Below, piece by piece: positions 1 through 60,141 of a stretch of 60,141 bases of DNA. Each line of letters opens with the position of its first letter. Within the stretch, counting starts at the first letter, position 1. The DNA is taken from positions 1-60,141 of IMG/VR virus record IMGVR_UViG_3300033076_000334, one strand, 5' to 3'. This DNA comes from a virus (lineage: Duplodnaviria > Caudoviricetes). The position numbers and the translations under genes were made by a program. The notes under the pieces are model-generated. The model was not told where the DNA came from, did no database searches, and was given only the letters and a program-made list of their open reading frames with translations.

Positions 1-2
1 CT

Positions 3-902
3 ATCAGGGGTCAGCGTGCCAAGTTTAATATCAGACCTATAAGCGAACGCCGTCGTGGGTGGGAGCGTATGTTTAAGGTTAGCGACAACGAGTATTACAT
101 TAGCTGTAATGCTTGGTCGTATAACGAAGAAGATAACCTTAAAAGACATCGCAAAGCTATCTCTTTTCTAAAGAATGGCGATCAAGAAACTATCATTGTC
201 CATACTCCTCGTGTGTATTGGGGCGACAACACAGAACGCTTAAATGTAAATGCGTTGAGCACACCATCAATCTTTTATTTCTATGCGTTTAACTTGCCAA
301 TCGGTTTGACTATGGCTAAATACAAGGGTGCTAACTATGTGCAAGTAGCTACCGAAGATCGTGATAAGTTCTATACGATTGAGAAAGGCGACATTACTTT
401 TACCCGTAAAGTCGGTGAGAAGTATTGGCAACCATTGGTAGTGCATCGTGAGTTTGTGCATACGATTGACCGCAAGCAATCTAAGATTGTGCGTGAGAAA
501 GCTAAGGACTTTGTAGACTATTGCACAGTCATGTCAGCAATCACACCTGACCCTGACCATAATTGGTGGGCAAGGCAGACAAACCCGTTTGCATTAACCG
601 CATCAAGTGGTAGCTACAACGATATTAGAGATAGCTTGCCAAAAGATATTCTATGGGAAACCTTACTGACTAAGGGCGAAGAAGTACCTGAGTACTGGTT
701 CAACATGATGACGATTTACAAGCAACGCTCAAGTATTCACTATTGGGAACATACCACCCGTAGCTATAAGACTGAGTATGTGCAAAGTAAATTACTTAAG
801 CAGATTTACAAAGACCTTTACACAGTAGCCAAGCCATGCAAGGAAACTGAAATACCGCTAGGCGAGAGATGTAAAGATAATTACAGCAGTTGGTATAACT
901 AA
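3..902 (+). CDS. Phage hypothetical protein, probably 5'-truncated by the window edge
   Basis: Frame is open from position 3 (IRGQRAKFNIRPISERRRGWER) into the 69..902 ORF. Confidence 0.7.
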   Translation: MRGQRAKFNIRPISERRRGWERMFKVSDNEYYISCNAWSYNEEDNLKRHRKAISFLKNGDQETIIVHTPRVYWGDNTERLNVNALSTPSIFYFYAFNLPIGLTMAKYKGANYVQVATEDRDKFYTIEKGDITFTRKVGEKYWQPLVVHREFVHTIDRKQSKIVREKAKDFVDYCTVMSAITPDPDHNWWARQTNPFALTASSGSYNDIRDSLPKDILWETLLTKGEEVPEYWFNMMTIYKQRSSIHYWEHTTRSYKTEYVQSKLLKQIYKDLYTVAKPCKETEIPLGERCKDNYSSWYN

Positions 903-913
903 GGAGAATTAAA

Positions 914-1723
914 ATGAGTGCAATACAATACGAAACATTTAATGGTGTGGTGATGGCAAGTGAGGTTCTCAAGTTAGCAAATGAGATCAAAAAGAAACAA
1001 CCCTTGCTTCAGTTCACACCAAGCCAAGCCAATAGATCAAAAATCTATGTGCATGACACAAGCCCACCAACAAGTGTATATACATATTTAGATGTGGCTC
1101 ATGTTGGTGCACCTGATAATCGAGTAGGTCAGATTGGGTATGATGGTCAGCAGTATATTGTCAGCAGTCGCTTGATTGAGAATGGTCGGTACTCGCATTG
1201 GAGTGGTAGTGAGCATCGCAGTAAACGCTCTAAGCATATGAAGAACATTATCAAGGAAGCGGTGAAGTTCTTATTGCCCGTTGGGTTTGATGAGGTATGG
1301 AACGACTCAGTAAATAAGTTTGAGCAGTCGTTACGGAACAAGACAACACAGTTACGCAGTTCAGTAAATAACAAGATGCGTATTGACCCTACCGCAATAT
1401 TTAAAGAGTTCTTGCATATGTATGCAACAGGGTATACACCTATTACAGATGAGTTTAAAGATGCACTAGCATTTGTAGTCGGCAAACAAGCAGAGATTGA
1501 GAAGTATGCTGACTATAAGCCAACGACCTATATGGTGTGGGTAAAAGGCAACACTATTCAGTATGGTACTAAGATAGATGATGCAGTAACAGTTGATAGC
1601 ATAGACCAAGTACCCGAGGAAGTTCGTGGAAAGATGTTTGTGCTAGATGTATCGGAGCCTAATAACTTTATTGAAGATGTAGGAATGAAAGCAAGGGAGA
1701 AACTATATTGGGTGATAGCGTAG
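914..1723 (+). CDS. Phage hypothetical protein
   Basis: 269 aa ORF, strong RBS (AAGGAG); C-terminus resembles the next ORF. Confidence 0.8.
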   Translation: MSAIQYETFNGVVMASEVLKLANEIKKKQPLLQFTPSQANRSKIYVHDTSPPTSVYTYLDVAHVGAPDNRVGQIGYDGQQYIVSSRLIENGRYSHWSGSEHRSKRSKHMKNIIKEAVKFLLPVGFDEVWNDSVNKFEQSLRNKTTQLRSSVNNKMRIDPTAIFKEFLHMYATGYTPITDEFKDALAFVVGKQAEIEKYADYKPTTYMVWVKGNTIQYGTKIDDAVTVDSIDQVPEEVRGKMFVLDVSEPNNFIEDVGMKAREKLYWVIA

Positions 1724-1728
1724 AAATA

Positions 1729-2133
1729 ATGGGTAGGTATATCCGCAGACTAGGTTTAGCCATGCAAGAGAACAAGGTGATGATGGCTTGGAAAGATAAC
1801 TCACCTGACTTAGTGATATGGTATTTACAAGATGTTTTACAAATGAAACAGGAGGAAATAGATTTAGATAACATATGGCGGGTCAAGGTTTACCCTGATG
1901 GATTGGTAGAAATAAATGACTTTACAATGCCAAGTAAGACGGGTAAACTTATGGATAAAATTTCGCAGGCGGATATACCCGATTGGATTCGAGATGCTCT
2001 AGCCGTACTACAAATTGTAGACGATGGCACAACAGTTGATGGGGTAGGTCGCAAAATAAGCGAACAAATTTATTATTTAGTAGAGAGGAAACATGGCAAT
2101 CAAGCCCGAAGTGAAGGTCAAAAAGGCAGTTAA
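1729..2133 (+). CDS. Phage hypothetical protein (start uncertain, 1708 or 1729)
   Basis: ORF tiling; C-terminal P..IR..L.VL...VG.K...Y motif shared with the upstream ORF. Confidence 0.7.
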   Translation: MGRYIRRLGLAMQENKVMMAWKDNSPDLVIWYLQDVLQMKQEEIDLDNIWRVKVYPDGLVEINDFTMPSKTGKLMDKISQADIPDWIRDALAVLQIVDDGTTVDGVGRKISEQIYYLVERKHGNQARSEGQKGS

Positions 2134-2434
2134 AGCCTTATTAACTAAACACCAAGCCTACCAGTTTACACCAGTTACGGGTGGTTTTGGTACATCGGGC
2201 GTGCCTGATATTGTGGCGTGTGTTAAGGGTCGATTCATAGGTATTGAAACAAAAGCGGGGAACAATAAGCCCACAGCATTACAAGAAAAGAACCTTACAC
2301 AAATCATGGACTCAGGCGGGATTGCCGTACTTGTTAATGAGCATGGCATTAAAGATTTAGAGATGTTGTTGGAAGCGGGATTACCCGATGCGGGTGTCCT
2401 ATTTGATTTACTAAAACAAGGAGAAGCAAAATGA
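2093..2434 (+). CDS. VRR-NUC family nuclease (putative Holliday junction resolvase)
   Basis: PE..VK, GVPDIV, FIGIETKAG, PTALQ motifs. Confidence 0.85.
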   Translation: MAIKPEVKVKKAVKALLTKHQAYQFTPVTGGFGTSGVPDIVACVKGRFIGIETKAGNNKPTALQEKNLTQIMDSGGIAVLVNEHGIKDLEMLLEAGLPDAGVLFDLLKQGEAK

Positions 2435-2760
2435 GTTGGACAGAAATACAAGAAGTAGAAGTAGTTGATGGTGGTGTAACGATAGAGGGTATAGGTGCAA
2501 CACTTACAATACCTGAGCCACCTAAACCTAAGAAAGCAAAAGCTAAGGCGGTATCATCTGACCCCGTCAATAGCCCAAGCCATTACAAAGTAGGTGGGAT
2601 TGAAACGATTGACTTTATTGAAGCTAAGGACTTGGGGTACAACCTTGGGAATGTAGTGAAGTATGTTACTCGTGCCCACCATAAGGGTGAGTTGTTGCAA
2701 GACCTCAAGAAAGCCCAATGGTATCTCAATCGTGAAGTAAGTAAATTAGAGGAGAAGTAA
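2431..2760 (+). CDS. DUF3310 (SaV-like) protein
   Basis: DPVNSPSHY, GIETIDFI, GNVVKYV.R, DLKKAQWYL. Confidence 0.88.
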   Translation: MSWTEIQEVEVVDGGVTIEGIGATLTIPEPPKPKKAKAKAVSSDPVNSPSHYKVGGIETIDFIEAKDLGYNLGNVVKYVTRAHHKGELLQDLKKAQWYLNREVSKLEEK

Positions 2761-2761
2761 A

Positions 2762-3286
2762 ATGCCTGACATCAGAACGGAAGCAATTAAAATTATGCAC
2801 TCATGGAACAAACCCGAGGAGAAGGTACTATCATCTTCTTCTGACCCACTCGGCAAGCAAATGTGGGAATGGCTCAAGCAACACCCAAATTCAACCATCA
2901 AACAAATCTGTGCGGCTTTTCCTACATACAAGGATTCAGCCGTAGCTACGGGTTTGAAGTCGTTAATTGATCGTGGCATCTTGGGTAGACGAGCAGTAGA
3001 AATCGCTAACTATGCTGGCATGGGTAGAAAAGAACACTTTATCTATCGTGTTATCTCACCTGAGTATAAGACGCAAAACAAGGGATATAGTGCCATTAAA
3101 AAGGCTAGTAAAGCTAAACAGCCTGTACAGCACAAGGTAGCGGTGGACAAGGTAGTTAGAGTCCTTGAAGAAATCCAAGTTAAGCCTAAAGTCTTTGACG
3201 CTAAAGCCTATGTGGACAAGCTGAACTTATACGAAGCAAAAGCGGTGTATGCCCTGTTGCGTGAAGTATTTGAAAGCCGTCTATGA
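2762..3286 (+). CDS. Hypothetical protein, possible winged helix
   Basis: W.WLK.HPNST...I....L..L.DRG pattern. Confidence 0.6.
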   Translation: MPDIRTEAIKIMHSWNKPEEKVLSSSSDPLGKQMWEWLKQHPNSTIKQICAAFPTYKDSAVATGLKSLIDRGILGRRAVEIANYAGMGRKEHFIYRVISPEYKTQNKGYSAIKKASKAKQPVQHKVAVDKVVRVLEEIQVKPKVFDAKAYVDKLNLYEAKAVYALLREVFESRL

Positions 3287-3456
3287 GATTTATCGTCTCT
3301 GACGATATGGGGGAACTTAGGCGGTTCAACTGGTTAGATGAGGCTAAACGCTTCATTGGGAACAACCCTGACCTCAAGCTGACCAAACTGCCTAAGCCTG
3401 TGCAAGCCGACCCATATATAATGGCGCAACAATTATTAGGAGAAGCATTGATATGA
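3283..3456 (+). CDS. Small hypothetical protein (57 aa, not in the ORF track)
   Basis: ATGA overlaps at both ends; MRFIVSDDMGELRRF...GEALI. Confidence 0.6.
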   Translation: MRFIVSDDMGELRRFNWLDEAKRFIGNNPDLKLTKLPKPVQADPYIMAQQLLGEALI

Positions 3457-3617
3457 ACGAACAAGACCTGAGGGATTGTTTTGCTATGTTTAAGGCAATA
3501 ACGGGGGCAAGTGCAGAGGAGTGCTATAAGTTTGCAGATGAAATGCTCGAAGCCCGTAAAGCAACCGAAGAACAAGGCATAGCCGCCGCTAAGCCCAAGA
3601 GAGTGAGGAAGTCATGA
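3453..3617 (+). CDS. Small hypothetical protein (54 aa), RD.FA...Y..AD.M..R family
   Basis: MNEQDLRDCFAM...CYKFADEMLEARK, RBS AGGAG; same motif as 6521..6787. Confidence 0.65.
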   Translation: MNEQDLRDCFAMFKAITGASAEECYKFADEMLEARKATEEQGIAAAKPKRVRKS

Positions 3618-3934
3618 AAGAGTTTTTCTTGGCAGTAATAGGTACGGTAGTCATGGCGATGCTTGTACACCACACCACACCAGCTAAGGCTCAGTCCGCA
3701 TATAACTGGGAAAATAGTCCGTACAACTGGAAGAACAGCGAGTACAACTACAACAACAGTGAATATAACTGGGCAAATTCCCCGTATAACTGGAAGAATA
3801 GCGAGTACAACTACAATAGCCGTAACGGTATTTATGACAACAACGGCAATCAGGTAGGGTATCAGACGACATCGCCTGAGGGTACTAAAAACTATTTTGA
3901 CAGCAACGGGAATCGAGTTGGGTATGGAAGGTAA
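3614..3934 (+). CDS. Secreted protein with YN(W/Y)xNS heptad repeats
   Basis: N-terminal hydrophobic signal ending AKA; six tandem 7-aa repeats. Confidence 0.8.
   Translation: MKEFFLAVIGTVVMAMLVHHTTPAKAQSAYNWENSPYNWKNSEYNYNNSEYNWANSPYNWKNSEYNYNSRNGIYDNNGNQVGYQTTSPEGTKNYFDSNGNRVGYGR
3701..3820 (+). repeat. Coding tandem repeat, 21-nt unit within a 63-nt period
   Basis: tataactggg...ccgtacaactggaagaacagcgagtacaactacaa occurs twice with few substitutions. Confidence 0.85.
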
Positions 3935-4115
3935 GAAAGAAAAAAAGACAGCGTTGGATGTGTACATGACGCACCAAGAAATATCAGAAGTGATGGGTAT
4001 ATCAAGGGCGGCTGTATCCGATATGGAAAAGAGAGCCTTGCGTAAGCTAAAGAAGATACTGCATAAGCACGGCTATACAGTTAATGATTTCTTTGGGAAA
4101 GACCGAGATGAATGA
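3924..4115 (+). CDS. Sigma70 region 4-like HTH protein
   Basis: MTHQEISEVMGISRAAVSDMEKRALRKLK. Confidence 0.8.
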   Translation: MEGKKEKKTALDVYMTHQEISEVMGISRAAVSDMEKRALRKLKKILHKHGYTVNDFFGKDRDE

Positions 4116-4257
4116 ACCAATACCGTTTTTAGGCTGGCTAAGTGACATAGAAGATACAGAAGAAATGTTGCGTGAGCAGATTCACGCACAACAAGCAAGG
4201 ATAGCTGAGTTAGAAAAGCTAGTACTTGAACTAACGAGGGATAGAGACTTTCAATGA
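4108..4257 (+). CDS. Small coiled-coil hypothetical protein (49 aa)
   Basis: MNEPIPFLGW...RIAELEKLV; fills the gap with overlapping start/stop. Confidence 0.55.
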   Translation: MNEPIPFLGWLSDIEDTEEMLREQIHAQQARIAELEKLVLELTRDRDFQ

Positions 4258-5111
4258 AAAAATTATGTGTAGTTAACTTTTGGGAGGGTGCATTTGATGG
4301 AGACTTTTTTGATTACTTTTTCCGTACTGCTTTCGATGGCGTCATTTATACTCACAATCCACATGAGGCTGACCTCGTTGTTACCTCAGTATTTGGAAAT
4401 GTCCATACCGACCCTGCAAAAACACTTGCCTTTATTGGGGAAAATATACGCCCTAACTTTGTTGCTTACGGTCATAGCCTTTCTTTTGATTATGATACCT
4501 ATCACGGCAGGAATTTTCGCCTTCCTCTTTGGTATGCTCGTCTAGCATGGGATGGGTTTGAACAGAAGCCTCGGCATGATAATGCACACAACCATGGGTA
4601 TGAACAACTGATACCGATTAAAAGCCTGATGCAACCACGCAAGCTGGACATCAAAGCTAAAGATAAGTTTTGTGCGTTGATTGCCAACAACCCCGAGGGC
4701 TTACGCATCAACCTGTACAACAGCATTTCAAAATACAAGCAAGTCGATGGGTACGGCAACATGTTTAGGAACCCTCTACGCAAGTCCAAGTTTGCCATAC
4801 TACCTGAGTACAAGTTTTGCCTGTGCCCCGAGAACTCGCTTTACGATGGCTATATTACTGAGAAGCTAATCGACGCATATGCTGGGCTGACTGTGCCTTT
4901 ATATAGCGGTGACTTTTCTGTGGATTCGGACTTTAATCCAAGGGCTTTCTTAAATTACCAAAACTGTAAAGACATGGCGCACTTTGTCAAATTAGTTGGT
5001 GATGTAGATGGTTCACTTGAGTTATACAAAACCGTATACGAACGACCCTTGTTGCTCGAAGAACCCAAGCTAGATGATGCGATTGCCTTTGTAAGGAGCA
5101 TAGTGAAATGA
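4254..5111 (+). CDS. Glycosyltransferase family 10 (alpha-1,3/4-fucosyltransferase-like)
   Basis: YKFCLCPENS...GYITEKL.DAY..TVPLY.G fucosyltransferase motif; F.GEN.RP and RLPLW. Confidence 0.9.
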   Translation: MKKLCVVNFWEGAFDGDFFDYFFRTAFDGVIYTHNPHEADLVVTSVFGNVHTDPAKTLAFIGENIRPNFVAYGHSLSFDYDTYHGRNFRLPLWYARLAWDGFEQKPRHDNAHNHGYEQLIPIKSLMQPRKLDIKAKDKFCALIANNPEGLRINLYNSISKYKQVDGYGNMFRNPLRKSKFAILPEYKFCLCPENSLYDGYITEKLIDAYAGLTVPLYSGDFSVDSDFNPRAFLNYQNCKDMAHFVKLVGDVDGSLELYKTVYERPLLLEEPKLDDAIAFVRSIVK

Positions 5112-5356
5112 ACAATAAACCAGTAGCGTGGATTGATAAAGATACTTTGGATGCAACGCATATTATTAAAGCCATAGTGCGTAGAGAGCAAGATGAACAG
5201 CACACTATTCCACTCTTTACCCATCCAGTAAAAGAACTAACGGATGAGGAAATAATTGAGGTTATAGAGAAATCACCCATAGCGGAAGACATAGGAATGT
5301 ATAGAACTGGCATTGAATTTGCTAAAGCAATACTAAGAAAGGCACAAGAGAAATGA
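5108..5356 (+). CDS. Small phage cassette protein (PVAW...ELTDEEI...KAQEK)
   Basis: ORF tiling; motifs shared with 6780..7022 and 5353..5664. Confidence 0.75.
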   Translation: MNNKPVAWIDKDTLDATHIIKAIVRREQDEQHTIPLFTHPVKELTDEEIIEVIEKSPIAEDIGMYRTGIEFAKAILRKAQEK

Positions 5357-5664
5357 ACGCAAATGAACTGGCTGATGAATTGAAGTACTTCCATGAAACG
5401 CTTTGTGATACAGGCGCAATAAACGCAGTAATTAGCGGTTTAAAAGTAAAGCAAATTGAAACCATGCTACGCCAACAACAAGCCGAAATCGAGGCGTTGA
5501 AAAAGCAACTAGCCTTTATGGAAGGTGAGTACCCAGAGCCGACCATTATGGCAAAGATGATGGAGGTCGACCTAGTACGCCAACAACAAGCCGAAATCGA
5601 GGCGTTGAAAGCTGAATTAAGGCTTATTGATGAATTAGTTACAGGAAAGGCACAAGAGAAATGA
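5353..5664 (+). CDS. Small phage protein with internal RQQQAEIEALK duplication
   Basis: ORF tiling; 35-nt perfect internal repeat. Confidence 0.75.
   Translation: MNANELADELKYFHETLCDTGAINAVISGLKVKQIETMLRQQQAEIEALKKQLAFMEGEYPEPTIMAKMMEVDLVRQQQAEIEALKAELRLIDELVTGKAQEK
5468..5610 (+). repeat. 35-nt perfect direct repeat (5468-5502 and 5576-5610)
   Basis: tacgccaacaacaagccgaaatcgaggcgttgaaa twice. Confidence 0.9.
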
Positions 5665-6524
5665 GAGAAAAGTACGGAATACAACATAACGAAGGCGGGG
5701 TCATGGAGCTGACCACAATGATTGGATGTCCACTCATGTGCACCTTTTGCCCGCAAGACAACCTACGCACTAACTATGGTAAAGACACCAAGTACATGAG
5801 TCAGGTGGATTTAACTAAGATGCTCGTTAAGCTACCAAAAGATACTCGGATTGATTTCTCAGGTATGTCAGAGCCTTGGGCTAACCCTGAATGTACTATG
5901 ATGCTTGAGATGGTTTTGTACCTAGGATTTAAGGTAGCTATCTATACGACGTTATACGGTATGAAAGAACCCGAGCGTGTACGTAAAGTGTTGGAAAGCC
6001 ACCCCGACCAAGTAGAAGTAATCATGCTACATCTTCCTGATGCCAACGGGAATATGAAGGGCTGGAAGAATAGCGAAGAATGGCAACATGCGGCGGCAGT
6101 TATCTCACACACCAATGTACCTTGTGGGGTAGGTGCTATGACTATGGATAGGAACGGTATTGTGCACCCTGATCTACAACCCTTTGTGGGGCGATTAGCG
6201 GGATGGGTGGGTCATACTAGGGCAGATAGCCTCAACTTGGAGCAGATTGGCGGTCAAGCGATTAGCATTACACCCCATAATGATTTCAGCTTAACCTGTA
6301 AATCAACTCCTTTTTATGACCGTAATGTTCTTCTGCCAAATGGGGATGTCGTCTTATGCTGTATGGATTACAACCTCAAGCACGTGATTGGAAACCTGCT
6401 GAAACAGAACTATGAGCAGGTAATGAACGGTGAAAAGTTGGCTGAAATCATCAAGATGAATGAGGCTGACGGCTTTAACAAGTGCAGCATCTGTAAGTCT
6501 TGTGAAAATGTGAGGCAGATATGA
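5661..6524 (+). CDS. Radical SAM protein with C-terminal SPASM/twitch-like domain
   Basis: CPLMCTFC (CxxxCxxC), FSGMSEP, C-terminal C...GDVVLCCMD...GNL...C..C. Confidence 0.88.
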   Translation: MREKYGIQHNEGGVMELTTMIGCPLMCTFCPQDNLRTNYGKDTKYMSQVDLTKMLVKLPKDTRIDFSGMSEPWANPECTMMLEMVLYLGFKVAIYTTLYGMKEPERVRKVLESHPDQVEVIMLHLPDANGNMKGWKNSEEWQHAAAVISHTNVPCGVGAMTMDRNGIVHPDLQPFVGRLAGWVGHTRADSLNLEQIGGQAISITPHNDFSLTCKSTPFYDRNVLLPNGDVVLCCMDYNLKHVIGNLLKQNYEQVMNGEKLAEIIKMNEADGFNKCSICKSCENVRQI

Positions 6525-6787
6525 TTAAAAAAGTAATAAATACAGATTTTGGTGGCAAGACCCTTGACGAGCGTGTAAACGAATCTAGAGAACGGATGCT
6601 TGCAAATATTGGGTTTATAAAATCCCATATGCGGGATGACTTGGCATCAAAGATCATAGTCGGAATATGCGCTGGCGATTGGAAGTTTGATCTATCTAAT
6701 GGCAAGACATGGGATGAAATGGCTTCTAAACGTGCTTATGAATTGGCTGATGCCATGATTAAGGAAAGAGAGATTACTAATGTCTGA
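6521..6787 (+). CDS. Hypothetical protein (RD..A...AY..ADAM..R family)
   Basis: MRDDLA...RAYELADAMIKER. Confidence 0.75.
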   Translation: MIKKVINTDFGGKTLDERVNESRERMLANIGFIKSHMRDDLASKIIVGICAGDWKFDLSNGKTWDEMASKRAYELADAMIKEREITNV

Positions 6788-7022
6788 ACCAATAGCGTGG
6801 ATGCACAAAACAATACCGAGCTGGACGAGCACTTTTATCCATCCTGAAACTGAACCTGATGAATGGCTACCACTTTATACCAACCAAGTAAGAGAATTAA
6901 CAAATGAAGAAGTAGCAGATTTTACGCACCGCATGGTGTTATGTTGTCAAGTACATCCAAGTTCAGCCGATATTAACGTACTGGGTTTAGTGCAGATTGT
7001 TGAGGAGATTAGAAATAAATGA
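6780..7022 (+). CDS. Small phage cassette protein (PIAW...PLYT...ELTNEE)
   Basis: Paralogous motifs with 5108..5356. Confidence 0.7.
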   Translation: MSEPIAWMHKTIPSWTSTFIHPETEPDEWLPLYTNQVRELTNEEVADFTHRMVLCCQVHPSSADINVLGLVQIVEEIRNK

Positions 7023-7720
7023 GAATCATGGTCATTACCCCGACTACTGGGAAAGAGTCAGTATTAAAGGCTATTGAAAGCGTTACAGATCAAACTATTG
7101 ATACACCAGTAGAACACCTTATCGTATTCGATGGTACTAGGGCTGAAAGCGATTTCTTTATGCTTGAGGATGGTATGCACGGCTGCCCAACATTTATGAC
7201 TTTGCCTGAGAACGTAGGCGGTAACGGTTGGTATGGACACCGAGTCTATGCCGCTATGCCACTAATGGTAAACGCTGATTACATTCTATTTTTGGATGAG
7301 GATAATTGGTTCGAACCAAATCATGTGGAAACCATGATAAACAAAATTAAATCAAAAGACCTGATGTGGTCTTATTCATTGAGGAGAATAGTTGATGAAC
7401 GAGCACAATATGTTTGTGACGATGATTGCGAGTCACTCGGTCGGTACCCGACGTTTTACGATCATTTGCTTAACTTTGTTGATACTAACTGTTATTGCTT
7501 TAGGCGTGAGTATTTGGTCAGTATTGCTCATGCTTTCTACGGGCAGTGGGGTGCCGACAGGAACTTCTATAAGGCTGCCTCAACAAATCTGCCTGCCTTC
7601 GGATGCACAGGAGAGGCTACGGTTAATTACAGAGCACCCGAAAGATTACTTGGAATGTTTAGACAGGGCAATGAAGACATGAAAAAAGCATACGGCGAAC
7701 TACCTTGGAGGAAAAAATGA
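7019..7720 (+). CDS. Glycosyltransferase family 2 (GT-A fold)
   Basis: VITPT..., AIESV..Q, HLIVFDG, YILFLDEDN (DxD), VDTNC, GADR. Confidence 0.88.
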   Translation: MRIMVITPTTGKESVLKAIESVTDQTIDTPVEHLIVFDGTRAESDFFMLEDGMHGCPTFMTLPENVGGNGWYGHRVYAAMPLMVNADYILFLDEDNWFEPNHVETMINKIKSKDLMWSYSLRRIVDERAQYVCDDDCESLGRYPTFYDHLLNFVDTNCYCFRREYLVSIAHAFYGQWGADRNFYKAASTNLPAFGCTGEATVNYRAPERLLGMFRQGNEDMKKAYGELPWRKK

Positions 7721-8004
7721 AACCACATAAACACGCAGAACTAATTAAAGCATGGGCTGATGGTGCTGAAATTCAATACAGATACTATATGAATGAAGAA
7801 AATCCTGATTGGAATCTTGATAGGGAATACCGCATCAAGCCTGAACCAAAGCCTGATGTTGTTAGATATTTGAATCAACTACGACCATTATTTGAAGAAA
7901 AAAAGCATTGGGAAGAAAGTGATTATGAGATTACGAAGACTCGTATAAAACTAACTTTTGATGGCGAAACAGGCGAACTTAAATCAGCAGAGGTATTGAA
8001 ATGA
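7717..8004 (+). CDS. Phage hypothetical protein
   Basis: MKPHKHAELIKAWADGAEIQ...EYRIKP; RBS GGAGG. Confidence 0.75.
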   Translation: MKPHKHAELIKAWADGAEIQYRYYMNEENPDWNLDREYRIKPEPKPDVVRYLNQLRPLFEEKKHWEESDYEITKTRIKLTFDGETGELKSAEVLK

Positions 8005-8255
8005 TGGATGGACTATGGGAAAAAGCTAACGAGGTTAGCAAGCTGGGGTACAAGGTACATAGTGCCTCAGATATTGTAGAACTTGTGGCTGAGAAAATAT
8101 CTAGTGATGCCGAGAGTGGCGCACTATGGGCGGCGGCAGACTTGCTAAAAGACCTGAGTGATAAGATAGAAAACTTAGCACTTGACATTATGCAGATAAA
8201 CAAGGAACATGAAGAAGCACAAAACAAACTTATCAAAAAAGGAAAGAAAAAATGA
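8001..8255 (+). CDS. Hypothetical helical protein
   Basis: ORF tiling, RBS GAGG. Confidence 0.7.
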   Translation: MMDGLWEKANEVSKLGYKVHSASDIVELVAEKISSDAESGALWAAADLLKDLSDKIENLALDIMQINKEHEEAQNKLIKKGKKK

Positions 8256-9043
8256 GTTTTAAAAAAGACAAACGCCCCGAATTAAAGGTAGTACAACCAC
8301 CACAAGTTAAGTTATTTGTAGCTACACCAATGTATGGTGGTATGTGCTCAGGCATGTATACATCAGGCATCATGCAATTAGTTGGTACATGTGGACAAAA
8401 CGGCATACAGATGTACTACTCGTTTATGATGAACGAATCGTTAATTACTCGTGCCCGTAACAGTATGGCTTATGACTTCTTGGAGTCGGATGCTACGCAC
8501 ATGATGTTTATTGATGCTGACATTAGCTTTAACCCTAGCGACATACCCAAAATGGTAGCGGCTAATGTAGACATTATTTGTGGTCTATACCCCAAGAAAG
8601 AAATTAACTGGGTAGAAGTTGCTGAAGCCGTTAAGCGTGGCGTGCCCCCGCAAGACTTAGCCAAGCATACTGGTGCGTTTGTAGTAAACCTGCCTCATGG
8701 TACAGAAACAGCGCAAGGTAAAGTTGATGAGCCTATGGAGATTGCCAATGGTGGTACAGGGTTTATGCTAATTAAGCGTGAAGTATTTGAGAAGCTAGCC
8801 CCAACCGTACCAAGCTATACCAACGATATGTACCATGCAGTAGATACTGTACGTAAGATTAAGATTATCAAAGAGTTCTTTGCTACTAGTATTGATGAGG
8901 AAAGCAACCGCTTGTTATCTGAGGACTACCACTTCTGCAAGATTGCTCGTGAGGCGGGGTTCAAGGTATATGCTGCTCCTTGGGCTAGCTTTGGACATAT
9001 GGGTAGCTATACATTTAGCGGGCAATTACCTAGGTCAGCATAA
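8252..9043 (+). CDS. GT-A fold glycosyltransferase-like protein
   Basis: VATPMYGG, ESLITRARN, MFIDADI (DxD), GTGFMLIKR, SEDY.FC, H.G. Confidence 0.82.
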   Translation: MSFKKDKRPELKVVQPPQVKLFVATPMYGGMCSGMYTSGIMQLVGTCGQNGIQMYYSFMMNESLITRARNSMAYDFLESDATHMMFIDADISFNPSDIPKMVAANVDIICGLYPKKEINWVEVAEAVKRGVPPQDLAKHTGAFVVNLPHGTETAQGKVDEPMEIANGGTGFMLIKREVFEKLAPTVPSYTNDMYHAVDTVRKIKIIKEFFATSIDEESNRLLSEDYHFCKIAREAGFKVYAAPWASFGHMGSYTFSGQLPRSA

Positions 9044-9456
9044 TGCGTAAACCCTTTGAGCAAGAACTACACGACCTTTACGATGCACCAGCTAAGGAGG
9101 CGGTAGCCGCCTTCATAGAAAAGAAATGTGGTGTAACAGTTGAGCCTAACCCCGACAAGTACGGGGTAGATTTATTGGTAATAAAGGATGATAAGGTAGT
9201 TGGCAGTATCGAGGTAGAAGTACGCCAATGGCATCCATGCCCCTACCCAACCATTCATATTCCCGAAAGGAAGCGTAAGTTCTTCTCAGAGAACTCGCTG
9301 TTTTTTGCATTAACTAAGACGATGACTCACGCCTACTGGATACAGATGAAGGATATAGAACAGTATCCAGTAAAAGAAATAAGCAATTACAAAGTACGAG
9401 AGGGTGAGTTATTTTTCGATATACCAACGGAGAAATTTGTGTACGTGGAGTTATGA
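9043..9456 (+). CDS. PD-(D/E)XK-like nuclease fold protein
   Basis: YGVDLL...IEVEVR motif. Confidence 0.6.
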   Translation: MRKPFEQELHDLYDAPAKEAVAAFIEKKCGVTVEPNPDKYGVDLLVIKDDKVVGSIEVEVRQWHPCPYPTIHIPERKRKFFSENSLFFALTKTMTHAYWIQMKDIEQYPVKEISNYKVREGELFFDIPTEKFVYVEL

Positions 9457-9770
9457 TGAACAAAATATATGAATGGAACGAACCCATAAATCTATGGAGT
9501 GGTGCTCTTATACGGGACTACCTTATTTGGGTAAGAGAAGCCTACGGCATGAAGGAAGCTAAGAAGCTATTTAAGTACGCTAAGCAGTATCGTGCAATTA
9601 AAGACCTTAATGCTAGTGCGAAACAAGAAATGAACCAGTCAATCACAGATATGCTGGCGCACTCAATGATGCACACTAAAGAAGTTATGGCGGCTAACTT
9701 ATTAAAGAACCATTTTGAGGATTACATAAATGAGCAGACAACCGAAAACAATACGGCAGAAAATAATTAA
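9453..9770 (+). CDS. Hypothetical protein with a major-capsid-like C-terminal helix
   Basis: TDMLAHSMMHTKEVMAANLLKNHF aligns ungapped to capsid TKALARAMAYTKQVKAAAVLNNGF. Confidence 0.75.
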   Translation: MMNKIYEWNEPINLWSGALIRDYLIWVREAYGMKEAKKLFKYAKQYRAIKDLNASAKQEMNQSITDMLAHSMMHTKEVMAANLLKNHFEDYINEQTTENNTAENN

Positions 9771-10026
9771 ATACCCGCTAAAGAAGTGGCCTTCTAGAAT
9801 CAGGGAGAAGTACTATAAGTGGGTCAAGGAAACCTATGGTGATGTGCCTAACCCTGAGAGTTATGTGGATGGGTATCGTGCATGGAAACAACTAGTGTGG
9901 AGTACGCAACCAATATATAGGGAACCGACCCAACTTATAACCTCTACTGGTATGGTAGCGATGGCGCAAAAGATACTAAACCAGTCAATTAAAGACGCAT
10001 ATGAAGATATTAACAATAGACTTTGA
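9730..10026 (+). CDS. Hypothetical protein, N-terminally paralogous to 9453..9770
   Basis: Shared P...W......Y..WV.E.YG motif; RBS GAGG. Confidence 0.7.
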   Translation: MSRQPKTIRQKIIKYPLKKWPSRIREKYYKWVKETYGDVPNPESYVDGYRAWKQLVWSTQPIYREPTQLITSTGMVAMAQKILNQSIKDAYEDINNRL

Positions 10027-11821
10027 AACTTACTACGATAGGCAGTTTAGCTTGTCAAAAATTACAACCGAGGAGTACGTTCGCTCACCACAATTTGAAG
10101 TTATTGGTGTAGCAGTAAAGGAAAATGATGAGAAAACAACGTGGTTTACTGGAGACTATGCTGGAGTTAGCAGTTTTTTGGCTAATTATGACTGGGCTAA
10201 TTCTGCTGTGCTTGCTCACAATGCTATGTTTGATGCCGCTATACTTACTTGGATATATGGGATTAAACCGAAAGCATGGCTGGATACCCTTAGCATGGCG
10301 AGAGCGCTTCATGGCTCAGAAGTGGGTAATAGTCTTGCGAAGCTGGTTCAACACTATGAACTAGGTCAGAAGGGTACAGAGGTAGTAGATGCCTTGGGTA
10401 TGCGCCGAGAGTCATTTGGCAAAGCGCAACTCGATGCGTACGGTAGCTACTGTATCAATGACGTGGACTTGACCTATGCTTTGTTTGGCAAGCTAGCCCC
10501 GAGCTTCAACCTCTCTGAGCTTCAGCTCATATCCTTAACTATAAAGATGTTTTCAGAACCAGTACTAGAGCTGGATCGCAAAATGTTGTTGGAGCATCTT
10601 GAGGGTGTGAAGAAACGTAAAGCAGATTTGTTAGAACAGGCTGGTGTAGAAACCCGTGATGACCTCATGAGTAACCAAAAGTTTGCTGAGATGTTACGTA
10701 GCCTGGGCGTTGAACCACCTACCAAAATATCTTTGACTACGGGGAAAGAAACTCTGGCTCTGGCTAAGTCCGATGAGGAGTTCAAAGCATTGGCTGAGCA
10801 TCCTGACGATAGAGTCCAAGCACTCGTGGCTGCACGTTTAGGTAACAAGTCAACCCTAGAGGAAACCCGTACAGAGCGTTTCTTAGGTATCGCTAGTCGT
10901 GGCAAGATGCCAGTACCCTTGCAGTATTACGCCGCACATACTGGGCGTTGGGGTGGTGCAGACAAACTAAACCTACAAAACTTACCAGCTAGGGGCGCTA
11001 ATGCTGGCAAACTAAAGAACGCTATCCGTGCCCCTAAAGGCTATGTACTGATTGACTCAGACTCCTCACAGATTGAGGCTCGCATGCTGGCTTGGTTATC
11101 AGGTCAGGATGACTTAGTAGAAGCGTTTGCGAAAGGTGAAGATGTATACAAAATCATGGCGTCGGCTATATATGCAAAGGATGAATCAGAAATTACGAAA
11201 GAGGAAAGGTTCGTGGGCAAAACCACAATTCTTGGGGCTGGCTACGGCATGGGCGCTAAGAAATTCGGGGCGCAACTCAAGACTTTCGGGATGGAGATTG
11301 AGGAAGGGGAAGCCATTCGTATCATCAATGTATACCGACAAACATATCCGAGTATTACTGGGTTATGGACTCAAGGACGACATACAGTAGAAGCAATGGC
11401 TAAGAATCAGAACACACCATTCGGTAACGGGTGCGTTGAGGTTCATGGTGACTTAGGGATACTCCTACCTAATGGGTTGTATCAAAGATACCCAAACTTG
11501 CGTAAAATAAAATCTGCTGATGGCGACCAATATGTCTATGATTCTAGACGTGGTGCTGTTAAAATATACGGAGGGAAGTTGGTAGAGAACATTTGCCAAG
11601 CCCTTGCTCGGTGTATTATCGGCGAACAGATGTTAAGAATTGCTAAAAAGTATAGACCCGTCTTAACGGTTCATGATGCGGTGGCTTGTATTGCACCTGA
11701 GGAAGAAGTAGAAGAAGCCGTTGCATACGTTGAAGAATGTATGAAATGGACACCCGACTGGGCGGCTGGCTTACCAGTTAGCTGTGAGGCTGGGTATGGT
11801 AAAACTTATGGAGATTGCTAA
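10001..11821 (+). CDS. polA: DNA polymerase family A with 3'-5' exonuclease
   Basis: IDFET, AHNAMFD, YCINDV exonuclease motifs; HTGRW, NLQN, DSSQIEAR (A), RFVGKTTILGAGYG (B), TVHDAV (C). Confidence 0.95.
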   Translation: MKILTIDFETYYDRQFSLSKITTEEYVRSPQFEVIGVAVKENDEKTTWFTGDYAGVSSFLANYDWANSAVLAHNAMFDAAILTWIYGIKPKAWLDTLSMARALHGSEVGNSLAKLVQHYELGQKGTEVVDALGMRRESFGKAQLDAYGSYCINDVDLTYALFGKLAPSFNLSELQLISLTIKMFSEPVLELDRKMLLEHLEGVKKRKADLLEQAGVETRDDLMSNQKFAEMLRSLGVEPPTKISLTTGKETLALAKSDEEFKALAEHPDDRVQALVAARLGNKSTLEETRTERFLGIASRGKMPVPLQYYAAHTGRWGGADKLNLQNLPARGANAGKLKNAIRAPKGYVLIDSDSSQIEARMLAWLSGQDDLVEAFAKGEDVYKIMASAIYAKDESEITKEERFVGKTTILGAGYGMGAKKFGAQLKTFGMEIEEGEAIRIINVYRQTYPSITGLWTQGRHTVEAMAKNQNTPFGNGCVEVHGDLGILLPNGLYQRYPNLRKIKSADGDQYVYDSRRGAVKIYGGKLVENICQALARCIIGEQMLRIAKKYRPVLTVHDAVACIAPEEEVEEAVAYVEECMKWTPDWAAGLPVSCEAGYGKTYGDC

Positions 11822-12006
11822 TGAATGTAGAACCTATTGGAGCAACCGTAAATGACTATGCGGACTTGCTTATTCGTGCTAGAAAAAATCTAAGAGAGTA
11901 CGAGATTGCGATGAACGCTAGACGTTTTGCAGAAGCCCATGAGCATATGATGAACGCATTTGTAGATGTACGATTGTTAACTCACCTAACAAACGAGAGC
12001 CTATAA
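11815..12006 (+). CDS. Small hypothetical protein
   Basis: ORF tiling between polymerase and nuclease; RBS GGAG. Confidence 0.65.
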   Translation: MLMNVEPIGATVNDYADLLIRARKNLREYEIAMNARRFAEAHEHMMNAFVDVRLLTHLTNESL

Positions 12007-12683
12007 TGACTGCATGGTCTTACAGTAGCATCACCCTATTCGATCAGTGCCCCAAAAAGTACTACCACCTACGGGTGGCTAAAGATATTAAAGAGCCTGA
12101 GTCTGATGCCATGAACTACGGTAAAGACCTGCATTTAGCGGCTGAAGAGCATATCAGGGACGGCAAACCTTTACCAGCTAAGTATGCGTTTATTCAAGAG
12201 ATGCTGGATAAACTTAAAGCGTTGCCGGGCGAGAAGTTATGTGAAAACAAACTCGCAGTTAAACTTACAAAAGACGGTCGTTTGACCCCATGCGATTTCT
12301 TTGATAAAGACGTTTGGTATAGGGGGATTGCTGACTTAATTATCCTTGATCGTGAGAACCAAGAAGCCCGTATTATTGACTATAAGACAGGTAAATCTGC
12401 TAAATATGCTGATACTAAACAACTTAAACTACTAGCCGCAACGGTATTTACACACTACCCTGAGATTGCAATTATTAAGGCTGGTTTGCTATTCGTTGTT
12501 TCTAAAGAGTTTATTAAGGAAGAGTACTCAACCCACCATAGATTGGCTTATTTTGAGCACTTTAAACCGCTTGTAAATCAGTTAGAATCTAGTATAAGCA
12601 ATAATGTTTGGAACCCGAAGCGTAACTTTACATGTCGCAAGTGGTGTCCAGTAACCACATGTCCACATAATGGAGCCGACTAA
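12006..12683 (+). CDS. PD-(D/E)XK (RecB/Cas4-like) exonuclease
   Basis: WSYS...CP, G..LH, RGIADL, IIDYKTG, QL.L, C..CP...C. Confidence 0.88.
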   Translation: MTAWSYSSITLFDQCPKKYYHLRVAKDIKEPESDAMNYGKDLHLAAEEHIRDGKPLPAKYAFIQEMLDKLKALPGEKLCENKLAVKLTKDGRLTPCDFFDKDVWYRGIADLIILDRENQEARIIDYKTGKSAKYADTKQLKLLAATVFTHYPEIAIIKAGLLFVVSKEFIKEEYSTHHRLAYFEHFKPLVNQLESSISNNVWNPKRNFTCRKWCPVTTCPHNGAD

Positions 12684-12979
12684 TGCCGTACAAGAACAAA
12701 GCAGATCGTAAATACAAACAAGCCGCCGCATACGAAGACACACCTGAGCAAGTTAAGAACCGCATGGAGCGCAACAGAGCACGTGCCAAGCTAATGCGTG
12801 AGGGTAAGGTACACAAAGGCGACGGGAAGGATGTAGCCCACGTTAAAGCGGCTGATAAGGGTGGTAGTATCAAGGACGGAGTGCGGGTAGAAAGTGCTAG
12901 TAAGAACCGTTCATTTAAAAGAGATTCAAAGCGTAACTTGGTTGCTGAAACCAGCACTAGAGAGCGCAAGAAAAAGTAG
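12683..12979 (+). CDS. Basic HNH-like protein, possibly degenerate
   Basis: RNRAR...KGDGKDVAH...KGG...SKNRS. Confidence 0.6.
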   Translation: MPYKNKADRKYKQAAAYEDTPEQVKNRMERNRARAKLMREGKVHKGDGKDVAHVKAADKGGSIKDGVRVESASKNRSFKRDSKRNLVAETSTRERKKK

Positions 12980-12987
12980 TTTGTTGT

Positions 12988-13175
12988 ACTGTTACGGGAT
13001 AAGATATGAGTGCCTAAGTAACAAGGTCGCTATATTCCTTCAGAGTAAACCATATCAGTTAACCATATTGCTCCTTCACGGGAATATCCTCAGTAGGGGT
13101 TAACGGGCAGTCGGGAAAGACCGACACAAAATAACTAATGCTTGAAGCGGACACCGCTTTCAGGCTACTTTGCAT
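12988..13175 (+). ncRNA. Candidate structured intergenic RNA or helicase leader
   Basis: About 200-nt gap with stems GATATG/CATATC, GTTAACC/GGTTAAC, GTCGG/CCGAC, CTTGAAGCGG/CCGCTTTCAGG. Confidence 0.45.
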
Positions 13176-13186
13176 CGGAGAGAGAA

Positions 13187-14737
13187 GTGGAGATCATCGA
13201 AAATAAAGCATTACTGCTTAAAGTAAACGACCCCGATAGGATAACTAACGTTATCCCTAAGTCTAAGCTAATGGCATCGCATGGGAACTATCACGAAGTT
13301 CTTGTGCATTGGGGCTTGGAGGAGGCGCAAGTTCTAAGAAACTTAAAAATTAAAAATGTACCATCCCCAATTAAAGGGCAATACGTTTGGCCTGGTCAGT
13401 ATAAACCCTTTGACCATCAGCAAGAAACCGCCGCCTTTTTAACCATGCACAAACGTGCATTTGTATTTAATGAGCAAGGCACGGGCAAGACCGCTAGTGT
13501 GATATGGGCTATGGACTACTTAATGAAGCTGGGTATGGTTAAACGTGCCCTAGTTATCTGCCCTCTTTCTATTATGGACTCGGCATGGCGTGCAGACCTA
13601 TTTACATTTGCCATCCACCGTACAGTTGATATTGCGTATGGTAGCCGAGAAAAACGTAAGAAGATTATTGATAGCGATGCCGAAGTAATTATTATCAACT
13701 ACGATGGTATTGAGATTGTGGCTGATGAGATTGAAAAGGGTGGCTTTGACATGATTGTGATTGATGAAGCCAATGCTTACAAAAACCCTACGACTAATCG
13801 TTGGAAAGTTCTTAATTCGTTAATCAAACCACATACTTGGTTATGGATGATGACAGGTACTCCTGCGGCTCAGTCGCCAGTTGATGCGTACGGTATTGCT
13901 AAGCTAGTCAACCCATCGGGTGTACCTAAGTTCTACTCGCACTTTAGAGACATGGTGATGCAGAAGATTTCCATGTTTAAGTGGATACCTAAACCCAACT
14001 CGGAAGACATAGTACACAACGTCCTTCAACCAGCTATACGATACACAAAGGAGCAATGCTTGGACTTACCTGAGATAACCTACCAAACACGAGAAGTACC
14101 ACTTACAGCACAGCAAGAGAAGTATTACGAAAGACTACGTAACGATATGCTAGTACGTGCGGCTGGTGAGGAGATTACTACCATCAATGCGGCGGCTAAC
14201 TTAAACAAGCTATTGCAGTTGTCTTGTGGCGCAGTTTATTCTGATACGGGTGAGGTTATCCAGTTCGATGCCAGCAACCGCTTGCGGGTACTAAAAGAAG
14301 CTATTGACGAGTCTAGCCATAAAGTACTAGTGTTTGTACCGTTTAAGCATGCCATTGACATTATCTATGAGAGCCTTACCAAAGATGGGTATACGGCAGA
14401 CATCATAAGTGGCGAAGTTTCTGTAAACAAACGTACAGAAATATTTAAGAAGTTCCAAGAAACACCTAACCCTCGTGTGCTGATTATCCAGCCACAGGCG
14501 GCTAGCCATGGCGTTACCCTTCATGCGGCAAATACGATTATATGGTGGGGTCCCATAACGTCATATGAAACTTACGCACAGGCTAATGCACGGGTACACC
14601 GAAGTGGGCAAAAGAACCCATGTACTGTAATTAGGTTGCGTGGAAGCAACGTTGAGAAACGCTTATATGAGGCACTCCAAAACAAACAAGATGTCCAACA
14701 CAATATTATGGCGTTATACGGGGAACTACTTAGTTGA
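13187..14737 (+). CDS. SNF2-family (SF2) helicase; GTG start after GGAG inferred
   Basis: EQGTGKT Walker A, IVIDEA, MTGTP, HGVTL, QANARVHRSGQ. Confidence 0.92.
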   Translation: MEIIENKALLLKVNDPDRITNVIPKSKLMASHGNYHEVLVHWGLEEAQVLRNLKIKNVPSPIKGQYVWPGQYKPFDHQQETAAFLTMHKRAFVFNEQGTGKTASVIWAMDYLMKLGMVKRALVICPLSIMDSAWRADLFTFAIHRTVDIAYGSREKRKKIIDSDAEVIIINYDGIEIVADEIEKGGFDMIVIDEANAYKNPTTNRWKVLNSLIKPHTWLWMMTGTPAAQSPVDAYGIAKLVNPSGVPKFYSHFRDMVMQKISMFKWIPKPNSEDIVHNVLQPAIRYTKEQCLDLPEITYQTREVPLTAQQEKYYERLRNDMLVRAAGEEITTINAAANLNKLLQLSCGAVYSDTGEVIQFDASNRLRVLKEAIDESSHKVLVFVPFKHAIDIIYESLTKDGYTADIISGEVSVNKRTEIFKKFQETPNPRVLIIQPQAASHGVTLHAANTIIWWGPITSYETYAQANARVHRSGQKNPCTVIRLRGSNVEKRLYEALQNKQDVQHNIMALYGELLS

Positions 14738-14761
14738 CATTGTTAAGTGTTGGTGTACAAT
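14734..14761 (+). promoter_or_regulatory. Sigma70-type promoter
   Basis: TTGACA-16 bp-TACAAT upstream of an AAGGAG RBS. Confidence 0.75.
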
Positions 14762-14793
14762 AGAAAGAAACAGCAGTAAAAAAGGAGAAGCAA

Positions 14794-15099
14794 ATGGAAG
14801 TTAAATTAGATACAAACCTTGGATACGGTAGTGAGTTGCTATGCCCAAATTGTGGATGTAACAACCTACACCAAGTAGCCGTCGACGTTTATTTTAGGCG
14901 TGAAGATGCAACACATAGCATGCACACATACGTAGACATTAGCAATACTACTACTGATATGGAAACGGGGGATAATCCTAGCCTTAGACGTAGTGGGCTA
15001 TATATTACGTTTGAGTGTGAGCAATGCCCAGTAGAGTCAAAGCTAAACATTTTGCAACATAAAGGTACTACTTACCTACAATGGAGCGAACATGAGTGA
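14794..15099 (+). CDS. Hypothetical zinc-binding protein
   Basis: CPNCG..NLH and CEQC motifs; strong RBS. Confidence 0.72.
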   Translation: MEVKLDTNLGYGSELLCPNCGCNNLHQVAVDVYFRREDATHSMHTYVDISNTTTDMETGDNPSLRRSGLYITFECEQCPVESKLNILQHKGTTYLQWSEHE

Positions 15100-15487
15100 G
15101 CAATTACAGGCAGATCGTCTCGTGCAAGCCTACGTAAAGATGCGGGACAAACGTGCAGAATTATCGGCTGCGTTTGAAGCTGAGGACAACAAAATCTCGG
15201 CTCAGATGGAATTGGTCGAAGCAGAATTACTCAAGATATGCAAGTCAATCGGTGCGGATAGCGTTCGTACTCCGTTTGGTAATGTGTATCGAACAGTAAG
15301 AACAAGGTATGAAACTTCAGATTGGGAGCATATGTATAAGTTCATTACAGAACACAACATACCGCAGGTTTTAGAACGTCGTATAAGTACAACCAATATG
15401 AAACAGTTTCTTGATGAACACCCTGAGTTAATGCCAGTTGGTATGAATGTAAATAATAAATATACAGTTACAGTAAGGAGGAAGTAA
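15092..15487 (+). CDS. Phage replication-module protein of unknown function
   Basis: Coiled-coil N-terminus, SVRT.FG, DW..F, LERRIS. Confidence 0.75.
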   Translation: MSEQLQADRLVQAYVKMRDKRAELSAAFEAEDNKISAQMELVEAELLKICKSIGADSVRTPFGNVYRTVRTRYETSDWEHMYKFITEHNIPQVLERRISTTNMKQFLDEHPELMPVGMNVNNKYTVTVRRK

Positions 15488-15489
15488 AC

Positions 15490-15672
15490 ATGGAAGATAT
15501 TCCATTGACAGTCGATGAGGTTTCAAAGATACTGCGAGTCTCTCGTCAAACAATTTATGTATTATGCAGAGAAGGCAAACTACCGCATTTCAAAGTAGGT
15601 ACTAAATTGCGTTTTAAGAAGTCTGATATTGTTGCATTGACAAATACAAATAAAGGAGAAGTAAATGTCTAA
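15490..15672 (+). CDS. Excisionase-like HTH (HTH_17) DNA-binding protein
   Basis: LTVDEVSKILRVSRQTIY...GKLPHFKVG..RF. Confidence 0.88.
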   Translation: MEDIPLTVDEVSKILRVSRQTIYVLCREGKLPHFKVGTKLRFKKSDIVALTNTNKGEVNV

Positions 15673-16540
15673 CGAGTTAAGTTTATTAAACGGTAATCTG
15701 CCAGCACACTTACGTGGTCAGATTGATGAAACAACAAAAGCCTTGATGGGTACAGGCGGTGGCTCAGGTGCTCCTGTCAAGCGTATCTCAATCAAAGGTT
15801 CAGTTTTCCGTATGGTTGTGGATGGTAAAGAAGTTGCTAAGAACGAAGAGCGTTCTATGAATGTCATCATCGTTGGTGCGGCTCAGTACAATTCACGTAC
15901 TTTCTACGAGGGTGTATTCCAAGAGGGTCAAACCGTTGGTGCACCAGCATGCTTTTCTGATAATGGCATTACTCCAAACAGCCGTAGCACAGCACCACAA
16001 TCTGCTACTTGCAAAGACTGCCCACAAAACGTGGATGGTTCTCATTCAAGCGGTCGTGGTCGTGCATGCCGCTTTAGCCGTCGTTTGGCTGTATTGCTTG
16101 AGAATGACCAAAAGGGTGATGTATTCCAGTTGACTCTCCCAGCACAGTCTATCTTTGGTAAGCCAGTTGATGGCAAGATGCCACTTGAAGCGTACGTTCG
16201 CCTCTTGGGTACTAATGGTGTATCAGTAACTTCAGTAGTTACAGAAATGCGTTTTGACACGTCAAGCGCCACACCAAAACTTACTTTCAAGGCTGTCCGT
16301 TATCTCGAGGCTGATGAGTTTGCAAATGCTCAGGCTAAGGGTAAGACTCCCGAAGCTAAAGCCGCAATTGGTCTAGCGGCAGGCGAAGTAGATACTGGTG
16401 TTAAACTACCAGCCCCAGCAGTTGAAGCCGCCCCTGCACCAGCCCCTAAAGCTGAAGCTGCGGAACCAACTAAACGTGCTAAGAAGTCTGAAGCTGAAGC
16501 GCCTAAAGACATTAATGCAGTATTAGACGACTGGGCTTAA
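15665..16540 (+). CDS. Probable single-stranded DNA-binding/annealing protein
   Basis: Position in the replication module; RISIKG..F start, Cys cluster, flexible Ala/Pro tail ending in acidic-aromatic LDDWA. Confidence 0.6.
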   Translation: MSNELSLLNGNLPAHLRGQIDETTKALMGTGGGSGAPVKRISIKGSVFRMVVDGKEVAKNEERSMNVIIVGAAQYNSRTFYEGVFQEGQTVGAPACFSDNGITPNSRSTAPQSATCKDCPQNVDGSHSSGRGRACRFSRRLAVLLENDQKGDVFQLTLPAQSIFGKPVDGKMPLEAYVRLLGTNGVSVTSVVTEMRFDTSSATPKLTFKAVRYLEADEFANAQAKGKTPEAKAAIGLAAGEVDTGVKLPAPAVEAAPAPAPKAEAAEPTKRAKKSEAEAPKDINAVLDDWA

Positions 16541-16545
16541 GAAAG

Positions 16546-16567
16546 GTGGGGGGTTCGCCCCCCGTTT
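16546..16567 (+). terminator. Intrinsic terminator-like hairpin
   Basis: GGGGGG-TTCG-CCCCCC then GTTT directly after the stop codon. Confidence 0.7.
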
Positions 16568-16570
16568 AAA

Positions 16571-16792
16571 ATGACTGGATACTCTTCAAAATTTGTACGG
16601 CTAGTTAATAAAGCCGGAGATGCACCGGGTGTACTGCTCGGCAAAAGATGTATTGAACTGGATATATCAGTTATTGAAGTTGCAAACTACTTTGGTGTAT
16701 CACGCACAGCAGTATATGCGTGGTTTACTGGCAAGAGCCAGCCCAAGAAAGTGCATGAAGTAAAGATTTACAAGTTTTTAAAGAAGGCGTAA
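16571..16792 (+). CDS. XRE/Cro-like HTH protein
   Basis: ISVIEVANYFGVSRTAVYAWFTG..P. Confidence 0.82.
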   Translation: MTGYSSKFVRLVNKAGDAPGVLLGKRCIELDISVIEVANYFGVSRTAVYAWFTGKSQPKKVHEVKIYKFLKKA

Positions 16793-16857
16793 GCCAACTG
16801 GAGGGCTAGGTGCCACTAGCCTAACAGGATTATTGTCGGCGCAATTAGAGGATACAA

Positions 16858-19704
16858 ATGACCTCATGGAGTTCTTTTCTCTCTACGGTTCTACCTGATG
16901 AAGGGTACTACTGCATAGCGAGTTATAAAAAGGGAACCAAGCCGCTTACGGATTTTGCCGATACAGTCGAAGGAACACAGGCACTTATACAAAAACTATT
17001 AGACAAGAAAAGAGACGTCTATTTTGGTTGCGCTAAGTTCGTCGACAACGAAAGCAGAGAAGCAAGTAATGCGGGTTGGGTAAAAGCCTACTGGCTAGAT
17101 TTAGATTGTGGTGCTGAAAAATTTGAAAAGAAGAAAGGCTACCTTACACAACAAGATGCACTCGTAGATTTACAACGTTTTTGCAAAGAATTAGGTTTAC
17201 CAAAACCACATCTCGTTAACTCAGGTAACGGCATCCACGCATACTGGGTGCTAAGCGAAGCTATTGAGGCTGACGAATGGAAGCTAACTGCGGAGTTATG
17301 GAAGCGCCAGCTAATTAAGCATGGGGTCATTGTTGACCACTCTCGTACTACGGACTTAGCTAGTGTATTGCGTGTACCTGATACGTTTAACTTTAAGGTT
17401 GACCCACCGATTGACGTTAAGTGGCTAACTGCGGATAAGCCGATACAGCCTATTTCATACTTTGCGTTCAAGATGCTGGTATCCAAAGACTTGAATGTAG
17501 GTGAGTTAGATTTAACTAAGCCTCCTCGCCGTCCAATGGATGAAACTACCCGTGCATTGATGGGTAACTATATGTCTAACTTTTCAGAAATTATGAAAAG
17601 CGGCAAGTGTGCTCAGCTTACTTATGCGTACAAAAACCAAGCCACCATAGGGTACGATTTATGGCGTGGTGCGCTCTCAGTTGCTCAGCGTTGTGAGGAC
17701 AGGGATACGGCTATTCATAAGTTGTCTGAGAAGCACCCTAACTACTCATGGGCAGATACAGAGGGTAAGGCTAACGATACAGGTGGTCCACAATTCTGCA
17801 CTACCTTTGAGAACAATAACCCAGGCGGATGCGATGGTTGCCCAAGCAAGGGCACAATTAGTTCCCCTATCCAGCTAAGCCGCTATGTAGCCAAGGCTAC
17901 CGAGGAAGATAACATAGTAACAATGCCTAGCTTTGAACTAGGGGGCGAAGTAACCTACACCATACCTCAGTTGCCGTTTCCATATTTCCGTGGAAAAAAC
18001 GGGGGTATATACCGTCAAGGCTTTACTAAGGACGAGGGTGAAGGCGAAGAAGTTATTGTTGAAAAAGACAAGCTAATCTACAAGCACGACTTCTATGTGG
18101 TTAAGCGCATGCTAGACCCTGAGTTGGGCGAAATGATTTGGATGCGTCTGCACTTACCTAATGATGGTGTACGAGAGTTTGCTTGTGCCGCAACAGAACT
18201 GATGGCGTTTGATACGTTTAAAAGTGTTGTGTCCAAGCGTGGCGTTATCGGCACCGCTAATGAAATGAAGGCAATTATGAACTATGTAACAGCGTTTGCA
18301 CAAGAGTTACTAGACCGAAATGCCGCAGAACAGATGCGTGTACAGTTCGGCTGGTGTGATGACGATACTAAATTTATCGTAGGCGACAAGGAAATCTCGA
18401 TTGATGGTACGAACTATTCACCACCATCTAGCACGACTATGCCATTTGTCCACCTATTCAAGCCAAAAGGTACCCTAGAGGAGCATAAGCGGGTAACTGA
18501 TGTCTATGCTAGACCGGGGCAAGAAGCACGTGCCTTCCTCTTTTTTGCTGGCTTGGGAGCACCTTTGCTGAAGTTCACTAAGCAAAAGGGCTTGATTTAT
18601 TCCATTACGGAAAACGAATCGGGTACTGGTAAGACAACTATTCAAAAGGTCATCAATAGTATTTGGGGTCAGCCGGACGACTTGATGCTGATTAAGGATG
18701 ACACGATTAAGTCTCAGTTCCATCAAATGGGTGTATTTAACAACTTGCCTATCTGCGTGGATGAGGTAACAGATATGACCAATGAGACAGTTAGTAAGAT
18801 TGCATATGGCATCTCACAAGGGCGTTCTAATAATCGTATGGAAGCAAGTTCTAACAAGATGCGATTGAATAACAGCCGTTGGTCGTTGCCAGCTTTCCTA
18901 TCAGGTAACTCCAGTATGCACGACAAGATCGCTGCTTTAAAGGCTACACCTGAGTCAGAACAGCTACGTATTGTTGAGGTAGAAATCGCACAGGATAAAG
19001 AACTTTCTAAAGAGTTTACCGATGAGATTTTCAATAACGTGATGCTTGAGAACTATGGGCATATTGGCACCGCTATGATGTCTTATATTGTGCCTAACTT
19101 GCCTGAGGTTAAAGAACTGCTTAAGAAGACCCAGCTTCAGTTTGATGGTGAAGCACAGCTACAACAAAAGCAACGGTTCTATTCTGCTGGTGCAGCTACG
19201 GCATTTACTGCGGCAATCATCGCTAAGAAACTTGGCTTGCATAACATTCCTATTGATACCGTATGGGACTGGGCTGTTAAATACTTTAGCGACTTGCGTG
19301 AGTCTGTCAAACCAGCTAGCCGTGATCCATTGGGGGCACTGGGTGCGTTCTTAAATGCCCATAACCGCAACCTCTTGGTAGTGGACAACATTAGCGACAA
19401 ACGTACTGGGCTGTCTCATGCACCGATTGTTGAACCTTATGGTCAGCTTATGACTCGCTATGAGCCTGATACAAACCTAGTTTATATTGCCGTTCAGCCA
19501 TTACGTGAATGGTGCACTAAGATGCAGATTTCTTATACTGGCTTGATTAACGGCTTGAAGAAGCTGGAAGCTGGCGGCACCATTATTAAGAAGGCTATGG
19601 CTAAAGGCAGTCCGTTAAACACACCACCAGTTAATGCAGTGCAGATTCTTAACTCTAAACTGCGCCTGATGGATGACATGACACCGCAGGATGCCGATTC
19701 TTAA
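16858..19704 (+). CDS. Primase-helicase (AEP/RepB-like primase, Cys cluster, DUF927 and P-loop ATPase)
   Basis: WLDLD, VNSGNGIHAYW, VLRVPDTFN, C..F...C..C, SGTGKTT, ICVDE. Confidence 0.88.
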   Translation: MTSWSSFLSTVLPDEGYYCIASYKKGTKPLTDFADTVEGTQALIQKLLDKKRDVYFGCAKFVDNESREASNAGWVKAYWLDLDCGAEKFEKKKGYLTQQDALVDLQRFCKELGLPKPHLVNSGNGIHAYWVLSEAIEADEWKLTAELWKRQLIKHGVIVDHSRTTDLASVLRVPDTFNFKVDPPIDVKWLTADKPIQPISYFAFKMLVSKDLNVGELDLTKPPRRPMDETTRALMGNYMSNFSEIMKSGKCAQLTYAYKNQATIGYDLWRGALSVAQRCEDRDTAIHKLSEKHPNYSWADTEGKANDTGGPQFCTTFENNNPGGCDGCPSKGTISSPIQLSRYVAKATEEDNIVTMPSFELGGEVTYTIPQLPFPYFRGKNGGIYRQGFTKDEGEGEEVIVEKDKLIYKHDFYVVKRMLDPELGEMIWMRLHLPNDGVREFACAATELMAFDTFKSVVSKRGVIGTANEMKAIMNYVTAFAQELLDRNAAEQMRVQFGWCDDDTKFIVGDKEISIDGTNYSPPSSTTMPFVHLFKPKGTLEEHKRVTDVYARPGQEARAFLFFAGLGAPLLKFTKQKGLIYSITENESGTGKTTIQKVINSIWGQPDDLMLIKDDTIKSQFHQMGVFNNLPICVDEVTDMTNETVSKIAYGISQGRSNNRMEASSNKMRLNNSRWSLPAFLSGNSSMHDKIAALKATPESEQLRIVEVEIAQDKELSKEFTDEIFNNVMLENYGHIGTAMMSYIVPNLPEVKELLKKTQLQFDGEAQLQQKQRFYSAGAATAFTAAIIAKKLGLHNIPIDTVWDWAVKYFSDLRESVKPASRDPLGALGAFLNAHNRNLLVVDNISDKRTGLSHAPIVEPYGQLMTRYEPDTNLVYIAVQPLREWCTKMQISYTGLINGLKKLEAGGTIIKKAMAKGSPLNTPPVNAVQILNSKLRLMDDMTPQDADS

Positions 19705-19894
19705 CGAAGGGGTCCCGGTCATCATTGAATGGCACAAGATGGTGCTGGGATCCTCTTTTTTTATTCCATGCCTCGATACCCGCAACCTAGCTAAAGAAAT
19801 TTTAATAGCAGCTAGGCAAAGGAAGATAAGGCTAGTGTATAAAGAAAAAGTTGAGAACGCAAAAATCGGTTTAAGATTCTGGCGTGTTAAATAA
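19691..19894 (+). CDS. Small hypothetical protein
   Basis: W..M..GSSFFIPC...GLRFWR; last gene of the + arm. Confidence 0.75.
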   Translation: MPILNEGVPVIIEWHKMVLGSSFFIPCLDTRNLAKEILIAARQRKIRLVYKEKVENAKIGLRFWRVK

Positions 19895-19911
19895 ACATGA
19901 TGTATATTGAG

Positions 19912-19988
19912 GTCTGCAAACTCTGGTTTGCTTCTCCCTCTCCTCGAAAAGATTCGAGTTCAAGCCCCCCTCCCCGGGGGCTTTTTTT
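19912..19988 (+). ncRNA. Candidate small RNA with a CU-rich anti-SD segment
   Basis: Upstream TATATT (19903-19908); hairpin, TTCTCCCTCTCC, hairpin, terminator. Confidence 0.45.
19962..19988 (+). terminator. Intrinsic terminator between the convergent arms
   Basis: AAGCCCCC-loop-GGGGGCTT followed by a T run. Confidence 0.85.
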
Positions 19989-22900
19989 ATAGCTTTGCGT
20001 TCTTACGCATCCGGTATGTAGGCTCTACTAGGCGTTCACGTATTTGGTTTAGTTCTTTAATACGGACAGCTTTTTCTGCGCCAGTCATACCGTATGGGTT
20101 ATCTTCAGTTCTGTTAGGTAAGTTCAGTACACGGTTTTCTTCACGCTTAAGTTTTTCTAGTGCGTTGCTAATGTCTTTAATACCTTCATACTGGTTAGAT
20201 AAAGTCCTACGTTCTGGAGTATTGATGTACTCTCTAGCTTCTTTACTATTGTATTTAGCACGATCACGATAGCTATCCACTACCTTGTTTACGTCACGTG
20301 CCACTTCATAGAAGTCAGACAACACAGCAGTATTTTCTTCTTTGCCTAGCATTACACCAATGTTTGGTGTACGGGATAGCGTTTCACGCCAAGACTTTTC
20401 AGCACGAGGAACACCACGCATCTCTGCAATAATGGTATCAGTAGCCATACCCACAATAGTAGCAACAGAACCCGTATAACCCCGCAACAAATGCTCAAGG
20501 TTAACTGGGGCAACGTTGATTGCTTTACCTAAAACCTTAGCCCACTCCGCAGTAGACTTGGTGTACTGCTGGTCAGCCTCTAACTTTTTCATTGTTGGGT
20601 TAATGATGTTACGGTTTTGGAACATATCGTAGTTCATCATTACTTCTGCCGTTGGGCGAATAAACTGTGGTACACCTTCAGATGGAGGAGCCAGTGAACC
20701 CTTGACCGCTTTAGAAATAGCGTTCTTTAGGTGGGCAGAATCTACGTACCCTTTGTCCATAATAAGGTTGTATGTGTACTCACCAGCAATTTTAGGTAGC
20801 GCAAATAAATCCATACGGATTGGGATGCCCATGCCAGTACCTGGAATCATCCAAAGGCGGTCACGTACTTCCTTATTCTTTTTATCATAATCCTCATCGT
20901 CGCCCATCATGGCTGCGTATAAGAAACTTACTGCGCCTATTTTTGCAGACGTTGATGCAAGTGTTTTTAAACCAGCCATACGCTCTTGAGGGACGATACC
21001 TTTACCGCTAGCGGTTCTAAGCGTAACAGAAAGAACTTGATTCCACGCATTAAAGAACGGGATAATTTGGCTAGCATATTGCACACCTTCCATACCACTT
21101 ACACGACGGAAGTTTACGATTTCGGTTGCACGTTCAGTAGCTTCTACGTCGCTTTGCCCCTCTTTACGGGCTTGGTTATACACACCTTGACGTACTACGT
21201 TATCTGCTAAAGAAGCAAACTTATCTAACGCACGGGCAGTTCTTTTTAATCTGCCGGGCTTTTCAAAACCAAGGCGCTCACCAATAGCATCGGCTTCATT
21301 TAACGCTGCATAATCATGGGTTTCTAAAATACCCTTACGGATAAGCAGTTCACGAGTTGCGCTAGTGTCTTTGTATGTACGATATATCTCTTTACCAATT
21401 TCACCTAAAGTACGGAATGGGTGTTTTAGTCCTGAGGTAAACATAACCGCATACGCATCCATGAATACCTGACCAATAGGGAAGGTTGGAAAGCGGGTTA
21501 CAGAATGGCGTAATACATTAGAAGCACCTCTTAATGCCCCAATACTAGGGAAAACCATAGGTGCCATGTGAGAGAAAGCCTGTGCAACTAATGGGTCTGA
21601 TACGTTATAAAAACGTTGTACGCCATCACGATAAATACCAAACGTGTTGCTGTCAGCGCCTTTTCCTTCTTTTACTTCTTCTGGAAGCACTGCCGCATAT
21701 TGGTCAATCATTACCTGTTGTTGTTTGTTACTAATCGAACTAGCAATCGCCCACTGCATCCACTTGTGCATATTACCGATAGGGCTAGTTACTTCCAACT
21801 CACTACCTTCCATGTGGGCACGTAATGGGGTCATAGACTCTTTAAGTCCACGATTAATAATGACATCAGTGCTAGCCTTTTTTTCTTCTTTTAAGTCACG
21901 GAAGAACGGTACATACGCAGCCTCATCCATCCACTGCTGGGCTTTTTCCTCGGTCAACATACCGCTATCGACCATCATCTTGAGGGTGCGACCACGCATC
22001 GTATTCCAAACTTTAGTACCCAGTTGGATTTCCGGATGGCGGTTGTACAAGTCCATACCTTCTTTAACCTGAGCACGGGTCTTGTGGCGAACCTTACCTT
22101 CTAGTTCTTCGATACGTTTGTTTAACTTGTCTAGCAACGCATTTTTAGTATCAAGTTCTTTTTGCTCATCCTTGGTACGCTTACGATTGCGTCTTAAAGC
22201 ATCAATTTTTTTCTCAGCAAGTGTTGCTTCTGTTTTTGCTTTGGTTAGGTCGTCGTAGAAACTATTTAAGCGATTGGCTTCATATGCAGCGTCCATCATC
22301 TGCATAGCGGTAACTTCGTCTACATTTAATCTTTCGGCTAATTTACCAATAATACCTTCAAATACACGCATGTTTACTTCATCAGGAACGGCTTCCCAAC
22401 GATTAGTAACTTCATCATATTTGTAACCACCCAACTCCATAATTTGGTTGGCTAGGTTAGAACGGTGCAATGCCTGAGAGGTACTGATGCGAAGCATAGC
22501 TTGCTTGACCTGATCCATAGTCAGATCACCCTGCGCCTTTAACTGCATGAAGTGCTTGTATATGCGATCACTAAAGGCTTTATCAAATGAAAAGTACACT
22601 TGACCTTTAGTAAACAATGCCTCTATACGATTGGCACCACGCTCTCTAGCTTTTTTAAATTCCTCAGTCTTCTTTGAGAACCAGTTTGTGCTTGGGCGTT
22701 TTTGGCGCTGACCAAAACCTTCAATGCTTTTCTTATCCTCTTCCGTTAAGCGTGAGGTATCAATTGCGGGTTTAGTCTTTAGTGGAGCAGTCCCAGCATT
22801 TCGTACTCCCTTTTCTCCAGCATCAAGTCCTCCAGTAGTTCCGACAGGGCTGACCACTCCTCCAGGGACAGATGTTTGAGTTGCGGCGGGGGCAACGCTT

Positions 22901-24744
22901 GAAACGCTAGGCACTCGAACGCTAGGCTCACTTCCTCCGGCGACAGCTCCAGAAACGTCTCCTCGTGGTACATTTTGTGTCTCCTTAGAAATAGAGTCAA
23001 TAAAATTACCAACTCTTGTTGCCATTTCAGAACTAATTTTACCCTGAGAATACTTAGTTAGTGCATCTATAACTTGTTGTTTTTCCGTAGGGTCAGACAG
23101 TTTTTTACCTAAAATGGCTTCACGTAATTTTTTATTCCCCTTGCCGATTTTCATCGTTTTGAAATCGTCTTCGGTTATTTCGTTTGCTACGTTTAGTTCA
23201 GGTTCAGCAACAGCTTCTTCGGTAGGTAGTTCTTTAGCTGCTTTTTTACCTTCAGCTAATAGTTCTTTCTGACGTGCATCAATCTGAATACCTTGTTCTT
23301 CAATGGCATTTAGCTGCTGTGTAATAGGCAACTTGTCATCGAGTTTAGGTGTAGCATCTCGTTGCTCTGTAAGCTGCTGTTTAATCTGAATTAATGCTAA
23401 TTTCTTTTGCTCTAGTGCATCGTACTCTTGCTTGAATGTATCAAGCGTTGCCCCAGGTCCCTGCTGGACATCCAGTTCTAACTTAGAAATCTGGTCACGA
23501 ATAGCAAGGGCTTCATCACGATTAGTAGTTTGGCTTAGCTTTTGTTTTAAATCAGCAATTTGCGCTAAGGCTTTATCACTAGCTTCTTGCTTGGCTTGTA
23601 CTGCTGCATCAGCAACTGGCTTTGTTACGGTTTTGCCTTCAGCCGTAGTACCTACTTTTTCACTAGGAGTAATTTGGTACGGGGCTTCTTCTTGTGTAAA
23701 CAAGTCTCCCTGTCCAGTTAGAGGTGTGCCGGCAGTTGTTGTTTCTTCTTGTGGGGTCTGAGCAGCTTGAGCTGCAGCTTCTCTTTTAGCCAATACGTCT
23801 TTGTCAATAATTTGACCAGTCTCATCTACGGCTACGCTACCCGGGGCTTTAGTTTCTTCTGCAGGAGCCTCGGTTTTAGTCTTAGGTCTATTTATGTATT
23901 CTTTACCTGCCTGTACACCACCACCCAAGCCAGTACCTACAATTGCACCTTCAAGCATGCTTTGTGCAAGTTCGTTAGTGTCCACGCCCTTCTTAGTACC
24001 AGCAGTACCACCAAGATAGCCAACACCCTCTTCTATTGCTTCGGTGCCAGACTGGATGCCCATTTCTTTAGCAACACGACCAGTAACTGTTTTACCTGTT
24101 ACCCCTTTGCCTTTTAACAACCCTTTGGTAGCAAACTTCTCTAGACTAGCTTCAAGTACGGCTGCACCAGCAGCAGCTGCAACGTCGCTAACAGTAACAT
24201 CTTCTAGTTTTTTATCGTCGTTCTTAATACGGTCATTAAGAATCTCGTTGGTACGTGCAGCAACATAAGCAGGCATCGCCACAACTGCAGCTGCCATATC
24301 TGGGCTAGAAGAAATAACACGCTCAGCAATAAAAGGCACTACCTTCAACGGGTTACTACTTAGTTCGTTTAGCTTCGTAGAAGGTTCATAACCAATATCT
24401 TTACCCCAATTTTTAAGAGAGTCTGCCCAGCCAAACAGCGGTTCTAGCTGGCGGTTTTCTTTAATTTGCTCAGGAGTTAAGCCTGATAATGGGATTGCGC
24501 TTTCGAGTGTGTCACCAGCTTTTTCTGCAACACGAGCAATACCTTCTATGCCCTCACCAAGAATAGAAGCACCACGAGCAGCCAAGCCTTTAAATGGGTT
24601 AGATGTTTTTGCTTCGGGTGCGGCTTGCTGTGGCATATTTGCCTGTGCAGCGGCGGCAGCATATGCTTGAACATCTGTTAGTTCAGTAGGTGATTCTACC
24701 TGGTATTTACCCTGCCCGGGTATCTCAATCTCATAAAGAGGCAT
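19987..24744 (-). CDS. Large internal virion/ejection protein with LPD38-like C-terminal domain
   Basis: 1585 aa, last gene of the structural arm; YVPFFR, IPFFNA, DEDY, P..E...N...F..R.I, LEHLLRGYTG motifs. Confidence 0.75.
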   Translation of the reverse strand: MPLYEIEIPGQGKYQVESPTELTDVQAYAAAAAQANMPQQAAPEAKTSNPFKGLAARGASILGEGIEGIARVAEKAGDTLESAIPLSGLTPEQIKENRQLEPLFGWADSLKNWGKDIGYEPSTKLNELSSNPLKVVPFIAERVISSSPDMAAAVVAMPAYVAARTNEILNDRIKNDDKKLEDVTVSDVAAAAGAAVLEASLEKFATKGLLKGKGVTGKTVTGRVAKEMGIQSGTEAIEEGVGYLGGTAGTKKGVDTNELAQSMLEGAIVGTGLGGGVQAGKEYINRPKTKTEAPAEETKAPGSVAVDETGQIIDKDVLAKREAAAQAAQTPQEETTTAGTPLTGQGDLFTQEEAPYQITPSEKVGTTAEGKTVTKPVADAAVQAKQEASDKALAQIADLKQKLSQTTNRDEALAIRDQISKLELDVQQGPGATLDTFKQEYDALEQKKLALIQIKQQLTEQRDATPKLDDKLPITQQLNAIEEQGIQIDARQKELLAEGKKAAKELPTEEAVAEPELNVANEITEDDFKTMKIGKGNKKLREAILGKKLSDPTEKQQVIDALTKYSQGKISSEMATRVGNFIDSISKETQNVPRGDVSGAVAGGSEPSVRVPSVSSVAPAATQTSVPGGVVSPVGTTGGLDAGEKGVRNAGTAPLKTKPAIDTSRLTEEDKKSIEGFGQRQKRPSTNWFSKKTEEFKKARERGANRIEALFTKGQVYFSFDKAFSDRIYKHFMQLKAQGDLTMDQVKQAMLRISTSQALHRSNLANQIMELGGYKYDEVTNRWEAVPDEVNMRVFEGIIGKLAERLNVDEVTAMQMMDAAYEANRLNSFYDDLTKAKTEATLAEKKIDALRRNRKRTKDEQKELDTKNALLDKLNKRIEELEGKVRHKTRAQVKEGMDLYNRHPEIQLGTKVWNTMRGRTLKMMVDSGMLTEEKAQQWMDEAAYVPFFRDLKEEKKASTDVIINRGLKESMTPLRAHMEGSELEVTSPIGNMHKWMQWAIASSISNKQQQVMIDQYAAVLPEEVKEGKGADSNTFGIYRDGVQRFYNVSDPLVAQAFSHMAPMVFPSIGALRGASNVLRHSVTRFPTFPIGQVFMDAYAVMFTSGLKHPFRTLGEIGKEIYRTYKDTSATRELLIRKGILETHDYAALNEADAIGERLGFEKPGRLKRTARALDKFASLADNVVRQGVYNQARKEGQSDVEATERATEIVNFRRVSGMEGVQYASQIIPFFNAWNQVLSVTLRTASGKGIVPQERMAGLKTLASTSAKIGAVSFLYAAMMGDDEDYDKKNKEVRDRLWMIPGTGMGIPIRMDLFALPKIAGEYTYNLIMDKGYVDSAHLKNAISKAVKGSLAPPSEGVPQFIRPTAEVMMNYDMFQNRNIINPTMKKLEADQQYTKSTAEWAKVLGKAINVAPVNLEHLLRGYTGSVATIVGMATDTIIAEMRGVPRAEKSWRETLSRTPNIGVMLGKEENTAVLSDFYEVARDVNKVVDSYRDRAKYNSKEAREYINTPERRTLSNQYEGIKDISNALEKLKREENRVLNLPNRTEDNPYGMTGAEKAVRIKELNQIRERLVEPTYRMRKNAKL

Positions 24745-24745
24745 A

Positions 24746-26779
24746 TTAGCCTACCTTTTTAACTACTACGCCTTTAGGAAGATCTAGTGTACCACCAGTG
24801 GGTGCAGCCGTACCAGTAGAGCCTTTCTTAGGTCTGCCAGCCATAGACTCTTCGTCAATCTGACGTTTAGCTGTGTTGTAGGCATCGAGTACTTGTTGCT
24901 CAGTAGGGGCAACAGCGTTACCAATAATAAGTTTAGCTCTTGCAGTAATAGCATCGTTGTACTTTTTCTCATCCCCTTGTTGCTTTAAAAGGGCACGATC
25001 GGCTGCTTTTTCTTTAGCAATAAGTTCGTTGCTTCTTGCACGCTCTGCGGTAGCTGCTTCACTAGTCGCACCAGTAATTGCATAGTGCATAAGGTTTTGA
25101 CGATCAGTGCTATTAAGTTTAGCAAGGTCAATCTCACCAGAACGCAAACCTTTGAGCATATCAGCGTAGTCTTTTTCGCCCTTAGCATAAGTACCAAGAC
25201 CTTCTTGTAAACCTTCACCAAAGCCAACAAATGGATTAGGGCTTGTGCTTGTCATAGTTTTAGCGCCACCCATCATTAAAGAGCGCCAGAAGTTTTGGTT
25301 TTGAGCGTCTTTAGCTTGCTCACGTTGAGCAGCAATCTCTTCGCTAATCATGCGTTGTTCTTCAGTAGGCTTGCCGTAGCCCATTTCTTCTAGACCAGTA
25401 ATGTATTTTTGTACGTTTTCAAAACCACCAATATCAGGGTCTTTAACCTTTTTACCAGTAGAGAACGCAACAATACCACCACCAGCCATGGTAGCCATGC
25501 CATCCATATTAGGGGCAGGTGCAGAAGCTAAACCCATAGAGGCTTCTGCTTTTTTAGCAGCTACTTTTTCAGCTAAGATGCGTGTGGCTTTTTCACGGAT
25601 CTCTTGGCTTTGGCTAGTCTTAGCAATTTGTGCCAATCTAATTGTATCCATTGCTTCAAGATCGGATTCAACCGCACCACCTACATCATACTTTTTTACT
25701 TTAATCTGTCCACCCTTTTTCTTAAAGCCACCAGCAGCACCATAAGCGCCAATACCAGTTGCAGCAAGACCACCAAGCTGTGAAATAGCGCTTGGGTTTT
25801 GGTACATTTGGGTTGAAGTAGATTGCATAGGTAAACCACGCAGCATATTGGACATCATGCCCAACTGCATATATGGATACTGTTGTGCAGTAGCGTAGTC
25901 AGAAATAGCTTGATTAATCTTAGCTTGTTCCATCTGTTGCTGTTGTTGACCAAACTGGTTTTGTCCTTGTAGGATGCCCATTTGTTGACCATACTGAGTC
26001 TGACCTAATTGACCCAATGCAGTACCCGCATTAAGGGCTTGACCATAGCCTTGTAGACCAGTTTGCAAACCTTGTAATCCTAAGTTAGCACCATACTGTT
26101 GAGCTTGCTGCGCTGTATCAAATGCTCTTTGTGCGCCCTGTGCCTCGATACCTTGCAACTGAGACATCAAACCACGACCAGCTTCAGCTTGTTGCAAAGC
26201 CATACGATTACCGCCAAACGCACCTTGACCTACAGCCTGTGCTTGTAGTTTAGGCATAGCCATAGCATAGTCACGTAATGCTTGACCTTTTTGGTAGTTA
26301 ACAACGTTCTGCATATAAGGCGACATATATGCTGCAACAGAATTAGGGTTGGTCGCCATGTTTGCATAGTTTTGTCCAGCCATAGCCGCTTGCGTGCCAA
26401 GACCAATAGAGCCAAGACCAGCCGCACCAGCCATCTGCGAACCTTCGCCAATTTGAGGAGCAACCTGCATATTAGCCATACCTTGGTACGACTGTTGTTG
26501 CATTGGGGAAGGGCCAGCAAAGTAATCATTTACGTTAGTGCTGTATGGTTGGTATGGTTTAAAACCAGAAATTTGTGTAGTGCCCTCTGTAGCAGGGCTA
26601 ATCATGTTACCCATCTCATCATACGTAGCAGGTTTAGCACCAACTTGCTGAGTATTAAACAGTTGCGCCTGTGTAGCGCCAAGCATATTCTCGACGTAGG
26701 GCCGAGCGTATTCTGGGATATTCGAAGTTTCTGTCTTAGTGGATGAAGGACCACCACCGCCACCGCCGCCCATGCTCAT
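24746..26779 (-). CDS. Internal virion (DNA ejection) protein
   Basis: Gln/Gly/Ala-rich; IPEYARPY, YMSPYMQNV, GAFGG.R; position next to the large ejection protein. Confidence 0.72.
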   Translation of the reverse strand: MSMGGGGGGGPSSTKTETSNIPEYARPYVENMLGATQAQLFNTQQVGAKPATYDEMGNMISPATEGTTQISGFKPYQPYSTNVNDYFAGPSPMQQQSYQGMANMQVAPQIGEGSQMAGAAGLGSIGLGTQAAMAGQNYANMATNPNSVAAYMSPYMQNVVNYQKGQALRDYAMAMPKLQAQAVGQGAFGGNRMALQQAEAGRGLMSQLQGIEAQGAQRAFDTAQQAQQYGANLGLQGLQTGLQGYGQALNAGTALGQLGQTQYGQQMGILQGQNQFGQQQQQMEQAKINQAISDYATAQQYPYMQLGMMSNMLRGLPMQSTSTQMYQNPSAISQLGGLAATGIGAYGAAGGFKKKGGQIKVKKYDVGGAVESDLEAMDTIRLAQIAKTSQSQEIREKATRILAEKVAAKKAEASMGLASAPAPNMDGMATMAGGGIVAFSTGKKVKDPDIGGFENVQKYITGLEEMGYGKPTEEQRMISEEIAAQREQAKDAQNQNFWRSLMMGGAKTMTSTSPNPFVGFGEGLQEGLGTYAKGEKDYADMLKGLRSGEIDLAKLNSTDRQNLMHYAITGATSEAATAERARSNELIAKEKAADRALLKQQGDEKKYNDAITARAKLIIGNAVAPTEQQVLDAYNTAKRQIDEESMAGRPKKGSTGTAAPTGGTLDLPKGVVVKKVG

Positions 26780-26782
26780 AAC

Positions 26783-27217
26783 TTATTCCTTAAAAAATCT
26801 TTGGTAAACAACGCTTTGCACGTCGTACCCATACTTACTAATATGCTTACCCCAGCCGGGGCGCCCAATAAATTCAATTCCTGCACAACCCAAGTCTTTA
26901 GCAAATTTTTCTGCCGTAGACTGCATTTTGTCTTCAATATACTGCATATGGTTATCTTCTATACAACAGTACTGTACTACTAACATTTTACACTGTGGAT
27001 ACTGTTTAGCCTCAGTAATTATATGTCCGTAAATCTTTTTGCTTTCGATGGAAAATACCACCCAAAGCTGCATTTGTCCAGTAAGAACAAAGCGTAATAT
27101 GTCATCAACTTTAGTACGTCCTCTGTCCCATATCTCAGATTTTGCAAGGTATGGAAGTAGGCTTGGTATTGTTTCTGATACATTGCCTAGTGGTACTAAA
27201 GAAAGTTCTAAGTTCAT
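26783..27217 (-). CDS. GNAT-like virion assembly protein
   Basis: G.MQLWV, YPQ.K.L, FAKD.GC..IE..GR.GW; typical position among podovirus internal genes. Confidence 0.62.
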   Translation of the reverse strand: MNLELSLVPLGNVSETIPSLLPYLAKSEIWDRGRTKVDDILRFVLTGQMQLWVVFSIESKKIYGHIITEAKQYPQCKMLVVQYCCIEDNHMQYIEDKMQSTAEKFAKDLGCAGIEFIGRPGWGKHISKYGYDVQSVVYQRFFKE

Positions 27218-28707
27218 TTAGGTAAGTGTTTAGCAGCTCTAGAATTTACCGCAAACTTGCCTTTACCCATGGACTTTTTACGGCTAGCCTGTACTTTGTC
27301 CATCATTTCGTATAGCTTTCTAGCGCCTGCATCGGTTGACCCATTCCCTAATTCAGACACAATACGGGCTGGCACTACAAACTCACCATCAGCAAGGCGG
27401 GCAGGTTGATGTTTACCAATCTGTGCAGGGATAGAATCAGATACGCCATCACCAGGACCTTTAAGTAAACGACCACCATCAGAGTAACTGCCTAAATGAC
27501 CACCTTCAGCTAGGTTTAAATCCCCTAAATTCATAGTAGGTTTTAACCCTTTAGCAGTTTCCCCTGGCATTTGTGCATGGTACATAGCATTACCTAATCC
27601 TGCAACAGCGGCATCTTGAGGGTCCATTGCCTTTAATTTAGCCTCTGTAGTAAGGCTAGCTTTTTTCTTTTTAACTTGAGAGCCAGTAGCACCATTAAAT
27701 CGAGTTGCAATCCCAGTATAGGTTTCGGTTCTTGGATCATACCCCGAGTTTACTACCTCAGCGCTTGTAGGCATTTGGGTAGGGGTAGCGAACTGAGTAT
27801 GCTCCTGCTGTGCCTGTGGGTAAAACTGGTTTTGGTTAGCTTGACTCATAGCCTCAACAGCACCACCATCAGCATAATTACCATAGTTAGCGTGGTAGTA
27901 AGGGTTAGGACGAACAGGCGCAGAGCCTTGAAAATTACTAGCTAATCTCCAACGGTACGGACTATTTGGGTCATACTGCTCACCACTTGGGCCTTTGTTA
28001 CCAGCTTGATTCATTAAAGATGTAGCTGCCATTAAGCCTGTACCACCAACAAGGACTTTTCCGGGTGTACTCATTTTGTCCCACCAGTTTTGACCTGCAT
28101 TTGCAGGGGCAGGTGTATTAGTAGGTGGGTTAAGAACCTGACCGTTTGCATTTAATAGCTGGTTATTTGCGTTTACAGGTATATCACCCAATTCACCGGG
28201 CAAAACATTAGCTGGAGAGGTAGGAGGAGTAATTGCAGGGGCAGCAGGGACGGCAGGGGCTATACCATTAACAGGTGCTTCAATAGGAGCAGCTGCATCA
28301 AATGCACCCATACCACCAGCTAAAGCGCCACCAATACCGCCTGTAAGGGCACCTTGCCCAAAGTCTTTATTTTGTAATGCCGAAGTAGCGCCACCAATAA
28401 GAGCGCCAGCACCAGCGCCAGCTAAAATACCTGAAGCGGTTGTACCAAGACCTAATGCAGTACCTAACGCAGGAGCAGCAGCGCCCGCTGTAAGATATGT
28501 AGCTGCAGCGGCAGCAACCACAGGCAAGACCTGTTCTAAAAAGCCAGCTTCGGGTAAACCCGTATGTGGGTTAATTGTTAGTGAGCCACCATGCGCCATA
28601 GCAAGCTGTTGAAGCCCTTTCACCTCATCTTTAGTCATATGGACAAGTTCGGTATCGGGGCCACGTCCGTGGGCGGCTAGGTGTTTTGCTGCTTTATCTA
28701 GGCTCAT
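27214..28707 (-). CDS. Internal virion protein with GPGDG.SDSIPA...GEFV domain
   Basis: N-terminal GRGPDTELVHM...INPHTGLPE; hydrophobic Gly/Ala segment; several xxGG motifs. Confidence 0.7.
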   Translation of the reverse strand: MSLDKAAKHLAAHGRGPDTELVHMTKDEVKGLQQLAMAHGGSLTINPHTGLPEAGFLEQVLPVVAAAAATYLTAGAAAPALGTALGLGTTASGILAGAGAGALIGGATSALQNKDFGQGALTGGIGGALAGGMGAFDAAAPIEAPVNGIAPAVPAAPAITPPTSPANVLPGELGDIPVNANNQLLNANGQVLNPPTNTPAPANAGQNWWDKMSTPGKVLVGGTGLMAATSLMNQAGNKGPSGEQYDPNSPYRWRLASNFQGSAPVRPNPYYHANYGNYADGGAVEAMSQANQNQFYPQAQQEHTQFATPTQMPTSAEVVNSGYDPRTETYTGIATRFNGATGSQVKKKKASLTTEAKLKAMDPQDAAVAGLGNAMYHAQMPGETAKGLKPTMNLGDLNLAEGGHLGSYSDGGRLLKGPGDGVSDSIPAQIGKHQPARLADGEFVVPARIVSELGNGSTDAGARKLYEMMDKVQASRKKSMGKGKFAVNSRAAKHLPK

Positions 28708-28740
28708 AGGTGCCTCTTAATGTTAGATTTGTGAATTTTA

Positions 28741-29427
28741 TCATGTTGTTAACGATGATACAAAGGCTATTGTGCCAATTGCAGATGGTATTGAAGGTCT
28801 AGAATATGGACTTGCTGAAGCAGGTAAGGCTTCAATCCAAATACCTGTAGCTGACCCATTGGCAGTAGCTCCCTGATCTGTTGCCCATACCAAAGAAATT
28901 ACCTGACCAGCATTAATTCCAAAAGTAACCTGTGAATACCCGCAAAAATAACTTGGAACACCAGCGCTTTTTCTAGAAGTAACCGTAAATCTAGTGCCAG
29001 ACTCTGTAACGTTTGTGCCGTCTATTTTTAACCAAACATCGGAATCGTGCGGAACGTTGTCATCATTAGCAAATTGCAAACTGTAGTCAATCTTATATAC
29101 ACCCGATATTTGGCAAGTAGCCGTACTATTGGCATTAAGGGTAAACCCTGATCCAGTAACTAATGTACTCCACAATACTGTGGTTGTAGTATTCGATGTG
29201 GCATATTGAGAGGTTGAATCATACGCAGAAATGTGTGGGAATTGAATATACTGACCACCATTGTTTCCACCTGTACTAGAACTAAAGTTATCTATTTCGT
29301 TAAAGTACAGACGTAATACGTTAGTAAACTGATCCTGATACTGCTGGCTATATTCAACTGGCGCAATTGGCAAGTTGGGGGCCTTTGATGGGCGCAGTTG
29401 TTGGGTGGTTACATTAGCTGTTGCCAT
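28741..29427 (-). CDS. Virion structural protein (tail-associated)
   Basis: APNLP.AP.EY...LRLYFN N-terminus followed by a beta-rich domain. Confidence 0.65.
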   Translation of the reverse strand: MATANVTTQQLRPSKAPNLPIAPVEYSQQYQDQFTNVLRLYFNEIDNFSSSTGGNNGGQYIQFPHISAYDSTSQYATSNTTTTVLWSTLVTGSGFTLNANSTATCQISGVYKIDYSLQFANDDNVPHDSDVWLKIDGTNVTESGTRFTVTSRKSAGVPSYFCGYSQVTFGINAGQVISLVWATDQGATANGSATGIWIEALPASASPYSRPSIPSAIGTIAFVSSLTT

Positions 29428-31580
29428 TAACGTCTACCGTCATTCTTAATATCTAAGCGTGGAGTACCTAGCTGCCATGCAACCCCAAGACCATCTGAAG
29501 TAATTCTAAATGCCATCTGACGACCACGGATGCGTGTATATACCTGACCAGTAAATTCTTGTACTGTGTACTGTGGGGCATTAGTAAAATTATTTGAGCT
29601 TGTTACAGATGGGTTATCTGCGGTTTCATATGCCATACCACTGTTGTATCGTGGCTTTACAGTCATTGTTACAGTAGGCTGGTTTACGTTAGAACCATTA
29701 AAGTTTACGTCAGGCAATATTCTCCACACATAACCAAAGTTATGTCCATCACCGATGTCAAAGTCAGAAGATTGAACATAGGCAGTAATAGGTAAACTAG
29801 CTAAACCAGAGGCATCATCATTACCAACTTCGTGGTAGACCACACGTCCTAACGGATTTGCAACATCATCAACGCCGTTAATGAATGTACCCATAGGGTT
29901 CTGACGAATACCAGAATCTAACCATGCAGTGCGGTTTAATGTGCCGTAATACCATACACGGTCTAAGTAGTTATAAACCACATACTTATCAATCTGAGTG
30001 CTGTTGGTAGAGCAGTAGAACCACCAAACTTCGTTGTAGCCTTCGTTACCACCGCAGGTTACCTGCCAGGCTTGGTCTTTATTAATGTCGGCAAAAACAT
30101 ACTGGCGCAGAGCGCAAGGCAGCGTCTCAACACGACCAGAGTACATGTAGAACTTATCCGTACCCATCCAGTAGGTAACGTTGTTAATAGTAATTGCAGC
30201 ATTAGGAGACATAATCGAGATGTTGTCCATCAAGATCTGGAAGCCCCAAACGTAGGGAGGTCCTAAGTATTGCTGTGAATAGATAGCGGAGTCAGTCCAA
30301 ACCAGAATCTCCTGACGTGTTGCACGTGCGCACATAAGATAAGAACCGTTAGATAGGCGGAACTCACCAGCTTGATTAGTTACTTCAGGTACCCACTGGT
30401 ATGGGTTTTCTTGGTCTGACCAACGAACGAGCATTGGGTCAAAAACCGTATTGGAGTCTGTAGGGTCATAACTGTTAGCACCGTAAGCAATAACAAAACG
30501 CTGGATAGCAGATGCCACAACCTGATTAGTTGTTTTAGGAACCCATACACCAGTACCAGCAGAAGCTACGTTTGCTAAATGAGATAGATACTCTGCACGA
30601 TTACCAACACCGTTAGCAGCAACCCAATAGAAGATAGGACCACCACGAGGTGCAAGCACCAAATCCTGACCGTAGTTATCATTAGACCAGAGGCGTAATT
30701 GCTGCCCGACTCCTGCGCCTTCATATGCAGAACCCCATCCACCACGAGACCAAGGGCCAGCGCCCCAGCCAGTACCAAGAGAGTAAACAGGTAAACCAAC
30801 AGGATACTCATATTGCACCGTTACGTTTGCTACGTTAGAAACCGAAGAAGTACAAAATACTACGTTAGACAGGTTATTGTCTGCGGTACTTGTTAGAAAA
30901 AAGTCTTTACCAGCGCTATACTTAAATACTTGATGCTCGCCATTAATAACAGTGTTGGCTACACCACCAACAGAAGTTACTGAACAGTTTGAAATAATAA
31001 CAAAGTCTTTATCGTTAGCATCATTATTAGTGTCGTTCCATAGCATAAACGCACTGGCTACATTAGCACCAGAGTTATGGGAAGCTGCAGTAGTATTGGC
31101 ATATCCACGGACACAGCTATTAGCTACGTTAGCCGACAATGTATTGTAAAAAATAACTTCCGACCCTATTTTAATTATTCCGTTTTGTGGTGGGAAATTG
31201 GCGTCGTTTGTAATAGTTAGTGTAGTAGCTGTAGCATTAATCGTCGCTGCAAGTGTAGTAAAACCAGTAGACAGCGCATTGGAATATGGGTCTGAGTTAA
31301 CAATCGGAGTAACGTCGTTATAGACGCCGCCATTCTCAATGTAGTACTTTAGATTAGTTCCGATACCAAGTAAATTAGAGCCATTAAGAGTAGCCCAGTT
31401 CCACATAGAACGAGCAACCCCCAAAAAGTTAGCAGTGCTAAGACGCACCCAACCACCAATCTTCTCTGGAAACCCTGAACGGAATCGAATTTTATCCCCA
31501 TCATAATAGCCACCTTCGTTACTGTAATCAGTACCTTCTCGGTTTAGTCCTGGGCGAAGTTGTAGTTTTTGTAATGGCAT
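29427..31580 (-). CDS. Tail nozzle / packaged DNA stabilization protein (P22 gp10 / T7 gp12-like)
   Basis: 717 aa; RFRSGFPEKIGGW, VRWSDQE, EVWWFY, RTAWLD, R.RGRQ; beta-propeller-like composition. Confidence 0.75.
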   Translation of the reverse strand: MPLQKLQLRPGLNREGTDYSNEGGYYDGDKIRFRSGFPEKIGGWVRLSTANFLGVARSMWNWATLNGSNLLGIGTNLKYYIENGGVYNDVTPIVNSDPYSNALSTGFTTLAATINATATTLTITNDANFPPQNGIIKIGSEVIFYNTLSANVANSCVRGYANTTAASHNSGANVASAFMLWNDTNNDANDKDFVIISNCSVTSVGGVANTVINGEHQVFKYSAGKDFFLTSTADNNLSNVVFCTSSVSNVANVTVQYEYPVGLPVYSLGTGWGAGPWSRGGWGSAYEGAGVGQQLRLWSNDNYGQDLVLAPRGGPIFYWVAANGVGNRAEYLSHLANVASAGTGVWVPKTTNQVVASAIQRFVIAYGANSYDPTDSNTVFDPMLVRWSDQENPYQWVPEVTNQAGEFRLSNGSYLMCARATRQEILVWTDSAIYSQQYLGPPYVWGFQILMDNISIMSPNAAITINNVTYWMGTDKFYMYSGRVETLPCALRQYVFADINKDQAWQVTCGGNEGYNEVWWFYCSTNSTQIDKYVVYNYLDRVWYYGTLNRTAWLDSGIRQNPMGTFINGVDDVANPLGRVVYHEVGNDDASGLASLPITAYVQSSDFDIGDGHNFGYVWRILPDVNFNGSNVNQPTVTMTVKPRYNSGMAYETADNPSVTSSNNFTNAPQYTVQEFTGQVYTRIRGRQMAFRITSDGLGVAWQLGTPRLDIKNDGRR

Positions 31581-31583
31581 GGT

Positions 31584-32177
31584 TTACCCTAATACTTGTA
31601 GTGCCTTAGCAATCTTGGCTTTGCGGTCGTCTAAACCCAATAAACCGCCATTTATACGTTTTGTCATTGTCTCATAATCCCCTGCATCAGCCAAGGCGTT
31701 TAGTCCTTTTTTGTTCCAGAACCACCCCGCAGACATAGCAGCCAGATAAGGCTGAGCCAAAAGACCAGGTTGGTTAATAAGGTCAACGCCAATTGCTTTT
31801 CCACAGTTGTCATAGGATTCCTTGCCAGTTAGCTGTATCAGTCCTCTTCCATGGTACTTAGCACCCTCACCAGATTCCTCCGGTCCATTACCCATGCGAC
31901 CACCATATACCTTGTTGGCTATCTTGATTGGGTCATGTGCGTACTTCATAGCGGTTGGTAAGTCTGGAAATCTAGAGGGCCAAACACGCATTAGGGCTTC
32001 TGGCTTGTAGTTGAGGTTTTCTTCAAGAGTCTTGAAATTATTAGATTCATGAGCACACTGACCAATAAACGCTGCTTGACGTTTAGGTGTATTAATGTCG
32101 TATTTGGCAAAAGTATCCTCCAACGGCTTTAGCCATTTAGGGTCTATACCCAGCGCTTGTAGTTGCTGCTCTGTCAT
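31584..32177 (-). CDS. Endolysin, glycoside hydrolase family 19
   Basis: AAFIGQCAHES, EENLNY, GRGLIQLTG..Y, SAGWFW, TKRINGG. Confidence 0.93.
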   Translation of the reverse strand: MTEQQLQALGIDPKWLKPLEDTFAKYDINTPKRQAAFIGQCAHESNNFKTLEENLNYKPEALMRVWPSRFPDLPTAMKYAHDPIKIANKVYGGRMGNGPEESGEGAKYHGRGLIQLTGKESYDNCGKAIGVDLINQPGLLAQPYLAAMSAGWFWNKKGLNALADAGDYETMTKRINGGLLGLDDRKAKIAKALQVLG

Positions 32178-32581
32178 TTAACACCCGCTTGTTGCAAGAT
32201 CCAGTCCTGTAGTGCAATTACTTGGACTGTGGTTTCAGAACAGGATTCAGCAAGCCTATAGTAGGCGGGGCTTTCATTAGTTCCGACGGTGGGGTTGGAA
32301 ATGCTGGGCACTGAACTGCCACTGGTGTTGCGCTGCAACCCGCTATAGTAATTACGAACAGCAGCCAGCTTAGCTTCATATTCATTTTTAATTCCTTTAT
32401 TTACAAGGTCTGATTGCTTTTGGATACTATCATTCTTCGCTTCTTGTATTTTGGCTTGCGCAATGGTTTCGGCTTTAAATTCTATATATTGATTGTGCTG
32501 GTACTTCCCATACCCAAACCCTAGCAGGGCTAAGATAATAGAACCAATAGAAATCCAAGTAGAAATCGGCAACGGAAACAT
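32174..32581 (-). CDS. Rz-like spanin candidate
   Basis: N-terminal TM, coiled coil, adjacent to endolysin. Confidence 0.6.
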   Translation of the reverse strand: MFPLPISTWISIGSIILALLGFGYGKYQHNQYIEFKAETIAQAKIQEAKNDSIQKQSDLVNKGIKNEYEAKLAAVRNYYSGLQRNTSGSSVPSISNPTVGTNESPAYYRLAESCSETTVQVIALQDWILQQAGVK

Positions 32582-33126
32582 TAGACTAACCTTGGGCTAA
32601 ATGCAAAAGTCGCTGGGTAGTCAGCAATAAACGGTGCATTGGTAGGATCGTTAATATATTGTGGATCAACTAAAGCACGGATATTCCAACCCAAGTTGAG
32701 GTACAGGGTTTTCCCGAACATTGGCTTAAACAGCACATATTGGAATAAGCCTTGACCTTTAACCAGCAAATGACCAGGATGGCTTTCATCACAATGCAGA
32801 TCGCCAGAATAAGAAATACCGCTAGTTCCATGCAGATACTTCACAGCAAAACCATAGAATGGATTACGCCATAACCATTGAACCTTAGACCACCAGCTTG
32901 GGCTGTGCTTCTCTTGGAAGCCATGATCGCCGTCTAAGCTATTGTCTGGAGTCTGGAACCAAGATAGCCAGCTTTTTAAGCGTGGACCAACACCCCATTT
33001 ACTGCCGTTATCAAGCCAGCCTTCTTTGTCTTCTTTAAAAAGCACAACAACAAATGCCAACGGAAATGTCAGCACCGTGCCAATCAGGTTTAAAACTACA
33101 TAAAATGGGTAAAGAATAATATTCAT
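32581..33126 (-). CDS. Membrane-anchored phage protein
   Basis: N-terminal hydrophobic segment; WFQTPDNSLDGD, WLWRNP.YGF. Confidence 0.7.
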   Translation of the reverse strand: MNIILYPFYVVLNLIGTVLTFPLAFVVVLFKEDKEGWLDNGSKWGVGPRLKSWLSWFQTPDNSLDGDHGFQEKHSPSWWSKVQWLWRNPFYGFAVKYLHGTSGISYSGDLHCDESHPGHLLVKGQGLFQYVLFKPMFGKTLYLNLGWNIRALVDPQYINDPTNAPFIADYPATFAFSPRLV

Positions 33127-33323
33127 TTTTCGTCCAAGGGTTTTACTGTATAGAATCTAAGAACAGCAACAATAATACCAATCCCAATATAACTAACGCC
33201 GTAAATACGAGGATCCACAATATCTTGGATGTAAGAAAAATTGTCATATATAACGCCTAACACCACCAAGATCAGTGCAAACCACATCGTTTTAGAACGA
33301 CGCATCCTACGCATCATTACCAA
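33123..33323 (-). CDS. Holin candidate
   Basis: 66 aa, two TM segments, SKT.W start, LR..T..P end, in the lysis cassette. Confidence 0.65.
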   Translation of the reverse strand: MVMMRRMRRSKTMWFALILVVLGVIYDNFSYIQDIVDPRIYGVSYIGIGIIVAVLRFYTVKPLDEK

Positions 33324-33529
33324 GTAATCCCAATCACAGGAACGGAAGTAACGGCAATCGCCACGTGCTGTTCTGGGTTTTCTAAGCTAGCACCACAGTC
33401 CTCACATACACCAGCAGCAAGCTCAACTTCATTTACGTCTTTACTGCATTGTGGGCAATAGATTTCAATCTTATGAGCGCAGATGGTGTCTTGGCCTTCT
33501 ACCTCAACGGCTTGATTTTCAATAATCAT
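33317..33529 (-). CDS. Zinc-ribbon protein
   Basis: CPQC and CEDCG pairs. Confidence 0.65.
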   Translation of the reverse strand: MIIENQAVEVEGQDTICAHKIEIYCPQCSKDVNEVELAAGVCEDCGASLENPEQHVAIAVTSVPVIGITW

Positions 33530-33906
33530 TAGCTACTCCATTGTGCTGTTGGCATTGCTGGGAATGTAGGATTAACTACGGGGTTAACCGCTAATGCACG
33601 AACTTGGCTGCGGTAAGCAATAAACTCAGCTTGATTCATTAAGTATGGGTTAGATTTGGCTGGGTCGGCTACATCAGGAATAGTTGTCCAGTCAGTCTTA
33701 TATAAGAGTCCGCTAGCCTGTTGTTTGCAAGATTCCAATGGAGCCTGTTGAGCTTGGCGAGCCATTTCGTTATCACAGGCTTCTTCACTTGGCTGAGCAA
33801 TATCTACTGAATACCAAGAAATGGTACTGTAATCCATAGGATCAGCAATACTCCAAGTTGCCCCCGGAGCCAACGCCAATAGTGCGGTTGAGTAGGTAGG
33901 TGTCAT
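33529..33906 (-). CDS. Tail fibre assembly chaperone-like protein
   Basis: L.PGA.W, LL..TDWT..PD, YR..R...FP..P. Confidence 0.7.
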   Translation of the reverse strand: MTPTYSTALLALAPGATWSIADPMDYSTISWYSVDIAQPSEEACDNEMARQAQQAPLESCKQQASGLLYKTDWTTIPDVADPAKSNPYLMNQAEFIAYRSQVRALAVNPVVNPTFPAMPTAQWSS

Positions 33907-34820
33907 AGGATCTCCAATAATGTAAGCACAGCAGTTCCAGTACCATTAAAGAACGCATTACCACCAGAGTCTGCCCAAATATATGGTTGGTAGGTTTGTG
34001 TGCTGGTACTTGCTGGACTATCTAAATAGTTAAACGACATTGAGCTGTATAAGTTTTGACCCGGAGCGGAACACACGATATAAGTTGACCCAGCAAAAGT
34101 GGCAGCATTCCTATACATAGTTAAGAAAGCATTACCACCGTATCCATTGGTCTGCCATAACGGTGCGTACAACAGCACCAAGATTTTGCTTGAAATTGAA
34201 GTTGGTGTAATAGATGCGTAAAATCCTGTAGCTGCTGGGCTACCACCAGTATTGCTTGACTGAGTACCATTTTGTACTTGGACTGCTTGAATAATACGGC
34301 CTGTCACACCTAAATAGTTTGTAGCGCTGATTGTATTGGCAGTGACTCGGTTAACCGCAGTTACGTTTGCACCTGCTGTAATACTTCCAGATACAGCTAA
34401 ATCACCATCTACGCTATTGCCAGATGGGGTTGCATTATAAAAGTCAGTACCGTCGCAATAAACTTGAGCATAAGAACCTGTACGGATAGCAGCGCCATTA
34501 CCACCAGAAGTCTTGATTGTTACTGTATTTCCAGTAGTGTTTTTAATTAAATAGACTTTTTCAACGCCGGGAGCAATTAATTCTTGTGGGGCTGTTAACG
34601 TACCACCAAGCACCAAAACGGCGTTACGAGATTCATCGATAGCACCGTCATAGCTAGTCAGCGTATAGGTCGCATCGCCCATCGTAATGGTTTGCACGCC
34701 TGTAATTGCTTGTTCTATAAGGGAACCAAGGTTATTATTGGTTGTAATACCCCATGTGCCGGATTGTTCGCCCTGACCGATAAGCTCTAGTCGTAGCGTG
34801 GTTGAATATGTGGATGCCAT
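33903..34820 (-). CDS. Tail fibre/spike-like structural protein
   Basis: MASTYS..LRLELI..GEQSGTWG..TN; C-terminal ITP.S.SSKILV...YLDSP.STS..TY. Confidence 0.72.
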   Translation of the reverse strand: MASTYSTTLRLELIGQGEQSGTWGITTNNNLGSLIEQAITGVQTITMGDATYTLTSYDGAIDESRNAVLVLGGTLTAPQELIAPGVEKVYLIKNTTGNTVTIKTSGGNGAAIRTGSYAQVYCDGTDFYNATPSGNSVDGDLAVSGSITAGANVTAVNRVTANTISATNYLGVTGRIIQAVQVQNGTQSSNTGGSPAATGFYASITPTSISSKILVLLYAPLWQTNGYGGNAFLTMYRNAATFAGSTYIVCSAPGQNLYSSMSFNYLDSPASTSTQTYQPYIWADSGGNAFFNGTGTAVLTLLEIL

Positions 34821-34830
34821 TATTTGTCCT

Positions 34831-35934
34831 TTATGCTGCTATTAAATCCCAGTTTTCTACTGCATTATCATTAATTTGAGTCCAGCCATCGCTGCTATCG
34901 TCGTCAATATTGGTCCAGCCAGCATCTGGAACGTCTGGGATTTGACCCCAAACTAGTACTTGCCCAATTATACCTGTAGCTTGTACGCCTGTTAAGTACA
35001 CATCTACACTACTTTGAACGCTTACAGTGCCTGCAATGCCAATACCTTGAACCCCAGTAACATTGACTGGAGTAATTAATTCGACCTCTGCCGTACCAAG
35101 CTGACCTACACCTACAACCCCAGTAACGTAAGCATTAGCACCAGAGGCGGTATCTACAGAGCCTAACTGACCAACGGCTTGAACACCAGTAACCTCTACT
35201 GCAGTGCCTTCGGCTACAGTGACTGAGCCAGTTTGACCTACTCCTTGAACCCCAGTGAGGTTGACATTTCCATCGCCTGTTACCGTTGCAGTGCCTAGAC
35301 GGGTTACGCCTTGTACACCAGTTAAGTAGACATTGGCATTGGCTGCGGTTGTGACCGTACCTACCTGACCTACACCGACTACACCATCTAGGAATATGGA
35401 TGGTTCGCCCTTAACTTCTACATAGCCTGTCTGACCATCGCCTTGAACGCCTGTCAGATAAACAGTAACGTCTGGCGTGAATACATCTACAGTGCCAACT
35501 AATCCGTTGCCTTGAACGCCTGTTAAATATACGGTAGCGCCAGCAGTGGTGGTTAAGCTGCCAACTTGACCTACGCCTACAACGCCCGTTAAATCTACGC
35601 TTGCGCCAGCAGTTGTGGATACGGAGCCAACCTGACCGACAGCCTCAACGCCTGTTACATAAACATCAGAAGCAGCCTGAGCATCTACCGTGCCAACAAT
35701 ACCGATACCGACAACACCATTGAGGTAGACATCTACATAAGATGTTACAGAAGCGGTACCTAACTGAGTGACGCCAACAACGCCTGTCAGTAATACTTGA
35801 GCATCAGCGGTAGTTTGAACTTGCCCTAACTGACCAACGGCCTCTACACCTGTCAAATAGACGGTGACTGGTACTGGTGTTATTCCACCCGTATCTGCAA
35901 AGGGAGCCGAAGCGAACGGGCTAAATCCGAACAT
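34831..35934 (-). CDS. Virion protein with 14 tandem ~22-aa V.LTGV.G.G..G.V repeats
   Basis: Repeats counted in the translation; MFGFSPFA..PFA start. Confidence 0.78.
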   Translation of the reverse strand: MFGFSPFASAPFADTGGITPVPVTVYLTGVEAVGQLGQVQTTADAQVLLTGVVGVTQLGTASVTSYVDVYLNGVVGIGIVGTVDAQAASDVYVTGVEAVGQVGSVSTTAGASVDLTGVVGVGQVGSLTTTAGATVYLTGVQGNGLVGTVDVFTPDVTVYLTGVQGDGQTGYVEVKGEPSIFLDGVVGVGQVGTVTTAANANVYLTGVQGVTRLGTATVTGDGNVNLTGVQGVGQTGSVTVAEGTAVEVTGVQAVGQLGSVDTASGANAYVTGVVGVGQLGTAEVELITPVNVTGVQGIGIAGTVSVQSSVDVYLTGVQATGIIGQVLVWGQIPDVPDAGWTNIDDDSSDGWTQINDNAVENWDLIAA

Positions 35935-35936
35935 GG

Positions 35937-36980
35937 CTACCTAGCGTTAGCGTACTTGAAAGGGTTCTCGGCAAAACAAATGTACACATATGTTCCGCCA
36001 TTGGCATTCATGTTTGCTCCAGCGCTTCTTAATTTAAACCCATTACTCAATATATCCATATCGTTTCCTGTAGCCTCTGCTGCAGAATCATTTGGATATA
36101 AGTCTAAATTTGCAGCATTATATGGATTTCTTGCAGTGTCATAAATTACCCAATATGCTCCAGTATCAATCCTTCTTCTCATAACAAATTTAGGTCTAAA
36201 TCCTGTATACACAAATGTGCCATCTGTAGAGCCGTTGCCCGTATAACTGCCAAAAGCAGAATAGCCAGCAATTGGAGTCCAGCAATAAGCTACATAAGTA
36301 CCGCCATTAGCATTTACGTTATCTGAATTGCTAACGCCTTGAGTGCAAGTAAATGTTGTGCTATTAAAAGAACCAACGCCTCCAGAAGTAAAAGCAGTTA
36401 CAGCGGCTTGCGGGTCTGTTAAATTGAGAATGACGTTATATCCAGATGTATAGCTGGAATGTGCTGTCTGCCAGTAACTTGTAGTATCTCTGCGTTTTAC
36501 AATAATAAATCCCGGAGTTGCGCCAAGACCATGACCGACTGTGGCACCGTTTGTGCCGTTACCAGTATAAGTAACAATACTAAAGCCAGCGGTGGTATTT
36601 TTGCTGGTTGTCGAAGTAATTGTTCCGCTTGTATTTGAGGATGTTGTTCCTTGTCCAGCTTGCCATTGCCATCCTACGAATGTATATCCACTTCTGTTTC
36701 CGTTAGTACTAGTGCCAAGAGTAAATCCGTTTGAATTGATGGAAGTAACTTCTTGTGCGTCTGTGGCTTCTGCTGCCGTGCTATTAGTAATGAGAAATTT
36801 ATCAATCCCACGCACTGTGTCAATAGGAAAATGGCCATCTGCGCCCGAACGAATCTTAGGCCATACTAAGTCTGGTTTAAATCCATATTGATTAGTGATT
36901 GTTTGAGCAGCGCCAGTACCTGTCCATAAGGACACATCCATTACTGTCCGACCATTAGGTATTGCGTATGTAGTTGGCAT
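35937..36980 (-). CDS. Tail fibre-associated beta-rich protein
   Basis: LWTGTG, FKPDLVW.K.R, GFSIVTYTGNG, GHGLG..P, GFRPKF, AENPFK. Confidence 0.75.
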   Translation of the reverse strand: MPTTYAIPNGRTVMDVSLWTGTGAAQTITNQYGFKPDLVWPKIRSGADGHFPIDTVRGIDKFLITNSTAAEATDAQEVTSINSNGFTLGTSTNGNRSGYTFVGWQWQAGQGTTSSNTSGTITSTTSKNTTAGFSIVTYTGNGTNGATVGHGLGATPGFIIVKRRDTTSYWQTAHSSYTSGYNVILNLTDPQAAVTAFTSGGVGSFNSTTFTCTQGVSNSDNVNANGGTYVAYCWTPIAGYSAFGSYTGNGSTDGTFVYTGFRPKFVMRRRIDTGAYWVIYDTARNPYNAANLDLYPNDSAAEATGNDMDILSNGFKLRSAGANMNANGGTYVYICFAENPFKYANAR

Positions 36981-36989
36981 AGTCTTCTC

Positions 36990-39900
36990 TTACATATTGT
37001 AGGTGTTGAGCGGCAAGTAACCAGTCGGTGGAGTATAAGCAAATGGGCGTTGACCAAAGTTAGCAGATAAAGCATTGCTCTGCCAAGTCTTAACTAAGAA
37101 AGCCATCAATCCTGTTAGTCCAGTAAATGCTGGGTTAGACTCAGTTGTTGGATTGCCTGATAACACCCAAGTATTATTGATAGCAAAGTACAACTTACCA
37201 TTTTTAACAGCAACACCAATAACCTGACCAGATGCTTCTGCCACTGTTGTATTTGATACATAGCCACCAGAGTTAGCAGTCCACCATGTATATCCACCGC
37301 CAGAACCACGAGCTACTAAATTGTAAGAACCAGCATTTAAAGTGCCAGTAGACAGGGCTGAATTATCCATAATGCCGATTACAGCATCATCTTGAAGCGA
37401 ACCGTTTACAGTAAATTCTGCATAGAACCCTGTTGTTGTAGTTACATCAAAATAAATAGTGCTTCTTGTTTGAGCGTATACGCCAGACGAACTTGTAATG
37501 TTTAGGTTTCCAGCAGTTGGACCATAACCCAAAGCCTCTAGTGGATTTAAAACAGCGTAGTTTGCCACATTAGCGCTAGTCAATGTTGGTACATCAACCA
37601 TTGAATCATAGGTAGCACCAGCAGTTAAGCTAATGTTTGTTGGCGTCCAGTTATTGCCGTTACCAGATGAATCGTATCCGAGTGCAGTTGTATTGGCTGT
37701 GTTACCAAAGTTCAGATGAAAACCATTATTTCCGTAGCTACCAGAATAAGCAACAGGCGCCCAAACTCCGTACTGATTGAATGTACCAAAAGCATATGGG
37801 CTTAATTGTTGGCCATCAATAGAGTAAAACTCAGCTAAATTTCCGTCAAAACTTCTAGTAGTGTCGTTAGAGTTTGTGCCGATATACTGAGCGTTACCGT
37901 TTGCGTTCCAGTTGTACGTAGTATTTTGGCTAGGAATATTTTGTGTTGACCAAGACGATACTTCAGTACCATTTACATAATAATGAATACGGTTGCTTCC
38001 AGTGGCTTGGGTTGTATCTACTGCAACAACAAAATGATACCAAGCTGCTGGATCACGAGTGACTTGAGAAGGGACGTAATAACCAGCACCTGTAGATAGC
38101 TGTAAAGGTACTTTTGAGTTTGAGTTAAAGTACATACCAAAACTTTGGTTATAGCAGTCAAGTAACCATGCTTCACCATTGCTTGTTGTTTTTAAGCTCA
38201 TCTTTGCCCAAAAAGAAATTGTGAACTTTTGAGAGCTTGTTGGAAGTGTTGTTGGAGTGCGAGATAAATATGCGTTAGCAGATCCACGGAATCTCAATGA
38301 GTTATTAAAATTAACAAACGGTGTTAAGTATCCAGATGAAGTAAAAGTATGGACAACTGTGTTGCTTACAACGGTAACATTACCGCCAGCCATCATTGGA
38401 GTAGAGCCTGGGTAGGAAATATAAACAATACCAGATCCGCCATTACCGCCAAGTCTATCAACAGAATCGTATCCAGCACCGCCACCGCCACCGCCTAGGT
38501 TAGCAGTACCGTTTGTTCCAGTAACTGTGCCTGTGTAATTTCCACCTGCTCCGCCGCCACCTAAACCGCCAGCACCAGCAGACCCACCAGTGCCACCTGC
38601 TCCATTACCACCACCGCCGCCACCACCATAGTATGTAGCAGTTCCAGAGATTGAGTAAACGGCACCATTACCACCTTGGCCTCCAGTGCTTCCAGATCCA
38701 GCAAAACCAGCTTGTCCAGCACCGCCACCGCCACCTTCACCTAATGCAGATCCCGGATAAGCAGAATTACCAGCGCCGCCAGCATAACCTTGTCCTGCAG
38801 TTCCGGCTCCCGGATTACCTGCTCCAATAGAGCCAACAAACTCATAAGAAGCGCCACCGCCAGAGCCACCATTTCTACCATCCGCAGCCGCAGTTGTAGA
38901 TGAGCTTCCTCCAGATCCGCCACCGCCACCACCAATAGCAGTTCCAGAAAAGAAGGTGCTGTTTGCTCCAGATGTAGCGTTTGCATTGCGATCGCTTGTT
39001 CCAGATCCGCCAGCTCCAACAGTAATTACATAAGTTGAATTAGAGTCAATCGTTACATTTGATCCAGACAATACTCCACCGCCACCGCCACCACCGCCTG
39101 AAACTGTTCCACCACCGCCACCACCGCCTACGATTAAGTAGTTAGCAGACAAAGCAGTCAAAGGAACAAGACTTCCTGATGTATAGAAAGTATGGATAGT
39201 ATTTGAGCCGTCTGTGGAGATTACACCGCCACCGAATTGTTGTGCGCCAGCGTAAGAGATGATGACAATACCTGAACCACCTGAACTTCCAGCATATCCA
39301 GTAGAGCCAATACGAGCGCCACCGCCACCACCGCCACCTGTATTTGCAGCTCCAGGAATCCCGTATATATAAGTTGTACTAGCGCCATTACCACCGCCAC
39401 CTAAACCGCCAGTACCGCCTGCAGAAGAGTCAGAGTCTAATGTGCCACCACCGCCACCGCCAGCATAGTAAGTTGCAGTTCCAGAAATTGTGGAAGATAC
39501 ACCATTACCACCATTCCCTGGAAGACCTGATCTAGGAACACCGTTAAAGCCAGCCTGTCCTGCACCGCCTCCACCGCTAGAAGTTGTATCTGTGCCACCA
39601 ATACCACCACCAGCATAGCCTTGACCTGATGTACCAGCACCGCCATATCCTTGGTATCCACCACCACCACCTGAACCGCCAGCAGCACCTGTGTTAGCTG
39701 TATATCCTTTAGCACCACCACCGCCACCAATAGAGGTGATTGTTGATATAGAAGAATTTGAACCGTTTGTACCAATTGTGTTTGCCAAACCACCAGCACC
39801 GCCAGAGCCAACAATAACTGTATATGTTGTGCTTGGAGTCAATATTATTGTTGATTCCGCTGAATTACCGCCACCACTAGTTCCTGCAGAAGTTCTGTAT

Positions 39901-40538
39901 CCGCCTGCGCCACCGCCACCACCTCCAGTAGATGAAGCACCAGCAGCGCCACCGCCTCCACCTCCACCCCCAACAACTAAAAAGTTAGCAGTTGTGCCGT
40001 TAATAACAGGACCAAGACTGTTAGATGTTGCAGGTGTGCTGTTACCAGCTACGTTGTAAGCTGTGACGTTACAAGTAATGTTTGCGCCATTCTCGGCTAG
40101 GGTCAGTGTAATGACGTTAGCAGTTGCATTAGAAATAGCGGTTGAGTTCGCTCTCCACTGGTAGTAGTAAGCAGAAGGTGAGCCAGACCATGTACCAGTA
40201 GTACAGGTTAAATTTTGTCCAACAATAGCAGAGCCAGAGATAACGGGCGCAACGGTGTTAACTGGGGTAGGAGTGACGTTAGCTGCAGACCATGAGTTAT
40301 TAGCGTACACCTCAAAGATAGACAATGTGGTGTTGTAACGCATCATGCCGTTAACAGGCGTAGGACGCTGGGCGGTTGTACCGTTTGGTACCGTTATTGC
40401 AGTAGTGCCAGTAAAGTTGGCATTTTGATCTGTGCCGATAACAAGGGCGCTGACGTTACCAGTCTGAAGCTCTAAAACTCCAGAGGTATCAACTGATTCT
40501 ACTAATCCAGACGTGGTGGCGTTAAGTTTTGTTGTCAT
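36990..40538 (-). CDS. Glycine-rich tail fibre/adhesin with LamG-like domain
   Basis: Two Gly-rich domains, RDPAAWYH..VAVDTTQ LamG-like region, YG.NGF.L.F, NFGQRPF. Confidence 0.8.
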   Translation of the reverse strand: MTTKLNATTSGLVESVDTSGVLELQTGNVSALVIGTDQNANFTGTTAITVPNGTTAQRPTPVNGMMRYNTTLSIFEVYANNSWSAANVTPTPVNTVAPVISGSAIVGQNLTCTTGTWSGSPSAYYYQWRANSTAISNATANVITLTLAENGANITCNVTAYNVAGNSTPATSNSLGPVINGTTANFLVVGGGGGGGGAAGASSTGGGGGGAGGYRTSAGTSGGGNSAESTIILTPSTTYTVIVGSGGAGGLANTIGTNGSNSSISTITSIGGGGGAKGYTANTGAAGGSGGGGGYQGYGGAGTSGQGYAGGGIGGTDTTSSGGGGAGQAGFNGVPRSGLPGNGGNGVSSTISGTATYYAGGGGGGTLDSDSSAGGTGGLGGGGNGASTTYIYGIPGAANTGGGGGGGARIGSTGYAGSSGGSGIVIISYAGAQQFGGGVISTDGSNTIHTFYTSGSLVPLTALSANYLIVGGGGGGGTVSGGGGGGGGVLSGSNVTIDSNSTYVITVGAGGSGTSDRNANATSGANSTFFSGTAIGGGGGGSGGSSSTTAAADGRNGGSGGGASYEFVGSIGAGNPGAGTAGQGYAGGAGNSAYPGSALGEGGGGGAGQAGFAGSGSTGGQGGNGAVYSISGTATYYGGGGGGGNGAGGTGGSAGAGGLGGGGAGGNYTGTVTGTNGTANLGGGGGGAGYDSVDRLGGNGGSGIVYISYPGSTPMMAGGNVTVVSNTVVHTFTSSGYLTPFVNFNNSLRFRGSANAYLSRTPTTLPTSSQKFTISFWAKMSLKTTSNGEAWLLDCYNQSFGMYFNSNSKVPLQLSTGAGYYVPSQVTRDPAAWYHFVVAVDTTQATGSNRIHYYVNGTEVSSWSTQNIPSQNTTYNWNANGNAQYIGTNSNDTTRSFDGNLAEFYSIDGQQLSPYAFGTFNQYGVWAPVAYSGSYGNNGFHLNFGNTANTTALGYDSSGNGNNWTPTNISLTAGATYDSMVDVPTLTSANVANYAVLNPLEALGYGPTAGNLNITSSSGVYAQTRSTIYFDVTTTTGFYAEFTVNGSLQDDAVIGIMDNSALSTGTLNAGSYNLVARGSGGGYTWWTANSGGYVSNTTVAEASGQVIGVAVKNGKLYFAINNTWVLSGNPTTESNPAFTGLTGLMAFLVKTWQSNALSANFGQRPFAYTPPTGYLPLNTYNM

Positions 40539-40822
40539 GTAAATGCTACCCAGCCATTGTTGTAGCCCTCAAAACGGGCAGTATCTGTATTGTACCGAAC
40601 CATACCGTTTACTGGAAGGCTTGGTCGCTGTGCAAATGTTCCTCTTGGTACAGTTACTGCACCTGTAGAATTAAATGTTACAACTAAAATTTCATTAATG
40701 ACAACCGCATTTACTCCGCCAGTTTTGATAGCCAATATCTCTTCATTCCCACCATTTTTACTAATTACGGCAGGTACTGTAGATGTTCCAGCTTGGACGA
40801 GTATGCTGCTTGCGGTACTCAT
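40535..40822 (-). CDS. Small fibre-associated protein
   Basis: P.GT.AQRP...NGMVRYNT...FEGY motif shared with neighbouring fibres. Confidence 0.7.
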   Translation of the reverse strand: MSTASSILVQAGTSTVPAVISKNGGNEEILAIKTGGVNAVVINEILVVTFNSTGAVTVPRGTFAQRPSLPVNGMVRYNTDTARFEGYNNGWVAFT

Positions 40823-42051
40823 GCAGTATAAGAACCACTAGCGTTAAATGTCATAACCGTGTTGTTTCCTGTTGTGGTTATGGTTGGAGAACCTGTGGTT
40901 GTATTGGAAAAACGTGCAGTAGGTACAGATAAAATGACTATTCCAGAACCGCCATTTCCACCGTTGTAGTTTCCGCCACCAGACGTGCTTCCGCCACCCC
41001 CACCACCGCCAGTATTGGCTGTACCAGATTGACCATTATTTTGTCCAGAAGTTCCCTTTCCACCACCACCTAAACCGCCATTTGATTGAGAACTTCCACC
41101 GTTAACGTTATTACCACCACCGCCACCGCCAGCGTAGTAAGTTGCAGTACCAGATATAGAGCTAGAAACACCGTTACCACCGTTTCCAGCAACGCTACCA
41201 TAAGAAGCATTAAATCCTACTTGTCCAGCTCCGCCACCGCCACCACCATACCAAGGGCTACTTGTTACACCGTTACCACCTGCATAACCTTGGCCAGCAG
41301 TTCCAGCGCCACCGCTACCATCGTAATAACCACCTCCACCCGATCCGCCCGGTGCTCCAGAATTTCCTGCAGCACTTGTATTACCGCCACCAACACAAGT
41401 TACTGTTGTAAATCCTGTGGTTGTTGAAGATATAACAGTGTTAGAACCGCTTGTACTTGGAACAAGAACAGCACCAGTACCGCCACCACCAATAGTAATT
41501 GTAAATACATCTCCCGGCAAAACTGTAACAGAAGAATTTGAAAGTAAACCACCAGCGCCAGCACCGCCAAATGAAGCTCCGCCACCACCAGCAACAGCCA
41601 AATACGCTAAGTTGTATTCAGCAACAATTGGACCAACTTGATTTGATGTTGCAGTCGCATTTCCAGCAATATTAATAGCAGTTACATTGCAACTGATGTT
41701 TGCGCCTACTTGTGAGCTTGTTAGAACAAAGGTATTAGCGGTTGCGTTAGCAACAATTGCTACAGAGTTTGCTAACCACTGATATGTATAGCTTGTTGGT
41801 GAATTTGACCATGTGCCGTTAGTAACTGATAAAGTTTGATTAATAGCAGTATTTCCGCTAACCACAGGTGCAACTGTATTTACAGGTGGTACAGAAAAAT
41901 TAACTGCAGTCCATACGCCATTGGCATAGCCTTCAAAAACACCTATTGTGGTGTTATATCCAAACTGACCATTAACGGGCGAACTTGGTCTTCCTGCAGT
42001 AGTCCAAGATGAAAATGTAACGCCAGTAGATCCGCCAACAACTGTGGTCAT
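40819..42051 (-). CDS. Glycine-rich tail fibre protein
   Basis: PVNTVAPV Ig-like unit plus Gly-rich domain ending GGSGIVIL. Confidence 0.78.
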   Translation of the reverse strand: MTTVVGGSTGVTFSSWTTAGRPSSPVNGQFGYNTTIGVFEGYANGVWTAVNFSVPPVNTVAPVVSGNTAINQTLSVTNGTWSNSPTSYTYQWLANSVAIVANATANTFVLTSSQVGANISCNVTAINIAGNATATSNQVGPIVAEYNLAYLAVAGGGGASFGGAGAGGLLSNSSVTVLPGDVFTITIGGGGTGAVLVPSTSGSNTVISSTTTGFTTVTCVGGGNTSAAGNSGAPGGSGGGGYYDGSGGAGTAGQGYAGGNGVTSSPWYGGGGGGAGQVGFNASYGSVAGNGGNGVSSSISGTATYYAGGGGGGNNVNGGSSQSNGGLGGGGKGTSGQNNGQSGTANTGGGGGGGSTSGGGNYNGGNGGSGIVILSVPTARFSNTTTGSPTITTTGNNTVMTFNASGSYTA

Positions 42052-42060
42052 AACTATTCC

Positions 42061-42432
42061 TTAAGCAGGTACTACTTCAGTCCAAGCCTTAGTAGCTTCG
42101 TCCCATTGATATAACTTGCCGTCTGTAGGCATAGGTGTTGGAGCGTCCCAATTCCAAGTGGTATTGTTTAGCGTCCAGCTTGGGAATGGTTTTGGTGGGA
42201 TGAATACGTCATTAATATAGTCATATGAATAACCAATACCAGCGTAGTTGGCACGAAGCGCTACACCGCCATCTGGTTGTCCGTCTTGACCATAGTGAAC
42301 GCCACCACGGGTATTGTAAGAAGTTTGCACCCACTGAGATGGGCTTCCTACAGCACCGCTGTCAATAAAATCCTGTTCGGCTACTATCACTTGAGTGACT
42401 TTGCCGTTCTCTACCTTTGCAAAATGGCCCAT
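42061..42432 (-). CDS. Fibre-associated protein
   Basis: MGHFAKV...VTQVIV, W.QTSYNT, R.NYAGIG, PKPFPSW, WDE. Confidence 0.75.
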   Translation of the reverse strand: MGHFAKVENGKVTQVIVAEQDFIDSGAVGSPSQWVQTSYNTRGGVHYGQDGQPDGGVALRANYAGIGYSYDYINDVFIPPKPFPSWTLNNTTWNWDAPTPMPTDGKLYQWDEATKAWTEVVPA

Positions 42433-42447
42433 TGATTTCTCCTTTGA

Positions 42448-43749
42448 TTAAGCCGTATAAGTTCCACTAGAGTAGAACGAAACTATTGTATTGCTGCCTG
42501 ATGTAGTTACTGCAACATTAGATCCTGAATATGTGTTTGACCATTTAGCCGTTGGAATAGAAAGAATGACAACGCCAGAACCACCCCCGCCGCCACCGCC
42601 ACCGTTGCTACCAGCATTACCACCGCCGCCAGTACTTGGTGTTCCACCGCCACCTAAACCTGAAGAGCCACCACCCTGTCCGTTACCAGAACCACCACCG
42701 CCACCACCTGCGTAGTAAACAGAAGATCCTGTAATGGTAGAGGCATTACCATTACCACCATTGCCGCCAGCACCACCACCAACTGTGTTTGCATCATTAC
42801 CAGTAGCGCCAGCACCGCCACCGCCACCGCCACCATAGTTCCCGTTACCAGCTCCAGCACCGCCATTACGGCCTTGACCAGATGTGCCAGCACCACCAGC
42901 ATTTGTGCTTCCAGAACCACCACCTGAACCACCAGCAGCACCTTGTCCGTTATATCCAGCACCGTATCCACCACCAATAGAGGTTATATTTGAAAAACCA
43001 CCATTTGCTGTTATGGTTGTATTAGATCCGTTACTTCCATTTTGCCCAGTATTATTCCCACCACCGTTGCCACCAGCTCCAACAGTCATTGTGTATACAG
43101 TGCCGCCTGTTACAGTAACCGTATTTGATAGGTATCCACCACCGCCGCCACCTGAACCGCCAGCAAAACCTACACCCGCACCGCCACCGCCACCGCCAGC
43201 TACAGATAAATAAACAATATCCCAACTGTTAACAACAGGGCCAGCAATGTTTGAAGTGGCAGTAGTATTTCCAGCAATATTAATTGCCGTCACATTGCAG
43301 CTAATATTTGCACCCACTTGACTAAGAGTCAACGTAAATGTATTAGATGTCGCACTTGTAATTGCTGTGGAATTAGCAAGCCATTGATAAGTATATGATG
43401 TTGGAGAATTAGACCAAGTACCATTTGTTGTAGATACAACAGAACCAACAGAAAAAGTACCAGACAAAACTGGAGCAACCGTATTTACTGGCTTAGCTGT
43501 GTAGTTTGTAGCAACCCATGCGCCACCAACATAAAGCTCAACATCGCCAATATCAGTGTTGTAACGCATCATACCATTAACTGCGCTTGCTGGGCGTTGT
43601 GCTGTAGTACCAGTAGGAACCACAAAACCACCAGTAGACGAATTTGCGTATAAAACACCGCCAATGGTTTGAAATACCAGATTACCGCTAGTATCAGCGG
43701 TTTGAACCATTGCAGTTGTGACGGTATTGCCAGCGCTAATAATACTCAT
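42448..43749 (-). CDS. Glycine-rich tail fibre protein (start MSIISAG inferred)
   Basis: Same architecture as 40819..42051. Confidence 0.78.
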   Translation of the reverse strand: MSIISAGNTVTTAMVQTADTSGNLVFQTIGGVLYANSSTGGFVVPTGTTAQRPASAVNGMMRYNTDIGDVELYVGGAWVATNYTAKPVNTVAPVLSGTFSVGSVVSTTNGTWSNSPTSYTYQWLANSTAITSATSNTFTLTLSQVGANISCNVTAINIAGNTTATSNIAGPVVNSWDIVYLSVAGGGGGGAGVGFAGGSGGGGGGYLSNTVTVTGGTVYTMTVGAGGNGGGNNTGQNGSNGSNTTITANGGFSNITSIGGGYGAGYNGQGAAGGSGGGSGSTNAGGAGTSGQGRNGGAGAGNGNYGGGGGGGAGATGNDANTVGGGAGGNGGNGNASTITGSSVYYAGGGGGGSGNGQGGGSSGLGGGGTPSTGGGGNAGSNGGGGGGGGSGVVILSIPTAKWSNTYSGSNVAVTTSGSNTIVSFYSSGTYTA

Positions 43750-43750
43750 T

Positions 43751-44305
43751 TTAGATAATCGTCCAAGTAGATCCGCTTGCAATCGTTACGGTTACGCCAT
43801 TTGCTGTAGTGACAGGACCTACTGAGAAGCCATTTTGTCCAGCAGCTATTGTAGCGTTAGCAGTAATGTTTGTGTTGTTTAAAACAATTGAGCTGTTTCC
43901 AGTTGCTAATGCTGCATTAACAGGTTGCCATGTAGGAATCTGACCCGCACCAGTCGCAGTTAAAACGTAGTTTGCCGTATCAGGAGCATTGTTGGCAAAT
44001 ACCGCTTTCTCCGATGGATAGGTAATGAATACATCTTTAGTTCCCGGCAACAACGCAACCGCAGCATTAGCGTTGCTAGAAGCAAGAATGACGTCTCGTG
44101 ATAAAGATGTGTTGGCTGAATAGTACGTGCCAATACCCACTTCCCAATCGGCAGTGGTTTGACCAGCAATGGTGTAATACGTTTGGTTGCCGTTTCCAAC
44201 AACAGCAAAGGACTGATAGCCAGTTTGCGCACCGGCTAAAACCAATGTCCCAGTATTAACAGTATTACTGGATTCTTTTACCCTATCAAAGACAACAAGA
44301 GCCAT
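43751..44305 (-). CDS. Virion structural protein (fibre base)
   Basis: MALV..DRVKE, WEVGIGT, GTKDVF.TYP. Confidence 0.72.
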   Translation of the reverse strand: MALVVFDRVKESSNTVNTGTLVLAGAQTGYQSFAVVGNGNQTYYTIAGQTTADWEVGIGTYYSANTSLSRDVILASSNANAAVALLPGTKDVFITYPSEKAVFANNAPDTANYVLTATGAGQIPTWQPVNAALATGNSSIVLNNTNITANATIAAGQNGFSVGPVTTANGVTVTIASGSTWTII

Positions 44306-44317
44306 GTTTGGCTCCTA

Positions 44318-44752
44318 TTAAGCAATACGGATGATTGCGTTGCTTGCGTCTGCGGTTGGGAAAATAACAGTGAATGTACCGTTAGTAGCAGTCTTATCGC
44401 CACCAAAAGCCAATGATGCAACAGCAGTATTAGATGTGCTGTTATAGATCAAAGCGCCATTAGCAGTAATGTTTGCATTTGTCCAAGAAGTATTGGAGAA
44501 AGACATAAACGCTACGTTGCCAGTAGAAGTCGGGCTTGTGCTAACAACCAGTGTATTACCACCAGCAGTGTAGTTAGAACCTGAGCTTGATACTTCGCCA
44601 ACAGTTGTGTAAGCAGTTGTTGCGTTGCTTAACACAGCAGAGCTAGTGTACAAAGCGAGTTTGTATACGGCGCTTGCGCCAGATACGAGATTTTGTTGAC
44701 CGCTAAGGATTTGAACCTTAAACGAATCGCACATTCCTTGAGTGATTGCCAT
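44318..44752 (-). CDS. Virion structural protein
   Basis: MAITQ..C.SFK, KLALYTS, YTAGG, GALIYN, FGGDKT, AIIRIA. Confidence 0.75.
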   Translation of the reverse strand: MAITQGMCDSFKVQILSGQQNLVSGASAVYKLALYTSSAVLSNATTAYTTVGEVSSSGSNYTAGGNTLVVSTSPTSTGNVAFMSFSNTSWTNANITANGALIYNSTSNTAVASLAFGGDKTATNGTFTVIFPTADASNAIIRIA

Positions 44753-44767
44753 TTATTGCTCCTAAGT

Positions 44768-45472
44768 TTAGGGATTAACCCTGATTTTTGCTTGTCCGTC
44801 CCTGTACGCATCGCCACGCTCAAGGCCAGTTCCCAAACGATTAAGTTGTGCTAGCGCCTCATTATACTTGCTGTTGTACAGAGTTACCATATCTGCTTCA
44901 CCTTTCATGTAGGTATACGCCTCAACGAGGGCACCATAAAGCAAAACAGGAGAATAGTTATCACCAAGCCATGAGGTACCAGCATCAACAATAGATTCTG
45001 GATAGTAAAAATAGTGCAGCTCTGCGCCGTAATTAGCATCAGGGGTTGGTCCAAGAATAAAGGTAAGTTCATTGGGGTCATTTAAACGGGAACCAAACAA
45101 CGCATAGTAGCGTGGTAGTCCAGTCGCTGTTGGATCTGGATAAGCCTGACGAATAAAGTTTACGTCTTTATTTAATAAATACTCGTATGTACCGTCTGTA
45201 TTGATAATTGCCAACGAATAAGTAGACAGGTAATCATTAGGGCAAGCCAAGTATTTGCTGGTGCTTGAGCAGTTACCAGTAACATTTTTTCTCAAAGAAG
45301 GGATTTGGACTGAATTATAAATACGGTCTTCGGCTTGACGAATAAACGTATTAATCTGAGTAACAGCATTGACGTTAGTCTGGCTGCCTCCAGTCGTAAT
45401 CTGAACAAACGTATCCGGGAATTGGTTTTCCGTGTACGTCTGAATTTGAGTAAAAAGTTCCTGGTAATTCAT
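44768..45472 (-). CDS. Head-tail adaptor / tail tubular protein A-like
   Basis: Y.EL...IQ.Y.E, FI.QAE.RI, G.P.YY, GPTPD..Y, LLYG.L.EA. Confidence 0.7.
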   Translation of the reverse strand: MNYQELFTQIQTYTENQFPDTFVQITTGGSQTNVNAVTQINTFIRQAEDRIYNSVQIPSLRKNVTGNCSSTSKYLACPNDYLSTYSLAIINTDGTYEYLLNKDVNFIRQAYPDPTATGLPRYYALFGSRLNDPNELTFILGPTPDANYGAELHYFYYPESIVDAGTSWLGDNYSPVLLYGALVEAYTYMKGEADMVTLYNSKYNEALAQLNRLGTGLERGDAYRDGQAKIRVNP

Positions 45473-45804
45473 TACGCCATTGGGCCTCTAGTTTTGATGC
45501 CTTTAGTAGCTGCACCATAGCCACGCATAGTTTTTTCGCCATGCTTATTATCGGCACCATAGTTACCTTTGCTGCCAGCTCCAAGGGAAATATTAGCTTC
45601 GTTATCCCACTTTCCTGGTTTAACAACAGCGGCACGCTCATCACCGTTTGGGTTTGTCATTGGTTGTTTGTACACACCAATATCGTCGCCACCACCAGAT
45701 GGGTATTTAAAACCAGTATAAGCGCTAGCGTCTTTGTTCTCTTTAGCATTACCTAAAGGGTACTTTTCCGCTGGGCTTACTTTTGCAAAATCGTTCTTAG
45801 CCAT
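45472..45804 (-). CDS. Small basic virion protein
   Basis: Ends RGYGAATKGIKTRGPMA. Confidence 0.72.
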   Translation of the reverse strand: MAKNDFAKVSPAEKYPLGNAKENKDASAYTGFKYPSGGGDDIGVYKQPMTNPNGDERAAVVKPGKWDNEANISLGAGSKGNYGADNKHGEKTMRGYGAATKGIKTRGPMA

Positions 45805-45812
45805 GATTAACC

Positions 45813-45992
45813 TTATTTTTGGTTGTTAGCACGAGCCATATTGCGGCCTACTGCACGCATAGCTTTACCAGTTACACCCAAACTTTTTTTGCCGCCTTTT
45901 TCAACGCCGGCTGTTGGGCCTGAATCGCCAAGATTTTTACCCTTGGTTTTACCTTTTTTCTCAATGCCGTTGGCACCTGATTTGAATGACAT
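45813..45992 (-). CDS. Small basic protein (59 aa, not in the ORF track)
   Basis: MSFKSGANGIEKKGKTKGKNLG...GRNMARANNQK with AAGGAG RBS. Confidence 0.7.
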   Translation of the reverse strand: MSFKSGANGIEKKGKTKGKNLGDSGPTAGVEKGGKKSLGVTGKAMRAVGRNMARANNQK

Positions 45993-46001
45993 ATTAACTC
46001 C

Positions 46002-46427
46002 TTAAGTTATTTCTACCGTTACTGTACCAAGTTGTGTGTTGCCTATCAAGTCATTTTCTGTTAGTACAGAATCAAACCCTCTTGCACCACCCACAGGATT
46101 CCAACCCCATTGGAATACCCTACTACCCATCTCTACGCTACCAAAACCTTCTGGACCTACACCAGTAAGGTTAATTTGTAACCCACTTGTACCAGACTGC
46201 AAATAACTTGTATCTGGTCTTGGTTCCCTGACTGCCTGTGGGTCATCAACTGGGTATAAGCCCAACGATAACTGTGGATGGTCAGGATCCCAACAAGACT
46301 GACATACCTTAATTTTATACGGTTTTGTCTTTAATATCTGTGTCTTTAGGTCTTTTAATTTATAGCGAAAGTTGCAGCGATCACACTGCGAAATTGCATA
46401 TTTACCTGATGCAAACTTATTTGGCAT
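46002..46427 (-). CDS. Zinc-binding head/tail module protein
   Basis: CDRC...VC..CWDPDHPQL...DPQA...PRPD. Confidence 0.72.
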   Translation of the reverse strand: MPNKFASGKYAISQCDRCNFRYKLKDLKTQILKTKPYKIKVCQSCWDPDHPQLSLGLYPVDDPQAVREPRPDTSYLQSGTSGLQINLTGVGPEGFGSVEMGSRVFQWGWNPVGGARGFDSVLTENDLIGNTQLGTVTVEIT

Positions 46428-46430
46428 AAA

Positions 46431-47360
46431 TTAAGTACCATAATAAAACGTATTTCTAGGCACAAAACGAATAGCAGCTTTTTCCCTATCTTCTTGAGCA
46501 GCAAGATCAAATTGCTGTTCGTAGTCTGCTTTTAACATAGGGATACGATTCATGTCAACGTCTGGTAGTTTTGTAGACAGCTGATATGCTAAGCCAGCAA
46601 CCATAGGCGGAATAAAACGGAATGGGATGTCTTGAACATAAGTACCAGACCCCGCATCTTGGATACGTCGTAGTCTATAGTACACAAATGTGTACTGATT
46701 GCCAGGAGCGTTAGGGGTAGGCCAGACGTTAATACAAGGAAGGTTTTGTACTGTTATTGTTGCTCCAGCGGTATGTGCCGCTGCAGTAGTGTTATTTTGC
46801 CCACGAGCGCAATTAATCAGATCATTACCACTAATATTAGGGTAGCTAATAGTCTCAGAACCAATTTTAATAAAGCCAGAAGATGCTAAACCAGCGGTAG
46901 ATGTCAGGCTAATAGTGGTAGATGAAGAGCTTACATTAGATGCTAAAAGGGCGGAGGACAAGTTTTCCTGACCTGATTGACGGTTAATCCATACTTGAAT
47001 TGGGCGACCCTGTGCCAGTTTGTTTGGCAGTGTCATATAAGTGGATTCAGAAATACGACTGATATTAATATCAATCTGATTCAAAGAACCTGGCTGAGTA
47101 CGAATAACCATGTCCATTAGGTCAATGGTGTCATTTGGGATAGGGTACATAGCCTGTCCAGTAGCCATCGTAATGGCGCCTTGTTCGATAGTCCACAGGT
47201 TAATACCACGGTTTGCCCACTCAATAGTGAGTAGGTTTAGCGAACGACGGGCAGTGCGGAAGTCATACCCGGAGCGTAGCTCCTTACCGCAACGCTCAAA
47301 CGCTTCCTCAATAAGGTCGTTGACATCTAAATTAAACGCTGTGGTACCGGTTGTGCTCAT
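46431..47360 (-). CDS. Head-tail connector-like protein with an inserted beta domain
   Basis: IEEAFERCG, ARRSLNLL..EWANRG.NLWT, GRP, WPTP, PFRF. Confidence 0.7.
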   Translation of the reverse strand: MSTTGTTAFNLDVNDLIEEAFERCGKELRSGYDFRTARRSLNLLTIEWANRGINLWTIEQGAITMATGQAMYPIPNDTIDLMDMVIRTQPGSLNQIDINISRISESTYMTLPNKLAQGRPIQVWINRQSGQENLSSALLASNVSSSSTTISLTSTAGLASSGFIKIGSETISYPNISGNDLINCARGQNNTTAAAHTAGATITVQNLPCINVWPTPNAPGNQYTFVYYRLRRIQDAGSGTYVQDIPFRFIPPMVAGLAYQLSTKLPDVDMNRIPMLKADYEQQFDLAAQEDREKAAIRFVPRNTFYYGT

Positions 47361-47563
47361 TACTTAGCCTTTTTAGCTGCGGTTCTTTTAGCTGCTGGAG
47401 CCTTTTTAACTGGGCGAGTAGTAGCCTTAGCTACACGTGGCTTAGTCTTTGGTTTTGGGGCTTCTTCTGGAAAAGGCCATGCCGTTAATATTTCTTTAAA
47501 AGAAGGTTCTGGCTCGAACTTACTTAGTGCCCACTTTAGAAAGCGTACAATTAAGTCTTTCAT
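47360..47563 (-). CDS. Small Lys/Ala-rich protein with AWPFP motif
   Basis: AWPFP followed by a histone H1-like tail. Confidence 0.68.
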   Translation of the reverse strand: MKDLIVRFLKWALSKFEPEPSFKEILTAWPFPEEAPKPKTKPRVAKATTRPVKKAPAAKRTAAKKAK

Positions 47564-47817
47564 TTTTTCCTTGCCATTCTCATATTATCAACTAGGTTTG
47601 GATATGGTCGTCCGGCGGCTTTAGCAGCGGCTTTAGCAGCAGACTTTTTAGCTGGACTTAGCTTTTTTGGAGCGCCTAAATCTTTAGGGCGCTTTTTATC
47701 CCAAACTTTGCCACCCTCTTTATACTGAGTAAAGTCAGTATTATCCCTACGAGCCTTTGTTTTGGCTTTAGGCATTTTAGAGGGGGCAATGTCGCCCATA
47801 CCACGAGAGGCTCTCAT
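47560..47817 (-). CDS. Small basic virion protein
   Basis: MRASRGMG, YKEGGKV, AGRPYPNLVDNM. Confidence 0.72.
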   Translation of the reverse strand: MRASRGMGDIAPSKMPKAKTKARRDNTDFTQYKEGGKVWDKKRPKDLGAPKKLSPAKKSAAKAAAKAAGRPYPNLVDNMRMARKK

Positions 47818-48423
47818 TTAGACCATACGTCCACGAGTTTTGCCTTTGATTGCGCAGCCGTCAGCACGACGTGAAGCAGAACCAACAGAGCCGCCTTTTT
47901 TCATAGCATTACCAACAGAGTAGTCAATATCAGAAGAGCTTGACTTTCTAACAGCTCTTTTTGGAGTAGCTGCAGTGCTAGTACTACGGTCTTTACGGGT
48001 CATCAATGCTGCGCCGCCTTTAGTTTCAGCAGATGTGAAACCAGCGTCTTTAGCTTTGCTTGCAAATGATTTTGCAGGGGCTTTTTTAGCTGGAGCTGCA
48101 GTATCGTCGGAAATACCTTTTTCCAAAGCTGCCATTGCACGAGCACGTACGTCATCATCAATGTTTTTATTTTCGCCTTCTTCAGTGGCAAAACCACCAT
48201 CATTATAGCGTTTAGATTTTTTACTCATAATTTTGCCACCTTTCTTGTATGTGTCACCCATAGGGTTAGTTTTACCTTCTTCCATCCCCTTACGGGCTGC
48301 ATCACCACGAGATCCAAAAATCTCGTAGTCTTTTTTCTCTTCTTTATCTTTAGCGTCAGCTTTCCATTTAGCCTCTTTGGCTTGGCGTTTTGCTTTTTCG
48401 CTAGCTGTTTCTTCGTATGCCAT
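47818..48423 (-). CDS. Charged low-complexity virion protein with several KKGG-type motifs
   Basis: YKKGGKI, YNDGGF, MKKGGSV; ends RADGCAIKGKTRGRMV. Confidence 0.72.
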   Translation of the reverse strand: MAYEETASEKAKRQAKEAKWKADAKDKEEKKDYEIFGSRGDAARKGMEEGKTNPMGDTYKKGGKIMSKKSKRYNDGGFATEEGENKNIDDDVRARAMAALEKGISDDTAAPAKKAPAKSFASKAKDAGFTSAETKGGAALMTRKDRSTSTAATPKRAVRKSSSSDIDYSVGNAMKKGGSVGSASRRADGCAIKGKTRGRMV

Positions 48424-48842
48424 TATTTAGCCTTACCTTTCATACCGCCGGTGCACATTTTAATCATTGTGCCTTTGGTTTTACCTTTGATTTCTACGCC
48501 ACCACCACGAGCCATACAAGTTTTACCACCTTTTTTAAGGGCAGCTAAATTAGTTTTTTTGCCGCCATGTAATTGTTTATCGTGCATGCTGACAGCTTTT
48601 TTAACAATTTTCTTGTCTAGTTTAATATCTTCGTGTTTCATTTCGCCACCTTTTTTAAATAGCTTTGATTTACCATGATCTGTTTTTGGTTTTGCCACTT
48701 TTTGCAAGTCTACTCTTGTTCCAGTATCTGCTTTATTAAACTCTTTGGCTACATCCATAGAGATCCCAGCTTTCTTGGCAAACTCAGGGTTGTGGGCTGC
48801 AGCTGCCATAAACTTAGCTTGTTTTTTAGACGTGCTAGGCAT
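48423..48842 (-). CDS. Small basic virion protein (start MPSTSKKQ inferred)
   Basis: MP..S.KQ..FM.AAAHNP.FAKK; FKKGG, LKKGG, MARGG. Confidence 0.72.
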   Translation of the reverse strand: MPSTSKKQAKFMAAAAHNPEFAKKAGISMDVAKEFNKADTGTRVDLQKVAKPKTDHGKSKLFKKGGEMKHEDIKLDKKIVKKAVSMHDKQLHGGKKTNLAALKKGGKTCMARGGGVEIKGKTKGTMIKMCTGGMKGKAK

Positions 48843-48843
48843 T

Positions 48844-49092
48844 TTACTTCCAATGTGCAGTAAAGTAATCGACCAACCAACCACCCGCAGCTACGATAGC
48901 AATCCAAACTAAACCGGTTAAAGTTTTATTAATAATTGCCTTACGTAGCTCAGCTCTTTCAGCTTCAGCTTGTATTGCCATACGCACCCAATGTACTTCG
49001 TCTGGGCTAAGCGGATGGGCTTCTACTGCTTCAGATACAGCAGATTTAACAAGGCTTATTAGCTCTAGGCGTGTTGATTCGTCTAGGGTCAT
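48844..49092 (-). CDS. Small membrane protein
   Basis: C-terminal TM (LTGLVWIAIVAAGGWLV). Confidence 0.65.
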   Translation of the reverse strand: MTLDESTRLELISLVKSAVSEAVEAHPLSPDEVHWVRMAIQAEAERAELRKAIINKTLTGLVWIAIVAAGGWLVDYFTAHWK

Positions 49093-49352
49093 TTTGTTCC
49101 GCACTTCCATCGTTTTAAACTTGCAGCTTTGCGAGTAGGGCGACCCTTCTCATCTTTCATAGGACCGGGCATACCAGACATACGAGCGCAGAATGACTTC
49201 TTACGAGGGCCACCTTCGGGCTGTGGAGCCTTTAGATTAGAGCCTGTAGCTGCGTTGTATTTAGCACGACCTTTAGCGGTAAGCCCAGCGCCTTTCGACA
49301 CTGGGAGCTTTTCGCCACGCCCAACTGCAAGAGAAGGGTTTTTCTTAGCCAT
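49089..49352 (-). CDS. Small basic phage protein (DUF6321-like)
   Basis: GLTAKGRAKYN, NLKAP, RKKSFCARM.G. Confidence 0.72.
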   Translation of the reverse strand: MAKKNPSLAVGRGEKLPVSKGAGLTAKGRAKYNAATGSNLKAPQPEGGPRKKSFCARMSGMPGPMKDEKGRPTRKAASLKRWKCGTK

Positions 49353-49626
49353 AAAAACAAGTAACAGCAGATACGTTAGTTAATGAAGCGTAGATGTTTG
49401 TATCAAAACGCACACCTTCGCCCGGAACTAATAGGTAAATAGTAAAGCTATCGCTTGTTCCAACATCTAACTCAACTAAAGTTGTTCCAGTAGCGCCACC
49501 GTTTTTAAACAGAATACTTCCGTTTGACCCGTTTCCACGGTAAGAAATACCTTTTAATCGAGCAGGATTACTAACAATAGAACCAGAGCTGGTTAGGTGC
49601 GTGCTTTTAACATCAGTTTGCATCAT
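49345..49626 (-). CDS. Small beta-rich virion protein
   Basis: MQTDVK, R.KG, PGEG..F, T.FYG. Confidence 0.72.
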   Translation of the reverse strand: MMQTDVKSTHLTSSGSIVSNPARLKGISYRGNGSNGSILFKNGGATGTTLVELDVGTSDSFTIYLLVPGEGVRFDTNIYASLTNVSAVTCFYG

Positions 49627-49641
49627 GGTAGATGCTCCTTA

Positions 49642-50157
49642 TTAAACGTTTTCTTCGCCGTAGATACCATCTAATACAAAGTACTGAATAATACCTGTTA
49701 CAGCACCAGCATTAGCGCCAGCAGAACCTTGAGCAGAAGTTACAACAACTAAGTTAGTTGCGTTGCAAGCGTTACCCAATGCGGTACCTTGACCAGTAGA
49801 GCCAACAGATACAGTTGCACGAGCAGCTACGTTAGCGCTGTTTAGCAAGCCGTTTGGTACGTTTGTACCCAAAGTTGGGGTTTGACCAGGGCCTGTGCCG
49901 CCAACCAATGGTGTGAAACCAATGTTAGCTGCGCAGTTACCGCCAGGAGCTACAGTAATAATAACGTCAGTAACAACAGCGTTAGCTGGAAGAATTAACG
50001 CAGGAGCGTTAGAAGCGCTAGAAACAACAACGTTAGAAGTCGCTGCTGTATTAGCAATATAAAACTGGGCAGCCATGTGCATGGAGCCAGCATAAGCGGT
50101 GCGAGTTTGGTCGCCACCTGTAGAACGCCAAATTGACGAGGTAGTTGCTAAAGTCAT
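49642..50157 (-). CDS. Probable capsid decoration protein
   Basis: LPANA...D motif, beta-rich, first virion gene after the capsid. Confidence 0.62.
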   Translation of the reverse strand: MTLATTSSIWRSTGGDQTRTAYAGSMHMAAQFYIANTAATSNVVVSSASNAPALILPANAVVTDVIITVAPGGNCAANIGFTPLVGGTGPGQTPTLGTNVPNGLLNSANVAARATVSVGSTGQGTALGNACNATNLVVVTSAQGSAGANAGAVTGIIQYFVLDGIYGEENV

Positions 50158-50165
50158 GATAAATT

Positions 50166-50247
50166 GTCCTTCTTACAAAGATCAAGCCAATTAGTCGTGT
50201 AAGCGTCTGCCGGGACAGTCTAAAAGGCCGGTTTTCCCGGTTTCCCC
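50166..50247 (-). ncRNA. Candidate double-pseudoknot leader RNA
   Basis: Minus strand CCGGGA/UCCCGG, CUG/CAG, GGCC..UUAG/CUAA..GGCU and CUUACA/UGUAAG next to the SD. Confidence 0.5.
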
Positions 50248-50332
50248 TATATTACTACAATTTAGATAATGTGCAGCGCTTTTTTGAGTAAAATGGGTAT
50301 AAATTAGGTAAACATTCGGAGGGCTATGGGTA

Positions 50333-50821
50333 ATGAAATTTACAGTAAAAAAAGTCGACATCAGAATACCGTCTGTTCAAACCATACTAACTTTTCTACA
50401 AAAGAAAATCCTGCCGGAGGATATTCCGTACAAGACCGACCGGGGTCATTGGTGGGTTGCATATGCAGAGGATGGAAAGCCTGTCGGCTTTGCGGGTTTG
50501 GTCCGCTCGACACGGTGGAGCGATACAGGTTATTTTTGTAGAGCAGGTGTACTAGATAACTTTACTGGGCACGGATTACAAAAACGCCTTATCAAAGCTA
50601 GACTGTCTCAAGCTAAACGCCTTGGTTGGAATTGGTGTATCACAGATACAACAGATAACCCCGCTTCTTCTAATTCTTTGATCGCTTGTGGCTTCAAGTT
50701 ATATACTCCAGCAAATCCGTGGTCGTTTAAAAATGCGTTGTACTGGAAATATAAGGTAAACCAAGATGCCGTACAAAGATCCGAGCGTAAGAAAAAGAAA
50801 ACACAAAGAGTACAGCCGTAA
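50333..50821 (+). CDS. GNAT family N-acetyltransferase
   Basis: PVGFAG, RAGV...TGHGLQKRLI (motif A), N.AS...L..CGF. Confidence 0.88.
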   Translation: MKFTVKKVDIRIPSVQTILTFLQKKILPEDIPYKTDRGHWWVAYAEDGKPVGFAGLVRSTRWSDTGYFCRAGVLDNFTGHGLQKRLIKARLSQAKRLGWNWCITDTTDNPASSNSLIACGFKLYTPANPWSFKNALYWKYKVNQDAVQRSERKKKKTQRVQP

Positions 50822-51140
50822 GCATTATTTAGCTAACAAAGAAAAACAGATACTAGCTAATTCAGAATACAAGAAAAAACGACGCAAAGAATGGGCAGAA
50901 TTTAAAGACACCCTTGAGTGCACAAAATGTGGTTTTGCACATCCAGCGGCGTTGGATTTTCACCACACAGACCCCACACAAAAAGACGGTAATATTCACC
51001 GCTATATAGCAAACGGGCAATACAAAAAAGCCTATAAAGAAGTAGAAAAGTGCATAGTTCTATGTGCTAATTGCCACAGAATCCACCACTACGAAGAAAA
51101 GAAAAAGCCACCCGAAGGTGGCTTCAAACCGTTGGTTTGA
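50766..51140 (+). CDS. HNH endonuclease
   Basis: CTKCG, LDFHH, KC.VLCANCHRIHH. Confidence 0.88.
   Translation: MPYKDPSVRKRKHKEYSRKHYLANKEKQILANSEYKKKRRKEWAEFKDTLECTKCGFAHPAALDFHHTDPTQKDGNIHRYIANGQYKKAYKEVEKCIVLCANCHRIHHYEEKKKPPEGGFKPLV
51095..51125 (-). terminator. Intrinsic terminator after the major capsid gene
   Basis: Minus strand GCCACC-TTCG-GGTGGC-TTTTTCTTTT. Confidence 0.88.
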
Positions 51141-51144
51141 GGTA

Positions 51145-52053
51145 TTAGGCTCCAGCGGAACCGTACATACCGAGAGGATCAGACCAGCCGAAAGAATAAC
51201 GCTCACGAGACTTGTAACGAACGTTACCAGTATCGAAGTCACCGTCCATGCTGTTGCTCAAAGGAGTACGAACAAAGTGCTTCATACCGTTTGGAACGTC
51301 AGTGGTGAGGAACCAAGCATTGGTGTCGGTCAAGAAGTGGTTAACTGTGTAACCTTCAGAGACTGAACCGTTGTTCTTGATAGCGTTGATGTCGTTGTCG
51401 TTTGTACCAACACGCAATTCAGTTTCGAGCAAGCGAGTTGCAACGAACTGGAGTGCAGGAGGAACAACCAACTTCTTAGGTTTAGCAGCGATCAATAAGC
51501 CACGTTCGTCTGTCCAACCAGCGATTTGAATAACGGCAGCTTCCAAAGAAGTTTCGTTCAAATCAGCAGCTGTAGTAGGAATGTTGCTGTTGGTGCCACC
51601 AGAAACCAATGGGTGTGATGCAGAGAACAAAGGTTGACCGTCACCACCGTTGTAACCGGAAGTGAAGCCGTTGTTCAATACAGCAGCAGCCTTAACTTGC
51701 TTGGTGTATGCCATAGCACGAGCCAAAGCCTTGGTGTAGCGAGCTGACAAAGAATCGTAGAGGTTGTCTTCGATTGCTTCTTCAGTCAAGCTGAAACCCA
51801 AAGCGATTGTTTCGTGGTTGTAGCGAGCTGTCCATGCCTCTTGAGCATTGTCGTAAGCGATGGCAGAGCCTTCGTTCTTGACTGGAGCAGCGCTGAAACC
51901 AGAAAGTTTGGTTTCTTCTTCGAAAGAACGCTCAGAAGTTTCTGTTTCGTAGATCTCTTTATGCTCTTCGCCGTAGCGGGCATACTCAAGACCAAACAAG
52001 GCGTTCAAGCCAGGTAATAGCTCTTTTAGGAGCTGTGCACGAGAAATAGCCAT
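51145..52053 (-). CDS. Major capsid protein (HK97 fold, Mu gpT-like)
   Basis: MAISRAQLLKELLPGLNALFG, TEEAIEDNLY, DG..LFSASHP, L.VPP.L, RERYSFG.SD; biased codon use; terminator follows. Confidence 0.92.
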   Translation of the reverse strand: MAISRAQLLKELLPGLNALFGLEYARYGEEHKEIYETETSERSFEEETKLSGFSAAPVKNEGSAIAYDNAQEAWTARYNHETIALGFSLTEEAIEDNLYDSLSARYTKALARAMAYTKQVKAAAVLNNGFTSGYNGGDGQPLFSASHPLVSGGTNSNIPTTAADLNETSLEAAVIQIAGWTDERGLLIAAKPKKLVVPPALQFVATRLLETELRVGTNDNDINAIKNNGSVSEGYTVNHFLTDTNAWFLTTDVPNGMKHFVRTPLSNSMDGDFDTGNVRYKSRERYSFGWSDPLGMYGSAGA

Positions 52054-52065
52054 TTAATTAGCTCC

Positions 52066-52692
52066 TTATAAGTAGTCGTTGCCGGCAGCCAGCAAGACTT
52101 GAGGGTTATTGAACTTAACAACAACTTCTGTGAAAGCGTTGTTACCCGATGCTGTTTCTGGAACTACCTTAACAACACGAACTGGCAATGCAGCAGCATT
52201 ACCTGTACCGCTAGATGGGGCAGCAACTGAAACGCCAGAGTCACCAGTAATTGTAGAACCTGTGCCTTGGATCAAAGCAAGGTTAACACCAACTACAGAT
52301 GCGTTTGCGCTAGAAATTGTAGAGTTACCAGAGTAAGTAACAGCAACTTTGAACTCAGCAGCTGGGTCCATTACTACATAAGCGATAGCTGAAGTAGCTG
52401 CAGCATTACCTGGGTAATATTGAGCTTGAACAGTTTGGCCTTGTGTATTAACGTACTGAACACCCATAAACACGCCATAAGTAGCGTTGTTTGCTTTGTC
52501 AGTTGTTGAATCGCTGGTTACAGCAGACTTCTTGATTGTTCCACCATTGACTAGAACCACGTCGCCGTTGTAGATAGCAGTGTTATATGTAGATGCGATT
52601 GGGAGTTGCTGTGTCGCACCAGCATATGGCAAGCCATCAATGCGGTTGATTGGTTTTAGACCATAGGGAGCAGAAACGGTTGGATAAGCCAT
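52066..52692 (-). CDS. Capsid-associated (cement/decoration) protein
   Basis: APYGLKP, IYNGD.V, GVFMG..Y, V.DP; directly upstream of the capsid gene. Confidence 0.65.
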   Translation of the reverse strand: MAYPTVSAPYGLKPINRIDGLPYAGATQQLPIASTYNTAIYNGDVVLVNGGTIKKSAVTSDSTTDKANNATYGVFMGVQYVNTQGQTVQAQYYPGNAAATSAIAYVVMDPAAEFKVAVTYSGNSTISSANASVVGVNLALIQGTGSTITGDSGVSVAAPSSGTGNAAALPVRVVKVVPETASGNNAFTEVVVKFNNPQVLLAAGNDYL

Positions 52693-52716
52693 TTAAATCT
52701 CCTAAAATTAATAAAA

Positions 52717-53166
52717 TTAACTACCTTTACCAAAGCTAGTCGTGGATTTGCCTTCTTTAAAAATAGGCATCCGTGCGTCGCTCTGGCGCATTAAGTTATT
52801 TTCTACAGCCTCTGACTGAGACTCGCTTTGTTGAGCGTAATATTTGTTACGCTGTTCTACGAACTCAGTTGGAGTCTTGCAAAGCAATAACCCGCCGATC
52901 TCAATATTGTCTTTGTATCGACTATTAGGATCGACTAGCAGTTGAAATTGTGGTTGCTCTTCGATCTTTACTGGCTCCCAACCTTCACGCAATTTAGCGG
53001 AAAGATTACGAGGATCAGCTTGATTGTTAGTAGCAACACGGACCCAACGATAGGAAAAACCGGGCTGTTTGTCAGGTTCTGGCAATAGCTCAGGCTGTGT
53101 CCACTGCTTAGGACGCTCTGCCTGTACACGAGTTTCAATACTACGTGGTTTACGATTTTGTTCCAT
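52717..53166 (-). CDS. Conserved head-module protein
   Basis: LP.P, YRWVR, LREGWEPV, GGLLLCK.P, R..YY. Confidence 0.72.
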   Translation of the reverse strand: MEQNRKPRSIETRVQAERPKQWTQPELLPEPDKQPGFSYRWVRVATNNQADPRNLSAKLREGWEPVKIEEQPQFQLLVDPNSRYKDNIEIGGLLLCKTPTEFVEQRNKYYAQQSESQSEAVENNLMRQSDARMPIFKEGKSTTSFGKGS

Positions 53167-54146
53167 TATTGTGCTCCGTTCATTTGTTCAGCAACCTTTT
53201 TGGCGTATAGATCAAGGGGGACTCCCAACCGTTTGGCGATAGCTACTTGGGTCTTCGTCAACTTAATCTTCGATGGCGCAATACTGCGAGTCGCTGGTGC
53301 GACCACATTTGACGCCGGCTTAGCACGGCTTTGAGTTTCCTCTTCTGCCGGTTTTGTTTCTTCTACTTCGCTCCCGGTATCGAAATACTCGGGGTATCTT
53401 TTGCGCATTGTAGCATCAATTCGCTTGAAATAAGCATCGGATCCGATATAACTTTTTCCAAACTCTTTTTCGAGCTTCTTATGCAACCCAAGAGCCGTGG
53501 CGCTCATCTCATCGTCATCACCATACCAAGGGTTTGCATCTAGCCACTCGGCGGTTTTCGGATCAAGTTGAGGTTGTTGCTCTTCTTTTGGTAACTGTAC
53601 ATCAATTTCTTTAACTTGCAAAGGCTTTAATGAATCAGCTTTATCCATCTTTAGCGTTGCTTGCGAGATACGGAACTGAGCTTCTGCAATTAATTCTGCA
53701 TCGCCAGAGTCGTATGCTTCTTTAAAAGCACGCTTAGCTGCTTCAAGTTCATACTGTGCTGAGGTTTTACCTTGCTCAATATAGACCTTGCTGCCTTCTT
53801 CAAGTTGCTCTTGTAGCTTCTTGTTCTCCGCAAGGATTGACTCAGCTAACTTAATCGCTTCGTCCTTCTCACGCATAGCAGCTTCTTTAGCACGACGCTC
53901 ATCGTGGTATCCACGAGTAAACTTTTTGATGCGTTTTTGAACCTTAGCATCGTACTGGTTTAGCTCGTCATCATCTACTTCCTCAGGAGGTTCAGCAGCT
54001 TTAAAGCCTCTGTCCTTCTCGGGGGTATCATCCTCGATTTCAATCTCGGGTTCTGCTGCAGCCTGTACTTCTGGTTCTGCGGGTTTACCCTTAGGTTCTT
54101 CATCGGGGAATGTGTATTCTTCCAATTCCATGTTATTTTCTGCCAT
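53166..54146 (-). CDS. Capsid scaffolding protein
   Basis: Acidic coiled coil, W...NPWYG, C-terminal LT..QVAIAKRLGVP...YAK. Confidence 0.72.
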   Translation of the reverse strand: MAENNMELEEYTFPDEEPKGKPAEPEVQAAAEPEIEIEDDTPEKDRGFKAAEPPEEVDDDELNQYDAKVQKRIKKFTRGYHDERRAKEAAMREKDEAIKLAESILAENKKLQEQLEEGSKVYIEQGKTSAQYELEAAKRAFKEAYDSGDAELIAEAQFRISQATLKMDKADSLKPLQVKEIDVQLPKEEQQPQLDPKTAEWLDANPWYGDDDEMSATALGLHKKLEKEFGKSYIGSDAYFKRIDATMRKRYPEYFDTGSEVEETKPAEEETQSRAKPASNVVAPATRSIAPSKIKLTKTQVAIAKRLGVPLDLYAKKVAEQMNGAQ

Positions 54147-54156
54147 TTATAGCTCC

Positions 54157-54558
54157 TTATGCACGTTTAATTCCACGTGGGTCTTGAACAACAGCTTCCA
54201 CAACATCATCATTGATGAGTCTAAATTCACGACCATGAATGAGTAAGCGGGAACCTGAGTTTGGTCTAACAAGGATAAAATCACCCTCTTTACACCAAGG
54301 CCCATTAGGGAAACGGGTTTTGTCCGAGTAACACTCCGGACCTAGTTTTACTACGAATAACACAGTAGTCAATACTTCTTCTACACGCATTGTCTCGTCC
54401 GATTTTAGAAGCTCGCTTCCTTCGAACTGTTTTTCTGCTTCTGGTATTGCACAGAGGATATGGTATCCAACTGGATCCGGGAGTTGTCGTCCCTTTTCTT
54501 CGGCTTCTTTGTCGAGTAAGGCAGACAAATCGACCGCTTGGTTTAAGTCAAGACTCAT
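54157..54558 (-). CDS. groES: GroES/Cpn10-like co-chaperonin
   Basis: P.GY.IL, V.KLGP, WCKEGD.I, G.EFRLINDD.V.AVV. Confidence 0.82.
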   Translation of the reverse strand: MSLDLNQAVDLSALLDKEAEEKGRQLPDPVGYHILCAIPEAEKQFEGSELLKSDETMRVEEVLTTVLFVVKLGPECYSDKTRFPNGPWCKEGDFILVRPNSGSRLLIHGREFRLINDDVVEAVVQDPRGIKRA

Positions 54559-54739
54559 CAGAGTTCTCCAATCGTTGCACGAGGTCTTTTGTTATTTGAA
54601 TGGCTGACTCTAGACCTCGGATAGAGCCAACCACCTGACGATACTCCTCCATAGTGGCAGGCCGTCCCGTCGATAAAAACTGTGTGTGATTAGAAATCTG
54701 TTCTTTAAACTCGTTTATCAAATACTCAAGTTCTTTCAC
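54548..54739 (-). CDS. Small conserved phage protein
   Basis: EEYR..VG.IRGL motif between portal and GroES. Confidence 0.72.
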   Translation of the reverse strand: MKELEYLINEFKEQISNHTQFLSTGRPATMEEYRQVVGSIRGLESAIQITKDLVQRLENSDES

Positions 54740-57201
54740 CTATTCTCCTCTTTCTTAGTGTTTTGCTTCGCATGTTGCCTGTTCTCACGAGCAAGGGCCA
54801 TTTGGTCCTTAGCTTTAGCTAGGTCAACAGTAATTCTTGCCCCATCCATATGCTGTCTAGCAGCTAGCTGAGCCTTATCGTTTTGGGCTTTTAAGCTAGC
54901 GTTCATACCAGCAATACGTTCCTGAGATGCAATTCGTTCCTTCTCAATCTCAAGCTGGTCAGCCTTAGCAGCAGCATCAGCAATAAGTTTGCGTTCCTTA
55001 ATACTGATGTCTTTACCTTTGAGCTGTAGCTCTTGAGCTTGTAACTGGATGAGTGGGTCTTGCGCCTGTTGTTGGGCTTGTTGCTGTGCAGCCTCTTGCT
55101 GGTGTTGACCAAGCAATTGCTGTGATGCTTGAGCTGCCAACTGAGCCACACGGTCTGCCACTTCTGGAGACATGAGTGGTGGGTCTTCGCCTTCTTCTAC
55201 TACAGGCAACGGCATACCCATCGCTTGTTCTACTTGACGACGATACTCAAAGCCAACGTGCTCATTGACGTGTGCCAACATAGCTGCTTGAAGGGCTTGA
55301 GCCATCTGTGGGTTTTGACCCAAAATAGCTTGAACCTTCGGATCTTGCATCGCAGACATATGGACTGCAATATGGGCAGCGTGATTCTGCTCAATGAACG
55401 CCTTGACCGGTTTGTTCTTGAGAATGTTTTGATTCTCAGTTACAGGGTCAACTGGCTTCATATCATCTTCCATTGGAATCAGCTTTGTTGCGTTCTTAAC
55501 TCCGAGTACTTCAACCATTTGACGGTGGAGTAATGGTAAGTTATAGAGCTGCGGCGCAGTCTGAGCCAACTGTAAGACAGCTTGGTACTGGACAATCTTC
55601 TGCGCCATCGTAGCCGCATTAGGATCAGAGACGGGGATAACATCAACCGCATCATAGTCGCTCTTCTTCGCCCAACGGGAACCCTCTTCCGGTTCATAGG
55701 TGTATTCCTCAGGTGTGTAGTCGGCAATAATATGCTTGAGTAACTTAAACTCAGTCTTCATCGCATAGTGCAGACGAGCCTGAACTGCAGACATTACCTT
55801 GAGTGTGCGCTCAAGAATTGCCAATGTTGTACCAACCGGAGCGTTAGCTGACATGTCACTGATCTTAGTGTCGCCCGCAGTTGCGAACGCACGACCTTCA
55901 GCGATGATCTGACCTAGTAACTGGAACAGAGTCTGGCTTGGCTCTTTGTATGGGAGGGGTAGAATATTGTCCTTAATAGAACCCGACGGTACATCGACGT
56001 CTCTGAACTCTCCTGGTGCGATGGGGGTGTCGTCGCCTTTGACTCTGAGACCACGGGACTTAAGTCCTCCGGGAAGGTTAGCCAAAGTACCAGCATCAAC
56101 AAGCTGGCGAATAATGCTAGTCGCACTACGTGCGTAGCCACCAATGAGGTGAATGAGACCATAGCCATAGAAGCCAAATCCTGGAATATATTGATAATGA
56201 ACAAAGTGGTTACGCTTTAACTTAAGCGCATCTTCCTCGTACCAGTTACGGCGAATAGAGAGAACAGTGTTTGTACCCTTCTCAATAGTCACCACATACG
56301 GCAACGCAATATCATCTTCATCTTCGAAGCCAGGCATCTGGTAGTTGATGTGCATCTCCAGGATGCGGAAGCGGTCATCGCTAGTCGCAGTGTAGCCGTT
56401 GTCTTCTGCTTTTTTCTTCTCGATGTCATCGAGGACCATGACTGGATCACCTAACTCAACGTCACGGTAAAACCCAGCTGCTTGTAACTTCTTAATCTCA
56501 TTCTTGGTTTTCCGCATCACGTGGGTTACACGATCTGCGGTTTCCAAGTTAGCTGCGCCGTAAGGGACGATCATGTCTTCGGCTGGGATAAACATTGCTA
56601 CTTGACGACCCAACGATGGGTCATAGTAGACTTTCTTGAACGCTGAACCAGCTAGTGGCAACGCCCATAGTAATTTCTCATGCTCAGGACGGTACTCAGT
56701 CATTGTATCAGTGAGCTTGTAATTCATGTCTTGTTCAACACGAATTGCAGAATTTTTCTTCTCTGGTGTTTCTTTACCAATAATTTGAGTACGTACGGGA
56801 CCTGCTGCAGGGAATGTCTCCATAATTGCTTCGGACTGGAAGCGTACTACTGACTCAGTCAACATTGGGTGGAACACACCACAAGCGCCTTCCCATGGTT
56901 CGGTGCGCTCATCTAACTTCAAGCCAAGTAACTTTAGACCTTCTACATAAGTGTCAACCCAGTCTTTACGAGCAGCAACGTCTGCCTCAAACAAAGCGGT
57001 CAACTCACTAGCCAATTCTTGGAGGTGTCCCTCGGACATACCCTCGGCTAGGTTTTCTTCAAATTCTTCGTCGCTCTCTTCTTCCTCAATATCAAGAGCT
57101 GCCATCTCAGGATCTTCAATATCAATCTCGATCTCTGGCATATCCGCCGCTTCTTCGTCAATCCCAGTTGGGGCTGCGTATAAACCTTTTTCAATTCCCA
57201 T
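54736..57201 (-). CDS. Portal protein
   Basis: 821 aa after the terminase; ENLAE, PW.GA..V.HP, GSAFKKVY.D, GFYG.GL.H, DAGTL.NLP, Gln-rich barrel. Confidence 0.9.
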   Translation of the reverse strand: MGIEKGLYAAPTGIDEEAADMPEIEIDIEDPEMAALDIEEEESDEEFEENLAEGMSEGHLQELASELTALFEADVAARKDWVDTYVEGLKLLGLKLDERTEPWEGACGVFHPMLTESVVRFQSEAIMETFPAAGPVRTQIIGKETPEKKNSAIRVEQDMNYKLTDTMTEYRPEHEKLLWALPLAGSAFKKVYYDPSLGRQVAMFIPAEDMIVPYGAANLETADRVTHVMRKTKNEIKKLQAAGFYRDVELGDPVMVLDDIEKKKAEDNGYTATSDDRFRILEMHINYQMPGFEDEDDIALPYVVTIEKGTNTVLSIRRNWYEEDALKLKRNHFVHYQYIPGFGFYGYGLIHLIGGYARSATSIIRQLVDAGTLANLPGGLKSRGLRVKGDDTPIAPGEFRDVDVPSGSIKDNILPLPYKEPSQTLFQLLGQIIAEGRAFATAGDTKISDMSANAPVGTTLAILERTLKVMSAVQARLHYAMKTEFKLLKHIIADYTPEEYTYEPEEGSRWAKKSDYDAVDVIPVSDPNAATMAQKIVQYQAVLQLAQTAPQLYNLPLLHRQMVEVLGVKNATKLIPMEDDMKPVDPVTENQNILKNKPVKAFIEQNHAAHIAVHMSAMQDPKVQAILGQNPQMAQALQAAMLAHVNEHVGFEYRRQVEQAMGMPLPVVEEGEDPPLMSPEVADRVAQLAAQASQQLLGQHQQEAAQQQAQQQAQDPLIQLQAQELQLKGKDISIKERKLIADAAAKADQLEIEKERIASQERIAGMNASLKAQNDKAQLAARQHMDGARITVDLAKAKDQMALARENRQHAKQNTKKEENR

Positions 57202-57208
57202 AGTTCAC

Positions 57209-57466
57209 CTATTTCTTTAATGTTGCTCTGTTCGTTTTCTTGCTGTATGTGTAGTCTTCAGGTGAATGTTTCCCGCTGCTGGCTTTTGCTGCTCTATCTT
57301 TAGCCCGACCACTAGCACCCAACTTTTGTCGCTCTTTACCTTTTTCGGTTAGCTTGCCGTCTTTTAAAATCCCAAATTGGGTTAGCCTACCAATAGCTAC
57401 CGCTTTGGCATTTTTTACACCTTTGGAACCTAATTGGTTCGTTAACCGTTTTACAATACTAGACAC
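57209..57466 (-). CDS. Small basic hypothetical protein
   Basis: RL..QL, LT.KG..R, RAKDRAAK, Y.Y...TNRATLK. Confidence 0.7.
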   Translation of the reverse strand: MSSIVKRLTNQLGSKGVKNAKAVAIGRLTQFGILKDGKLTEKGKERQKLGASGRAKDRAAKASSGKHSPEDYTYSKKTNRATLKK

Positions 57467-57478
57467 TACAATAGTTCC

Positions 57479-57727
57479 TTATTTAGCCCAGACCTGTGTA
57501 TGTTTACCATTTGGGTCTGTTATGTACTGCTCAAAATATGTGCGTCTTGTTTCTACTTTTGTAATCATGTGTGAGTCCCACCCAAGATCCCATTCTTTTT
57601 TAAATGCTTCAAGCTGTTCTGGTGTTGGCGGTTGCGCAGGCCCCATGCTTTTACACAGTTCTGCCTGCTTTTTAAGGTTCTTTTTTACCTTACGGCTTAG
57701 TTTCCACCAATAAAGCCACTTAAACAT
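57479..57727 (-). CDS. Hypothetical protein (start MFKWLY inferred)
   Basis: Start overlaps the terminase stop. Confidence 0.6.
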   Translation of the reverse strand: MFKWLYWWKLSRKVKKNLKKQAELCKSMGPAQPPTPEQLEAFKKEWDLGWDSHMITKVETRRTYFEQYITDPNGKHTQVWAK

Positions 57728-59258
57728 TATAGTACCCCGCATGCCTACTAGACTTAAAATATTTAATATCTTCCGGTTCATCGCTGGGCAACCGTAAAAA
57801 CCCACCTTGCCTAAACCGCATTAATGCCAAAGTCATTGAGTCTACTAAGTCGTCATGTTCGCCTGATGGAAACGCAGCAACCTCATCAACCAGTTCTTCC
57901 GCCCAACGTGTAGCCGGTGCCCATACTTTACCAGATGCGAAGATATCTGCGACACTATTTAGCCTAGAAATTTTATCCTGCCCTTTGCCTGGTGAATACT
58001 CCGATACTGGAATACCCATCCGACGTAGCTCTTGGATCAGGGGTGCACCCGCCGCCTTTTTCTCAATGAGGAAAGCATCCGGTTCATAATCCATGTAGTG
58101 TTCGAACGCTTTTGCCTTGAGTTCCGGGAACTCCATGCGCTCTTTAAAGGCAGATAAGAGAATGATGTTCGGAAGGTTGTGGTCTGTTTCGTCATAGAAA
58201 ACACCCCAAGTTGTGCACGCCGAGTAATCGTTAACGGTTTTTTTCTCATGCGCAGTATCCCACGCCTGGATGGTAAATTCACACTGCGGCGGATTTTCAC
58301 TGTCCCATACCTTCCACCATTCTCGTTTAATGATCGCCGAGCTATCTGAGGTCGGCTCCTGCATATACTGCGCCATCCATTTGCTGTTAGGCAACTCGGT
58401 ACGCAGCGCTTCTAATTCTTTGAGGCTCCAAAACTCGGGCCACAGTGGTTTGCCACTAGGTAGTATGGCTGGGAACTGGATCACCCGCCACTCATCACCA
58501 CCCCGCTTAGCTGCCGCCTTCATCACCTGGGCAGTCAGATCTCGTAGCGACCAACGTGTCATCACAATGACAATCGCACCCCCTGGCTGGAGACGCTGAC
58601 GTGGACCCGATGTATACCACTCATAGGTCTTGTCATAAATTTCTGGGTTAAATGCTGCGAGTGCAGCTTCCTGTTCGGAGTGTGGATCGTCAATGATGAG
58701 AATATCAGCACCTTTACCAGTAACAGCACCACCCACACCAATAGCGAAATAGTCACCGCCAAAATTAGTATTCCAACGACCTGCCGCTTTGGAGTCGCTT
58801 TGTAGTTCAATGGTAGGAAACATTCTTTTATACGCATCAGAATCAACCAAGTTCCTGACTTTACGTCCAAAGCCCACCGCCAGCTCCGCCGTATGCGAAG
58901 TTTGAATGACTTTCTTGTTGGGGAATTTTCCGAGGAACCAAGCAGGTAACAAATAAGAAGCAAACTCAGACTTTGTGTGCCGAGGAGGCATATTAATAAT
59001 AAGGCGTTTACATTTTCCATTGGCAACATCCTCAAACGCTCGGGCCATCTTCTCATGATGTCGCCCATGAATAAAATCAGGCCATACTTGGCCCACGAAC
59101 GCCATAAAATCTGTCTGGCATTTCTCTCGTTCTTCCCTAGTCTCTAGTTCGCTCAGAATTTCTATAATTTCTGCAGCTTCTTCCTTGGGCAACGAGTCTA
59201 AAAACGCCTGGCGTTCCTCTTTTGGTAGCGATTTAAAAAATTCTAAGACGTCAGTCAT
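57720..59258 (-). CDS. terL: Terminase large subunit
   Basis: INMPPRHTKS, LIIDDP, VMTRW, YMQEP, WDTA, IEKKAAG, HDDLVDS. Confidence 0.95.
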   Translation of the reverse strand: MTDVLEFFKSLPKEERQAFLDSLPKEEAAEIIEILSELETREEREKCQTDFMAFVGQVWPDFIHGRHHEKMARAFEDVANGKCKRLIINMPPRHTKSEFASYLLPAWFLGKFPNKKVIQTSHTAELAVGFGRKVRNLVDSDAYKRMFPTIELQSDSKAAGRWNTNFGGDYFAIGVGGAVTGKGADILIIDDPHSEQEAALAAFNPEIYDKTYEWYTSGPRQRLQPGGAIVIVMTRWSLRDLTAQVMKAAAKRGGDEWRVIQFPAILPSGKPLWPEFWSLKELEALRTELPNSKWMAQYMQEPTSDSSAIIKREWWKVWDSENPPQCEFTIQAWDTAHEKKTVNDYSACTTWGVFYDETDHNLPNIILLSAFKERMEFPELKAKAFEHYMDYEPDAFLIEKKAAGAPLIQELRRMGIPVSEYSPGKGQDKISRLNSVADIFASGKVWAPATRWAEELVDEVAAFPSGEHDDLVDSMTLALMRFRQGGFLRLPSDEPEDIKYFKSSRHAGYYNV

Positions 59259-59889
59259 CTAAATCCACGTCTTCTTCTACTGGTTTAGCTTTATTTCGAC
59301 CTAATTCTTCGTCCAAATCAATCACAACCGCTTTTTTCTTCTTGTTTTCGACTGTTTTTACCTCTTCCACGTCGCCCATATAGCGAGATAGCTTCTTCAT
59401 CAGCTCTTCTTTTAGCTCATCTGTAGATTTTGTATTGACTGAAACCTCTAGTTTGTCCGCAAACATGCCTAACTGGCTCAATCTACCCAAACTTTCTAGT
59501 GCACGCAGCCTGTCACCAGCCTTTTCGCCTAGCGCAGTAGGGTCTGACTCTTCTATAAGACGTGTTGTGACGTAGGTTTTGAGTTTGATCGTGTCTTCAA
59601 TGACATCATTTTGGTATTTGTCGATGAGTCCCTTGAGCCAACTTGCAGTTTCCACATTAAATGGACGGCGCTTGGCGTCTGGGCTACCTGTAAATTGCTT
59701 AACTGCTTCCCGTGCACCACGTTCTACTTGCTTACGGTACACACTTGGGTCGGGATCCCACCCATTGGCTACTAAAAATTCTGCAGTATTAAATGCCGCT
59801 TGGGCACGGCTTAGCAAATCCGCTATTTCTTCGGGTTCGAAGTTAGTCGGTATAGGGAACAGCTTTTCAGGTGTCGCAATAATTGTCAT
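59251..59889 (-). CDS. Probable terminase small subunit (start MTIIATP inferred)
   Basis: Immediately upstream of terL; RLRALE.LG...GMF.DK.EV. Confidence 0.6.
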   Translation of the reverse strand: MTIIATPEKLFPIPTNFEPEEIADLLSRAQAAFNTAEFLVANGWDPDPSVYRKQVERGAREAVKQFTGSPDAKRRPFNVETASWLKGLIDKYQNDVIEDTIKLKTYVTTRLIEESDPTALGEKAGDRLRALESLGRLSQLGMFADKLEVSVNTKSTDELKEELMKKLSRYMGDVEEVKTVENKKKKAVVIDLDEELGRNKAKPVEEDVDLDD

Positions 59890-59913
59890 AAGAGGAAAGT
59901 TGGCACTCCTAGT

Positions 59914-59949
59914 TACTGCGAAGTGTAACACAAATAATTGGGGGCGCAA
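59914..59949 (-). promoter_or_regulatory. Possible promoter of the packaging/structural operon
   Basis: Minus strand TTGCGC-16 bp-TACACT with extended -10 TG. Confidence 0.45.
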
Positions 59950-59958
59950 GGCCCCCGT
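59933..59958 (-). terminator. GC hairpin after a small ORF
   Basis: Minus strand GGGGGC-CTTGC-GCCCCC then AATTATTT. Confidence 0.5.
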
Positions 59959-59961
59959 GTA

Positions 59962-60084
59962 TTACTTCGTTTTTTGGAACTGCTTGAGACTAGAAATAAT
60001 TGCCTCGATCCAAAACTCATTCACTTGCTTTACTTGCTTAGTGAGGTCTTCCCACTTTTTGTATTGCTCTTCAAAACTAAACAT
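59962..60084 (-). CDS. Small helical protein (40 aa, not in the ORF track)
   Basis: MFSFEEQYKKWEDLTKQVKQVNEFWIEAIISSLKQFQKTK with AAAGGA RBS. Confidence 0.6.
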   Translation of the reverse strand: MFSFEEQYKKWEDLTKQVKQVNEFWIEAIISSLKQFQKTK

Positions 60085-60141
60085 AATGTTTCCTTTGTGT
60101 TGGTTGTTACTAGACAGTTTTTAGTTTGTCTAGTATTTGTT

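What the first reader, a model, noticed from the sequence alone, without database searches (positions are those of the whole stretch)
9453..9770. Early gene carries a copy of a major capsid protein helix: possible capsid mimic or decoy
Seen: residues encoded at 9645-9716 (TDMLAHSMMHTKEVMAANLLKNHF) align without gaps to the phage's own capsid residues at 51735-51664 (TKALARAMAYTKQVKAAAVLNNGF). 12 of 24 are identical, and further positions are conservative. The rest of the 105-aa protein is unrelated to capsid, and the gene sits in the replication arm just before the polymerase. Established: several anti-phage systems are triggered by capsid proteins (CapRel SJ46; Lit by the T4 Gol peptide), and satellites redirect capsid assembly. 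Inference: the segment is probably the HK97 spine helix, grafted onto a small early protein. It could titrate a capsid-sensing defence, poison assembly of competing phages, or regulate assembly.
Basis: partly seen in the sequence, partly recalled or inferred. Interest (0 to 1): 0.82.

Follow-up and report, generated by a model that had tools for sequence, protein, structure and literature searches.

The report
Early phage protein displaying capsid peptide
A small early gene of an uncultured freshwater phage really does carry a selection-maintained copy of part of the capsid protein's central helix, sister genes carry the capsid protein's tail end instead, and this points to deliberate capsid mimicry whose target is still unknown.

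Summary
ORF 9453-9770 (105 aa) matches the phage's HK97-fold capsid protein (MCP, 51145-52053) at 12 of 24 ungapped residues. As a single pair this is borderline: about 1.9 such pairs are expected by chance in the window's all-against-all comparison.

Family profiles make it strong:
- hhalign of the ORF family against the MCP family gives E 5e-7, score 47 (best of 200 column shuffles: 20).
- An MCP-only HMM picks these small proteins as its best non-capsid hits.
- The matched MCP stretch lies in the predicted spine helix (residues 98-127).

Other evidence:
- A variant strain has 7 synonymous and 0 non-synonymous codon changes in the helix.
- Family members with the same 55-aa N-terminal domain carry the MCP's C-terminal motif instead, up to 13 of 14 residues identical with mostly different codons.
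- A third carrier has the helix on another N-terminus.
- The genes sit in a swap-in/out slot before DNA polymerase A. They occur in 2 of 7 near-complete close relatives.

"Grafted capsid helix" is supported. The function is untested. My favoured reading (about 0.4) is an early competitive mimic that blocks a host factor sensing capsid peptides. This scan has noted similar capsid-piece proteins on other phage DNA. Four literature searches found no description.

The parts
9453..9770 (+). Small early ORF (105 aa; databases start it at the second ATG, 9456, giving 104 aa). It has two parts: a conserved N-terminal domain and an MCP-like C-terminal helix.
   Evidence: ORF. GGAG lies shortly upstream, and the start overlaps the stop of the upstream gene. 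There are 12 homologues among 5.8 billion proteins and 10 clusters in 1.84 billion representatives, one of which (P0139) is a spurious repeat protein. No Pfam hit above cut-off, and no PHROG, PADLOC or NCBIfam hit.
9453..9626 (+). N-terminal domain (about 57 aa), a helical hairpin with invariant W14, W25, G31, Y45, R46 and A47. It is shared by all family members whatever their C-terminus.
   Evidence: Alignments A1 and A2. The AF2 model has helices 16-30 and 42-56 with block pLDDT of 88-93. No fold match.
9636..9728 (+). It is homologous to the C-terminal two-thirds of the HK97 spine helix.
   Evidence: hhalign aligns ORF 61-91 with MCP 104-134 at E 5.1e-7 (controls). 15 of 24 positions share the same consensus residue in both families. 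A variant haplotype has 7 synonymous and 0 non-synonymous codon changes here. AF2 predicts a helix at 63-102 with low pLDDT of 54-59, so it is not packed on the N-domain.
9730..10026 (+). Tandem paralogue (98 aa) with the same N-domain and a degenerate 'type B' C-terminus. It overlaps both the ORF and the polymerase gene.
   Evidence: BLASTP E 1e-6. Family HMM E 3e-12. An orthologue lies at the same place in L183. It is absent in some strains (joint 9729->10001).
10001..11821 (+). DNA polymerase family A with 3'-5' exonuclease. It forms the right-hand border of the cassette slot.
   Evidence: Pfam DNA_pol_A 2.7e-38 and DNA_pol_A_exo1 9.6e-8. The position is conserved in L181, L183 and L002.
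9043..9456 (+). Upstream gene (137 aa, weak PDDEXK_14-like match). It forms the left-hand border of the cassette slot.
   Evidence: Pfam 0.002, below cut-off. Contigs of other strains join 9439 directly to 10001.
51145..52053 (-). Major capsid protein (302 aa, HK97 fold, Mu gpT / Phage_capsid_4 type).
   Evidence: More than 8000 relatives were scored at E<=1e-10.
51652..51744 (-). The part of the MCP spine helix (residues 104-134) that the small protein copies.
   Evidence: hhalign. AF2 helix at 98-127. The ORF-family HMM hits this stretch in the window (E 0.007) and in 11 of 19 other MCP-bearing records.
51157..51207 (-). MCP C-terminal motif (residues 283-299: the end of the last long strand plus the terminal strand). 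This is the model for the 'type C' tails of sister proteins in other phages.
   Evidence: P0138 and P0141 tails score SW 67 and 66 against this stretch, and 0 of 3000 shuffles reach it. AF2 strands at 278-290 and 296-299.

Best explanation
The ORF encodes a 'capsid-peptide display' protein. It has a folded N-terminal helical hairpin of about 55 aa. This carries a loosely attached C-terminal helix that descends from the spine helix of the HK97-type MCP family and is kept like it by selection.

It belongs to a small accessory family housed in a swap-in/out slot just upstream of DNA polymerase A. Members of the family exchange the C-terminal module. Most carry the spine-helix copy, some a degenerate version, and some a copy of the MCP's C-terminal strand and tail.

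The genes are co-oriented with, and overlap, replication genes, so the protein is presumably made before the late capsid protein. My favoured mechanism is inferred, not shown. The displayed peptide acts as a competitive mimic. It occupies a factor that recognises these invariant MCP peptides, most likely a host capsid-sensing defence protein, before the real MCP appears, and so blunts that response.

Shown: homology, modularity, purifying selection, accessory and cassette behaviour. Inferred: early expression, binding, the identity of the partner, and the outcome.
For: 1. True MCP descent.
- hhalign of ORF family against MCP family gives E 5.1e-7 and score 47.4. The reversed control scores 13.3 and the best of 200 column shuffles scores 20.0.
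- An MCP-only HMM was run against 1855 six-frame ORFs. Its best non-MCP hits are the L002 carrier (9.5e-7), this ORF (1.6e-4) and the L181 type C protein (9.8e-4). Noise starts at 0.2.
- The ORF-family HMM hits the MCP helix in the window and in 11 of 19 other MCP-bearing records. No other non-family place was listed, even at E<=10.

2. The residues conserved in the small proteins are those conserved in MCPs. 15 of 24 positions agree, including MCP-invariant L110 and A123 and near-invariant T117.

3. A second, independent MCP piece sits on the same N-domain.
- P0138 and P0141 tails score SW 67 and 66, with 0 of 3000 shuffles reaching that.
- The L181 tail shares 13 of 14 residues with an MCP clade, yet 10 of the 13 shared residues use different codons. 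This is selection on the peptide, not recent DNA transfer.
- P0141 is seen on 12 contigs and P0142 on 23.

4. Selection. The X2/X3 haplotype has 7 synonymous and 0 non-synonymous codon changes in the helix, against 6:8 in the rest of the covered ORF (Fisher p 0.015).

5. Modularity.
- P0009 shares 19/56 residues in the N-domain but 27/27 in the module. P0011-13 share 44-45/57 and 6-7/23.
- The helix also sits on an unrelated N-terminus in L002.

6. Accessory and cassette behaviour, typical of counter-defence or exclusion genes.
- The family is present in 2 of 7 near-complete close relatives and in 0 of 5 genomes of a distant MCP clade.
- Other strains' contigs join 9439->10001 and 9729->10001.

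7. The AF2 model leaves the helix unpacked (pLDDT 54-59), as expected of a tethered binding peptide.

8. Known biology. Capsid proteins are direct triggers of defence proteins such as CapRel SJ46 (passages read in PMC13728456). A phage protein can counteract a sensor of a structural protein, as DSAD1 does for DSR2 (abstract in the listing).
Against: - No defence system, host or binding partner is identified. The host is unknown.
- A faithful mimic might be expected to trigger rather than block a sensor.
- Many of the retained residues are small or hydrophobic (L, A, M, V, A, A, L, F). In the MCP these probably face the protein core, whereas three conserved basic MCP residues (K108, R112, K121) are not retained. 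That fits recognition of unfolded or nascent peptide, or packing, better than recognition of a folded capsid surface.
- In G008 the type C tail matches its own MCP poorly (5 of 13 residues) and a roughly 50%-identical MCP clade well (10 of 13). A decoy tuned to its own capsid would not look like this.
- The window helix is no closer to its own MCP (12/24) than to other clades (up to 15/24).
- Only two genomes pair a family member with a known MCP, so co-variation cannot be tested.
Confidence: 0.4

Rival explanations
1. Assembly-pathway mimic. The copied P-domain elements bind the MCP itself or an assembly partner (scaffold, portal, protease). This would delay or steer the phage's own head assembly, target the small protein into proheads, or poison the capsids of co-infecting relatives or satellites, giving superinfection exclusion.
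For: - The two copied pieces are structural core elements of one domain: the spine helix at 98-127 and the last long strand at 278-290. By HK97 topology (recalled, not measured here) they lie next to each other, so each copy could complement the other element.
- The retained residues are those under structural constraint in MCPs.
- The G008 tail resembles a foreign MCP clade (10-13 residues of 13-14) more than its own MCP (5 of 13). That is what a weapon against rivals would look like.
- The MCP group is extremely abundant, with more than 8000 relatives, so co-infection is plausible.
- There is a precedent in SaPI1 CpmB. [quoted passage not shown]
Against: - A tethered 24-residue copy must compete with the MCP's own intramolecular helix, which has a large advantage in local concentration.
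- No sign of self-immunity was found. The window's own MCP helix is typical of the family.
- The gene sits among replication genes, not head genes.
- 5 of 7 near-complete close relatives assemble capsids without it, so it is not a core assembly factor.
Confidence: 0.25
2. A captured fragment with no mimicry. A piece of an MCP gene was once recombined into an early gene and is now kept for an unrelated job, such as a dimerisation or partner-binding helix for a replication-linked function. Alternatively it is a nearly neutral recombination scrap.
For: - The slot is a recombination hot spot (joints and loose ends at 9439/9453 and 10001), and the family is mosaic.
- The position next to DNA polymerase is conserved in three lineages.
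- The type B version has lost part of the motif through a 4-residue gap, yet it persists.
Against: - Two different MCP pieces sit on the same N-domain, and the same helix sits on a different carrier. This is hard to explain by accident.
- The residues kept are specifically the MCP-family invariants.
- The 7:0 synonymous pattern, and peptide identity retained with mostly different codons, show selection for this particular sequence rather than for just any helix.
Confidence: 0.2
3. Chance or convergent resemblance between two Ala/Leu/Lys-rich helices.
For: - The pairwise score alone is what an all-against-all scan of 84 proteins yields by chance. The pair ranks 63 of 3486, with about 1.9 expected.
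- BLASTP with composition correction does not report it.
Against: - The profile-profile score of 47.4 far exceeds the controls (maximum 20.0).
- Reciprocal HMM hits agree.
- A second MCP-derived motif occurs in the same family.
- The similarity grows when more diverged members are added: E 0.007 with A1 on the window, against 0.0012-0.008 with A2 on relatives.
Confidence: 0.03

Closest known systems
HK97-fold major capsid proteins of the Mu gpT / Phage_capsid_4 type (Pfam PF10124, PF25209), the source of the copied segments
   Same: The ORF's residues 62-92 are homologous to MCP residues 104-134 (spine helix). Sister proteins copy MCP residues 283-299.
   Different: The small proteins lack everything else of the fold: N-arm, E-loop, P-domain sheet and A-domain. 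They are 72-148 aa, sit among replication genes, and match no capsid Pfam model.
SaPI1 CpmB, which competes with the phage 80alpha scaffolding protein (Dearborn et al. 2017, PMC5644958; abstract and passages read)
   Same: A small helical protein uses the same interactions as a head-morphogenesis protein and so competes for that protein's binding site. Because the mimic copies an essential interaction, the victim cannot easily escape by mutation.
   Different: CpmB imitates the scaffold and is encoded by a satellite. Here the MCP itself is copied, and the gene lies in the phage's own replication module. Binding is not shown.
Gol peptide of T4 gp23 with the Lit protease and EF-Tu
   Same: A short internal MCP segment, rather than the assembled capsid, is the unit that a host defence recognises.
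   Different: Gol is part of the MCP itself and triggers defence. Here the segment is duplicated onto a separate early protein. No Lit-like system is known for this host.
CapRel SJ46 sensing of MCP (passages in PMC13728456) and DSR2/DSAD1 (abstract of PMC11087589 in the listing)
   Same: Defence proteins bind phage structural proteins directly, and a phage-encoded protein can counteract such a sensor.
   Different: Nothing I read describes DSAD1 as a copy of the tail tube protein. No sensor is identified here, and no homology to these proteins was found (PADLOC: no hit).
Earlier notes of this scan on other phage DNA (e1-6049013, e1-6244279, e1-5644278, e1-6045069 and others)
   Same: Small proteins encoded among early or replication genes carry pieces of the phage's capsid protein. 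Several are reported to be under selection.
   Different: Most of those are T4-like or giant phages with gp23-type capsids and other carriers. They are AI notes that I did not check. Here the phage is a 60-kb genome related to HTVC023P-type pelagiphages, with a defined carrier family and two interchangeable capsid modules.

Membership tests
HK97-fold major capsid protein (Pfam PF25209 Phage_capsid_4 / PF10124 Mu gpT) | Full-length match to the family model, about 260-300 aligned positions | tested here: not met
   Pfam finds no capsid family for the ORF at E<=0.1. hhalign aligns only 31 of 302 columns. The MCP HMM matches only positions 98-131.
HK97-fold major capsid protein (Pfam PF25209 / PF10124) | HK97 fold: N-arm, E-loop, P-domain sheet with spine helix, A-domain | tested here: not met
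   The AF2 model of the ORF is all-helical, with helices 16-30, 32-35, 42-56 and 63-102 and no strands. The window's MCP model shows the full fold.
HK97-fold major capsid protein (Pfam PF25209 / PF10124) | Spine-helix sequence signature (L110, T117, K118, A122-A123, L126, F130 in window MCP numbering) | tested here: met
   15 of 24 consensus positions are shared. hhalign E 5.1e-7.
Unnamed small-protein family (N-domain W-x6-W-x10-WV.E.YG ... YRA) | Conserved N-terminal domain of about 55 aa | tested here: met
   E values of 5e-49 to 5e-23 to 12 homologues. Invariant W14, W25, G31, Y45, R46, A47 in 17 sequences.
Unnamed small-protein family | Position in the replication module, at or near the 5' side of DNA polymerase A | tested here: met
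   Window, L181 and L183.
Scaffold-type competitive mimics (SaPI1 CpmB) | A segment copies the binding segment of a head-morphogenesis protein | tested here: met
   The C-terminal module is homologous to MCP segments. However, it copies the MCP, not the scaffold.
Scaffold-type competitive mimics (SaPI1 CpmB) | Binds the capsid protein and alters assembly | not testable with these tools
   This needs binding or assembly assays.
Scaffold-type competitive mimics (SaPI1 CpmB) | Encoded by a satellite that parasitises the phage | tested here: not met
   The gene lies inside the phage's own replication operon, on a 60-kb record that CheckV estimates to be 95% complete.
Known anti-phage defence proteins (PADLOC-DB) | Match to a model of the library | tested here: not met
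   0 families at E<=0.1 for the ORF, its paralogue, the L183 type C protein and the L002 carrier.
Decoy or antagonist of a capsid-sensing defence (functional class) | Binds the sensor in place of the MCP and prevents activation | not testable with these tools
   No sensor or host is known. This needs genetics or biochemistry.

The most novel reading that the evidence does not exclude
Phages of a very abundant freshwater and marine group keep an exchangeable cassette before their DNA polymerase. Its products display short, invariant peptides of the capsid protein (spine helix or C-terminal strand) on a common carrier domain. These act as early-made decoys that disarm host sensors of capsid peptides, or sabotage rival capsids. 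Together with the similar cases this scan noted in T4-like and giant phages, this would be a general and so far undescribed viral strategy: structural-protein peptide display.
Probability: 0.35. Interest if true: 0.9.

Novelty: categorically new. Interest (0 to 1): 0.8.

Why it matters
Capsid proteins are among the commonest triggers of bacterial immunity, and phages are thought to escape mainly by point mutation. A gene family whose only recognisable feature is a selection-maintained copy of invariant capsid peptides, made from an early operon and swapped like a cassette, would be a new kind of counter-measure or of inter-phage weapon.

It would also give a direct handle for finding the unknown factors that read capsid peptides. 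The copied segments (MCP 104-134 and 283-299) say which parts of the HK97 fold are being read.

Because the phage group is very abundant in natural waters (more than 8000 MCP relatives), the effect could matter ecologically. The hypothesis is directly testable with short constructs.

Tried and rejected
- Pairwise BLASTP of ORF against MCP did not report the helix match. It gave only a weak N-terminal match, ORF 6-18 to MCP 288-300, E 0.096. The MCP HMM does not support that second match, finding no second domain, so I treat it as unexplained.
- Phage GenBank collection: no DNA match and no tblastn match for the ORF.
- No family hit above cut-off for the ORF or its relatives in Pfam, and none in PHROGs, PADLOC or NCBIfam. 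PDB sequence search found nothing meaningful. Foldseek PDB gave no match at E<=0.001. In VIA-align wide, the top-ranked rows cover only the long helix and the highest Z is 5.5. ESM Atlas gave no usable hit for residues 1-60.
- Complex prediction with MCP alignment A4 and ORF alignment A2 returned 'no answer' (score 0.00, controls not run). This is no evidence either way.
- The look-up of sequencing runs listed no RNA holder. This is no evidence on expression.
- In read laying, parts of 9466-9509 had no cover in three runs. I read nothing into this.
- Both metagenome-contig scans found no confirmed relative. The viral-contig scan with A1 found only the two distant L001/L002 loci.
- I could not obtain model coordinates. 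The claimed 3D adjacency of MCP 107-130 and 283-290 therefore rests on recalled HK97 topology plus the secondary structure.
- dN/dS across homologues was not possible because their DNA could not be fetched. I used the variant table instead. It lists 40 of 66 variant places, and 40 of the 42 differences of the X2 contig.
- Row dropped: L145 was left out of alignment A4 because its MCP frame holds a stop.
- P0139 (2612 aa, repeat protein) was ignored as a spurious hit.
- Papers' supplements were not consulted.
- Literature searches for a published description of capsid-derived peptides on early proteins found none. The library is partial.
Full report
WHAT IS THERE. The window is a whole 60,141-bp virus record that CheckV estimates to be 95% complete. 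It has a rightward replication arm. This holds glycosyltransferases, DNA polymerase A at 10001-11821, a PD-(D/E)XK nuclease, an SNF2 helicase and a DUF927 primase-helicase. It also has a leftward structural arm with the terminase, an 821-aa probable portal protein and the MCP at 51145-52053. By its MCP it is related to Planktothrix phage Pag-Yong1 and Synechococcus phage MinM2 (72% identity), phage DSL-LC04, the HTVC023P-type pelagiphages (about 64%) and roseophages CRP-901/902 (listing).

The ORF 9453-9770 is real. A GGAG lies just upstream, and its start overlaps the stop of the preceding gene. It also overlaps a 98-aa ORF (9730-10026), which is its paralogue (BLASTP E 1e-6; family HMM 3e-12). 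That paralogue in turn overlaps the polymerase gene.

THE OBSERVATION. The 24-residue ungapped match is exactly as described, with 12 of 24 identical. As a single pair it is unusual: the SW score is 55, reached by 2 of 3000 and 4 of 3000 shuffles. The pair ranks 63rd of 3486 pairs of the window's 84 proteins, at a level where about 1.9 chance pairs are expected. It ranks first of 1104 small-early x structural pairs, where about 0.6 is expected. Composition-adjusted BLASTP does not list it. On pairwise evidence alone the finding could not be accepted.

FAMILY-LEVEL EVIDENCE. The ORF has 12 homologues among 5.8 billion clustered proteins. It has 10 clusters among 1.84 billion representatives, one of which (P0139, a repeat protein) is spurious. 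The MCP, by contrast, has more than 8000 relatives. I built alignments of the ORF family (A1 with 13 sequences, A2 with 17). I also built two MCP alignments: A3 with 14 sequences at 36-100% identity, and A4 with 41 sequences at 58-100%.

hhalign of A2 against A3 aligns ORF 61-91 with MCP 104-134, at probability 92.4%, E 5.1e-7 and score 47.4. Against A4 the score is 43.8. Against the reversed A3 it is 13.3. Against 200 column-shuffled A3 alignments the mean is 12.2, sd 2.0 and maximum 20.0.

The reciprocal test used an HMM built from MCPs only (A3), searched against all 1855 six-frame ORFs of the window and of loci L183, L181, L002 and L001. After the MCP itself it returns, in order:
- the L002/L001 148-aa protein (E 9.5e-7);
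- this ORF (1.6e-4);
- the L181 type C protein (9.8e-4);
- an L002 116-aa ORF (0.031);
- the L183 type C protein (0.13).

Noise starts at 0.2. A4 gives the same order.

The ORF-family HMM hits the MCP helix as the third-best place in the window's six frames (E 0.007). It also hits it in 11 of 19 other MCP-bearing virus records (E 0.0007-0.008). No other non-family place was listed, even at E<=10.

Column by column, 15 of 24 positions have the same consensus residue in both families. These include the MCP-invariant L110 and A123 and the near-invariant T117. The ORF agrees with the MCP family consensus (S113, N124, and E119 in distant clades) where the window's own MCP differs (A, A, Q). The helix is about equally similar to all MCP clades, at 8-15 of 24 identical, and its own MCP scores 12. 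So the copy is old and is not tuned to the phage's own capsid.

IS IT THE SPINE HELIX? The AF2 model of the MCP has mean pLDDT 77.8. It has one long helix at 98-127, followed later by long strands at 257-271 and 278-290 and a terminal strand at 296-299. Foldseek places it with HK97 and other HK97-fold capsids at E 1e-12 to 1e-9. The copied stretch is therefore the C-terminal two-thirds of the spine helix plus the turn after it.

A SECOND CAPSID PIECE ON THE SAME CARRIER. In A2 the N-terminal 55 residues are shared by all members, but the C-termini fall into types across 21 distinct sequences:
- type A, the helix copy: 13 sequences;
- type B, a degenerate form with a 4-residue gap that includes the window's paralogue: 6 sequences;
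- type C: 2 sequences (P0138, P0141).

Type C ends in a 15-17-residue tail that copies the MCP C-terminus. SW scores are 67 and 66 against the window MCP, and 0 of 3000 shuffles reach them (maxima 55 and 54). Identity reaches 12 of 15 with another MCP of the family. P0141 and its cluster mate P0142 are seen on 12 and 23 contigs of up to 71 kb, so this is not an assembly artefact.

In IMG/VR loci, the type C gene lies directly before DNA polymerase A in L181. In L183 it lies before an orthologue of the window's paralogue and then the polymerase. L183 belongs to G008, a 62-kb genome that is 94% complete and whose MCP is 87% identical to the window's.

The L181 tail shares 13 of 14 residues with the MCP C-terminus of a clade only about 50% identical to the window MCP (L190/L191). 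Yet 10 of the 13 shared residues use different codons. In the window, 8 of the 12 shared helix residues use different codons. So the likeness is held at the protein level and is not left over from recent DNA transfer. In G008 the tail fits its own MCP poorly, at 5 of 13 residues.

MODULARITY AND SELECTION. N-domain and module have separate histories. P0009 shares 19/56 N-domain residues with the window protein but 27/27 in the module. P0011-P0013 share 44-45/57 and 6-7/23. The same helix module also sits on an unrelated N-terminus in a 148-aa protein of another lineage, L002, again in the replication region upstream of a family A polymerase. There only positions 64-97 of the family HMM match, at E 9e-8.

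Contigs of other samples laid on 9400-10050 show a variant about 92% identical. Within 9645-9716 it has 7 changed codons, all synonymous. The rest of the covered ORF has 6 synonymous and 8 non-synonymous changes, which cluster in the linker (residues 53-60) and the C-terminal tail (99-105) (one-sided Fisher p 0.015). The same call shows contigs that join 9439 to 10001, with both small genes absent and 15 other letters between, and contigs that join 9729 to 10001, with the paralogue absent. Loose ends pile up at 9453 and 10001. These joints come from relatives laid at 80% likeness, which is what the claim is about: the stretch between the upstream gene and the polymerase is an exchangeable slot.

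The family is present in 2 of 7 near-complete genomes of the close MCP clade (G000 and G008, but not G001-G005). It is present in 0 of 5 complete genomes of the distant clade.

THE PROTEIN. AF2 (mean pLDDT 71.7) gives a confident helical hairpin at 16-30 and 42-56, with block pLDDT 88-93. It gives a long C-terminal helix at 63-102 with pLDDT 54-59, which is not packed against the hairpin. That is the look of a tethered peptide that folds on a partner. No family or fold could be assigned to the N-domain.

HOW IT MOST LIKELY WORKS. It is shown that short MCP segments have been copied onto small proteins of the replication module. They are kept like the MCP consensus by selection and are exchanged as modules in an accessory cassette. 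It follows by inference that the copied peptide, and not the carrier, is the working part, and that it works by being taken for the capsid protein.

The candidates for the party that is deceived are:
- (a) a host factor that recognises capsid peptides. Capsid proteins are direct triggers of CapRel-type proteins (passages in PMC13728456). Phage proteins that counteract a sensor of structural proteins exist (DSR2/DSAD1, abstract in the listing). The Gol/Lit case (recalled) shows that a short MCP peptide can be the recognised unit.
- (b) the assembly pathway itself, meaning MCP, scaffold or portal, whether the phage's own or a rival's. SaPI1 CpmB competing with the scaffold for its site on the capsid protein is the precedent (PMC5644958).

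I favour (a) at about 0.4. The genes behave like counter-defence genes: they are small, orphan, presumably early, present or absent among near-identical phages, and cassette-like. In addition, a tethered copy can hardly displace the MCP's own intramolecular helix.

Reading (b) stands at about 0.25. It is favoured by three things: the structural-core nature of the two copied elements, their probable adjacency in the P-domain (recalled topology, not measured), and the G008 tail resembling a foreign clade more than its own capsid. A captured fragment now serving an unrelated purpose remains possible (about 0.2). Chance is practically excluded (about 0.03).

COMPARISON AND NOVELTY. The protein is not a capsid protein. 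The tests for the full model and for the fold were not met, and only the helix signature is met. It is not in any library searched. In working principle the nearest described systems are CpmB, which imitates a morphogenetic protein's binding interactions, and the Gol peptide, where an MCP segment is the recognised unit. It differs from both: the phage copies its own capsid family's invariant peptides onto early proteins.

Four full-text searches found no description of such proteins. The library is partial, and supplements were not seen. This scan has noted comparable capsid-piece-bearing small early proteins in other phages, mostly T4-like or giant ones. Those are unchecked AI notes, but they suggest that the pattern is general. 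I therefore rate it as a new kind of feature with an unproven function.

Noticed in passing
L002:14701-15051 (IMG/VR contig, also in L001), directly upstream of an SNF2 helicase gene at 15039: A 116-aa ORF begins with an MCP C-terminus-like peptide. The MCP HMM A3 scores it at E 0.031, matching positions 281-298, while A4 gives only 1.3. By eye, 11 of 15 residues match the L190 MCP tail. The preceding 90-aa ORF (14439-14711) looks like a paralogue without that peptide. This would be a third carrier type, with the capsid piece at the N-terminus.
   Followed up: partly
window 9468-9506 vs 51154-51192: BLASTP finds a weak likeness between the ORF's conserved N-terminus (residues 6-18) and the MCP C-terminus (288-300), at E 0.096. 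The MCP HMM does not support it. It is unexplained and could be chance.
   Followed up: partly
window 9439-10001: The stretch between the upstream gene and the polymerase is a structural-variation hot spot in other samples. Contigs skip 561 bases or 271 bases, one replaces 290 bases by 43 others, and many loose ends fall at 9453 and 10001.
   Followed up: partly
window 51145-52053 and loci L100-L179: The MCP type is extremely common. More than 8000 relatives were scored at E<=1e-10, and one 90% cluster has 1904 member sequences. Phage contigs carrying it are binned into MAGs labelled as many unrelated phyla, including archaea, which looks like mis-binning rather than host range.
   Followed up: no
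window 50333-51140 (+ strand, inside the leftward structural arm): Two rightward genes sit between leftward structural genes just downstream of the MCP. By eye, the second (124 aa) has Cys/His motifs that look like an HNH endonuclease. Neither was searched.
   Followed up: no
window 52066-54146 (-): The three genes between the 821-aa probable portal gene and the MCP (326, 149 and 208 aa) have no Pfam family. Only the 326-aa one hits a PHROG of unknown function. The scaffold or protease of this head module is therefore unassigned.
   Followed up: no
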